Of a stretch of DNA of 64,000 bases, positions 1 through 64,000 are shown piece by piece. The position numbers were made by a program, and so were the translations under genes. The DNA comes from Chrysomallon squamiferum (taxonomy: Eukaryota; Animalia; Mollusca): the NCBI GenBank assembly GCA_012295275.1, contig CM022668.1:7130001-7194000 (forward strand), read 5' to 3'. The first letter of the stretch is position 1; each line of letters opens with the position of its first letter. The notes beneath the pieces are model-generated. The model was given only the letters and a program-made list of their open reading frames with translations. It had not been told where the DNA came from and made no database searches.

Positions 1-292
1 CTTTTCAGACAAATTTATAATGAAAATAAAATAAAATTTTAATACATCTTCTAGAAATATTTATCTTTCATACAGCATATAATACAAACTAAAATAATAC
101 CATTTATTTACAAATATTCACATAACCCTGTTTATCACTGGTATTCAAGTTCAAACAGTAAATATTCTTGCAATAAAAATTAAACATGACCAAACATTTA
201 CTATTATTAAAAAATTAATAACAAACATATATTCTACTTGAGAGAAAAACCTATGCCGTAGATATCCATTCGAGGTTTCTGCTAAAACTTAC

Positions 293-526
293 CCCGTAAG
301 ACCTCCACTATAAGTTCAAGGTTGTTAGTAAGCTTCTGGACCTGGTTGAAGTTGGCCACGGTGGTGATGGCAACGTACTGGTCGGGGTCCATCTGCGACT
401 GAAGGTAGGAGTCGTGGACGAGGTTTTCGCGAGAGAAGTAGTACTCGAGCTGATGTCGCAGCATCTGCCGCAACTGATCAGCTGGTATCGTGCCCTCGAG
501 TGGGCCTGTCCCATCCTCCGTCGACG
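293..526 (-). CDS. LARP4: LARP4/4B-family exon encoding the La motif (gene continues left of the window)
   Basis: Acceptor tttcag at 527-528 and donor G|GTAAG at 292. Phase 1/1 translation [77 protein letters not shown] carries the LARP4-type La motif (QLEY.FSRENL..D.YL.SQMD.DQYV.I.TVAN). Confidence 0.95.
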
Positions 527-2651
527 CTGAAATAATTAATTAAAAAAAACTTATTACATCAATATCTAACAACACCAGTGCATAACATCAACTGTTCTTA
601 CATTTCCTAAAAGTCATCCTTTCATGCATTTCTTGTACAGTATCAATTTTTATAAAAATAAGGCTGTTGATATTCCTTGTACAATATCGACATTTCTTTT
701 ACAGTATCAGTGTCTCTTGCATAATAGTAACAGAAAAATAATAACATCAGTGAAGGAAACTCATTATATCCACAGACATTATCAGTTTGGAGAGCAACAT
801 GTTCTTCACAAGTTTTTACTTGTAACATCTGAGGTTGAGGCTGGACTGGCCAAACAAGCACATTATTAGATAAGAGTATTTTGCATGCCCTCACCGCAGA
901 GCCAGTTATGTAACAAGTAATCTAGTAATATACTGTAACAGACACGATTCATTATAGGTTATTGATTTAAAAAAGTAAATAAACAGATAAAAGAATAATA
1001 AAGTGCAGCAGAGGTCATGCCACATGTTTCAAGTACATTTATTTAATCAGTAAGATGAATTACAATGAACTGAAGCTTGGTGGAATATTTTAATCGTATT
1101 TTAAATAATGTTTGAAATTCACATTAATCAATAAACTGCCTTCTTTTTTACAATTTCTGTTGCTTGGAGAAAGTGAAAACTCTCAGAAATTTTTATTTTT
1201 TATTTTTAAACATTTAAAAAAATAAATAAAAAAAAATAATAAAAAAAAATAAAAATAAGATATTAGTTCTGGATATTCAAGGATGAAATATAAACACCCC
1301 CTCCAAACTAACTATTAACAATTGTGAGTTAAACAGATGCTTAATAATTTTTATGGTAACAAGGTGTGGCATAATCAAACTGGTATTTTATTTAGGTTTT
1401 AATAAAAACAGCAACAATATCTGAATTTATGCAACTATAATTAACCTCCATTCATCAATTCTGGATTATGATGGCTCTAACATAATTTACTGTCTTTTTG
1501 TAAGAGAAAAGAAACATGCCATTTCTTCTATTCAAGCTGGTTAACAGCAAAGGAATTATAAATAAACAGACACAAGCACTTTAAAATTTGAGTTTTGTAA
1601 TGTACAGAAGTTTAAGCTGCAACAAATATCTTATAATTTTAATGGTACTGAACCACATCATAAATGTATTGGTATGAACGAACTATAGGCATGCTATAAA
1701 GATTTTATTTTATTCATAATACGAAAATCTTATTAAAACCTTTTTTTTTTTTTTTTAAACTGGCAGAAACACCAGTGGTATTCACCATATATGTTAACAA
1801 TGACAGATGCTATAAAACAAAGTACACAACTTCAGATTAAAACGTTTGACCATTAACAATAAAGTTTGCTATTATAAACAATTTGTTGTTGTTTTTTGGT
1901 TGAATATGTATGTGTCACAGCTGCGAGGTATCATGAATAAATACAACTATGAGTGAACTGTTCAATATTGAAATCAACAAAAATTAGTCATTCTGTTTCT
2001 GTTTCAATTCTGCATTTTGCATAATTCTGGAAGTTTATTTCATTAGTAATATGTTTGAAAGAATTTAAAAATATGGTACAATTTAATATTTATCAAAAGA
2101 ATAGATAAATAAAAAAAAATAAAAAAAAATAGACTGATAAATAATTAAACAATTAATTCTGGTCTTTTTCTGAAACTTTTTTGAATTATCTGAATCAGTA
2201 ATATGTCATAAAAAAATAAATGAATAAATAAATAAACCAATAAAACAATAAATAAAAAAAATAAAAAAAATAAATGAATGCTACGTTAAACCATGTTTAA
2301 TATTAACAGTTAAACTAGCCACCTGAAACAACGCCAGTGTGATCCATGCTTTTAGATGTTTCTCTAAATCTGTTAGCAAATTCTTACCACATTTAGAATA
2401 ATTGTCTAAACAGGCAGTTGACTGGCTGTTTTCTCTGGCACCAGTATGAAAAGTAATGTCCACAGATTAAAACATTACAGCAGACCTGATGCTTTTTAGA
2501 ATGATTTTAACAAATGAATGCTCTACAAAACTTCAGTAGAAAATTTACTCTTCTTCTGGTTATACTTTATTGTTAACAAAGATTGGACAGCAATGAACGG
2601 GAAGAAAATGTCATTAGGAAATACATGGAACTTGTTTAAAGATTCACTTAC

Positions 2652-2813
2652 TTGTTGAAGCATTGTCGTTAGGTGGTGCTGGTGAAGATGGCTGATTGTC
2701 AACGAAGACGGGGAGGTCGGCAACATCGCTGTTGGACAGCGGAGAGTCTGGGGTTGGAGGAATGACTGCAGCTGTGTGCACCTTCACGTCTCCATTTATC
2801 AGCTGACAGTCAA
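2652..2813 (-). CDS. LARP4: LARP4 exon, Pro/Ser-rich linker between PAM2 and La motif
   Basis: ttttcag acceptor (2814-2815) and GTAAGT donor (2651). 162 nt, phase 1/1, open frame DCQLINGDVKVHTAAVIPPTPDSPLSNSDVADLPVFVDNQPSSPAPPNDNAST; joins both neighbouring exons in frame. Confidence 0.85.
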
Positions 2814-2866
2814 CTGAAAACAGAGAGATGACTTGACTATGATGATGATTAATAATGACAGTAATG

Positions 2867-2923
<57 letters not shown>

Positions 2924-3504
2924 TATTTAAAGTGGACTAGATGTAATTATGTGATACAGGATAGGCCTGAGACACAGGTAATGGGGTCAATTGTCTTCAA
3001 AGGATCAATTGATTTATTTCCCATTAAAGTAATTTTTTTATGTAGAACATTTATAATCATGATAATAAACCAGCCAATAATTTAATTTAGTATATAAAAT
3101 GTAACATCAGTTTGAAGTTTCCTCAAATTTTAGAAAATCTTACTATATTATAATGAATTAAACAAAACAAAATTATAGTTTAAAAAAAAAAAAAAAAAAA
3201 AAAATAAACAATTTAAAAATTAATGAAAATAAAAATAAAATAAATTAAATTTTGAATATATGGTAATGAATTCAACAAAAAACAATAATAAAAAAAAAAA
3301 ATAAAAAGAAATAAAAAATAAAAAATCATAAAATTAATAATGAAAATTAAAATTAAAAAATTAATAAAATAATTAAGTAAACTTTATTTTCCGTATACTA
3401 CTTATTATTTTTTTTAAATGAACGGGTTTACCTATAATGTTGGTTAAGTAATTTATTTATTTATTTATTTTTAATATGGTTTATTTCAGTTCAGTGATGT
3501 TCTA

Positions 3505-3637
3505 GAATGTTTAAAACTAGTCAACAATGCCTGGTTCATGAGAAACCAGAAACATTCTGAGCCAGTTTCAAGTTAATGTTGCATTCAGCCCTTCTCTGAG
3601 GACCCATGGAAGTGGGCCAGCAGTACACAAGAATGCA
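3505..3637 (-). ncRNA. Box H/ACA snoRNA, copy A (predicted 18S Psi1692-equivalent guide, SNORA70-like function)
   Basis: Sense to LARP4. Hairpin GCATTC...GAATGC, H box ACATTA, second hairpin TGAAAC...GTTTTA, then ACA + 3 nt. Pocket strands TGTGTA and AAGGGC pair with 18S GCCCUU(Psi)G-UACACA, 14 nt from the H box. Confidence 0.88.
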
Positions 3638-3955
3638 GGTTTTATCAGTCTTAACCAAAAAATTTATTCTAATATAAAATTTACAAGTCTTTATTTTTAG
3701 AATTTAAAAGACTAAAAAACAAAAAGAAAAAAGAAAATAAAAGAGAACAAAAAAAGGTATTTATTATTAAAGCATCTACAAGTTTCACTAATACACCATG
3801 GCTGTTAATAATTTAAGGTCACAATACATTTTGATGGTCCATAAAAAAGGTTCAGTTTCTAAATGAAACTGATAGGTGAAACAAGTTTCCTCTCATTACA
3901 GAATCACAATAATAGTCCCTACAAAAATTAACAATACAAAACAAAAACACAGCTA

Positions 3956-4248
3956 CAGGTTGAGAATCCCTTATCTGAAGTTCGGAAATCCAAAACCTTT
4001 TCTAACAGCAAACATTCTGATATATTTCAGTTTTTAGATTGTTTTGCAAACACAAATTTTATTTTATGACTAAAATTATTCAAATCATTATATAAAAAAT
4101 CCTACAGATAATTTATATAAGCTGTTCATGAAACAAACATAATTTGTATTTAGTCTGAGACCCTATTCTAAGGCCCTATCATCAAAAATTCTAAAAATTC
4201 AGAAATGCTTCTGGTCCCAAGCATTTCAGATAAAAGACTGTCAATCTG
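3956..4248. mobile_element. Non-autonomous pogo/Tigger-type DNA transposon (MITE), Tigger4/Zombi-like
   Basis: TA target-site duplication on both sides and imperfect terminal inverted repeats CAGGTTGAGAATCCCTTATCTGAA ... TTCAGATAAAAGACTGTCAATCTG. The subterminal CTTCTGGTCCCAAGCATTTC matches Tigger4/MER46 as I recall it. Confidence 0.8.
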
Positions 4249-4920
4249 TAACATGGATATGATGCAATGAAAACAGTTTTATTTTACTTTCAACAAAAAT
4301 AACATCTGTCTGGTATTTCTAAATCATAAACATCAGACTAGACAATTTGTAATGTATTAAAATTTTATTTTCGCAGATAACCTGGCTGAATTTTTTTCTT
4401 CTTTTTAAAATAAATGTAATTAAAATAAATCATCCCCAGTACAACTGACAGGATTTTATTTAACAATGTAACAAAACACCTGTGTTTAAATGTCACAGTA
4501 TGTATCACACTACTTAAACATCTATTAAATCCTAGTAGCATTAATTGAATACAAGTTTGTTCAGTAATACAGCAACACAATGTGAACAGCCATAAAACCA
4601 TTTTATGCATATTTTTCATTTACCTGATAAAAAATAAAAATTCTGAACTTTCAGTATTAATAATTATTCAGCATTAATACAATGAACTAAGAAAAAAATG
4701 GTGTATTTTCAGTTGGTTACTCTTTATATGGATTAGCAAGAAAGAATATTTAAAGAACACCTTGCCATAGACAGAAAAAACATCTACACTAAGTTAAATT
4801 GGACTGAGTAAGGATTGGGATGAGAAATGGCCCAGTGCATATTCTGCATGTCAGTACTTACCAACAAGTTATAGCCAGTACTAAACTATTAAACAACATA
4901 TGTTTGTTAGTATCCAAGTT

Positions 4921-5059
4921 ACATGTTCCAAAAAGACAATACAACATACTGGTATACAAAGACCAGAATCAGATTTTGAAATTTTTATTTTGAAGTTAAT
5001 GTTGCATTCAGCCCTTCTCTGAGGACCCATGGAAGTGGGCCAGCAGTACACAAGAATGC
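4921..5059 (-). ncRNA. Box H/ACA snoRNA, copy B (most divergent 3' hairpin)
   Basis: Same 67-nt 5' hairpin/H-box module (4993-5059). The 3' hairpin TTCAAAA...CTGGT-loop-ACCAG...TTTTGGA is followed by ACA-TGT. Confidence 0.8.
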
Positions 5060-5146
5060 CGAAAATTTTATTATTAAAATATTTATATGTATACAAATTG
5101 ATTATTTTTTTTATATTACACTGGTGGTGGTGGTGGGGAAATAATA

Positions 5147-5198
<52 letters not shown>

Positions 5199-5469
5199 TT
5201 CAGGTTAGCCTGAAATTTCAAATTTACAGAATGATCATTCTCATGGTGTATCTTTTCTTTCTTTCATACTTTGTTCAAGTCACATTTAGTGTGACTGTAT
5301 ACTTTATCAGCATCAGTTGTATATACACAGAAAGATATACATTCAAGATTTCTTCGTGCTGATTGACAAGAGTGATCAAGTGCCAAAAGCCAGTTTCATA
5401 AGCAAACATATATCAACATCCAGATGGGTTGTTTTTTTTGTTCCAGATAAATAAAATTCAGTAACTTTA

Positions 5470-5601
5470 CGATGTCTGAAACCAATCAGCTATACCTGGT
5501 TTTTAGAAATCAGAAATAAACTGAGTTAGTTTCAAGTTAATGTTGCATTCAGCCCTTCTCTGAGGACCCATGGAAGTGGGCCAGCAGTACACAAGAATGC
5601 A
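5470..5601 (-). ncRNA. Box H/ACA snoRNA, copy C
   Basis: Identical 67-nt module (5534-5600); 3' hairpin TGAAAC...GTTTCA, then G, ACA + 3 nt; 132 nt. Confidence 0.9.
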
Positions 5602-5912
5602 GATAAAATTATAATTGAAATATTAAAAATTACTTTATTTTAATTAAAATATTTGCGTTGATAGTGTATAGGTATATATATATATATATAAAGAGGTAAA
5701 TTTATATAGAATGATCATTCTTTAGTACTTTGATTAAAAAGAAAAAATGTTTTATAAATTCCAAAATTGGACTGCATTAGTTTATATTTTTAGAGAGTTC
5801 AATACTATTTAACTGTTGTAGGACATTTCTTAATAGAATATTGTAATGAGTAACATTTATCATTTAAAATAAATATACATTATTTTTTTTTTTTCTGATG
5901 CTGCAAGAAAGC

Positions 5913-5957
<45 letters not shown>

Positions 5958-6356
5958 GCTTATTTATTTATTTATTTATTTATTTATTGTCATCTACACA
6001 TGTTGCATGTCTATGTTAGGTTGCTGGCCTTAGGCTAAGGCATTGTGTATCACTATATCAAATCCTGCCCATCAAGCTATTTAATGTCACTGTGCACATA
6101 TATACTTTATCAGTATCAGTAGCATGTCTACAGAGATATATGTGCAAAAGATTTCTTCACACTAACTGACTATATTAGACCAAGTGCCAAAAACCAGTTT
6201 CATCTATGTTTTACCATTTAACAAGCAAACATTTCAAATACCAACCATAATTAATATGAAAACATCTGTTGTCTATGAATAGTTACTAAGGACACTGCAG
6301 CTAATTGAAAATTCAAGATATTTTTATTTTTGTTTGTATGTCATTCAGCAACTTTA

Positions 6357-6488
6357 TGATGTCTGAAACCAATCAGCTATACCTGGTTTTTAGAAATCAG
6401 AAATAAACCGAGTCAGTTTCAAGTTAATGTTGCATTCAGCCCTTCTCTGAGGACCCATGGAAGTGGGCCAGCAGTACACAAGAATGCA
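6357..6488 (-). ncRNA. Box H/ACA snoRNA, copy D
   Basis: Identical 67-nt module (6421-6487). Its 3' hairpin differs from copy C by two A-U to G-U changes; ACA + 3 nt; 132 nt. Confidence 0.9.
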
Positions 6489-6675
6489 AAACAAATTTAG
6501 AAATCTCAACAAGTGAATTTCTCCTTAGCCATTTTAATCATCTACACTTTGCCTGTTTTTAAACTGAAATAAAATCTGAGAAATCTGACTTAATGTATTT
6601 AATACAGAGGTGTGATGTAACAAACATACTTCCTAATATTAGTAAAAACAAAAATTAAAAAATAAAACAACTTAC

Positions 6676-6805
6676 CAGCTTCACCATCTCCAATATCTGA
6701 CCCTGCGTTGTCCCACTGCTGTGATGTCGTAGAATCAGGCGATGTTGGAGATTTGCTTAGGAAGACGTTGGCATTAGGATTGAGGCCAGGGCTTTTGGGT
6801 GTGAC
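6676..6805 (-). CDS. LARP4: LARP4 exon with PAM2 (PABP-interacting) motif
   Basis: ttttag acceptor (6806-6807) and G|GTAAGT donor (6675). 130 nt, phase 0/1, VTPKSPGLNPNANVFLSKSPTSPDSTTSQQWDNAGSDIGDGEA; GLNPNANVF is a PAM2 motif. Confidence 0.92.
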
Positions 6806-8140
6806 CTAAAACACAGAATATAAAATAAATTTGAGACACAGAGAAATTGCAGAATATATAAATTGGATAATATATAAACAAATATAATCAAACAATTAAT
6901 AACCCATTGTGTAATTAAAAAATGATAGACATTTTAAAAGACATCTGTATTTCAGATTCAGATTTCTGGTAATCTTCCCAGCTACAGACAAAAAAAAAAA
7001 AAAAAAAAAATCCATATCCACACCCTTATATTCTGGGCATGTTAATCATTTTAAATAAAAACTGGGTTTGATAAAATTATTAACTGGAACTGCATAAATT
7101 TTAATTCAATATTTAAACAACTGGTTATGTAAACATTTTAAACATTGACCTTTGATTGGTATTTAAAATGTAAACACTGCTACATTTTATACACGAACTT
7201 TGTCATACAAACAACCCTTTGTTGTCTGGGGACATACATAAAAAAAAAAAAAAAAAAAAACCTCAACAACACTGAAGATTTTATAAATGCTACAGATAGA
7301 TAGAGAGACAGTCACAGAGACAGAGCGAGATGGGAACAGAAGACAAAAATCTATTTCCAATTCCAACTCTTTATCTATACAAAATTCCTTTATGTTAATC
7401 CATAAAAACATTTCACTCACTCCACCATCATACAAGCCACCAATAAATTATTGATGTATACTGAGATGCTAAATATTCACTTGATAACATCCCTATCTGG
7501 ATAGGTTTGTCAGAAACTAAGTTTAAAAATAAATAAAGAGTCTAAAAAAAGACTGATGCACCATACCAAAGCTGGCTTATTTTAATTTTCTCTGACAAAT
7601 AGCAAGATCTAATCATTCATGTGTTAAAGTCTTGAGCACACATGACGATGACTTTAACCTATCAGTATGTAAAGGTCTGGCCACTGCTATTTACAAAAAA
7701 TCTTATCACTTCGGTATTAGAAAGCTAGAGAGGAAAGTTGACTGAATTTATCAGTGACTGATGTACTTGCGTCAATGTGGCTTGATTTCAGTCTTGGGAA
7801 ATTACAGTAATCTAAGAAAAACATTTTTTTTTTTTTTTAAATTTGAAAATTCTGATCTTTTTGTTTTCATTTTCAGGTTGGATCTAGATAAAACATTATC
7901 TCAGAAAAAAGATGACACATGACTGATTCTTTTTTAAAGTGTCTTATTAATGCAGTCCACACAAACGCATACAGAGCTAGACAGACACACAGACAAAAAA
8001 TACATAATGTAAGCTTTAAATTGTTTTATAGGACGACCAAATGTTTTTTAAACGTGAAAGTTGTTGTTGCAGACATCAGCTGGTTTTTGGGCTGTCCTGT
8101 TGACATTCCATTTAAAAATATATATTAATTCAGTTTTAGT

Positions 8141-8238
8141 AAAAATAAAAATAAAAATAAAAATAAAAATAAAAATAAAAATAAAAATAAAAATAAAAAT
8201 AAAAATAAAAATAAAAATAAAAATAAAAATAAAAATAA
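8141..8238. repeat. (AAAATA)n hexanucleotide microsatellite
   Basis: Direct reading; source of the poly-KI ORF. Confidence 0.95.
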
Positions 8239-8659
8239 ATGGATAATGAAACCAAATAAAAATCAGGGGGAAAATAACCAGAACAATAAATTTTGATGCA
8301 ATAAAGAGTCAGCTGTTTCTATCTGGTATGAAAATCAGCAATATTTAGCTATTTATTAACTTAATTATTTATATCATTTTTACAGTTTGCATTTTCCTCT
8401 TATCTTTCATTCCAAATAATTTTATTAAACAGAAAACAGTAGCAATAAAGATATTTTCTGGTCATGGCCAAATGCATAAAATAACAGCAATATGGCATAT
8501 TACAGGTTATCTAAGTGTTAATGTTAAAATTAATTACCATATTTATTATAAAAAATACAGATCTCTTTAGCATTTCTATGTTAAATGGTTCTACTCATTT
8601 TAAGTATTGGTTCACTTAATCAAACATATCCCGTGCCAAGAAGTTAATCCACCCTCCTC

Positions 8660-9065
8660 TGGGCTTACTCCTGTAGATATTGAACAACATTTACAGTACA
8701 GATTAGTCCATCTACACTATATAGAGGCTCACAATATGAATGTTTGTTGCTTATTCCTTATGAAATATGGTACCAATATTGGCAACAAATTAATCTGCCT
8801 ACACAATACACATGTTCTGGGCTTATTCCTGATGATGAATGATACCAATATTTATAACAAATTAATCTACGTACAAAATACACATGTTCTGGGTTTATTC
8901 CTGATAAAGGATGGTACCAATATTTATAACAAATTAATCTACCTACACAGTACAGATGACACTGGCTTATTCCTAGTGAAGTACAGTACAAATATTCGTA
9001 ACAGATTAGTCTGCATACACAATATATGGTCTGGGTTTATTCCTTGTGAAGTACGGTACTAATAT
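8660..9065. repeat. 72-bp tandem minisatellite, about 5-6 degenerate units
   Basis: The TTATTCCT anchor recurs at 8751, 8823, 8895, 8967 and 9037, with a variant at 8665. Confidence 0.9.
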
Positions 9066-10427
9066 GTATAAGTAATTTATGACTAACTAAAGTACAGTGA
9101 CCTTCATCAGGGTCCATCTAGCACATCGTGTAATTTATGATAATGTATTCCTGCTTAGTTTGGATTAACCTTTCCAGTTTACGACTGTAACAATGAAAAT
9201 GATTGATAATTTGAGTAATGAATTATGAAACAACAACACCTCAGAACATTACGACTGAATGTTTTATGACATTTAACATATCTTAATAAATTGTTATAGC
9301 TAAAAAATGTGACTTGGCATTATGATGGAATGATGGGAACTAACCAGAGGGAACTAACCAGAGCTAACCAACCATAAGCTCTCTAAAATATGCAGCAAAG
9401 CATCTTCTACAAGCATCTTCCCATCAAAAATTCACAAAAGAAATGCCAAAAAACAGAAAAGCATTTTTTTTTTTTTATTTTTTTTACACACATGCACAGT
9501 GCTAGTAATTTATGTAAGTATTAATTTCTGGTAATCTGAATAAATATAGTCTGAGGTTTTGTATTTTTCAGGTATCTTTGTGGTGGACTGATATGATTAC
9601 TGTGAATATTAAATATGCCACTTATTTTTTGTAATAATTTATGTCTAAACATTTCAGTTTAAATAAATACATTTTGAGATTTTGTATTTTTCTAAAATAT
9701 TTTCGACTGACACTAAATATGGAAACCATTGATGTTCATTAAATATTATTTAAATTCTGTTCAGTTACCTCTCTTGTGTTTTAATTAAGTTTTAAAAGCA
9801 CTTATATTAATGTTGCCTTTTAAACTTTACTTTGTGCCATTCCGAGCTTTACTGGATGTAAGTAATTATAAATTAATTGGCAAGTAAATAACCAGAAAGT
9901 TTAGTAATAATAAAATTGTGTTTCTCTTTAGTATCACATATAAATGAATTTAACTGGAAATAAATAAAAGCCTTAAAATCAATTGATACTTTTTTTTTTT
10001 TTTTTTTTTAATATCAAGTTTTATATATAAAGCTTTATTTAAATTAACAGATGTAACATATGATCTATAATGGATAAAAGTTATAGCTTTCAAAAAAAAA
10101 ATTTCAAATAATAAAATTTGCAAATTTATACATGCATTTAACATAATAATAATAATATGAAGACTGGAATAAATGTAAATGAATACATGAAATATAAATA
10201 TATATATATATATATATATAAACTCTGCCAAAGCATAAAAATTAAAACTGAACGATATTTGATGCTGTGAACAGATAGAGATCTAACAACTTAAATGTAC
10301 ATTAAAACTGGAAAAATAAAAATTCAAAATGGTGAATCCAGGTGCAGTTTGTAAACAAACTAAGCGGACATTTCTGCTGCACAGTACAGGTAATACGGAG
10401 CACATGGTCAAGTCAGTGACGGGTTAC

Positions 10428-10484
10428 CGCGGTGACGAGAAAATCACGATGTTCAAACACTTGACAAGCCCTGCTTTCCGCCAT
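10428..10484 (-). CDS. LARP4: Candidate alternative first coding exon of LARP4 (MAESRACQVFEHRDFLVTA)
   Basis: AACATGGCGG start context, 19 codons, GCG|GTAACC donor in phase 0, inside a small CpG-retaining island (about 10330-10540). Confidence 0.4.
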
Positions 10485-11875
10485 GTTTACACAGAAAGCG
10501 TCTGTCCCATTACCAGCTCGTTTTCTTCATCTTCGGTTAATGTCAGAATTTTAAAAGAAAATTTTTAGTTTTGAAATTATACCTCTTTTTCTTGAAACCG
10601 ATACAAAAAACATTTAAAATTTTATTTATACATTTAATGTTTTATAAACCTTTATTATTGTTATTATTATTATTACTGTTATTATTATAAAAGTAATGTA
10701 ACCAATATTCCTAATTTCTAAAGTTTTTCTGAATAAATACAATCACACTTTCACATAAATTTACATCAGTTCTAGATGAGGTCCATGAATAAATTAAAAC
10801 ATTTTTATAATTTTAACTGAAACTACATGGCTCTGTAAAAAAAAAAAAAAAAAAAAAATTAAAAATATGTTGCTGTTATCAAAGAAAAATTATTAAAAAT
10901 ACAGTTTCATCACAAATGTTTTTTTTTAAATAAAAACTATAAATAACTAATAAAGAAGACATTTTCTTCTATGTTCTCTAAATGATAAACGCCAGTTTAA
11001 ATCACAAAAATAATCAGAAAATAATAAAAAAGATGAAAAAGAAAACAGGAAAATGAAATTGTAAATGTTTTCTTGTTAAAAAATACTGAGTGAATGAATG
11101 AATGAATGAAGAAATGAAGTAACATTCAGCTTAAACAGAAAATCCATTTAGTGTCAAAAGGTCACTAAACACCAGTATGAATACAATTTCAATTCTTTTA
11201 ATTTTATAATTAAAACTTCTTCCATGTTTGTGCTGTAATTTACAATTTTAAAAGTGAATCAGACATGCGTTTGTTTGATGATCTGGATCATTTAACATGT
11301 CAAGCAGTTATTCCTCTAACTTGACATTTCACACTTAAAAATCGTCAATGTTTATAATCAGATCATTATATACATTTATAAATACAAATAAATAAATAAA
11401 TAATAAAAATAGTAAATGGAGAAAAAGAGAAAACACACACAAACTCTTAATAAATGGGAAAATAAATCAATAAAACTTCCCAAACCCAAAGCACCTTACT
11501 GATTAGAGGATTTAAAATAATTCGGTTTCTTCTGCTCATAAATTACATTTCTGACAACTGAGAATGGATTACATGATAAAATATGTATCATTTTCATAAT
11601 AAATTGGAATAATGTCCTGACATTTCCTCCACACTTACAATAACAACAGCAAAAACATTAATAATAATAATAAATAAATAAATAATAAATATATAAATAA
11701 TGTAAAAACTGATAAAAAACAATTTTTAATAAATGAAAATAAAAAAAAACATTTTTTTAATTTTTTTTATCCATTGTGTTTTTAAGTATGAATCAGCAGT
11801 ATTTATATATAAATTAGAATTATATACATTTTTTTTTTTTGAAAGAAGAACAAATTCTTTTTTGGCCAAACTTAC

Positions 11876-11968
11876 CCTTTTTGCCTGATCTGTTTGTTGG
11901 CCCTGGCCTCGCTTAATGCAGAGTACACACGAATTAGCAGAATAGTAGTAAACATCACCGGGCAGCAT
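11876..11968 (-). CDS. LARP4: Candidate alternative first coding exon of LARP4 (MLPGDVYYYSANSCVLCIKRGQGQQTDQAKR)
   Basis: ATG at 11968, 31 codons, strong AGG|GTAAGT donor in phase 0, inside a CpG-retaining island. An upstream acceptor (poly-T...ctgtag, 12184-12185) and donor (CAA|GTGAGT, 12380) suggest a non-coding leader exon. Confidence 0.55.
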
Positions 11969-12935
11969 GTAGGTGCCCACACCACCAAATTTCCAGTGAT
12001 CTGGGGTATCTACCTACCTACCCTGCCACAGTAAAAGCATACCATATGGTTGATTTGTGCCAGAAGAAAATGTCAGCTGTCCAGATGGGTTACACCAGCA
12101 GCAAAACTCTTCCGTAATGAAGTAAAATACACATTGTTAAGTGCTGTTGATGATTCAGATTGAGAGAAAAGTATCGTCTGTCCCTACAGAGGAATTGACA
12201 AAAAAAAAAAAAAAAGGAAAAAAAAAACCCAGCCTGAACGTTGTGCCTGCCGATGCAATGACAGACTGCAAACGGAATGAGCTGTTGACGACTTCTCCGA
12301 GCACACAGCCCACACACTCTGGCGAGATACGTCTGCTTACCGATACCTAATCCAGAACAACACGGCAGCTCACGACTCACTTGAAACCTACTGTCAACAG
12401 CTGTCAACGTTTTAAACAGTCCTCTCCTCAACCCAGTCTTAAGTAACCCCTGACAAGATGAGCAGGAGGAGGAAGACAAACGAATAATCAAGCTAATTTT
12501 ACACACAACACACTCGACGTGTATTTTTAACGATACTTAGTGGCGTGTGTCCTCCCCCATCTATTTTTCTGCTAATCGATTGTCCTCAAACTGCGCTCAT
12601 GCGTGAAACACCTGTCAGATTACAATCAATAGATAACTGGGTGGCTCATCGGGTCATAAACACCTCTTCCCGTGCTAGCACTTCTCTCGCTATTTACCAA
12701 CAGTAAATATCATTCAGTTGCCTTCATTCAGTGACGATGCGAACAGGCCAGTCGGTCTTCAGCACTGCTACCACATACAACGTAAACACACACGTCTACA
12801 ACGGCTGGGTCTGCAGCATCATTCCTACATCTCTGTGTTTCCATGCTCTTTTTTCTTAATTGCCTTTTCACTGCTTATTCACAACCACCTCACACAGACC
12901 ACCACAGTGGACAGCAGATGCAGACACGGCTAGTC

Positions 12936-12949
12936 GTTGCTATGGAAAT
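12936..12949. promoter_or_regulatory. RFX X-box-like motif upstream of the candidate internal LARP4 promoter
   Basis: GTTGCTATGGAAAT, one mismatch from the X-box consensus GTTNCYATRGNAAC, at the edge of the 11900-12950 CpG-retaining island. Confidence 0.4.
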
Positions 12950-13012
12950 TTCCACATGAAGAAGGTGGGTGGAAGAAATTAAGAGAAAATGAATCTGTAA
13001 CAGAAATAGACT

Positions 13013-13045
<33 letters not shown>

Positions 13046-14033
13046 CAGTGAGTGAACTGAAAATCTAGCAAGCTTTTACCCTCGAGTCATGGCTCAAGAC
13101 AATGTCGAATCAGTCACTGACCATTCTGCTTTATTTCTCATCACTTCTGTTGTTAATTTTGTAACAAGCACTGCCATATGGTGATTCACACAGACCACAA
13201 AAATCAATACCTTACATGCAACAACTATATATTCATAATAACAAAGTATCTAAAAACCTCTATCACATACACATACCAACAAAAAAAGGAAACTTCTCTA
13301 AATACACTGATTTAAAAATATTTTTTTTTTTTATCAATAACATTATTTTTCCAACTCAACCTTTGACCTCATTGTGTTTAGAAAGTCTTGCTGAAGCTGA
13401 TCAATACTGTGCGAGTTCAAAGCCAGGTATGTCTTTCAGTTCTATTTGTAGTATCAATAGCACATTGCACAATGGCTTGATCTGTCATTTTTATATGAAG
13501 GACACGGTCAGACAAGTGTGACATACTGAGCACACCTTACAGGTAGAAATAAAATGATAAAAGAAATTTTATTTAAAAATTGTTTGAAGTTATTTGATTT
13601 TGGGACTAATGCAGAAAAAATGTCAAATTTAAAATTGCAAAAAATAGTTTAAAACTTTTTGACAAAATTCAGTCCAGGTAATTTCTCAACTAGAAAACAT
13701 TTAAAAACATAACTAAAATACTGTCATTAAGAATCAAGCAAGATAAAAAAAATCACACCAAAAAACTGCATTTATTTCCTAACATAGTTAGCTTAGAATC
13801 AGCCTTTATGTTAGTTATTTCCTATTTAAAAGAAAAACAAAATTAATGGAAGTAAACAAAACATCTTAAAAAATCACATTTCAGTATTTAGTAATGTCTC
13901 ATGTTTGAAAAGTGAATATAACAGATATTGTGGTTGTCTGCCACCATTTTCAAATAAAAACTTGTCTAAAATTTGTTTTAACTTCGTGATTATCCATGTT
14001 TTATATGTGTGTGTGAGTGGGTAAGCAAGTGTA

Positions 14034-14091
<58 letters not shown>

Positions 14092-14259
14092 AAAAAATGC
14101 TAAATATTAAAAAAGACATTTTAATCTTAATGCAACTATTTTATTGTTTATGGCCAGCTGTGTTTGCAAAACAGTGGGAAATGCAAATTTATGAGGTAAC
14201 TGTACTGCATACTGTTGGTTAAAATGTCAACATGCAAGATAAGCCAACTATGGCTGTCA

Positions 14260-14870
14260 GAAATAATTACTACTCTATTATTGAATATAATATGACACAG
14301 GTCAACAAATAATCATTTTTAAAAATAGAAACAAAAGAAAAGGGAAGAAACATTAGAAAACCAGTAAGGATGTATTCAAAAAGTCTATGATTACTACTCT
14401 GTTATTGAAGATTAACTAATACATAATTAAAATAGGTTCATAATGAATCAAATAAAATAAATAAAAAACACACAAAAAGAAAGAAACATGAACATGCCAG
14501 TAAGCTTTTGTATACAGAAAACCTATAATTACAACTCTTTTATTAAAGATCAACCAACACATGATTAAAATAGGTTCATAAAATAAATGATAAAAAAAAA
14601 AAAAAAACACCCACCCACACAAAAAGAAAACATTAACATGTCAGTAAGCTTTTGTACAGAAAATCTATAATTACTACTCTATTATTAAAGATCAACTAAC
14701 ATATTATTAAAATAGGTTCATAAAATAAACAAAAATTGAAGAAAAAAAAAAAGAAAAAGAAACATTAACATGCCAGTAAACATTTGTAGTCAGAAAATCT
14801 ATAATGATTATTACGCAGTTGTTATGCATTATACTAACATACCATTAAAACAGACGTATAAAATAATCAT
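14260..14870. repeat. Degenerate tandem repeat, unit about 130-140 bp, 4-5 copies
   Basis: Recurrent AACATGCCAGTAAG...CTATAATTACTACTCT...ATTAAAATAGGTTCATAA. Confidence 0.85.
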
Positions 14871-17800
14871 TCTTTAACAAAATACAACCAAAAATAATCA
14901 TTATTTAACAAAATACAACAAAAAAAAACCCCATTAATATGCCAATTATCATAAATGTTATCATAAATCCTGGACAGAAATTAATGTAAATGGTCTAACC
15001 AAAATTTCAGTATATTAAAAAGTACCAAAAAGACATGCACCAGTAACATAAAAAGAAATTAAATTAAAAAGAGCAATTTAAAAAATTAAAAAATATTTGT
15101 GCTATACATGTGAAGGTATTCAATACTGTTTCACACACAAGAAATAAAGGACATCCTAATTCAGTTTATAGTGTGTTTGTTAATAATATGTATTAAAATT
15201 AGTAACAATAAATTCAATAAAATAAATAAAATAAATAACTCCAATTCATTGCAGCCGATATTCAGAGGTACCAAAAATTCAGTCATTTTGAATAACCCTA
15301 ACCTAACTGTTGAACATACGAAAAAAATGTGATATTTAAGGTGAAGTGGCAAGGAACTGTCAAAGTAAACAGCTGTTACCGTCCACTTTAATTTGTGTCT
15401 GCTTCTGCTAATAACACACACTGATGGATTTACATCAAATTAATGTGATAATCTTTTATATGGGATGCAATTTTGGGATGATTTTCTGCAAGAGTACATA
15501 AATGTACCTTACTTTTTACTCAAAATTAAATTTATCTAAATTTAATAACAAACTGTTTGACATTTATTTACATTAACAGTACAAATAACACAATTATTTA
15601 TTACACTGTTGTCGACAAATTGTTACTGAAATTTTTGCACTGACTTTTTTTGCATTCATCATTTTTTGTATGGATTTTTTACTTTGTTTTTCTTCATTTT
15701 TTTTTTTTTTTAAACTGCTGCATTATTTTTGCTTCATAATCAGCAGTCATTTTGTTTACTGAACATGTACCTACATTATTATACACTAAATATTTATTAA
15801 TCAAAAGCTGTAAAGGTTTTGATTATTTTAAATTTACTTTCCAGATTATTGTTCTGTTATTTTGTTATTTAAATGCACCTTCAATAATGAAAATTCAGAC
15901 TTTTTTCCTTGTTTGTTTAGGTATATCCCATTAGTAGCAAGGACCAATGATTTTTTAAAAATTCAAATGGGAAACTCACTGTTTGCATACAGGTTCCAGA
16001 AGATGAATGCTTTTTCTTTTAACGAAAGAGTGAAAAATTATTTTGCAAGTAATTTTTTTATATATTCTGTTGATGGACCTTTAAAAACTTTTTTCAGTTT
16101 TCTGTTATAAAACTATAATGAATTTATCAGGGCAATCATTCAGATAACACATGATTAATTTGCTTTTTACATGTAAATACCTGTAATGCATTCAAAATGG
16201 AAATAAACATAATAAAAAAAAGAATTATAATGGTTTCAAGTATTGTTTTACAACATATAACTGTCTACTATGAAGTTTTGACAGAATAATGCGCAAACAC
16301 TGACCAGCACTGGACACCACCATCTTGAATTTTGATCAGAAATTTGTGTGTATGCTTTGAAAATGTCACATCAGAGTTTTAAACTTCCAAATTCAACAAT
16401 TTTACGTCCATTTTCCTAACTACATCGGACTTTTCAAAACTGGATTATGTTTGTGCAAATGCATGCAAAATAAACTGAAATAATAATCTGTTATGAGATT
16501 AATCTATTAATTCTTCCAGTTGGCTGTGTTCTTTGTGTCAGAACCCATCAGAAAAGAACATTCAAATGTAGTTTTTACGCATTAAAGGAAGAAAATTGGA
16601 GCCATTTTTGCCAGTGAGTTACTGTTCCTGCTGGTCCATGCTACTGTTAGGTACTTTCATTTACTTAGTTTTCAACAACCATTCTTTGCTCAAGATTAAT
16701 CTAAAACTTTCAGCAAATTGATGCAGGTGATCATAAACTTGTATTTTGAATTTTATAGTAATGACAATATATAAATTAAAATTTTATCTATTCTATTTAA
16801 AACCCAGAATATGTTTTTAATGACTTGGCCTTCACCCCATCCCCAATTTTATTAATGTATAAACCACCACTTTGAAACAGGATAGAAAAATTAGTTTCCA
16901 TTCTTCTTTGGTTTACAATTCGCTTTATGTGATAATCACCAGTAATAAATATACATAAATAATTTGGAAATAAGAAGAAATATATTTTCTGTCAAATAAA
17001 TTTGGTTTTGGAGTCTTTTTGTATAGTATTAAAAATATAATAATAATAAAAAGGGGGAAAAAGAGACTATCCAGAATGAAATAGAATATCAAATAATTTT
17101 TTTTTTTTTTAAATATTGAAGTTAAGGGGAAAAAAAAAATTCTTTGATAAATAAATGACAAGCACTGGCTAGAACCAGAAACAGGCCCATGTAAAAATAA
17201 AAGATTAATGTGTTTTTATTTAAAATGAAGAATAATCAATTTAAAGTGAATTATTCTCTGCATGTTCACATCTATACATGTATGAGCATGCATGGGTGGA
17301 GTAAGTATGTTAACATCTTAAGAGTTCATTTGTGAATATTTGATAAAAATTATAATTTTACTGTGTATGGGTATATATATATATACGTTAGGTGTGTGTT
17401 TATGTATCTATGTACAACATGTACAATGTGAATATATTTTGAATATTGTAAATAAAAATTAAGAACATTTTACTTAAATAATTAAAAGAAAGAATGAATG
17501 AATGAATGAATGGAAACTGGCACTCAACTTTATTAGCATGTATTAAAAATTAGTAATTTTTATTCAAGCTGCTTAGAAAAGGAAGTTTAACCATAACCGC
17601 CTTACGTCAAACATCGAGGGGAAGTAACTCTAGTATAAATGTCTGAAAAATAACTTATTATAAAATCTGGGAACTTATTTGTTTTCTTTTTTATTTTATT
17701 TTTTTCCCACTTACTTTAGATGTCTGTAGGGAAAATATTTGGTGCAACATTACACCAAATGTTCAAAATAACTCAGTTTCTGAAATTTTAAACAGTGGTT

Positions 17801-17949
17801 ACCCAAATGATGGATACCATTTCCTTGGAGGTAACATGCATTTCTGAAGTCATCATAAAGATAATTTACAATTGTTGTTTTACTGTAAGTATATCCTTAA
17901 ATGATTTTTTTTTTTTTTTTTTTTTGTCTTACCAAGTGGCTGAAAAGGA

Positions 17950-18280
17950 AAAGTAACACTAGAGATAAAGATTAAGAGTGAAGATGCTGGTGATTCTGTA
18001 ATGATTTTGGTACTGGAATATAATATGAATGAAAATAAATAGGAGACACTGCAAATCAAGATTAGGTGTGAAGCAGTTCATAATTCTGTAAAAAAAATCT
18101 TGGAACAACTGGGCAACAGAATGACAAAATTAAAAGGAGACACTGTAAATGAAGATTAGAAAACAAGAAGCTGGTGATTCTGCAAATGCTCTGCGACCAC
18201 TGGACAACAAAATGGCAGAAAAAGGATAGAGGAAACTGCAGACGAGGACTGCTGCAAAGTCTTGGAACAACTGGACTAGA
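17950..18280. repeat. Degenerate tandem repeat, unit about 90 bp, about 4 copies, abutting the donor of the MTSD exon
   Basis: Recurrent GGAGACACTG.AAAT.AAGATTAG...GCTGGTGATTCTG...TTGGAACAACTGG. Confidence 0.75.
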
Positions 18281-18299
18281 GTAATAAGAAAACACTCAC

Positions 18300-18356
18300 C
18301 GGTTGGTTTAGATCAGTCAGCTCAGCTGTGCCACTCAATCCCCTGTCCGACGTCAT
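18300..18356 (-). CDS. LARP4: LARP4 probable start-codon exon (whole exon 18300-18398), MTSDRGLSGTAELTDLNQP
   Basis: tttgcag acceptor (18399-18400) and CCG|GTGAGT donor (18299). Phase 0 matches the PAM2 exon, and the MTSD start resembles vertebrate LARP4B (from memory). All 99 nt of the exon are open in the same frame. Confidence 0.75.
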
Positions 18357-18600
18357 GAGTCCAGCTGACAGTCCAACCAACAGAGTTTGATCTGCCACCT
18401 GCAAACAGAAAACAACAACATTCAGTATCCCAGCATGCCACTGTGTCAACAGGTTTACAACAACAACAACAACAAAATCTTTAGTTTCTCTATTAAGTAT
18501 TGAAGAAGTGATGGTTTTTGGTTTTTGTTCTGGTACGAAAGGACCTGAAACTGGCCATTTAACTTTTGCTGCTGACGACAAATTTTACACATACACAAAT

Positions 18601-18653
<53 letters not shown>

Positions 18654-20039
18654 TAAGATTCAAGACATGTGTATGACAAAGACCAATACCATAATTTATC
18701 ATAATTCAGTGCTGCATCCTACAGCAAGGCAGTTCCTTTGAAACTACATATAAAACATTTTCCAGACTATCTGAAATTTTTCATAATTCTTAGTACATAG
18801 TTTTTATTACTTAAATTTCTATAACAAATTAATAATCAAATACATTATTTACACATATCATTTACACTACCTATAGACACCACAAAAATACACGGATTAA
18901 TGATAATATTAATAATAGCAACACTAATAAAAAACAAAAAAAAACCAGCAGCAAATATAGTAATAATACTTTCAGCTATCACAAACAATGTGTAAACAAT
19001 ATTTAACTATACAGTTTTTTTATATTCACCACTAATTGATGCCCAGAAATTAAAGGGTCACATGCATTAATTAAAAATAATTTTAAAATGTATTTTATTA
19101 ATTGTATGCAACAAGATTCTTGAAACTAGACTTACTAATAATAATCATAGTTATTAACACTGAAGTATACATATAAAGGTGGGTTGATTTTCTGCTTATA
19201 AAATATATTTTCTCTTTATGAACTAAAATTATATTTCTGCCTTCAGTGGACTACATTTTCCCTTCATATATGATGCATACTGATGTATTTATTTAATGCA
19301 ATCGTACAAATGACTATTACATATGAACTTAGACATTTTGTTGTGAACTAACTAATGCATGAACTTTGAAATTATCAATTAAGCAGAGTAATAATGCATG
19401 TATACTTATTAATAAACAAAAATCTAATCTGTTGAAAAAAAATTTGCACTTAGACAATTCACAGAGCAAATTCCATTTAAGACTGCCAATTCTAAAATTG
19501 TGCCAAGGATTCATATACCCAGAAAATCAGTACCCAAAACATCAGCTATATAATTTTATTATTATTACTAACAAATTACTATACTCATATTATTTCAAAA
19601 AAGTAAACAATTATGAAATAATAAAATAAAAAATATCTGCAGCCAGTGTTGTTATGAATTAGTATCACTGTTGTTTTATATTAAACTTCTTTATAAAATA
19701 CATTTTCTAATGGAAGAAAGACAACTCTAATTTCACAGTCCCGAAACAGATAAAACATCTGTCACTTGAAAAAATCCAGACAAGATGACAAGCTCGTGCA
19801 GTTACAGATGAGATGTGACTGAGTTTTAACCCTAATACTGTAACTCAAACAAACAAAACAAAACAAAAATCAACAGATATGCTAATATTTTTCAAATTAA
19901 AAAATTGTTTTAAAATTATATCAATAAGCTAATTCTCTGGCTTTATATACCTTTTACAAATCAAATTTCTTAATAAAATAAACCTTATTTCAAGACCAAC
20001 TTTTTACCAAACTAAATACTATGATATACAAAAGATTTC

Positions 20040-20560
20040 GACAGCTGATTTTTGTTTGTATCATATGCATAAATGCATGCTGAAATTTGTTTTGTTATGA
20101 ATTCTCTAATAGTGAAACTTATTAAATACCAAACAGCTGTCTAATCAGCTGAATTTTGTTGTTTCATATACCTGTTTCAATAATACCATGCTGAAAATAG
20201 TTTAAACACCAATTAATGCCTGCAGAGCTAAGTTTTGTTGTTTCATGTACATGTTCAACTAAGTTTTGTTGTTTCATGTACATGTTTGAACAATGGTTTA
20301 AGAACAATTAACTGCCTGCATAGTTGAGTAGTTGTTTTACATAGCTGTATGAATGCTCTAATACTGAAAAAGGTTAAGAACCAATGAACTGCCTAAGCAG
20401 ACGAGTTTTGCTTCATTTGCCTGGATGAATGATTCCATGTTGAAAATGGTTTAACTACTAGTTAACTGCCTGCACAGCTGAGTTTCTGATGCTTCGTGTA
20501 CCTGTATGAATACTCTAATACTGAAAAAGGTTAAGAAGAACTAATTAATTGCAACAGCTG
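20040..20560. repeat. Degenerate tandem repeat, unit about 70-75 bp, about 7 copies
   Basis: Recurrent AACTGCCTGCA.AGCTGAGTTTTG...CATGTACCTG.ATGAAT...CTGAAAA.GGTT.AAGAA. Confidence 0.8.
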
Positions 20561-21676
20561 CTCTCTGGGCTGTCAAGAGTGTGGAGGTCACCTATTAAGT
20601 CTGCTGGATATTTTATTCATGGTCACAATTATCTGCAGCCACAGAATTTCCCTATTCATATAGAAAATGATACCCCACTGACACATTTTGGCAATATTAA
20701 CATAACAGGGAAATCCTTAATAATTTGTAATGTGATTTAAATGACATTTTCATAACATTTTTACTGTGAGCAGTTTACAAAATTAAAAAAATAAATAAGT
20801 AATAATAATAATCATAATAAATCATAGTGAAAGAAGTACATCTCAAATTCTTAATAAATTTGGATTATTTACATTAATCAGTTAAACTTGTTTCTAAATA
20901 TTTTTGATAATCTAAAATCTTTTATGTTAATTTTAAATGATATAGAACATCATTGTTTCACAAATTCCCAATAATTTATTTCTTTTTATGCTAATAACAG
21001 ATAACAAAAAATACACTGCCATAACAAACCAATGCCAGAAACGTGAAAAAAACATAAGTATTAAAATGGCTTACTTTTTTTTTCATGTCATGAAAATAAA
21101 TATGAAAAATGAATTATTAAAAAGATGAACTGAAAAACCTGATCATATTTATATTTAAAATAACAACTGTCAGCCATCTTTAATATACAATTTATTATTC
21201 ATGATCAATTTTTAATATTAAAAGATCATCATAAATTATAGTTTTCTTAAGAATAATTGCTCTCAGTGATCAATTTTTATTAATCGCTATATTTACATTT
21301 AAAAACAGCTTTCTACTATTTCAGCATTACAGTGAAAATAATGGGTGCTGCATACGATCGCAATAAATTTGTCTGTCCTGTCACCTAAAGAGACATCAGG
21401 TGAAATGTCACAGGTGACATCAGGTGCAGGTCACAGGTGCTGACATGGCAGTATGGACAATATGAATATGCACACTCAGACTGAACATATGGAAATTTTA
21501 GACAAGATTTTTATACATGTAAAACAGATTGCCTTTAGCCGAACACAGGCCACAATCAGAAAGCAGCTTTATCAGAATAGCAGCTGTCACCACAAAACCC
21601 ATCCTGAACTCAACACCAGTTTGAAATTATTAATGTAACAGAACAAATTGCGATCAATTCAATGTTTCCATCTTAC

Positions 21677-21712
<36 letters not shown>

Positions 21713-24699
21713 AGTGTGTATACACACTCATATATACACACACATACATACGTACAGAGACATACACACATATATACGCATACATACATTATATGCACAC
21801 ACACACACACATATATATATGCATATATACATTATGTATGTACGTAAATCAAAGAAATACTGAACTAGGGTTATAACGTGTATTATTTCATACAGCAAAG
21901 TTCATTTTGTTCTTTTAATGTCGAAGTATTCAGTGATTTTTCTTGTTTATATATTTATACATGTGGCAGGGTTTTTTAATACAAGTATATTAATTTTACA
22001 AATTAACAAAATCCGATTAGTGCATTTTATGTGTAATATTGTATGTAAATTTTATAAAGAAACCAGAATATGGCAATTAACTCATGTCTTCCATATTTAG
22101 CAGAAGTGAAGAAAACCTGTTTAAAAAGGATGATTCAATATTTAACAAACAAATGCATTTTGATGAAAATGTACTGTTGCTTTTCATTTTAGTTTCTGAA
22201 AATTAAAAGATTAAGAAGACTTCAGTGATCTACATGTCTATTTTACAATCTAGGAAGCTCACCTGAGATTTAAAAAAAAAGAATTGGACAACTGAATAGG
22301 TTATCTTTCTCTTTGTTTACTGGGATTAAAAGCTTTTTACGCTATTTATTACATATATTTATATATATATATATATATATTTTTTTTTTTTACAAAATAT
22401 AAAGTATAGCAACAGATGTGAAACCAAATGTCCAAAATGCATCTACATTATATACCAAGTTGAAAAAGATCCATTTCATCTCATTAGAATTACATCTATA
22501 ACAGTATGTACATAAATTACGTATGTAAATTTTAAACAAAATAATGTTTTTAAACTTGTGACTGATCTTTTCTCGTAACAAAATTCAGCAGGTAATGCAA
22601 CAATTCAATGAAACAAAATACTCAACACTTCCCTATTCTCTCTAGAGTTATTGTCAAAATTAGTACAAAATTCCTTATAACTCGATGATTTCATGTTAAA
22701 CGCTGATAAATAAATAATAACTATGGCATGAATCAGTTTCACTTTTATAGAAGATATCTGTAAGACTTTCATTAACTGACATTTTTTCTTCCTTTTTTTT
22801 GACAAACTGATTTTAAACCAATCTAAACATGATAAAACTATCCTGATGTATGCATGTCCCTTTTTGCTTTCAAATATCAGCAATATCAAAATTAACATGA
22901 ATTTCATTTCAATTCATCAGAAGTAAGAAATGCATTAGAAGTAAACACTTCGAAATGGAAATATTATGAATCAACATGGATGTGTTTATATTACTGGTAG
23001 TTGGGGGTGGGGGTGGTTGGGAGAAGGAAAAGAAGAAAAGCACTGAATATTAACACATAGTGTATAAACACATTTTAAAATTTTCTGAAAATGTACATGT
23101 TTAAAGACATTTGTCCATTACTGGCCTAAATTTCAAATTATCGTCTTATTTTTTTAAAATTCAAAATTAGACAGAAGTTCACATTTGAATTATAATTTGT
23201 ATCATTTTCCTTCTTTTATTCTTGGCATGTTCATAGTTATGTCAACTCAAGCTGATAGAAAATTACTGACAGAACATCAGTATTACTTCTTGAAATGATA
23301 TGATCATGAGTATCTGCATGTTTATAACATTCATTCCACAGTAACCAATGTGATTTACTGAAGTGTAAAACTAAAAGCATTATATTACTACTGCTTTTTT
23401 TCTTCGTATTATCACTTTATAATCATAACATATTTCAAATTAAAGGTTTTTGGATACAAATGACACTTTTAAAATCAACATATCAACAAATAAAAACAAA
23501 TAAATTATTTAAAAAATGTCATTAAACAAAACACTGCTTTCTTTTTTTAAATTACATTTTTAAAAAAGAAAGAAAAAAAGAATATTTTAATAAATGATAA
23601 ACTAAACAAATGAAAACCAACATACCAATTAATTTACTTTCACTTTCATTTTCCTGATTGTAAAGCAAGCTGACCTTCACCATTTGTTTGTACTTTAAGT
23701 ACTGGCCTGACAGTCAACGAATTACTAGTTCAATTTTCCTCAGAGTGCCATGTTACAATTTAGTAACATTTTCTCATTCCCATTTCATTATACAAAAAAT
23801 ATATATCTTAAAGCATAATTTATGAATATTAAAATGTATGACTGATATTTAATACATGGATATTAAAACATGACTGACTCTTAATAATATTAAATTGATT
23901 TAATGGATTCCCTTGCTACTGATAAAAAAGAATCGACCAAGTAGCATCAACTAGTTTCTTCATCCATGTAAAAAAAATATGACAAGACTTTATAATTTAT
24001 TAACTTATTGGTGTCCAGAAAAATAATTACCATATTTAATGTTCGTTTCTAAAATATTTGTAATACAACCTGTACAAGACAACAGAAAGATTAGTCTGGC
24101 ACTGTCATTTAAATTTTAAAATATTTAAAAAATAAAAATATATGTATCCTACTTTGTTATGTTTCTTTAATACTTGTAACTATTTAGTACATAAATACAC
24201 ACACACATATAAGACAAACATGTACACACACACACACATACACACACACAAAATGATACTAGGTAAACAGCTGTTATGGATATACTCATTTCCTTAAAAT
24301 ATTCACATTTAATGCAAACAGATTACCAGTATACACATGTACACAACAATTACAATATTAGGTAAAATAACTGCCATGAAAACAAACTGATCTCCTTAAA
24401 GTACTCAGTATCTAATTATTTTCACAAATAATATTAACAGATTATCAATATTTCCTTACATCTAAAATATCCTCCCATCCTTTACAACAGCATTTTAGTA
24501 TTTGGCATCAAAATATTGTGTAGCCTTAGTGATGACAAACTAATGCAATAAATAAAATATCCCAGTCTCACAACACATCCCCTTAGCAACAGTTTTACTT
24601 CAATATTACCACTAGTTATAAATAATTAAAAAATTGTGTAGAAATTTGAAATTGTTTATGTATTTCAGTACCCTATAAAACAGTAATAAAATACATATC

Positions 24700-24745
<46 letters not shown>

Positions 24746-27564
24746 GATTATAAATGCTTGGGTGTCTAATTAATGATACTATTAATAATTCTCTGTTGGT
24801 AGCAACAATGTACTAGTGCATGGTCATACTGAAGAAACAAATGATTGACATGTAACATATCAAGGACGTACAGGTTCATTAAACATATTTCATTAGCTAA
24901 TATGCAGAAACAAGAAACATGAATGAATTCTCTTTACTTATTACAACAGTCAAATCATGTATTTTCAGCTGTTTTCTAAAGTTTAACATTGCACAGATAA
25001 TATAAAAACATGGATTACATTTACACAAGGCTGGGGCAATTGTTTCTGAGCAGTGGGCCACCTGATAACATGCCTAATCACAAGGTGGACTACAAAACTA
25101 ATAACCATAATTTTTCCTCATGAAATTATGTGTGCCATTCAGAAAGCCATATAGGGCGCAGTTTGCTCACAACTGATGCATCTCACTCATAGAAATGAGT
25201 CCAAACTGTCAAATGTTTATAGAAAATGAATAACATAAAAATAATAATAATAATTAAAAAAAAAAAAGTTAATACTATATGATTTTCAAATGGATTTAAA
25301 CATATATGTGTTTGTATACATCTATTTTTAGATGAACAATAATAAGAAATATTTTGAAAGATTTGATGCCAAAACCAACAGCAATTGTAATTTTGATTGC
25401 ATTTTCATTTTAACTGGTGTATGTTTATATACGAATATACAATACTTGCTTTTAAAACTGAATTAATCATGATGCCCATTGTTTTATTTTCATTCAAATA
25501 CAGTCACTAACCTCTTTCCATGAATTAATCCAGCATTAGTACCCATTTCAGACAAATGTTTAAATTATACTGAATGTTCTATTTTTAGTCAAATTTATAG
25601 ACATGGTTTTGAAAATGTCTTCATTTTCAAAATTGTTATAAACATGTATCTGAAAAAATCTCTTAACATTAACAACTGACAAATTACTGAAACAATGATT
25701 GAATGATTAATTTAAAAAAATTATCACATTAATATTTCTCATTTCAAGTATTAGAATTTAATTTTTTTTTTAAATTACACAATGCAAGCCAACCAATACA
25801 TAGATTTTTATCTGAACTTTTCATAAATGGGAAAGTGGAAACCAGGAAATGTATATGGTCACCTTAAATTAAATATATTCCAAATGTACGAAAATCTATT
25901 ACCACCAACAGCAAAACATTTTCTAACCACTTGTTATATTTTGAGATTTTCTGTGAAACAGACATGCATAAAATGGGTTATCACAGCAGTTTTTAATAAT
26001 TATTACACCTGTAAATCATTTATTTAGTGTTTTAAAGTTACACGTCCTAAGATGAACACTAATTTTACTGTTTTAATTTTTTTTTATGAAACACACAGAC
26101 ATAAAGGTTTTGAATGGAGTTTTTTATGTTTGTTAGCTTTAAGTATACGTACATGTACACAAACTGAAATTAAAAAACAGGACTTTAATACACACACAAC
26201 ACTGAGACTACAGATACTTTGCTCTACACTCGCATACAAAACAAAGAACTTGTAAAAGCATTTATATTTAGAAAACATTTTTATATTATGTTTTGGCAAA
26301 ATATTGTTATTAAAATTTTACAGCAGGCTGCAGAATTGTTAAAACTACCAGACACATTACTGTATAACTGCTGGAGCTGCTGCACAAGTTTCAGTGTTAA
26401 ACCATTATTCAATTATATGTACCCTTTTCCATATCTGTTACTGCTCAAGACTAAGAAATGTTCTTTTTTAAACCATGCAATTGCCTTTGAAATTCAAAAT
26501 ATCTACAATGAACATTTGCTCTAATTGTGCAATACCTTCATTTATTAAAGTAATCAGATTTTTTTTTAGATTTTTTTTTTTGGACTAGAGATTAAAACAA
26601 TATATTTCATCTGCAGCAAACCTGGTTTGAAAAATTAGATTATAAGACCTGAAGGACAATTGCTGAGGTTTTTTTCATTTTCTTATTACAATGAAATAAA
26701 AGCATAAAATGCATCTTTTAGCTATCATCATATACCATTAAATTTGCATACAGCATAAGAAAATTGGTATTTATGTTTGGTTTAAACCTGAAAAACATGT
26801 TAAAAATAACTAACAAATTTATCCATTCAAAATACAGCAATATAGTCTGACCAAGTACTAAATAGTTAATCAGTCTGCCTTAAACAAATTTAGTAACAAC
26901 ACAATCCTAATGCATGGCATAAAAATATGCACCAGATAAAACATTATTGATAATATTTAGTTATGAATAAAGAAAATACAGCTAAATTTAATGTTTCCTA
27001 TAATATAATTACACATTTAGAAATCTAGCACAAAGACAAATATATGTAAAAAGATGTTACAGATTTGAAAATTTATTTTACAGAATTTTAATTTTCAGTG
27101 AAAAATATCTATTTTTACAGGATTACGTAGTGTATAATCATTGACTATGACTGATGGACATGTCATTATTCAAGTCACAAGTGAACACCACCAAACATAC
27201 TAGCACAAATGAATCTATGTCATGTTGTCTGAAGTATAAAATGATGTAAGGTTTACCTTCAGTTGACCAACAGTTATGTCATTTTGAAATAAATACTTTT
27301 AAAAACTGTAATTCGAAAAGCATACTATAAATAACCATTACTAATTTTTTTATTTCTTTTCAAATCCTGTCTGATTTTGTTCTTAATAATTTAGTAATTG
27401 AATAATGTAAATTGTAACCAGTCCCACATGACCTTTGAAAACATGTGCTAACGCATGAAAAACAAATTGCAAATACAGCTTGTACAAAACAGAGGTTGTA
27501 AATAAAGTTCATAAAAACAAAATAGTAAATGGTGAAGAACACACTTACAAACACAGGCACATAC

Positions 27565-27582
27565 AGCAAAGAAACACAGCAT
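27565..27582 (-). CDS. LARP4: Candidate 6-codon alternative first coding exon of LARP4 (MLCFFA)
   Basis: ATG CTG TGT TTC TTT GCT|GTATGT, phase 0, just downstream of a YY1-type CAAAATGGCGGC motif in the promoter island. The donor is weak and competes with GTAAGT (27548) and GTAAGC (27600). Confidence 0.25.
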
Positions 27583-27599
27583 CAACCGGAATAAGCTTA

Positions 27600-28740
27600 C
27601 AATAAACACTGGAGGCCGCCATTTTGGATTGCTAAATAAAGCACGTTTGCCATTTTAGGGTGTTGTTTGGAGACGAATCTACATGCATTTGCTAAGTACA
27701 AACCGTTAATTACAAATACAGAGAACTATACGAATAAAGAACTTACAATTCTAAAATGCCCTGTCTTCTCGAGAATGTACAATAACCCTAAGGAAACCCC
27801 TCGAAATAGTAGTATATCACGGCGCCAACGAGACACGCCACTCGAGCATGTTGCAACAGATTGTAGGCGTTTGTGCAAAGTTTGGCAATTGACAGTAAAA
27901 TGCTTGCCTTTGTAATATATGTAGCGTTTGAAAAACTAGTGTATTCAGTTGATATTACTCTATCATATTAGTAAATTACATAAAATGTTATACACACGTG
28001 ACTGCAGATCATGAAACTACCGCAAAATATGGCGTCCCGAATAGCTAAACGTCCTTACATCATGATTGTACTCACCTTATTCAACGCCTTGCGCGAGCTA
28101 CGAACATAAATTTCCCGTTGTTTCTAATGGTACCCGTTTCTGAATAACTAACAGTTTCGAAATATTTACAGCAAAGTGGATACAATATTAAAAAACGGGT
28201 ATAATAAACCTACAGCCAGGTTGGAAGTCAACCACTTTGATGTGAAGACACAGTCACATGGCCTCACATTTTCAACATGGCAACCGACATTTACTCATGT
28301 TTTTTAAATATTGGGAGTTTTATTTTTGTATAAAATAGAATTTTTGACTATGTATTTCAAAAAAATATATTAAAATATAAAATTCAGGAAATTAAGTACT
28401 TAAATTTCCGGTTTAGTACGAATAAAAAAAAAAAAAAAATTCTCGGATTGATTTGTATTACTGGCGCGAGTGAAGCGGCCTGGACGTTTTACATTAACAC
28501 GAAACACTACGCCAGAATATATTATCTTCCGTTGATAATGTAATTTAGGTTATGCATAGTATTTAGTTGGTAACAGTTCTTTTCGTACTATTGATTGCAT
28601 TACATTGTGTCACAACAAGCTGGCCAATTACGCATTACGCGACATTTTTGTTTTTATACCACAACAGCTATTTGACAAGCCACGCGGAGCGAGTAAAGTT
28701 TGCCCATTTATGGTTACTACACGCTTGCGAGACACAAATA
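27600..28740 (-). promoter_or_regulatory. CpG-retaining main promoter region of LARP4
   Basis: Abrupt rise in CG dinucleotides, YY1-type GCCGCCATTTTG at about 27615-27626, CCAAT at about 28624, and first-exon donors. Confidence 0.6.
28076..28290 (-). other. LARP4: Probable non-coding first exon (5' UTR) of LARP4; left boundary is the donor, right boundary (TSS) approximate
   Basis: Consensus donor AAG|GTGAGT at 28075, close to where CpG depletion ends and CpG-rich promoter sequence begins. Confidence 0.55.
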
Positions 28741-29259
28741 ATACAGCAAAAGAGAAAATGCACATACTGATAATGTGATACAGATATGAAACTAGTGAAA
28801 ATAATAATTACTTGATTTGTTGGTGTATTTTTTTTTTTTTTTTTGGCTCTTTCTGTTTATTTAATGGTCTTTTTTTTTTTTTTTTAACAGTATGCCTCCA
28901 TACGCACATGGAATGTTATATCGGCGCATTGGATTTGTTTATCGTTTTACATTGATATAGTGCATAGTTTCGATCTACCAAGGACGGGTCACTGAAGGTC
29001 ATTCGCGTGGCTGGGAATGCTCACAAGCAGTACAAGCTTGACCGGAACAAAACTGAATAATCGTTTCGAATAGTCTACTAAAATAATGAAATGATTGATT
29101 TACGAAAGTGATACTTATAATGAATGTACAACATATCTAAAGAAAAATTCGACGCCAATCTACTTTTTGTAGACTATAGGCCTATATCTATGTCAGTATT
29201 TGTGTGCGTTTGTGAATTTTTTTTCTATTTTTTTTTTTTAGTGTATAGATTATTTTAAT

Positions 29260-29356
<97 letters not shown>

Positions 29357-29634
29357 AATCTGTTTAATTACCTGTATCCGTTTTTTTTTTCTTTCCTAAT
29401 AATTAATTATTTATTTTCCAAATTATTTTAAAGCAGGTTCCACGATCATAATTAAAAGCTCATATGATTAAATTTTGTTGTTTATATATTTAGTTCAGTG
29501 ATTTCATTCTTGTTAAAAAATCTTTAGAAAAATCTTTATTTTTGTCAAATTAATTATTTTTTTCTTCTGTGTATTACTACTACTACTACTACTACTATTA
29601 TAATTATTATTATTAATAATACCCTGCTCTGGAA

Positions 29635-29665
<31 letters not shown>

Positions 29666-29816
29666 CACCATCCCTTGTACATAAATTGAAGAGTTAAGTT
29701 TATCTTCAATAATTATTTCAACTCGAAATTCAAAGACCTGCCCATTAAGCAGCAGGCGTGCACCGGTAGTGTGGGGGAGGGGTGGTTTACACATTAAGGT
29801 GTATAATGATAATAAT

Positions 29817-29855
<39 letters not shown>

Positions 29856-30708
29856 AATTAAATAAATAAATAAATAAGAAAAGAATAGAAAGAAACAACG
29901 TAAAAGAAGGAGAAAAAAAAGGAAAAATATTAAATATATGAATAACTAAATACGTAATAACATTAGTATTTCGAAAATAATAGTATTAATAATTTTAATT
30001 TCAATTATATAACTAATAAAATGCTTTATTGTTATTATTTATTTATTTATTTATTTTAGGTGTTTATATTTTATTTTATTGTTTATTTATTTTTTAATCG
30101 CCATCAGATGGTATTTGTTTAAAATATTTAAATACATTTAAGATCTGGTATTTTTGAGAATTAACATCGTAACTATTCATATAATCCGCAAACAAAGACT
30201 TTTATATTAAAAATTTTAACAGTGGAAATAGCCCGACTAAGTGTCGATCCCAGTACTTTATCAGAGCAGCAACAGTGGAGGTAGTAGCAGTAGTAGTTGC
30301 TGTTGATGATACTGTTGTAGTAATTATGAAGCAGTGGTGGTAGTTGTAGCAGCAGAAGTAGTAATAATAGCTGATGATGAAATACTATTATTGTCGGCTA
30401 TTACTAATTTATAATGTCATTTTGTTAATTTATTTTCTTTTTCGTCTTATTATTTGTTGTAAATGTTAATATTAAACATATTATTTTCCTTTCAGTATTT
30501 CAAAATTTGAAACGTTCGTTATTCACAAAAAATCTGCATACAATTTGATGAATGTAAGTGGGCGTGGTTTAGCGCGTCATTTCGCAAGGGGCGTGGCTTG
30601 TTTCATCCTAGTTGGAAACAAAGGGCCACGTATGCAACTTAGTGACGTAGAAAACACCATTCAATAGATCAAGTCTATATTTCTCTCTCTCTTTTTTTTT
30701 TTTTTTTG

Positions 30709-30741
<33 letters not shown>

Positions 30742-30845
30742 TGATGGTAAGACTAGCGTTGTTATATAACAAATTGTTCGTGTGTTATGTTTCATTTGTA
30801 ATGATTTATTAACGTCCTCGAGGTGCATAAATTGATTAGTTGCTG

Positions 30846-30916
<71 letters not shown>

Positions 30917-31209
30917 GACACATACACGGACACAAAACGCAAGTTCGTTTTTTTTTTCTGTTTATGTCTTTCAATATTTTTCGTAAATAATTTTAGAGAA
31001 AAATAAAGATTAACCATTATATTTTGGTCGCACGCACACACGCACACACACACACATATTAAAAAAAAAAGCGCAGGGTAAAAAGAAAAAAGAAACAAAA
31101 TAATAAACAAAAAACACACATAAAGAAGCCAATATATGAGTTACAAAAAAAATTAAAATAAATTAACGAATAAATAAAATAAAACAAAACAAAATAAACA
31201 ATTTGTAAA

Positions 31210-31286
<77 letters not shown>

Positions 31287-31989
31287 AGTACACAAAGCGA
31301 TTATTTAGTTACTTTTACAGATAATTTGAATTCATCAGTATAAATTATTAGTTCTCATTCGCTTGTTACTTAATCAGAAATGCGCAAGAGTGTAGTATGC
31401 TTGTTAAAACAAAATCTGCTTTTCCGTTAATCGATAAGACTATATATGTACCATCTACGGATTTGCTTTCTCATTTATTATTATCTTATTATTATTAAAT
31501 TCATGGTCTTTATCATCATCATCATCATAATAATATCATATGCATATGAACAAATGTGTACAGACAGAATAAAATTATGCCACACGCACACACATAACCG
31601 CATTAACAAACGAATATAAACACATGCATACTCATATTTATACAAAAAGCAACCTGGGACAAAGATAGCATTACGTAACACACAAATACATACACATACA
31701 CACATCACAGAACGCGCACACAGTTGATGATGTCGATCAAATAGCTGGCATCAATTGATTTGTTCAAATTACGGTAGCCATTTTTATCACGTTGCATTGT
31801 TATTGACAACGCGATAATGACCTTGCTTTTGTTGTAGTAGTACTGGGTCGAGCGTGCGGGTCTCGCGCATTCCATTCCCACGTGCTAGTTCGTCTGCTTC
31901 AAGTTACAGATGCTGATATGATCGTGATATTTAAAAATATATATATATATATATATATACGCCAACAAACGAATTTTATTTTATTTTGT

Positions 31990-32420
31990 GAACAGTGAAT
32001 ATTTAAATACATTTGCAAGTAGAAATGAATAATTAGATACAAGTGCAAATGACAAAAATGAATATTTAAATGCATGTACAAATGAATACTTAAGTACAGT
32101 GCAAGTGAATAGTGAAATATATTTACAAGATGGAAATTAATACATTTACAAATACAAATGAATAATTAAATACATTCACAAGTATAAATGAATAAATACA
32201 ATTACAAGTCTAAACGGAAAATTACATTTATACACTTAAATACATTTACAAGTTCAGATGAACAATTAAATGTATTTACAAGTGCCAATGAATAATTGTA
32301 TTTACAAATACAAATGAATAATTACCTTTACAAATACAGATGATAGTTAAATACATTACAAATACAAATGAATAAATACATTTACAAGTTCAGACGAATA
32401 ATCAAATGCATTTACAATCT
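31990..32420. repeat. AT-rich minisatellite, unit about 26-30 bp
   Basis: Recurrent AAATGAATAATTAAATACATTTACAAGT. Confidence 0.85.
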
Positions 32421-32738
32421 AACTTTAAAGTCTAATTATAGAAGATAAATACATCGTTATTATTCCTGTATTATTATAGTTACAGAAATTATAGTAGATG
32501 TTGCTGTTACAGAAACTTCCTCATCAGAGAAATAATATTCTTCTAATGGGTGATGATAGTAAGAATGTATGAAGTATGGCAGTTTGTAGGGTCTATGCTT
32601 GCCAGTGTCATCTTCAATATTCCTTCCGCGGTAGCATGGTTTATAAAACGCTCTGATATTTGCTTCCATATCTATGGGAAGGTAAATATGAAGTAATACT
32701 TCCAGCATATAACTTGTTTTTTTAAAACATGATTATTA

Positions 32739-32955
32739 AGGAAGAAAGGATATATTTTGTTTAACGAAGCATTTGGCATATTTTTTTAGAATTGCTATTC
32801 TGTATAGAAGTTATAGTGCAGAATCATTCAGATAAAACCCACTGCTGCCACATCACTGGTTACTCTTTCCCATTTAGCTTAAAGGATTTTTTTTATGCAC
32901 CATCCCACAGAAAAAGAAAAGGAAAAAAGTATATACATACTACGGCCTTTTATGC
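32739..32955. mobile_element. Old degenerate SINE-like interspersed repeat (second relic at about 4710-4835)
   Basis: Shares TGGTTACTCTTT...ATT(T)AGC...CACC.T.CCA.AGA with 4714-4790. It resembles from memory an abundant gastropod SINE-like repeat; this was not verified. Confidence 0.45.
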
Positions 32956-33348
32956 ACCACGCGGACCAAGAAATATCACATACAAACGCTATTTATTATT
33001 TATCATATGTCGTATTTGAAAATAAAATAAAATAAGAAATAAAATTATGTGTGTGTACGTGTATGTATAAAAAAAATATAAAAAAAAGAAAGAAACAAGA
33101 TAGTTACAACTGCCACCTTTTTTATGTGGATATAAATCCGATCTACAACTTCTACGACGACAACACTGACAACATTTTCACTATTTTTATTTATGTTCCG
33201 ACAACAGCATAAAATAATGTCTGAGGTTATCACTACCAGAGCCATGACTACTTCAAACAGTACGACTGTCGTCACTACTATTATTACAGCTAAATTCCAC
33301 CCCAAGTTTATTTGTCTTTTAAATGTTGGTTTTTTTGTTTTGTTGTTG

Positions 33349-33402
<54 letters not shown>

Positions 33403-33480
33403 GTTTAGTTGTATTTTTCTCGTTCGTTATAGTATTTTTTTCATAAAACTATTATTAAATTAGTTTTGTTTATTTTGTTT

Positions 33481-33534
<54 letters not shown>

Positions 33535-34662
33535 CTCTGTTTCAAATGACTGAAAAAAAAAAAATCTCAAATCGAGTTATATGTGAAGGGAGACAACTGC
33601 TCTACTGTTAGAATCCAAATTAAATTAAAGCAGATTTTTTTAATAATTTTTTTTTTTTTTTTTAACCAGGATAAACTTCGGTTAAATGACAAAAAACAGA
33701 TGATCTTACCCAATCTAAAGAATTAGAAACAAACTTTAAAAAATATATCTGTTAGTAAACAACGACTAAGCTTAACATGAATCGTTAAAAAACATTCCTG
33801 TAATTATAATTTATTAATACGTGGGATTTTTTGTTGTTTTTGTTTTTGCCGGTAGTAGACAGAGATTGTCGCACATGCGCATAACTAGGCATTTCGAATG
33901 GGAGTCTAGGTCAAGATCCAGTGACACATTGACATATTGCCGTATACCTACCTGCCTTTTGTCTAGTCGACCGAAACGCTATAGGTCTGTTGTTGGAAAT
34001 GTATTTTTTATATTCTTTTTAAAGATGACAAGTTAAGCGGTCTTGCAGTTACAGTTACGTGGACAAAAATTTAAAACCCGATAAAGTGTCTGTTGAATAT
34101 CATTATCATCATGGAAGTATAAAGTAATTTCAAATCCCATAATAACTTAAATAAGCGCTAATTTTTGTCCAGTTAAACACTATTTAAGACAGTAACAGCT
34201 TCTGCAGTATTTTAGCATTTGTCCCTCTGTCTTTGTGTTTGTTAATAATCAAGCTTTTTTTTCAGTGAAGACAGACACCAGTCTGCTGTTGAGTATACTT
34301 GTATTATTCAGAAGTTATTAGTTTGTTTTGTTTTAATATAAATAACAGATAATTATTTAAATCATCGGAACAACAAACAAGCAAGAGATTAGTCTTGATA
34401 AACAGTGGCATGCAGAAGGTAGAGGGCTGAAGGCCCCAGTCATCCATTTTAGGGGGCAATCAACCAAGAGCAAATAAAAGGTAACCTCCAGTCCCGAAAA
34501 CTGGTGTGTACGTATTAAAGCAACCATTTTTTTATTTTTTTATATTTTTTATAAATGAACAAAACTAGAATAGAGAAATTATTAAACGTTATGAATTCTG
34601 TGTGTAGTGTTTAACTAGATGTAACAAATAAGCTGCAGTAGGTTTTGCAATTACTTCAGTTC

Positions 34663-34758
34663 ACACAGCAGTATCTCAGTCAGAACAATTCTGATATTCT
34701 GCCCCAGCCTGGCAAATCCCTGGATTTGTCGCCAGTCGAATGTGTCCAGGATGAGATG
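34663..34758 (+). pseudogene. Tc1/mariner transposase fossil (C-terminal catalytic motif)
   Basis: TQQYLSQNNSDILPQPGKSLDLSPVECVQDEM matches the Tc1 signature L.WP..SPDL.PIE.VWD.L, with both Trp and one Pro mutated. Confidence 0.75.
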
Positions 34759-35117
34759 TCTTTCAGATCCTCCATCAATTTTTCAGGAACTCGGATCCAA
34801 AATAGTATTCTCAGAGATTTTCTCCTGAGATCTGTTTTTCATTTCCATAACTTCAGACATTTCTCTTTCCATGTTGTAGCATCTCATACCCAGCAGTAAG
34901 AACTTACCAGCAATTATCTTTTTCTTTCCTACCACAACAAAAAAGTCCTTAGTGGATCTCTCTCTCTCTCTCTCTCTCACATACTTTTTCAGAAGACAAC
35001 TTTAAACCTGGAAAAAATAAAGGAGTTATTTACTGCTTAATATTATTAATTTATTAATATATTTATTTGTTTATTATTTATTTTGTTAATTTTTAGGAAC
35101 TGGAAACCATTAAAACC

Positions 35118-36839
35118 ATGGCAACAGAAGATGAAATAAGAAAATCGCAGCTAAGAGCATCCTGCCAAGCTTCAAAATCGTACTTCAGCATTTTAGAAAA
35201 TCAACTCAGTTCTGATATTGAACGATTTCAACACCTGATTGACATCAGCGCCACGCAGGCATCATCGAAAATCGACATCCTTGCAGACAAACTGATTTCA
35301 GACTTCACTACAGCAGTGCGCAGAGAACAACTTGATCGGAAGTCGGAACTTGAAAAGTGTAGAAAATCAACAAACTCTGAAATACATCAGTCATTTTCTG
35401 ATATACAGTCTTTGATCGATAAAGGAAAAATCACAGTTGAAATGGCAGAGAAATCATTTGAAACTGGATCAATTACTGATATAAAAAACGATATTGAAAA
35501 CATAAACCAGGCTAAAACAGCAATAACTGAATATTTAGCAACAACACGTTCCGAAGTGCCAGAAATGAAAATTACGTTAATTCCTCCAAAGAAGACAAAG
35601 CCTGCTTTATTCTCTCCATCTTTAGGAACAATATTGGCACCAAATGTCAAAACCCTGAACCAAAAAACATCAGAAGTGACATCGGAAGAACAGAAGACAC
35701 CAGTTCAAAACCAAGAGGAACCTTCAACAAACAAAATGCAAAAGAATTTGTCAAGAAAGCAAAAAAAAGCAAACAAAACCAACAGGTCTGATGAACCAGA
35801 TGCACCTTCTCACAGTTCACAAGTACCTAGAAATCCTAGAAAAGTGTATGAACAGGAAGAAGCATCATCCACATTCAGTATGGCAGAGTTATCAGAAGAT
35901 TGTCCACCTTTATGTAAAAAGACTGAGCGACAAAGAAGACCACCATCTTCATCAGACAGTAAGAATTCCAGACAAGATAAACCCAAAAATTACAAAGCAG
36001 ACGTTTATCAGAAACCATTCCAACCCAGAATAGATCACAAGACTAGCTTTTTGATAACAAATTTCATATTGAATGGCAGAACTCAACTGGATCACAATAC
36101 CCCTTTTCTCCTTTCTCTTCTGGTGCTAAAACACAAAGGGTCAATCAGAATTGTTGTTACAGATTACAGTAACTGCTGTTTGAAATTATTTTGCGGCAGA
36201 CAGAAAAATCTTTTGAATACTTTTGTTACCAGGACAGAGCCGTGTGGTTTAACAAAGTCACATGATCAGCAAGTGCTAGCGACGTTGCCAAAAGAACGAG
36301 TAATATTATTTCTGGATGTGCAAGATAAGATACGACTTCAGAAAAGACTGCAGACACAGAATGAATACTACTACATCACTGAGTGTGCAGATGGAAGCCT
36401 GGCAGTGAGCACAGACTGGCAAAGTGGCAATGGTCGGGTGGAGTTTCTGAACCAGGAGGGTCACATGATCAAGTATATCTCCAACAACATAATACTCCAC
36501 CCCAGATCCCTCACTAGTAAGGGAAATTATTTGATTGTTGTTTCTGATAACTGTAACAGGGTGACATGCATGTCATCGTGGAAAACAGTGAGCTGGATGA
36601 CAGTGAACTCGCTGATGCTAAACGATATGGCTAATCTGACCACGGATTCTGAGGGATATATTTACATCTGTGACAAACGAAGATCCTCTGTGGTCCAGCT
36701 AACACCAGAAGGGGAAATTGAGCGCGACATCCTCACCTCTGACCTGACCCAGCCCGAAGCCATTTTTTGTTTTGAGGATAAAGTTTATGTCACAGAACGA
36801 AATGGATATATTAAAATATTTCAGTGGTGTCACGAGTGA
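35118..36839 (+). CDS. 573-aa TRIM-like protein: N-terminal coiled coil, low-complexity linker, C-terminal NHL-type beta-propeller
   Basis: Long uninterrupted ORF with ACCATGG context and a tttttag acceptor at 35095-35096. Heptad-rich aa 5-145, and propeller-blade motifs IVVTDYSNCCLKLF, PCGLT, PRSLT, LTTDSEGYIYICDKRRSSVVQLTPEG and PEAIFC, typical of expanded molluscan TRIM/NHL-like families. Confidence 0.88.
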   Translation: MATEDEIRKSQLRASCQASKSYFSILENQLSSDIERFQHLIDISATQASSKIDILADKLISDFTTAVRREQLDRKSELEKCRKSTNSEIHQSFSDIQSLIDKGKITVEMAEKSFETGSITDIKNDIENINQAKTAITEYLATTRSEVPEMKITLIPPKKTKPALFSPSLGTILAPNVKTLNQKTSEVTSEEQKTPVQNQEEPSTNKMQKNLSRKQKKANKTNRSDEPDAPSHSSQVPRNPRKVYEQEEASSTFSMAELSEDCPPLCKKTERQRRPPSSSDSKNSRQDKPKNYKADVYQKPFQPRIDHKTSFLITNFILNGRTQLDHNTPFLLSLLVLKHKGSIRIVVTDYSNCCLKLFCGRQKNLLNTFVTRTEPCGLTKSHDQQVLATLPKERVILFLDVQDKIRLQKRLQTQNEYYYITECADGSLAVSTDWQSGNGRVEFLNQEGHMIKYISNNIILHPRSLTSKGNYLIVVSDNCNRVTCMSSWKTVSWMTVNSLMLNDMANLTTDSEGYIYICDKRRSSVVQLTPEGEIERDILTSDLTQPEAIFCFEDKVYVTERNGYIKIFQWCHE

Positions 36840-37094
36840 ATACTGTAAAATAATTGAGAAATTCAGATGAGAAATGTGTGTGGGAAGGGTGAGTGAGTGA
36901 GTGTGTTTAGACTGTAACTGAGGATATGGCACAGACTTTGAGTTTGGAATGTTGTAGGATCAATTTGCCTCTCTGGATGATTTCCCGTTCCAGTCTTTAC
37001 CCAGTAAAAGGATTATTATCAAAGACATATTAATGTATTATGTTTTAATATCTCGTAGAAGTGTATTTGATATTCTACATTTATCCAGGCTGTT

Positions 37095-37157
<63 letters not shown>

Positions 37158-40100
37158 TTATTGTTTGTTGTTGCTGTTCTATCTTAATGGTAATGTATTA
37201 CAACAAACTAATACATGTGTAACATCATCGTAATTATAGAGAGAGAGCAGAAACACCTTCCTGTAAAATTTCTTGTATGTATTGAGAAATAATGTAGGTA
37301 TAACTCAGCCAAGGTGCCACATATGCGACAATGTCAAAAGAGGTTAAATGGAGGCAGTCAAATGTTTTTGTAACTATTATTTTATTTTATTTTTTTTGTT
37401 CTTCTAATTACAAGGGATGATAGGTGCTTTACAATAATAAAATAATTAACTTGGAAATATAAAAATAATGTTATCAGACTATTTCTTTGCGAATATATTT
37501 AAAATGACAAATAAATTTATGATCATCACGGGAAAATTTACACCAAAGACTGAGTCACCGTGAAATTATTCCATTACCGTACCAAACGAAAGGTTTTTCG
37601 GTCCAACTTGTTTGAAATTAGTAAAATGATTGACATGTATTTGAGTGAGTGTGCATTTATCCTGCTAACACTGTGTAATGAAGAGCAGTTGCTAACTAAA
37701 TTAATTTCTGTATTTTAGAGTACTGACCAAAACCACAGCTGTTTTGGGATGCAACTTTACTTCCATAAATCACTAATTATTTACTTTCTTAGATCTTAAA
37801 AGACCATTTTGAAAACAGATTTCATTTTAAAAGATAAATTGTTTGTATCAAAGAATTATACATTGTTGATGGTTACAGTTAACTGTGAAAAAAACTTTCT
37901 GGTATTGAGGTATCATCTATTACACTATGCTCAAAACTTGTATTCATTTATTTCTGCAACCACCATTACTGTTGTTTTACCACTGCAGCCACCACTACTA
38001 CTGTTACTACAACTGCTTCAGCATTAGAATAATATTACTACTAATTAATTAATGGCGTGACCGAATACACTGTAATAACAAAAAACAAAGAAGAAATAAT
38101 AATTAAAAAAAAAAATTAATAATAATTAATAAAATAGTTTAAACTGTGTTGTGGGTTTGTTACTTTATAGCAATAAACTATTTGAAAGTTTCTCAGAAAT
38201 AGCATGTTATTAATAAATGTAATTTTTAATTCTTAAAATGTCCTTTGAGTTACTATTTTTACTGGGTTTTGTTATTGTTAATTGTTTTGTTGATGTTCTT
38301 GTTGCCTTTGTTGTTGTTGTTAGTTGATTTTGTTATTCTTACAGTTTTGTTGATATTTTTGTTGCGTATGTTGTTGTTTATTTCTTTATTGTTTACTCTT
38401 GAATGCACTTTTCTCCATTTTCCTGAAATCGTGGAGAAACAAGCGAATGTATTCATAAATAAGTAAGTTTTGATTTATCGACGTCTTGTTCGGCTAGTAT
38501 ATAACGATCATTGTAGCAAAAGTCTTCAGTGACGTAGATACATATCAGAAATAATTTACCAATAAAGTAGCCGGTTACGACGCGAAATCGAGATCAACAC
38601 GACAACTGGATTGGCTGGGGTCACGAATTGGCGATATAGTCACGTGATGGCGCTATTCTCCATCGTAAATCAGTGGGATGAGGGTCAAAACACTTTCGTC
38701 TGCCATATTTCAATTAGGAATTGTCCGTTTAAAGATGAGAAATAACTTTTTACTGGCATGGCAGCGACTGAAACGAGGTAATTTGTCTCGATCACACCTC
38801 ACGGGAGATAATTCTAATCGTACAAGAAACGCTGTAAGGCATTGTATACAATTTTCTTTTATTGTGATTACAGTTGTTTTCTAACAAACACTTCCAAAAC
38901 ACTGTTAACCTATATATATTATTTCCCGTTGCAATAATCTTCTATGCAAATCAAAAAATAAGAAAAAAGCGAAAGGCGACTGACAGAAGATGCTATTTTC
39001 CTTTCATTTGTGACATACTTTTATAGGTAGATAATAATAATAATAATAATAGAAGAAGAAGAAAAATAACACTAGTAGAAGTAGTAGTAGTTATGTTAGT
39101 AGTAGTACTAGCAGCTGTCGTATCAGTAATGGGAATAGCAGTCGTAATAGTAGTAGTTGTAATGTTGGCAGTGGTAATAGTCCTAATAATAATAGTAGTA
39201 AAAATTATTCTTTAAAACGCTAATGCTTTACCGAAACAGTACCTACACCTGTATATTAAAATTTTCACTTCGTTAATATACGATCCAAATAATTACACAT
39301 CAGACAGATATCAATACATTTAAAAATAATTTGAGTTAATTATCGGGAAGGGAAAAAAAAAAAAAAAATAACGTTCTTAGTCTTACTAAGCTTATTATCT
39401 CTTGAAACTGATATCAGTAAGTGCTGCAGGTAACTGCAAACATATTGAACATATACGAAATAATATTGTTGATTTTATAGCAACAGAAAGTTTAACAAAC
39501 TCATATATATACGGACAAATACACATAATGAGAGAGAGAGAGAGAGAGAGATAAACATAAATAAATAAAAAAATAAAAATAAAAATGTCAAGAAAAAGTA
39601 AATAATTGCATTTCGTATTTGACTCCATATATTAAAGAGAGAGAGAGGTAAAAAAGACAAAGAATGAGAAAAACAAAAAAAGACAGAACGACACATATTT
39701 TCGGAACCTACGTTCAGTATTGGATGCTAAGAAATAAAACTCTATCCCGGTTCTATTTATTTTTCATTTCTCGATAGTATAACATCCGTTAATATCATAC
39801 CAGCAGGGCGCGTGTAACAGTGAATGGATTCATGAAATGTCTGAAAATATGAATTATTCATGAGCTCATTTTCATTATTTAGCGATATTTTTTCACCGGC
39901 AGTGTTTAGAGGAGAAACAAAATATTCACGGCAAAAATGTTATTGAGACGACAATCATAACTAACAAGAAATATTGTCTCATTCATTATCTCGGCAATCT
40001 TCGGGAAATTTGGTTGTTGAAAATCGATACTGCACGAAGATTCCGGAATGAAATATCAGTTAAAGAATAATGGTGTAGACTTCAGGATGGAATTGTTTTG

Positions 40101-40553
40101 ACGAAGCTAGTCAGCGCCTTCGTTCAATTCGTGGCCCTGTTGTTTTTAACCCTCAGACGTCTGCCTAAGATGGACTTAGCTTGTTAGACGTCAGTTCAGT
40201 TAGTGCAGTGGCAGTGACAATTAATCTAGAACAAATCCGAATCGGGTAAAACTGTTCGGAGTATACCGGTACGTTCCGATTCTTAGGCTACCGAAATGTT
40301 CCGAATAATGTCTAACATTCCCGAGTAATGCCGATCAGTTTATTCTTTCTTTGTTTTATTTTTTTAAATTTTTTTATTATTTTTTTAGAATCGAAATTAT
40401 ACTAGTTGTGACATTAGTCTTATTCTTATCATGAAACGTTAATTTGCTATCAGGACAAAATATTAAATATATATAATCTTTCAAGACAAACACACACACA
40501 CAAACACACATAACGGCATTCAAATGGACCTATGTATGCAAGCAAATGCATAC

Positions 40554-40603
<50 letters not shown>

Positions 40604-40919
40604 AAACAAAAAACGAAAAGCTTCCAGACAATATTTTTAATTCTTATTTACCATGCGATAATATGACATTAAAATACAGCTACATTATATTAAGTAAATA
40701 ACAGAACATTACAACAACTTAGTGGAACAAAAACACATCTTAGCTCGTTTACTGACAAACACAGACACACACGCAAATTTGTTTTAGCTCGTATATGATT
40801 ATATTTACTCATAAATATTCAAAATGCATTTCACACACACACACACATACAGATACAAATAATAATAACAACGACATAGGATCATAGGGAAGAGAGGCAG
40901 ATTGTATTTGCACGTACGA

Positions 40920-40969
<50 letters not shown>

Positions 40970-41149
40970 GGGTGTTTGTATGTGTATAGCTAGATATATA
41001 GCTGGACTGAAAGATACGTACTTAGGTAGGTTTGTAGGATGGTAGGAAGATGGCTGGCTGGTTGGATAGACAGTCAGACAGACAGACAAACAAACAAGAC
41101 GGAATGCTATAATCATTGAGTTTGACAATAAACGCTTTATAATAATAAT

Positions 41150-41182
<33 letters not shown>

Positions 41183-41841
41183 TAATGAAATGTTTTATTA
41201 TTATACAAAATAATGTTTCACTCGCGTTTCATTCTCATATATAAACAGCATAAGAAAACATCTCTGCATATTTCAACGGGCAGAAATAAATACAACAGAC
41301 GCACACGCACCCACGCACGCACGCGCACACACAAATGCGCACGCACGAGGACATCCCTCCCCCCCACCGCCTACACAAAACGTTAAACTTTGTACGAGAG
41401 CAGACACAACAGAAAATTACATTAGTAAATTTAATAGATTCTTTCTCTTCTTCTTCTTCTTCTTCTTATTACCTTTCTAAATTCACTAAATAATACAAAT
41501 CAATTTTTTTTATGAATGCACCTCTCCTTGAGCGTAAATCATATTACTAGGTTTTCCAAGTGATAATTTTTAGCGAAAAATACGACATATTCGCACGAAA
41601 ACAAGCTGTTCTTTTGACATGAAATGACACAGAGATGAACACTGTGTATTGAATTTCGTGGTAATGACTCAGTACATTTTGCGAAACGGGCTAAGCATTT
41701 CAAAGAGTTCTGCAAGTGTCACGCTAGACACAAACCAAAGAAAATTTGAGAAACAGAATTTTTTTTTTCAACAACATATAACATTACAATAATATCATGA
41801 TAAAATAATAATAATAATAATCATAATAATAATAATACTTG

Positions 41842-41875
<34 letters not shown>

Positions 41876-42159
41876 ATGTGTGTGTATGTATGTATGCATA
41901 TGTGTGTATGTATATGTGTAATTATGTGTGTGTGTATTTGACTGAATTATTTTATATACATTTTTGTTATCCTCTTTCGGTTTTTCTCGGAAAGATTTAA
42001 GCTATATATTTTCAGAGTTAATCACCAAAGGGGTACCCCCACAAAACAACGACGATAAACAGAACAAAAATAAACAAACAAAAATTACAAAAGAATACAC
42101 CAAAACAAACACAAATAAAAAAACTCTTCAGATACAATATAAATAATTAAGTAAATGTT

Positions 42160-42202
<43 letters not shown>

Positions 42203-42826
42203 GTTTCAGTTACTGTAATATTAAATACAATTTTAAATTTTACTAATTTTATTTTTATTTTATCTTCGTACATTGCAAACCCAATTCAAATTAAAAAAAT
42301 CGATTTTGGAACAGTGTAACTTCTCGATTACAATGAGGAAGAGTATATAACAGCTAGTGGAAAAGTGAGCGGAACAGTAGAAATCACATTTCTTAATAAT
42401 CAAAAAACATATTTAACTGGAATTGCATTCTAATTCATGTTTTACTTTTTGAGAATGGATATTATATTTTCTAATTAATAAGAAAAATCGATAAACTGTA
42501 CATTTTTATAGCTTATATTAATTAATTGTGTTTTCTAATTAATAAATAAGACTCATAAACTGAAATTTTGAACAGCTGAAAGTTAATTTTCTTACTAACT
42601 GGGAAAACAGATAAGATGAAATTCTAAATATGTGAAATTCAGCCATTATGCTTTAATTTAACCAGGAACACTGTTTATGGTGAAACTGCGGTCAAATATA
42701 TAGAAAATTAGATTTTAATTTTATTTACTGCATCTTTCACATAACCCCACCGGAGAATGAGAATAATCAGATCCAGTAATAAGAGCACTGAAGTCATTAA
42801 AAATCCATTAAAACCACCTACGGCTA

Positions 42827-43031
42827 TGACGTCATTTTAAACTCAATGACGTCATTCTTTTGTTTGAAACGTAGACAAAATGCAATCTGTCAATATCTTC
42901 CAGTGTTTCGGGACAAAAATTTAAAACATAATCTCATCATCCTCCACTTTTAGGACGTCAACAAATAATCGTATGACGTCATACGTCTATGACAGATAAA
43001 CCAGGCCTCTACGTTAGTCTCAGTGACGTCA
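42827..43031. promoter_or_regulatory. Cluster of four full CRE palindromes (TGACGTCA) at the GPCR stop codon and 3' UTR
   Basis: TGACGTCA at 42827, 42847, 42974 and 43024. Confidence 0.5.
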
Positions 43032-43270
43032 TATCTTTGTTAGCTGCGTCTGCGACGCTGGCGAGTATCGCTGGAAGCCGCGTTTGAAGATGCCGAGACA
43101 GGTGTTGGTGTTGAAGCCGAAGAAGATGATGGGGTTGGCGGCGCTGTTGAGGGGAGCGAGGCTCTGGATGAACGTGGAGATGGCGATGATGTCCTGATCC
43201 TGAGAATGCAGCGACCCGTACACGTGCAGCAGGTCAAACACAAAGTACGGGCTCCAGCAGAAAATAAACA
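43029..43270 (-). CDS. CCAP-R: CCAP/neuropeptide-S-type GPCR, last coding exon (TM6-TM7, C-tail, stop)
   Basis: tttcag acceptor (43271-43272). [14 protein letters not shown]...[17 protein letters not shown] is the CCAP-receptor/NPSR signature; TGA at 43029-43031. Confidence 0.93.
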
Positions 43271-43284
43271 CTGAAACAGAATAG

Positions 43285-43286
43285 TA

Positions 43287-43321
<35 letters not shown>

Positions 43322-43413
43322 TAATAATAATATAATAATAATAATAATAATAATAATAGTAATAATAATAATAATAATAATATAATATAATAATAGTAAT
43401 AATAATAATAATA

Positions 43414-43496
<83 letters not shown>

Positions 43497-43535
43497 TATA
43501 ATAATAATAATAATAATAATATAATAATAGTAATA

Positions 43536-43583
<48 letters not shown>

Positions 43584-43697
43584 AATAATAATAATATAAT
43601 AATAATAATAATAATATAATATAATAATAATAATAATTATTATTATTATTATTTTAATTATAATAAAAATAGTAATAATAATCGTAATAATGATAAT

Positions 43698-43753
<56 letters not shown>

Positions 43754-43768
43754 TAATAATAATAATAA
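43285..43768. repeat. Long interrupted (TAA)n microsatellite
   Basis: Direct reading; it abuts the acceptor of the last GPCR exon. Confidence 0.95.
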
Positions 43769-44587
43769 TTATTACAATTTATGTATTGATGAAGATAATG
43801 ATGACCAAGATGAAAATGATGATAGGATGATAAAACAAAAAACAAACGCTTCATCACATGATCAGTCAGTTGTGAAAATAATAAATAACATAAACTAAAA
43901 TAAAAATAAAAATTAAAATGAATGAATGAATGAATGAATGAATGAATGAAGAATAACGAAAAACAACAACAGCAGCTACAAAAGATCAGTTTGTTAATCA
44001 GAACAGAATCAATACAAGAATGAAAAGAAGAAAAAAGAAAATGAAGAACTGGGATTGGAAAAAAAACCAGTCGTAACTGAAAGTGCAGCCGTAGTAAATC
44101 CATATTAATTATATTATTTTTTAATCTGCGAGTGTAAATCTTTTACGTCAAACGTAAATGAAAATAGTACTGTTAAATATATGAGAAATCAATTTTTATC
44201 GGATTTAAAACGCATTAGATATACAAGTACAAGAGACTGTATTTGAACTCACTGGTTAGACGGCAATATTCTCGAATCGGTATTAGAGTTAAGTAAAAAT
44301 ATATGTGCTTTTGATTATTTAAAATATAAAAGAGAAGAAATCCGATACAATTGCAGAGACAATTAACATGGTGAGTTCCATCTTTTACACTGATCCAACA
44401 TATATAACTTTTTTTCTGTTCTCTCGTACCATTACACGTCCGCACTCTTGCACATGCACACGCATGCACACCACCGCACATGCACATTCTCTCTCGCTCC
44501 GTTTTTTAAGTCTCGTTTTCTTCGTGTCCCTCTCTCTCTTAGACTCTCCTTCTTTCTCTGTCCCCTCTCTCTCTACTTTCTCTCTCT

Positions 44588-44672
<85 letters not shown>

Positions 44673-44955
44673 ACCCTGCTCACTCACAGATTCTTTCTTA
44701 TTTTGTCTCTATTTCTCTCATATATAAAATGGCAAAAAATAAAATAAAAATAATATATTATTAACAGACATTTACCAATTTACAGCTGCTGTCAGAACAG
44801 ATGCCAGTTTGAGCTAAAAATAATGTGAGAAAGAAAAACAACAAACCAAAAACAGACAACTGCAGTATTAGGAATTAATTGCGTTGAAACAAAACTGATT
44901 AATATTTTGTTTTATGCACGTTTTAAGAAGCATAATCTGACAATAATTTGATTAT

Positions 44956-45048
<93 letters not shown>

Positions 45049-45782
45049 ATCTTAGTAATTTAAAATTTATTTGGTCACAAGATCAAGAAATCTCAGCGCG
45101 GACTCAAGAATGATGTCAATTCCAGCCAGAGCTCCAGAGTCCATTTTTTTAAAAAAAAAAATTTTTTAATGCCTTTGGGAAGGTGCTTATTAAAAACACA
45201 TCACTGCTATTATATCCAGTAATTTCAAGTTAGGTTAATGTTTGCGATTCAACAAAAAAACAAAACAATGAAAAACTTAAAAACAATGTTTACAATTATT
45301 CTTGTATAGTTATTCACAATATAGCCAAGAATAACCACGAAAAAAAAAGTGGATATATCAAATTTGGGTTTCTAGGAAGATTAAAACTGAACATATCATA
45401 GCTATATGTATAAATATACAAAATTTGTAAAAAATTCTTGTAATCTTTCTGGATAATCTAAGGAATGGAATTCATTTTATTTATTTATTTATTTGTTTGT
45501 TTGTTTATTATTATTATTGTGTTGTTGTTGTTGTTGTTAATAAATAAATAATAACAACGATGAATATACTGATTATAATGATGATGATAATGATTACAAC
45601 AAGAGTATGTCTGACATTTATTATAATAATTATGCTGAAGAACAGTTAAACTAATATTCATTCTTTCAGTTATTGGTCTCGACTGATTCAGATTCTTATT
45701 TCGACAAACGATAGAGATGATCAAGACCAAAAGTTGTGTTTGTGTTACTTAATTTCCACCATGTTTTAGAGTGAGAGCTTAC

Positions 45783-45902
45783 CTAGAACAATGACAAGTG
45801 TCATTTTAATGGTTTTTATTTTGGCTTTTGGTATGACTCCTCTTGAACTAGTTGTGCATTCTTTGAAACGTTTGTTGTTTGAGCTGGCGACAACATTGCT
45901 AC
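45783..45902 (-). CDS. CCAP-R: CCAP-type GPCR exon (ICL3 to TM6)
   Basis: ttttatag acceptor and G|GTAAGC donor; 120 nt, phase 1/1; SSRGVIPKAKIKTIKMTLVIVL. Confidence 0.93.
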
Positions 45903-45948
45903 CTATAAAACAAAATAGAAAAATAAAGATTTGTTGGCAGTTATACAG

Positions 45949-46053
<105 letters not shown>

Positions 46054-46679
46054 TTTCAAAAAGTAAAACAAAAATAATTATTAATCTAAAATTTATTTCA
46101 CACACACACACACGCACACACATACCATAATAATAAAAACACAAATCAAATCAAATCAAATAAAAAGTTCACATAAAGTTATAAATAGGAGACCTGCCAT
46201 TTCCGAAAATTCGGATGGTAGTAGTAGCTGTAGCAGCAGTAGTAGTACTGCTACTCGTCATATGATTTTTAAAGTATAATTTGTTAAAACTAATTTGCAC
46301 TTCAGTCGAATATAACGTGTTAATTTTAAAAAATACATAAATATTTACATTCCCCTGTGGCGGGAGAAATTTCACAGAAATAATTTATTTAACTTCACTC
46401 GGGGATTTCCGCCGGCACCAATGTCTGTGATTAATAAATCATCGACGAGATTTGACGAATTTTGCCAGAGGCTTACGTCAGGTCGCGATGACAGCCGAAT
46501 GTAAACGAAGGAAGTCGGAAATTATATTTGACGTCCTCGGGGAAAATACACAAAAACTGCATGTTTGAGAAAACGAAAGTGATTAATATATCAATTAAAA
46601 ATGTTCTGTGGAAGAATAAGAAAAACAACAATAACAACTTCAACAGTAATAACACCAATAATTATGATAATGGTTATTA

Positions 46680-46714
<35 letters not shown>

Positions 46715-47599
46715 GTTATTATTATTATTAGTAGTAGTAGTAGTAGTAGAAGTAGCAATAATAGTACTAATAGTAGTAGTGATAGCAGTTATTGTAATAA
46801 TAATAGTTGTGATGGTAATAATAGCAGTAGTTGTAGTAGTAGTAGTCGTTATAGTGGTAATAGTAGTAGTTGTCGCAGTAGTAATAGTAATAATAGTAGT
46901 TATAGTATTAATAGTCGTAATAATAACAACAGTAAGTTGTCATAGTTGTAATTGTAGTAATAGTAGTAGGAGCTGTAATTGTAATACTAACAGTACTAGT
47001 AGAGTAGTAGTAAAAGCAGTACTGGTTGTAGTAATAGTAGTAGTAGTAGCAGTATAAGAAAACGACGACGAAGAAGAAAAGAAAGAAGAATTTAAATTAA
47101 AAAAACAACAAACTAAAAACAACAAGAAAAAGAAAAAACAATCCATTTTTTTATAATCTATTTTGAAAATGTTATTATAGTGAAAACAAAAGAAAGACAA
47201 AATTTCAATATTTATTTTTTCAGTGGTGATACAACATAGCAGCTTTCAGACATTAAGGCGATAAAATCGACACAGCAGAAACTTCTATCGTCATAAAATG
47301 TAAATTTATGATGTCACTAAACAATATATTTCCATTTTCTTTCTTTTCGTTCTTTTTTTTTACTTCTATTATTTTCAAAAATTATCTTCATATCTTTTTC
47401 TTTCTTCTATTTTCTCTCATACCCCATTTTTTTTTTTTTTGGTTTTCTTCGATTCTTTACATTTTTGATTATATATATGAATATGTATGTATGTATGTAT
47501 GTATGTATTTATGTATCTATCTATCTAGCTATCTATCTATCTAAGTATGTATGTATATGTATATATATATGTATGTATGTATGTGTGTGTGTGTTTGTC

Positions 47600-47649
<50 letters not shown>

Positions 47650-48588
47650 CACACACACACACACATACACACGATATATGTATGTGTTTGTGTATATAAT
47701 GTATATATGTATGTATGTGTGTATGTATGTATGTATGTATGTGTGTTTGTGTGTATATATGTATATATAATTCTTTCTTTCTTTTCTCCATTTATTTCGG
47801 CTGCTCTTTTCATTCCTAGTTACATAAACACTCTTTTCTCAAACGTCTCGTAACTCCACTTTTTGTCGAGGACTAATATTTTCACCATAAACGATAAATC
47901 GCAAATCGATGGAAAGCTAAATTTATTTCTCGGTTTAATAGATTCAGTGTTATTTATGTGCAAAGCAGATCAGCGATAATTAATGAGCGTTTTTTTTCTT
48001 TGTTTTTTCTTTGTTTCTTCTTTTATGTCAGTGTTTTCTGTGTGCCTAGCAAAGTTTTCGTTATGTCTAAGCATATTTGCAGTGTCCGGCCAAAGTTAGC
48101 ATGTAAAATTGTAATTTGGATCAAAACAAAAAATAATCTGAACCATTTATCCATGCTTCCATGTTAAGCTGTTGTTATTTTTTATTCATTTATTTTATTC
48201 ATTTATTATTATTAAAAATAATTATTATTATTTTCTTATTATTAATATATTATTTTCGTTGCTACTATTATTATTATTATTATTATCATTGTCATTATCA
48301 TCATTATTATTCATCATTTTAATTTATTAATTTATTTATTTTATTTGTAATTTTATAGTTTAATGTTTCAAAATTATTTTAGTTTATTTCATATTAATCA
48401 TTTCACCGAATTAAAAATAAAATAATAATAAATGGCAACAAATAATAAAAGAAATAGAAACAAAGAAATAACATTTTTGTATTTTATAGAACAACATTAA
48501 CAAGAAAAAAAAAAAAATAAATAAAAAATAAATATAATAATATAATAATAATATCTATAATCTATCTGAATATCTATCTATCTATCTA

Positions 48589-48679
<91 letters not shown>

Positions 48680-48736
48680 CCCTTAATAGTATTATTATAA
48701 TAATAATACTAATAATACTAATAAATAATAATAATA

Positions 48737-48781
<45 letters not shown>

Positions 48782-49713
48782 TATAATAATAATAATTATA
48801 ATAAATAAGTAAATAAATAAATAAATAAAAATAAAATTTAGAAAAAAAACAAAAAAAACAATCCTCATCCGTCGTATAAAATTGTAAATGGGTGCATACA
48901 TCACGGGACAAAACTGTAGACGAGCATCAGCTTGAACAGCGACCAGACGCAAACCAATAAACTTGAGTTTATCCGGACGCAAACTGCTGTTTGCTCCGCT
49001 GGTCTGTAAATCTGTGTTTTATTCTGACAGTGAACGCCGTTTAGACGTACAATAACAACGTGTTGAGTGTTTCGCGCCAATTTAACCGGTTACGTCTGCG
49101 CACGAGCCGTGAATAATGGCGGACGCTTTGATTCCTTCTTACGCTTCGTCAAAAATACATGAAGTATAATACGCCAAATGAAAACAAATGGGGGAAATTT
49201 CTGCCTCTACAGCGCGCTGGAATCGAATCTGGCAGCTTCACTGGCGATATTACAAAGACCGATCAACCTTGGCAGATAAATAAGAACGAGAGAACCAAAG
49301 CGGATTTGGCACGGGCGAAAAGAATTATGGGAAGGATTTGCGTAACGGTCGTCGTGGGAAAGACGTGATCTGTAGAAATCAGTGGATTAGCAAGATGTCG
49401 TCGTGTACGTTGTCGGCAGAAAATATTATATTTCTATGCAGAAAAACGAGCAACTGATTATTGCTAAATGATTCTTGGTCCCTTTTTGATACTTTTCAGT
49501 ACATAACCAGAACAGCAGTAATACGTCATGAACTTTAATTACTACGTCATCATTTTGCCATTAGAACAATAGCGTATACCTCATCAACCTTTGACTGTCA
49601 CATCCATCATTACCTCACCACCGTCTCATGACAACATCATTTTTACATTATATTTTTATAATTATCTAAAATATAGATCATGTGATTTCAAACACTGACA
49701 CAACAAAGACTGG

Positions 49714-49746
49714 CTCTCTCTCTCTCTGTCTGTCTGTCTTTCTGTC

Positions 49747-49779
<33 letters not shown>

Positions 49780-49788
49780 GTCTCTGTC

Positions 49789-49819
<31 letters not shown>

Positions 49820-49899
49820 GTCTCTGTATGTCACTGTCTGTCTGTCTGTCTGTCTGTCTCTCTGTCTCTCTGTCTGTCTCTGTTCTCTGTCTGTCTGTC

Positions 49900-49932
<33 letters not shown>

Positions 49933-49937
49933 TTTTT

Positions 49938-49969
<32 letters not shown>

Positions 49970-50059
49970 TCTGTCTGTCTGTCTGTCTGTCTTTCTGTCT
50001 GTATCTCTCTGTCTGTCTGTCTCTCTGTCTCTCTCTCTCTGTGTCTCTGTCTGTCTCTA

Positions 50060-50090
<31 letters not shown>

Positions 50091-50106
50091 TTTCTCTCTC
50101 TCTCTC

Positions 50107-50150
<44 letters not shown>

Positions 50151-50157
50151 TCTCTTC

Positions 50158-50192
<35 letters not shown>

Positions 50193-50195
50193 CTC
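49714..50195. repeat. Compound (TC)n/(TCTG)n microsatellite
   Basis: Direct reading. Confidence 0.95.
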
Positions 50196-50210
50196 AGGTA
50201 CAAATCTTAC

Positions 50211-50373
50211 CATTTCTAACAGATCTGTCTTTTCTTTTCGACGATGATGACGTCGACGAGGACATCTGTATGCTTGTTTTGGACCAGATGATGATGACGA
50301 TGATGATGTAGCAGACGGCGATGATGAGTGCAGGAATCAGAAACAAGACAACAGCGATAGAAGTGATGTACAA
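50211..50373 (-). CDS. CCAP-R: CCAP-type GPCR exon (TM5 to ICL3); not present in the ORF track
   Basis: ttttcag acceptor and G|GTAAGA donor; 163 nt, phase 0/1; LYITSIAVVLFLIPALIIAVCYIIIVIIIWSKTSIQMSSSTSSSSKRKDRSVRN. Confidence 0.92.
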
Positions 50374-50532
50374 CTGAAAACAAGAAAAAGACGAAAAATA
50401 AAGAAAATAAAATCAAAACATTAAATTTTTATATATACTCACATACACATATACACAGATATACAAATACATCCATTCACACACATTTATACATCTATCC
50501 ATACAGTTATACACAAACAGGTATACAGACAG

Positions 50533-50584
<52 letters not shown>

Positions 50585-51616
50585 TGAATGTATTCATATA
50601 TATGTGTGTTTGTGTGTATGTAAGCAGAAAGCTTGTTTAATCATTTATAATTAAAAATAAAAATAATTAAAAAAATAAAATGAAAAGTATACATAGATAT
50701 ACAAAAAACACAAAAAACACACACACAGTCAAAACAGAAACTTGTTTAATCATTTATAATTAAAAATAAAAATAAATTTTATCTTGTTTTTCTTTTTTTT
50801 TTTCTTTTCATTTTTCACAGTTGGATATCACAATATTTTTGAACAACAATTTATCTGTAAACAAATCAGATTTAAGCTTGCCGATCTTTGCGAATATAAT
50901 TATCAAAAAGCCACATAAAAGAAAACTTCACACGAAATGTCAGAATCTGAAATTCTCAAAGGATTTCAAAAAACACACAAAAAAAAAAATTATAATAAAA
51001 AACGGTCAGTTGGAAGCAGGCTAAGTTTAATATTATAATGGTTTTTAGAAATCCCTGGGCAGAAAACTTTCAGCAGATTATTTTGTTTTTGTTTTGTTTA
51101 TCTCAGTTTTAGTTTGCACTGTTTCATTACAATAAAAAAGCGAAATGTTAATCTGTTTGAGCTCTTCAAAAACAAACAAACCAAAAATAACGAAGAAGCA
51201 GAAGAAGAAGTAAAAGCATTAGTTTACGAAAGTCTTTGATCTTTACTAACCAAAGAACAAATTTATGATTTCGTAATTCTCTTTCTTCTTCATCTTCTAC
51301 TAATTTTTTTTTCTTTTTTTGTTTAGTCTTTGAAACTCACTGTCTTAAGATATTTTTTTTAATTATTAGCGAGTGTGCAAAAGGCATTGATCCAGCTGTC
51401 GAATGTACTTGGAGTATTTTATACTCTGTCAGTGCAGTTATCAACTGCAGTCAAGGAGGCCACGCCCACTTCTTGCCACACCCTCTAAATATGCCCGTGT
51501 CCAGAGATTGCTTAGTAACGTGATATTTATAAAATAGGAAACACTAAATTCTCGAGTGAATGAACTTTTTGCACCATTCACATTTGCAATACGTTGCACA
51601 ATGAATGATATATACA

Positions 51617-51838
51617 GGCTTGTCTCGGTGACCGAACGGTAACGTAGACCGTTTTCGGAGTGCGGTCGTATGAGAGCCACACGTTCGAGTCTCGTCAGCG
51701 GCATCTGGCGGGTTTGTGAGGTCGTGATTGAACTTTGTCCTCCTGTACCAATGCGTTCCCGAATATTGTCTATGTGCAGAATCTAATCAGACGTACATAA
51801 GACAGAAAATATTGAAAATCCTATACTACACACACAGA
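51617..51838 (+). mobile_element. tRNA-derived SINE, most complete copy
   Basis: Pol III A-box-like TGACCGAACGG (51629-51639), B box GTTCGAGTC (51683-51691), a body shared with three other copies, and a CA-rich tail. Confidence 0.7.
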
Positions 51839-51976
51839 CGTTAAAAAACAGAACATACATATTTAGGTGTTTTTCGTGATATGAAGCAATAGTCTAAATA
51901 TTTTCTGCATGCATTCTTCTTCTTCGTCTTCTTCTTATTATTAAATACTACTACTACTAATACTTTTAGCACCATT

Positions 51977-52041
<65 letters not shown>

Positions 52042-52053
52042 GATTATTATACT

Positions 52054-52230
52054 TTCGAGTCTCGTCAGCGGCATCTGACGGGTTTGTGAGATCATGATTC
52101 GACTTTGTCCTCCTACGCCGAATATTGTCTATATGCAGAGTCTATTCACACGTACATAACATAAAGAATACACATACACATGCATACGCATACATACGCA
52201 CACACATGCACACACATACATATACATTCT
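52054..52230 (+). mobile_element. Same SINE, 5'-truncated copy
   Basis: TTCGAGTCTCGTCAGCGGCATCTGACGGGTTTGTGAGATCATGATT...CGTACATAA plus a CA-rich tail. Confidence 0.7.
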
Positions 52231-52760
52231 TATACACTCAGATTCTGATATATTTTAAAATAGACACTTTAAAACAAGTAATTCAATTTTTTTTTAAATT
52301 TTATATTGACTGCATCTCTTTAATTTGTTAAAAGCAAGTGTCATTATTTATTCTCTGTTTAACACAAAACAACTTTCATTATTTTGAATTAACGATCAAT
52401 ACAAAGAAAACGTTTGAACTTTACATTCAGTCTGTTTACTTGACATTTACCCCGAAATCGAAAGAGCTCCAGCGCGTTCCCTGCCCACGTGACGTTACGT
52501 TACTCATTATGACGTATGTTGATATTATTCAAAAACTCGCGTCTACAAATATTTTTTTTTTGTCTTTGTGACGTAATCGGTCGACCGATCAGGAAATTAA
52601 AGGCGCTCTCGCGGGAATACTTGTCCCATTGTCATTCTGCGGGAAACATAAATTTTTATTTATTTATAACTCTTCAAACGAATTGATTTATTTTCATTTT
52701 TTTCTCCCCGCTACCATTATTTAAATTGAATTTATCGTAAATTATGAAAGGTGAATGTGA

Positions 52761-52824
<64 letters not shown>

Positions 52825-53391
52825 TTTTTTTAAAAATAATACTGCTAGTAATTTTTATTTTTATTTTTGCTGTTATAATGATGTTAAAAGGTAAAACTGT
52901 CGCAAAGAAATAATTATAAACGGTTAAGTATTATTGAAAAACAAGCATAATAATAATAATAAAAAAAATAAAGGAATGATATTTTCATAGCAGTTTTAAA
53001 ATTTAATATGTCTGAGACTTGTACACTGACTCGTAAAAATGCAATGAAATTTAATATAGTCAGTGAAAGCACAGACATTCTGCAAAAATATTTTTTTGCC
53101 ATACATATACACACACATACACACACACATACACACACATACACACACACATACACACACATACGCACACATACGCAAACAACATACACAAATAATAGGC
53201 ATACACATCATACAGACACACACACACGAATACATATACACATACAGAGAGACAAAAACTGACACACATACACACAAATACACACATAAACACACACATT
53301 ATTATTAATTATTTTCTGTTATTAAAATTACTAGTTTTTTATTTTTATTTTTTCACGTTAGAATAATTAGCTAAAATGTACCTCATTTTTA

Positions 53392-53716
53392 GTGTGTGTG
53401 TGTGTGTTTGTCTGTGTTTATATGTGTGTGTATATGTGTGTATATATGTGTGTATATGTGTGTGTTTGTGTATGTATATGTGTGTGTATGTGTGTATATG
53501 TGTGTATGCGTGTCTGTGTTTGTGTGTATATGTGTGTATATGAGTGTGTTTGTATATGTGTGTATATGTGTGTATGTGTGTGTGTTTGTGTGTATGTATG
53601 TGCATATGTTTGTGTGTATGTACGCGTGTATGTATGTGTGTGTACGTGTGCGTGTGTTTGTGTATGTGTATATGTGTATATGTGTGTATGTGTGTGTGTG
53701 TGTGTGTGTGTTTGTG
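53392..53716. repeat. Degenerate (TG/TA)n microsatellite
   Basis: Direct reading; an opposite-orientation (CA/TA)n block lies at about 53100-53300. Confidence 0.9.
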
Positions 53717-53718
53717 AA

Positions 53719-53826
53719 GGTTGTCTTGACGACCGAACGGTAACATCGTCCGCCTTCTGAATATGGCGAATGGTTGCCATACCTTCAAGTCTCGTCAGCG
53801 GCATCTGACAGTTTTTTTAGGTCGTG
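53719..53826 (+). mobile_element. Same SINE, head-only copy
   Basis: GACCGAACGGTAAC...TTCAAGTCTCGTCAGCGGCATCTGAC...AGGTCGTG. Confidence 0.65.
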
Positions 53827-54863
53827 CTGACACAAGTATTTTGTTTGAGACAAAAACTGGAGACAAATCATGATTAACAAATAAAAAAATATGCTGCCCT
53901 CGTAAGAAGGCAACGAGAAACAATTATTTTTAAAACGTGTGGCATTTTAGTTTATTAAAATACTTGTACATGTAAATAGTGCAGTAAAAACTATTTATAC
54001 TTCTAAATTATTATTTTATTGCTTTGGAAGGAGACCCGTCATCGCTCGTATCCATGGAAACCGCTATAAAATAGAGGTATGACGCCACGTTGTTCCTTCA
54101 TAACTGGAAGCGTGACGTCATAGCACACGTAGTAAGGTGACATATTTTCAGACAACACTAAAAGAAATTTTATAGCAAAAATATACGGGAATATGTCACG
54201 ATATCGCAAAATTAAAATGTGTTACTAATAAAGAGTAAACTGAAAATAAAATAAAATAAAATAAAATGAATATGTTAATATATAAATAAGAAACAAAAAT
54301 ATATATGCAATAAAATGAAATTTAAAAAGTATATTAATATGAAAATAAATAAATAAATATATAAGTAAATAAATAATAAAAATATGAAATGGAACAAATA
54401 AAACAAAATATATAAGCAAATAAAATAAAATAAATATAAACAAATCAAATCAAATAATTTTGATAAAAAATAAAATAATTTTGAAAAAAAAAAAATAATA
54501 AAAAATAAAAATAAAGAAAAAATACGCGGAATATATTTAGAAAATTTTCTATTATCACCATAGGCACACTTTAAACTTGACTCTCTGTAATACTCAGATA
54601 ACGTTAATTAACTTCTAGACGGAAGTTTACGAATGTCTCCGTTTTGACACGACTGGGTATTTAAATGGATCACCCTAAACACAGGTTTGCACTTGGTGCT
54701 TAAGCGACAAAAGTCGCTTGAGTAAATGATAAAAGACGCCTGTGTCAATAAAGAAAGACGCTTGTGTCAAATACAATTTAAGATGCGCAGAAATGCCAAA
54801 CTTGGATACCGGATTCCAGTAGTGTAAGGATCTGGATGAAATATATATATAAAGAATAAATGT

Positions 54864-54913
<50 letters not shown>

Positions 54914-54916
54914 GTA

Positions 54917-54965
<49 letters not shown>

Positions 54966-55370
54966 TAGTAATAATAACAACAACAACAACAATAATAATA
55001 ATAATAAAAAGTAAAACATATCTAAGTAACAGCAGTGATGGTGCAGTAGTAGTAGTTGTAAATGAGCTGTGTAGTGGTAGTAATAATGGCGATGGCTGTT
55101 TATTGTAGAAACAGTAGTATTAATATTAGTATTAGTAGTGGGAGGTCAGTAATACAAATGATAGAATGATTAACTGTTTTAGTATCAACAGTACTGTTGT
55201 TGTTGTTGTTGTTGCAGTGATAGCAGTAGCAGCAGTAGTAGAATAGAAATAGTAATGTACAATGTTGTATAATTTACCTAATCATAATATAATGCTTATA
55301 CCATATATGTATTAATTTAAGTATATGATTATTTTTAAATATATATGTATGCCGGAAATGACGTTATTAC

Positions 55371-55510
55371 CTTCCACATCCATTCTGGGAATTCGATCCA
55401 GCACTGAGTGGATCCATCAACAATTTTCAGTTTGTTGATTATCAACATCGGAATTGAAAACAGCAGTGCGCATGACCACGCTAGACCAACCAAAACCTTC
55501 GATCGTAATT
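55371..55510 (-). CDS. CCAP-R: CCAP-type GPCR exon (TM4 to ECL2); not present in the ORF track
   Basis: cttacag acceptor and AAG|GTAATA donor; 140 nt, phase 1/0; LRSKVLVGLAWSCALLFSIPMLIINKLKIVDGSTQCWIEFPEWMWK (TM4 AW...FSIP, ECL2 QCWI). Confidence 0.92.
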
Positions 55511-55526
55511 CTGTAAGTAAAACACA

Positions 55527-55601
<75 letters not shown>

Positions 55602-55693
55602 CGATTCATATTATTATTATTATTATTGCTGTTAAACCACAAGCGTGAGGTTCACACAGAGATAGACAGACAGAGACAGAGAGACAGACAGAC

Positions 55694-55784
<91 letters not shown>

Positions 55785-56763
55785 CATATACAGAAAAAAA
55801 AAAGAGAAAAAACCCACAAAGTAATCAAGTCTATAAAGTGTAAGTAAATAATATTATTTCTCTGAATGGAATTAAAGCCTAATACAGGAGACAACACAAA
55901 TATCAATGCTGGTCTATTCAAGTGGTACAAGACACGAAAATATGCTATTACAACAAGAATAAGGTCATATCTTATGACGTCATAGGATATTTACGTTTCA
56001 ATAATTTCATTGTTCATTACGTTAATGTGATTTTGACGTTATTACTGAATATTATATGTCACTGCGACAGGAACGATACCATATCGTATGACGTCATACG
56101 ATATTTAATCATTCAGCATAAAAAAATATATCGTTACCCACAAAACTAAAGATCTAATCTGAGACATTGCGTGGGGGTGGGAGGGTAATGTGTTTGACGT
56201 CTAGTGACGTCAGATACAGACAGGTGTAGGTTTTTCTCGTTTTTCATTTAATTGGATTGAATGTTTTATTATAATATTTTTTTATAAAATAAAATATAAA
56301 GCAATTTTGATCGAAAGACGTGGAATGTCTTGCTAACATTTGTAAATTATTTATTTATTTATTTATTTTCATTTTCTAATATTTCTTCTTCTGTCAGGTT
56401 ATAACAAAAAGTTTTATAATGATTTTCAAAAATAAATAACAAAAATAAAAATTATAAATTAAATTATACTACTGATATATATATATATCTATATATGTAT
56501 ATATATGGACAAAATAATACATTCTTACACAGACATACAAAGATAATTACATACATACATACGTATAAACATATATACATAAATATATACATACATAGGT
56601 ATATACATATACATAGATACATTTATAAAAACGTATACATATAATTTTCAACATTAAGTCAGTTTGATAATTATAATTATTATCATAATAATCATTATCA
56701 TCCTTATTATTATTATTATTATCATTATCATCATCATCATCATTATTATTATTATTATTATTA

Positions 56764-56807
<44 letters not shown>

Positions 56808-57212
56808 TATTATTATTATTATTAAGATACCAAGAAAACAACGAATAGGTGGGGTCGCCCATCCCTCGATTCACCCACATTCTACAGTAATTGGCAGACT
56901 TGACCGGTTACTGACCAGTTATTGGCCGCGTGAAAAAAAATAAGGCGTACTAATTTTAATGACATGGAAAAAACATAAAAATTATCTTTATTATATTAAC
57001 TGAAACAGAAAAAAAAAAAGCAACGAAACGAAAAAAAAAAGAAAAAAAAATTCCCGTTTTCTGATTATTACAAATAAATTAAGGATATGAATAAGAAAAA
57101 TACGAGATTTGTTTGTTGAATGAGAAAAAAAATTAAAAGTGTCAGATGAAAAAACATATATTGTCTGTTTAACAAAGAAAATGCAATAATTTTAGGATTA
57201 ATCAACACCGCG

Positions 57213-57243
<31 letters not shown>

Positions 57244-57318
57244 TGATTAGCTGGTTGCTAGTTACAGTAAGTTATTATTTTTTTAATCTTCGATTGCAAC
57301 GTCTGATGTTTTTCAATT

Positions 57319-57372
<54 letters not shown>

Positions 57373-58061
57373 AATGACACACACACACACACACACACAA
57401 ACGTAAATAGATGCAAAACCAAAAAGACAAATAATTAAAACGAAACATTTCATGGTTATGTGGAGAAAATATTTCTTTTTATACGCGTTATTTTCATTAC
57501 AAGACAAAAAACTTTGTTTGGCTAAAGCTATCACGTGATCATTTTCGCTTAAATACCGGGCTTACAAATCAAATCAGTCTAGATGGTGAAAACCTTATTA
57601 CACAAAACTTCTGTTCTATTCAGCTTATACTTAATGCAATATCTATTTAAGGACCTTCCCACTCAATCAATTTCCATCACAATTTTGGCCAAAAGTTAAT
57701 TTTTCGCTTCCAAATCAAGAAAGAAATAACATTTGATCGTTTGACGAGGCGTAGACTGGGTACAATCGTATTTATTACTGCTGCGATGCGGTAAGAAAAA
57801 GGTGTGCAGTCGATTTTAACGGGAATTAACGAATCGAAAGTTATTTCCGTCAATTTCTGCGGGAAATTACGATCGCAAAGTGATTGAATTACGTCGCTCA
57901 CTGATTTCTTAACGTGCTGTTCTCACTGTACCACTTGCTGAAACGATTTTTAGCTTTTGTTAGACTGGCACTGAAAACAAAAGAAAAACACAACAAACGG
58001 ACAAACAAAAACAACAACAACACATATAAATACACGCAAATATTAATAATAAATAAATTAA

Positions 58062-58093
<32 letters not shown>

Positions 58094-59224
58094 AACCCTT
58101 AAGCATTTAAAACGTTTGCTTCTTTTTGTTCTTCTTTTTTCATTTATATTTGTTTGTGTTAAATACTGATTATCGCTAAATTGATAAAGAGATAACAACA
58201 ACAACGACGACGACATCCACAGTGACAACAGCAGAAACATTAATAACAGCAATAATATATACCTGCCTATCTGTCTGTCTGTCTGTCCTCACTTTTTCTC
58301 ACATTTTCATTTTGCTCAACAAATCAAGTTAGAGAAGATCAAGATTATTTTATTGATATGTTAGCGTTTGTTAACCTTCTTCAAGTTTGCAGTTCTACGT
58401 CAAAGTTATTTTTAAAATTACTACTGACAACGTAACACAATATCTGACCTAAATCCCTCGGATAACCCAATTTAAGTTTTGGACTGATTTTATCAAAATG
58501 TGCATCGCCATTAATTTTTTATTTTAGAAACATTGGACTAGTGATATTAAAAAATAATAACAGTTAAAATAAAAATATAAAACAAACTCCATAAAATAAA
58601 AAAAAAGATAGAAAGAAATAACGAATGAAAGAAAAAAGAAGAAAGGAAATAAATAATTTTTTTTAAAGTCTTCACATTTTTTTTTCTGTCTTTCTTTTTA
58701 TTTCTGGTTTAAAAAAAAAAAAAATCTATAGACACAATTACAAGAATTTGTTATATCAAACCTTCACGGCAAACAAATTTCTCGTTAAACAAGCTGGTTA
58801 TTCTACAATATTTCAATACAAATTTGTCTCTTTTCAATTCGCATTAGGCAGATTGGTTATTCTGAAATATTTGAAAACAAAATTGGCCGGTTGCTTTCCG
58901 GACTGTAAACTTTAAATTGAATTGTGGAAGACAGTCATATAACTAATCAGTGTATACAGAGCCAAGCACGCTTCACGTGGCAATAATCTTGGATTATTTG
59001 ATGCCTCAAATTCTGTATGTTCTGCGCGCTTAAGAAATGATTTATTAATCTGCCCGTTCCTCTTTGTCTGTCTGTCTGTCTGTATGTATATGTATTGTAT
59101 GTGTGCGAATGTGTATGTATGTACGTACGTAAGTGTGTGTGTTTCTGTACCGATGTGTGTGTTTGGATGAGTGTGATGTATATGTATGTTTGTGTATGTA
59201 TTTGTGTCTGTACGTATGTATGTA

Positions 59225-59347
59225 TTTTATAATTTTGAATATTCTCTGTCTTATGTATGTCTGAATTGACTGTTAACAGAAAATATTCAGGAACGCACTG
59301 GTACAGAGCACAGTCCAATCATGACCTCACAAACCCGTCAGATACCG
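59225..59347 (-). mobile_element. Same SINE, inverted body copy
   Basis: The reverse complement reads CGGTATCTGACGGGTTTGTGAGGTCATGATTGGACTGTGCTCTGTACCAGTGCGTTCCTGAATATT...CAGACATACATAAGACAGAGAATATTCAAAAT; the tail runs into 59065-59225. Confidence 0.7.
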
Positions 59348-59348
59348 T

Positions 59349-60002
59349 TATGTGTTATGTATGTGTGTATGTATGTATGTATGTGTTATGTATGTATGTA
59401 TGTATGTATGTGTATATGTATGTGTGTACGTATTTATGTATGTGTGTATGCATGTATGTATATATGTATTTATGTATGTGTGTATGCATGTATGTGTGTA
59501 TGTATGTGTGTGTGTATGTATGTATGCATGTATGTATGTGTATATGTATGTATGTATGTATGTGTGTGTGTGTATGTATGTATGTATGGATGGATGGATG
59601 GATGTATGGATGGATGGATGGATGTATGTATGTATGTATGGATGGATGGATGGATGGATGTATGGATGTATGGATGGATGTATGTATGTATGGATGGATG
59701 GATGGATGGATGGATGGATGTATGTATGGATGGATGGATGTATGGATGGATGGATGGATGTATGTATGTATGGATGGATGGATGGATGGATGGATGGATG
59801 GATGGATGGATGTATGTATGTATGTATGGATGGATGGATGGATGGATGGATGATGTATGGATGGATGGATGGATGGATGGATGGATGGATGGATGGATGT
59901 ATGTATGGATGGATGGATGGATGGATGGATGTATGTATGGATGGATGGATGGATGGATGGATGTATGGATGGATGGATGGATGGATGGATGGATGGATGG
60001 AT
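59349..60002. repeat. Compound (TATG)n to (TGGA)n tetranucleotide satellite
   Basis: Direct reading; source of the 200-250 aa MDGW/IHPS ORFs. Confidence 0.95.
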
Positions 60003-61425
60003 ATATGATTGTCCATGGCAGAGGTACGCGAATCTTCAATAAAAATGAAAATGTAATCAAATAACCGACACAATGCGCTGACCACACAAGTCAATCTGCG
60101 TTGTTCGGTCTGTGACCTCGCTGTGTTAGGCGATCAGGCGATAATTACAACAGCAAACTCCAAATCTTTGCTTTGCGGAATTGTTCCGAAGATGGACGAG
60201 GTTTTCTCGGGAAGCTTTGCAACAAGAACAAACAGTAACCGCGCGCTGTGCTTATAACACAACCAATCACTCGCCAGAGTCTCAGACTTAACAAACGAAC
60301 TCATTTCCATGCCGGACTATTTCGCATCAGGCGCGGACGGATATCGTAATGGCGTCGTCTTTGAAGAAAACTCGTCGACTGGAAAGCTTTCCCCTGTAAA
60401 GAAAACGTTCACGCCTCGCAGTCTCAGCGAATGGCGAAATTGCTAATTGCACGCGCCAGCACATTAAAAAGTCAAATCAGTGGTGTTAGGAAACGAACGT
60501 ACAGTTCGAATGGTGTGGTTATGCTCGCTGGAACGAAAAACTGGACTGACCTCGTTTTTCGGAGCAGGATTTACAAGGAAATGTGATGACCAGAAGAAAG
60601 TTTATTTAATTGGTTTCGACTGAAGAAGAATTTTCATTAAAGTGTTGTGTTAGTGTTAGAACAAACGAGCCTAATAAATTACTCAATGAATAAAAATAAA
60701 CATACAAACAAATAAACCATAAACAAACGAACGAATAAACAAACAAATAAACCATAAACGAACGAACGAATAAACAAACAAACAAACAAATAAATAAATC
60801 AGTAAAAATAATAACGCCTACCTATACACCTATTAAAATAAAACAAACTCGTCCTTTTCACCATTATTTAATTCTCGCCTTAAACAGCATTATCTAAAAT
60901 TAGCTCTTTTTCCCATTATCTAAATCTGGCCATTTATTTAACTATCTAAACCTCACTTTTTATACTTTGATCTAAAAATTGCCTGTAACCTAATAGTCTG
61001 TTTTTTTCTTAAGCGACGTAAATCAGGATAGGAACAGTAAAATAGGTTTAGTAATAAAGTTTACACTTTTAATTCTTGTTTCTCGTAAAAGAAGAGTGTT
61101 ATGTAAGTAGCGGACATAAAATGATGATTGTATTACTCTCTTGTTCGCTCATCTTGTAACGCTGACGTTTTTATGACAAATCCCGTTTATTTTATTTCAG
61201 TTTCAAGATCTTCTAACTACAGAAAGACGATTTAGAGATAGCTGTCTGATTTATGGTTTTGTTTTTCTCGCCTCGTTTGACTTTTTTCTTTGTGTCTGCC
61301 CCTTTCTGTGTTTGTGTTTATTTCTCTTGTATTTTTTACTGATGTCTGTGTTTAATCTGTAGCTTGTTTTGTCAGACGCCATTAGTGGTTGCAATATAAA
61401 TATATAAATATATAAACATATCGAT

Positions 61426-61775
<350 letters not shown>

Positions 61776-64000
61776 GAAAACGTAAAAAGAAAGAAATGCC
61801 TAGTAACTTTTGAAGAGAAATGCACGCTGAGGTATTTGCACGGAAAGACTGATGACCTGATCTGAATGTCAGTTGATCCGGGAGCCGGATGAAGTTCCGC
61901 GGATATTCTAACAGGCCAACAACACGGCGAATGTCAAAAAAAGTAAACAGCTTCATTGATTGGTCAAGCACAAGCAGACATCAGAGTGAATCGAGGACGT
62001 AATTAACTCCGACGAAATGGACAGAGCGTTGACTTCACGGACAGCACAGTTTTCTCGCGAACACAGAAACAACGCGTTTTTCAAGTGCCGTTGATTTGGG
62101 ACCGTGTTTTTATTTATATATATTTATTTTTTTTTAAAGACCTGTGAAATGAAGTCCATTATGTAAAGTGAACGTGTCTGTTTGAACGTCAGCCTTCTCA
62201 GGATAACTTTCTACTTAATGAATAGTTTATAAAGTTATAGCAAAATGAATGACTATGCAGTTACTGAATGACTTTAGAGTTTTTTTTACTTTATGGACTA
62301 TACCTGTTACTCGAGTCCAGTATGCAGTTTATAAATGGACTGTAATTACAGAATACACATGAATACACAGTTAAAATGGTCTGTCAAATTTAATAAATAG
62401 ACAATAGAGTACAATGTCTAGGTTTTAAGAGAATAACAAGAAAATTTATAATACTAATGATAATGATGATGATGATGATGATAATATTATTAATAGCTAC
62501 TACAACAGTAACAATAATAATGGTAAACATATATATTTATTTTTGTAACACCATTATGTGAACAGTGCTGTAGGTAAAAGAAAGAAAGAAAGAAACAGAA
62601 AGAATGAAAGAAAAGAAAAGAAACAAATGATAAATACAAAGAAAAAAAGAAAAGAACAAAAGGAAAGACGAAATCATAAAAGAAAAAAAGGATTGAAACC
62701 GAAGAAAGAAAAGAAAGAAAGAGAAGAAATGAAATAAAACAGGAAAAAATGAAAGAAGAAAAGAATGAAAAAAAGCTATAAATTCTAATTAAAAGAAGAA
62801 ATGCATGTACTTTTTTAATATTGCATAAACTTTTAATATACCGACATATGACGTCATATAAAATACAAGGACCATCATATACAATAAGAGATGAAATCCT
62901 CTGACGTCATTAATAAGTTATTAGGTATGACGTTTTTTTTTTTTTTTTTTATATATATATATATATATATATCGTGCAGACAAGACGCTACATGTCATTT
63001 TTACGTCAGAGGCAGATTCCAGGTTTACTAGAGAACATTAATTGTTGTTCACCGGCGAGAACCGATCCCAAACACGATGGGACTGCATCTGACCATTTCA
63101 CCCAAGAAGCTAATATCTGCCCACACAACAGACAACAGGGAAAATGTCTTAACGCGCGGAAGTTATTCTGGTGTCCTAATTCTTCCAACTAACATATTTT
63201 GGCCCACAAAATTACAAAGATCGATCGAAGTCTGAAAATAAATTATCGGTTATTGGGAGAAAGAGACAAATATCGTTACAGACAGAATGAATGTGTAAAT
63301 AAAACGAAAAAAAAAAAAAAAGAAAAAAAAAGAAGAAGAAGAAGAAGAAGAAGAAGAAGAAGAAAAGAAAAGAAAAAGGAAAGAAAAGAAACAGACATTC
63401 AGATATTTCGTTCATTTGGAAGATACCAGCATTTGTTGTAAAACATCGCTAATTTCCGGATCCACACGTATGATGTCGGCGCTCGTTGTAAAACATCGCT
63501 AATTTCCGTAGGGAAATCTTCTCAACCTATCAGTGATTAGGAAAAGCTGGACGAGATAGAGAGCGAAGAGAAATTTGTCATTAGGCGGTGATAAGGCCGA
63601 GAAGATGTAAATCTGGATAATAACAAGAAAATCATTCTCGTGGCGAAATGTGATTTGCGTTAATAATTTCACGGCGCCATTTTGATTTTTTATTATTTTT
63701 TTTTTTCCGACTGTCTAAGATTTACGGATAAACGTGATGGCAAAAATAACTGGCGTGAAAGTGGAACACAATTCATAGTCTTCTTTTTGTTGTCTTCCTT
63801 TATTTATACTTTCTTTTGTTTCTCTTCTTTTAATCATTGTATCCTTCGTTTTTTTTAGTTTATTCGTCAATCACTTCGTCCATTAATTTTTTTTTCAGTT
63901 TTTTTTTTTCTGTCATTCATTTTTGTTTTGTTGTTTCTTTCATTTCTTTAATTCTTTTTTTTTTTTTAATTCAATCTTTTTCTCAAGTCTCTGTCTTTTT

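Follow-up and report, generated by a model that had tools for sequence, protein, structure and literature searches.

The window analysed here is a 64,000-nt stretch of Chrysomallon squamiferum DNA, and a LARP4 gene is encoded on its minus strand. The La-motif exon of this gene (293..526, minus strand) matched Pfam La with an E-value of 1.2e-22. Its best PDB matches were human LARP4, and the best of its 94 database matches was the LARP4-like protein of Haliotis cracherodii (86% identity). The La motif, the PDB matches and the Haliotis match agree, which supports the host gene named in a preliminary description of this DNA. The exon 6676..6805 (minus strand) encodes an LNPNA motif that is common to mollusc LARP4 proteins; we take this motif to be PAM2-like, and Pfam gave no match for it in this exon. 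The exon 6676..6805 and the following exon, 2652..2813 (minus strand), have canonical splice sites; their junction keeps the reading frame, which runs on into the La-motif exon.

The intron between these two exons (2814..6675, minus strand; 3,862 nt, GT-AG, phase 1) contains four H/ACA-type units, designated c1 to c4 in the direction of transcription. The distance from the donor to c1 is 187 nt, the three spacers are 755, 409 and 1,283 nt, and c4 is followed by 691 nt up to the acceptor. A hidden coding exon within the intron was ruled out by the in-frame join and by the protein spacing: the region from W to NGD comprises 15 residues here versus 14 in a chiton, 11 in abalone and 10 in Lingula. 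In addition, all seven candidate cryptic exons of non-zero length had stops in the host phase. No consensus donor was found between c1 and c2 or between c2 and c3. Units c1 to c3 therefore lie in one intron, and c4 does so too unless a candidate splice site at 4624, considered below, is used. With an in-frame join and no room for a hidden exon, all four units stand between the exons 6676-6805 and 2652-2813, as had been proposed.

Several further features of this gene were recorded. An upstream LARP4 coding exon (11903-11968, minus strand) encodes a Cys- and Tyr-rich start of 22 residues, 21 of which are identical in Littorina and Nucella proteins. A Haliotis protein also matches this start, and the Patella, chiton and Lingula entries begin otherwise; the differing starts suggest alternative first exons. 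An upstream LARP4 intron contains a 72-nt minisatellite at 8749-9071 (4.5 copies, 79% matches), and positions 8140-8239 are a perfect hexamer run of 16.7 copies. A search for C/D guides in positions 1-13300 found six 11-mers complementary to rRNA, none of which was followed by a D box.

Units c1 (6357..6488, minus strand) and c2 (5470..5601, minus strand) are each 132 nt long and differ from each other at two positions, both in the 3' hairpin. Unit c3 (4921..5060, minus strand) has 140 nt, or 139 nt without its first base, and c4 (3505..3637, minus strand) has 133 nt. The four sense H/ACA units of the preliminary description were thus present at the places given there. In c1, the pocket strands are 6475-6480 and 6439-6444, the H box is 6425-6430 and the ACA is 6360-6362, all on the minus strand. 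A 20-nt probe matched the window exactly four times, as did a gapped pattern combining the pocket and the H box, compared with a mean of 0.00 matches for each in 100 shuffles. A profile of the four copies found no fifth copy in the 64-kb window, and its next match had an E-value of 1.6. An assembly artefact is unlikely, since the flanks and the 3' halves differ between the copies. At the gathering level, Rfam gave no match in the whole 64 kb. At E ≤ 10, there were nine weak matches in positions 2600-6900, none of them close to threshold. The best sub-threshold matches on c1, c2 and c4 were H/ACA families, and those to SNORA56 and SNORA14 are read only as an H/ACA-like shape.

The H box ACATTA, which fits ANANNA, lies in the hinge at unit positions 59-64 in all four copies. 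The ACA directly follows the basal stem in four of four copies, 3 nt from the end, where the unit 3' ends were set by the rule of ACA plus 3 nt and not from mapped ends. The consensus fold of the copies consists of two hairpins with a single-stranded hinge between them. The MFE folds of c1, c2 and c4 show the order hairpin-hinge-hairpin-tail (z = -1.97, -3.70 and -3.26, respectively). Unit c3 has another lowest-energy fold (z = -0.99), in which the H box is buried; the two-hairpin fold of c3 is only suboptimal, at -26.8 versus -32.1 kcal/mol, which is 5.3 kcal/mol worse. Unit c3 has the identical 5' hairpin and a compensated 7-bp basal stem, together with a weak and strongly diverged 3' hairpin that alone folds no better than shuffles (z +0.41). 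The preliminary description had assigned the anatomy hairpin-H box-hairpin-ACA to each unit; this holds for c1, c2 and c4, but c3 is structurally weaker and departs from it in its MFE fold. The most stable 3' hairpin is that of c4 (-22.5 kcal/mol, z -5.05). It is a rod of about 60 nt (3507-3572, minus strand) with almost complete pairing, and one could speculate that it is a substrate for small-RNA processing. The CAB box of H/ACA scaRNAs is UGAG, and it is absent from the apical loops in the folds of the four units.

Comparison of the copies with one another separated the two halves of the unit. In the 5' part (positions 2-68), there were no differences at 67 positions in any of the six pairs of copies, whereas the 3' parts of the six pairs showed 2, 15, 15, 26, 26 and 28 differences per 59 positions. 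This contrast was significant in five of the six pairs (Fisher p ≤ 4e-6). In the MAFFT alignment of the copies, 95% of the cells were paired, versus 33-47% when slid. Two-sided changes were found at 6 of 40 base pairs of this alignment. As the four copies compared are related, and the structure was itself derived from them, these figures are suggestive and not a probability. The box-anchored basal stem keeps its first seven pairs intact (7/7) in all four copies. Two pairs of the c3 basal stem have changed on both sides and two on one side; of 105 permutations of the c3 basal strand, only two pair fully. As judged from the sequences, the retention of the basal stem points to selection on the H/ACA structure, c3 included. 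The 3' hairpin likely serves as a protein-binding scaffold only; this would account for its compensated drift and for the absence of drift in the guide hairpin. The sharing of flanks is mosaic: c1 and c2 share sequence downstream, and c2 and c3 share sequence upstream. Given that the 5' identity includes the apical loop and that flank sharing is mosaic, gene conversion is also suggested. The perfect identity of the 5' halves is thus likely a consequence of selection together with gene conversion between neighbours.

The 5' pocket strands, UGUGUA and AAGGGC, are exact complements of the 18S stretch GCCCUU-U-G-UACACA. They form 6+6 Watson-Crick pairs, with UG left unpaired at a distance of 14 nt from the H box, so that the computed pairing is the one anticipated in the preliminary description; 14 nt is the canonical pocket distance according to the available text of PMC2150573. 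The target rRNAs were metagenome stand-ins and not those of this animal, and were picked by the 18S 14-mer itself (106 loci; 77 of the 107 14-mer matches were in 18S context). The rRNAs were delimited by Rfam in six loci, and the target scan covered the three sets with complete 18S, 5.8S and 28S. The 14-mer is present in these sets by construction; what is tested is the chance of so good a pocket match. In all three rRNA sets, the best 5'-pocket target was the third U of the 18S run, and other sites scored at most 9. With fixed geometry, none of 2,000 random pockets formed as many as 12 pairs. In a looser search, with free geometry and G-U pairs allowed, 14 of 300 shuffled hairpins equalled the real pocket. 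The 5' pocket also has an alternative 12-bp register (5+7, 13 nt) on the neighbouring second U, one U upstream. The pocket is framed by an upper-stem register whose stability is 3 kcal/mol below that of its alternative (-15.3 vs. -18.3). As for the 3' pocket, no target recurred across the three rRNA sets, and a closed stem takes up the position 14 nt from the ACA in c1, c2 and c4. An 11+3 match of the c1/c2 3' strand, 14 nt from the ACA, to position 233 of the L029 18S was rejected, as it occurred in one of the three rRNA sets and involves stem-locked bases.

In human 18S, the SNORA70 site is 1692, and the 18S part of the bridging oligo for Psi1692 starts with the G that immediately follows the third U (available sections of PMC9610020). 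This oligo position confirms the earlier proposal that the target U is human 18S Psi1692, guided by SNORA70 from the host gene RPL10. According to excerpts of two further papers, Psi1692 belongs to helix 28, where neck and head of the subunit meet (PMC10227372), and U1692 is assigned to SNORA64, not SNORA70 (PMC7760958). In Drosophila, all three consecutive U's are reported to be modified, and the site is called the first of the three in the available text of PMC2150573, as opposed to the third U to which the 5' pocket points here. The modelled pairing predicts that the 5' pocket, which is identical in all copies, guides pseudouridylation at the 18S U equivalent to human 1692, and we regard this as likely.

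A second repeat accompanies two of the units. Its copies, a1 (6101..6203, minus strand; downstream of c1) and a2 (5298..5399, minus strand; downstream of c2), are 77% identical over 105 nt, and the sequence surrounding them barely aligns. Each is followed by a hairpin ending close to an ACA. Neither a canonical H box nor a convincing target was found for a1 and a2, and they fold no better than shuffles. Copy a2 alone had one 12-point match to 28S, with two G-U pairs and no box. The second repeat may represent another small RNA, degenerate or orphan, from a cassette of two genes, or a mere residue of duplication. A weak third match to it was seen at 23912-23962 (E=0.02).

We consider it probable that c1 to c4 are four locally duplicated copies of one RNA that likely mature as snoRNAs. 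According to established H/ACA biology, the copies would be transcribed with the LARP4 pre-mRNA, and dyskerin, NOP10 and NHP2 would be loaded onto the two boxes of each unit. After debranching, trimming of the lariat would proceed inwards from both ends and stop at c1 and c4. The available part of PMC11028025 describes H/ACA assembly during transcription as well as splicing, debranching and trimming of the ends. Internal cuts would also be needed, because end trimming alone cannot open three spacers; cuts in the three spacers, together with trimming, would free each copy. The extra copies would raise the guide dose per LARP4 transcript. Spacer hairpins as cleavage signals were considered and set aside, since windows with z < -2.2 occur in the 3' flank as well as in every spacer.

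Alternatively, the copies may be bound by H/ACA proteins and remain uncut, giving an RNA of about 3 kb (3505-6488) capped by c1 and c4, or only some of them may mature while c3 decays. The long spacers (409-1,283 nt) and the weak 3' hairpin of c3 are consistent with this, and in vertebrates two snoRNAs in one intron give rise to sno-lncRNAs, among which SLERT is H/ACA-ended (available text of PMC11028025). Human SLERT resembles the present locus in having more than one H/ACA RNA within a piece excised as one intron. According to the same excerpts, however, SLERT contains two different snoRNAs, originates by exon skipping and is human-specific, and a long product at the present locus is a possibility only. 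Moreover, the internal units c2 and c3 keep their boxes, pocket and basal stem, as expected of individual guides, and the multi-copy intronic clusters of Drosophila are listed as individual snoRNAs in the accessible part of PMC11028025. We therefore consider an uncut or partly maturing RNA rather unlikely. A more elaborate form of this idea is a multivalent mollusc sno-lncRNA. It would be a stable RNA of about 3 kb with four tandem H/ACA particles, or a c1-c3 piece that recursive splicing has separated from c4. All particles would share one 18S target, and their guide hairpin would have originated, or been exchanged, independently of SNORA70. We regard this form as unlikely.

Part of the separation could also be done by splicing itself, if c4 is parted from c1-c3 at 4624 by a recursive site or by a small exon that contains a stop. 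The candidate recursive splice site (4618..4641, minus strand) consists of a pyrimidine tract (12/15) followed by a CAG/GTAAAT junction at 4624/4623; it could instead be the end of a putative 63-nt stop-containing exon (4624-4686). There are two consensus donors between c3 and c4, one at 4623 and a perfect G/GTAAGT at 4856-4862 (minus strand). Only two sites of the recursive type are present on the whole minus strand of the window and none on its plus strand. Such a site appeared in 32 of 2,000 local shuffles, but the site was found after the fact, and the shuffling disrupts T runs and thereby understates chance. Furthermore, a recursive site at 4624 cannot restore one snoRNA per lariat, because no consensus donor separates c1, c2 and c3. 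A contribution of splicing at 4624 to the release of the units is thus improbable.

It is very improbable that the unit is a dispersed snoRNA-derived repeat and that the four copies are inert insertions. A precedent for dispersal is known from the platypus, in which one H/ACA RNA has spread to about 40,000 copies (available text of PMC11028025). Here, however, all four copies in 64 kb are in one intron, on the same strand and at full length. They have no poly(A) tail, and no target-site duplication was seen locally; the flank words they share are AT-rich 7-8-mers present in only two of the four copies, and the divergence among them tracks the structure. Finally, we give hardly any credence to the idea that the units are H/ACA guides whose true target is another uridine, be it a neighbouring 18S U, an snRNA or another RNA: the 13-nt register, the modification of all three Drosophila U's (as excerpted from PMC2150573) and a target scan confined to rRNAs leave room for it, but the main register has the canonical distance, its third U is the mapped human site (PMC9610020, in part) and the next-best targets score at most 9.

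With these alternatives weighed, the four copies are a real and likely functional intronic H/ACA cluster. An intronic snoRNA cluster is defined in the available text of PMC11028025 as snoRNAs in one shared host intron, and here at least c1 to c3 lie in one intron, sense to the host. The supplement of that paper, as far as available, classes many Drosophila H/ACA paralog sets as intronic clusters, often of 4-10. The sets include Psi28S-3405a-d in Hrb98DE, Psi28S-1192a-d and 1135a-f in RpS5a, Psi18S-525a-j and 640a-g in Arpc2, and Psi18S-1347a-b in pAbp (PMC11028025, same portion). Drosophila intronic H/ACA clusters are also the title topic of Huang et al. 2004, as it appears in the reference list of PMC5932544. 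The multi-snoRNA intron had been singled out as notable. Such introns are indeed known from Drosophila, but the surprise was overstated, since at least four paralogs per intron are routine there, to judge from the same supplement. In those clusters, as here, a protein-coding gene, in many cases one for translation or RNA binding, houses several copies of one H/ACA guide in one of its introns. The differences are that the present cluster belongs to a mollusc and has another host and another predicted guide.

The proposed equivalents of the predicted guide differ from it in several respects. SNORA70/U70 (RF00156, from an RPL10 intron) shares the predicted target uridine. In the available part of PMC4914119, its target is numbered 18S-1694 and given under the second (3') element, and the first element is assigned to 18S-1232, whereas the 5' pocket is used here. 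In zebrafish, SNORA70 is listed as single in its intron (available supplement of PMC11028025). Membership of the SNORA70 family was rejected, as there was no RF00156 match up to E=10 and the opposite pocket is used. Drosophila snoH1, or snoRNA:Psi18S-1820, is likewise an invertebrate H/ACA RNA, and has been proposed as the U70 equivalent on the same uridine run (PMC2150573, in part). However, snoH1 is single-copy and mono-intronic, in the dyskerin host gene Nop60B (mfl) (available text of PMC11028025). Its figure legend boxes the terminal ACA, implying the 3' pocket, and the comparison is by that description (PMC2150573, in part).

LARP4 as a snoRNA host is not new. Human LARP4 hosts SNORD133/SCARNA97 (PMC6601510) and the H/ACA entry snoDB1437 (PMC11028025), according to the available parts of these papers. 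SNORD133 is a C/D guide for tRNA-Met from LARP4 intron 10, and both human entries are mono-intronic in these sources. In the literature outside most subscription papers, we found no report of mollusc intronic snoRNA clusters, of this RNA or of snoRNA release by recursive splicing.

The four-copy intronic arrangement is already known from Drosophila, and the present locus is a new example, in a mollusc. The cluster leaves the knowledge of snoRNA function unchanged. It carries the Drosophila type of intronic H/ACA cluster over to a mollusc and adds a putative guide RNA that Rfam-based annotation would miss. Because the copies share the 5' half, have distinguishable 3' halves and are separated by long spacers, the locus is well suited to studies of how several H/ACA RNAs are released from one animal intron. 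Our observations suggest that molluscs use another hairpin and another host for the same 18S mark than vertebrates and flies do.
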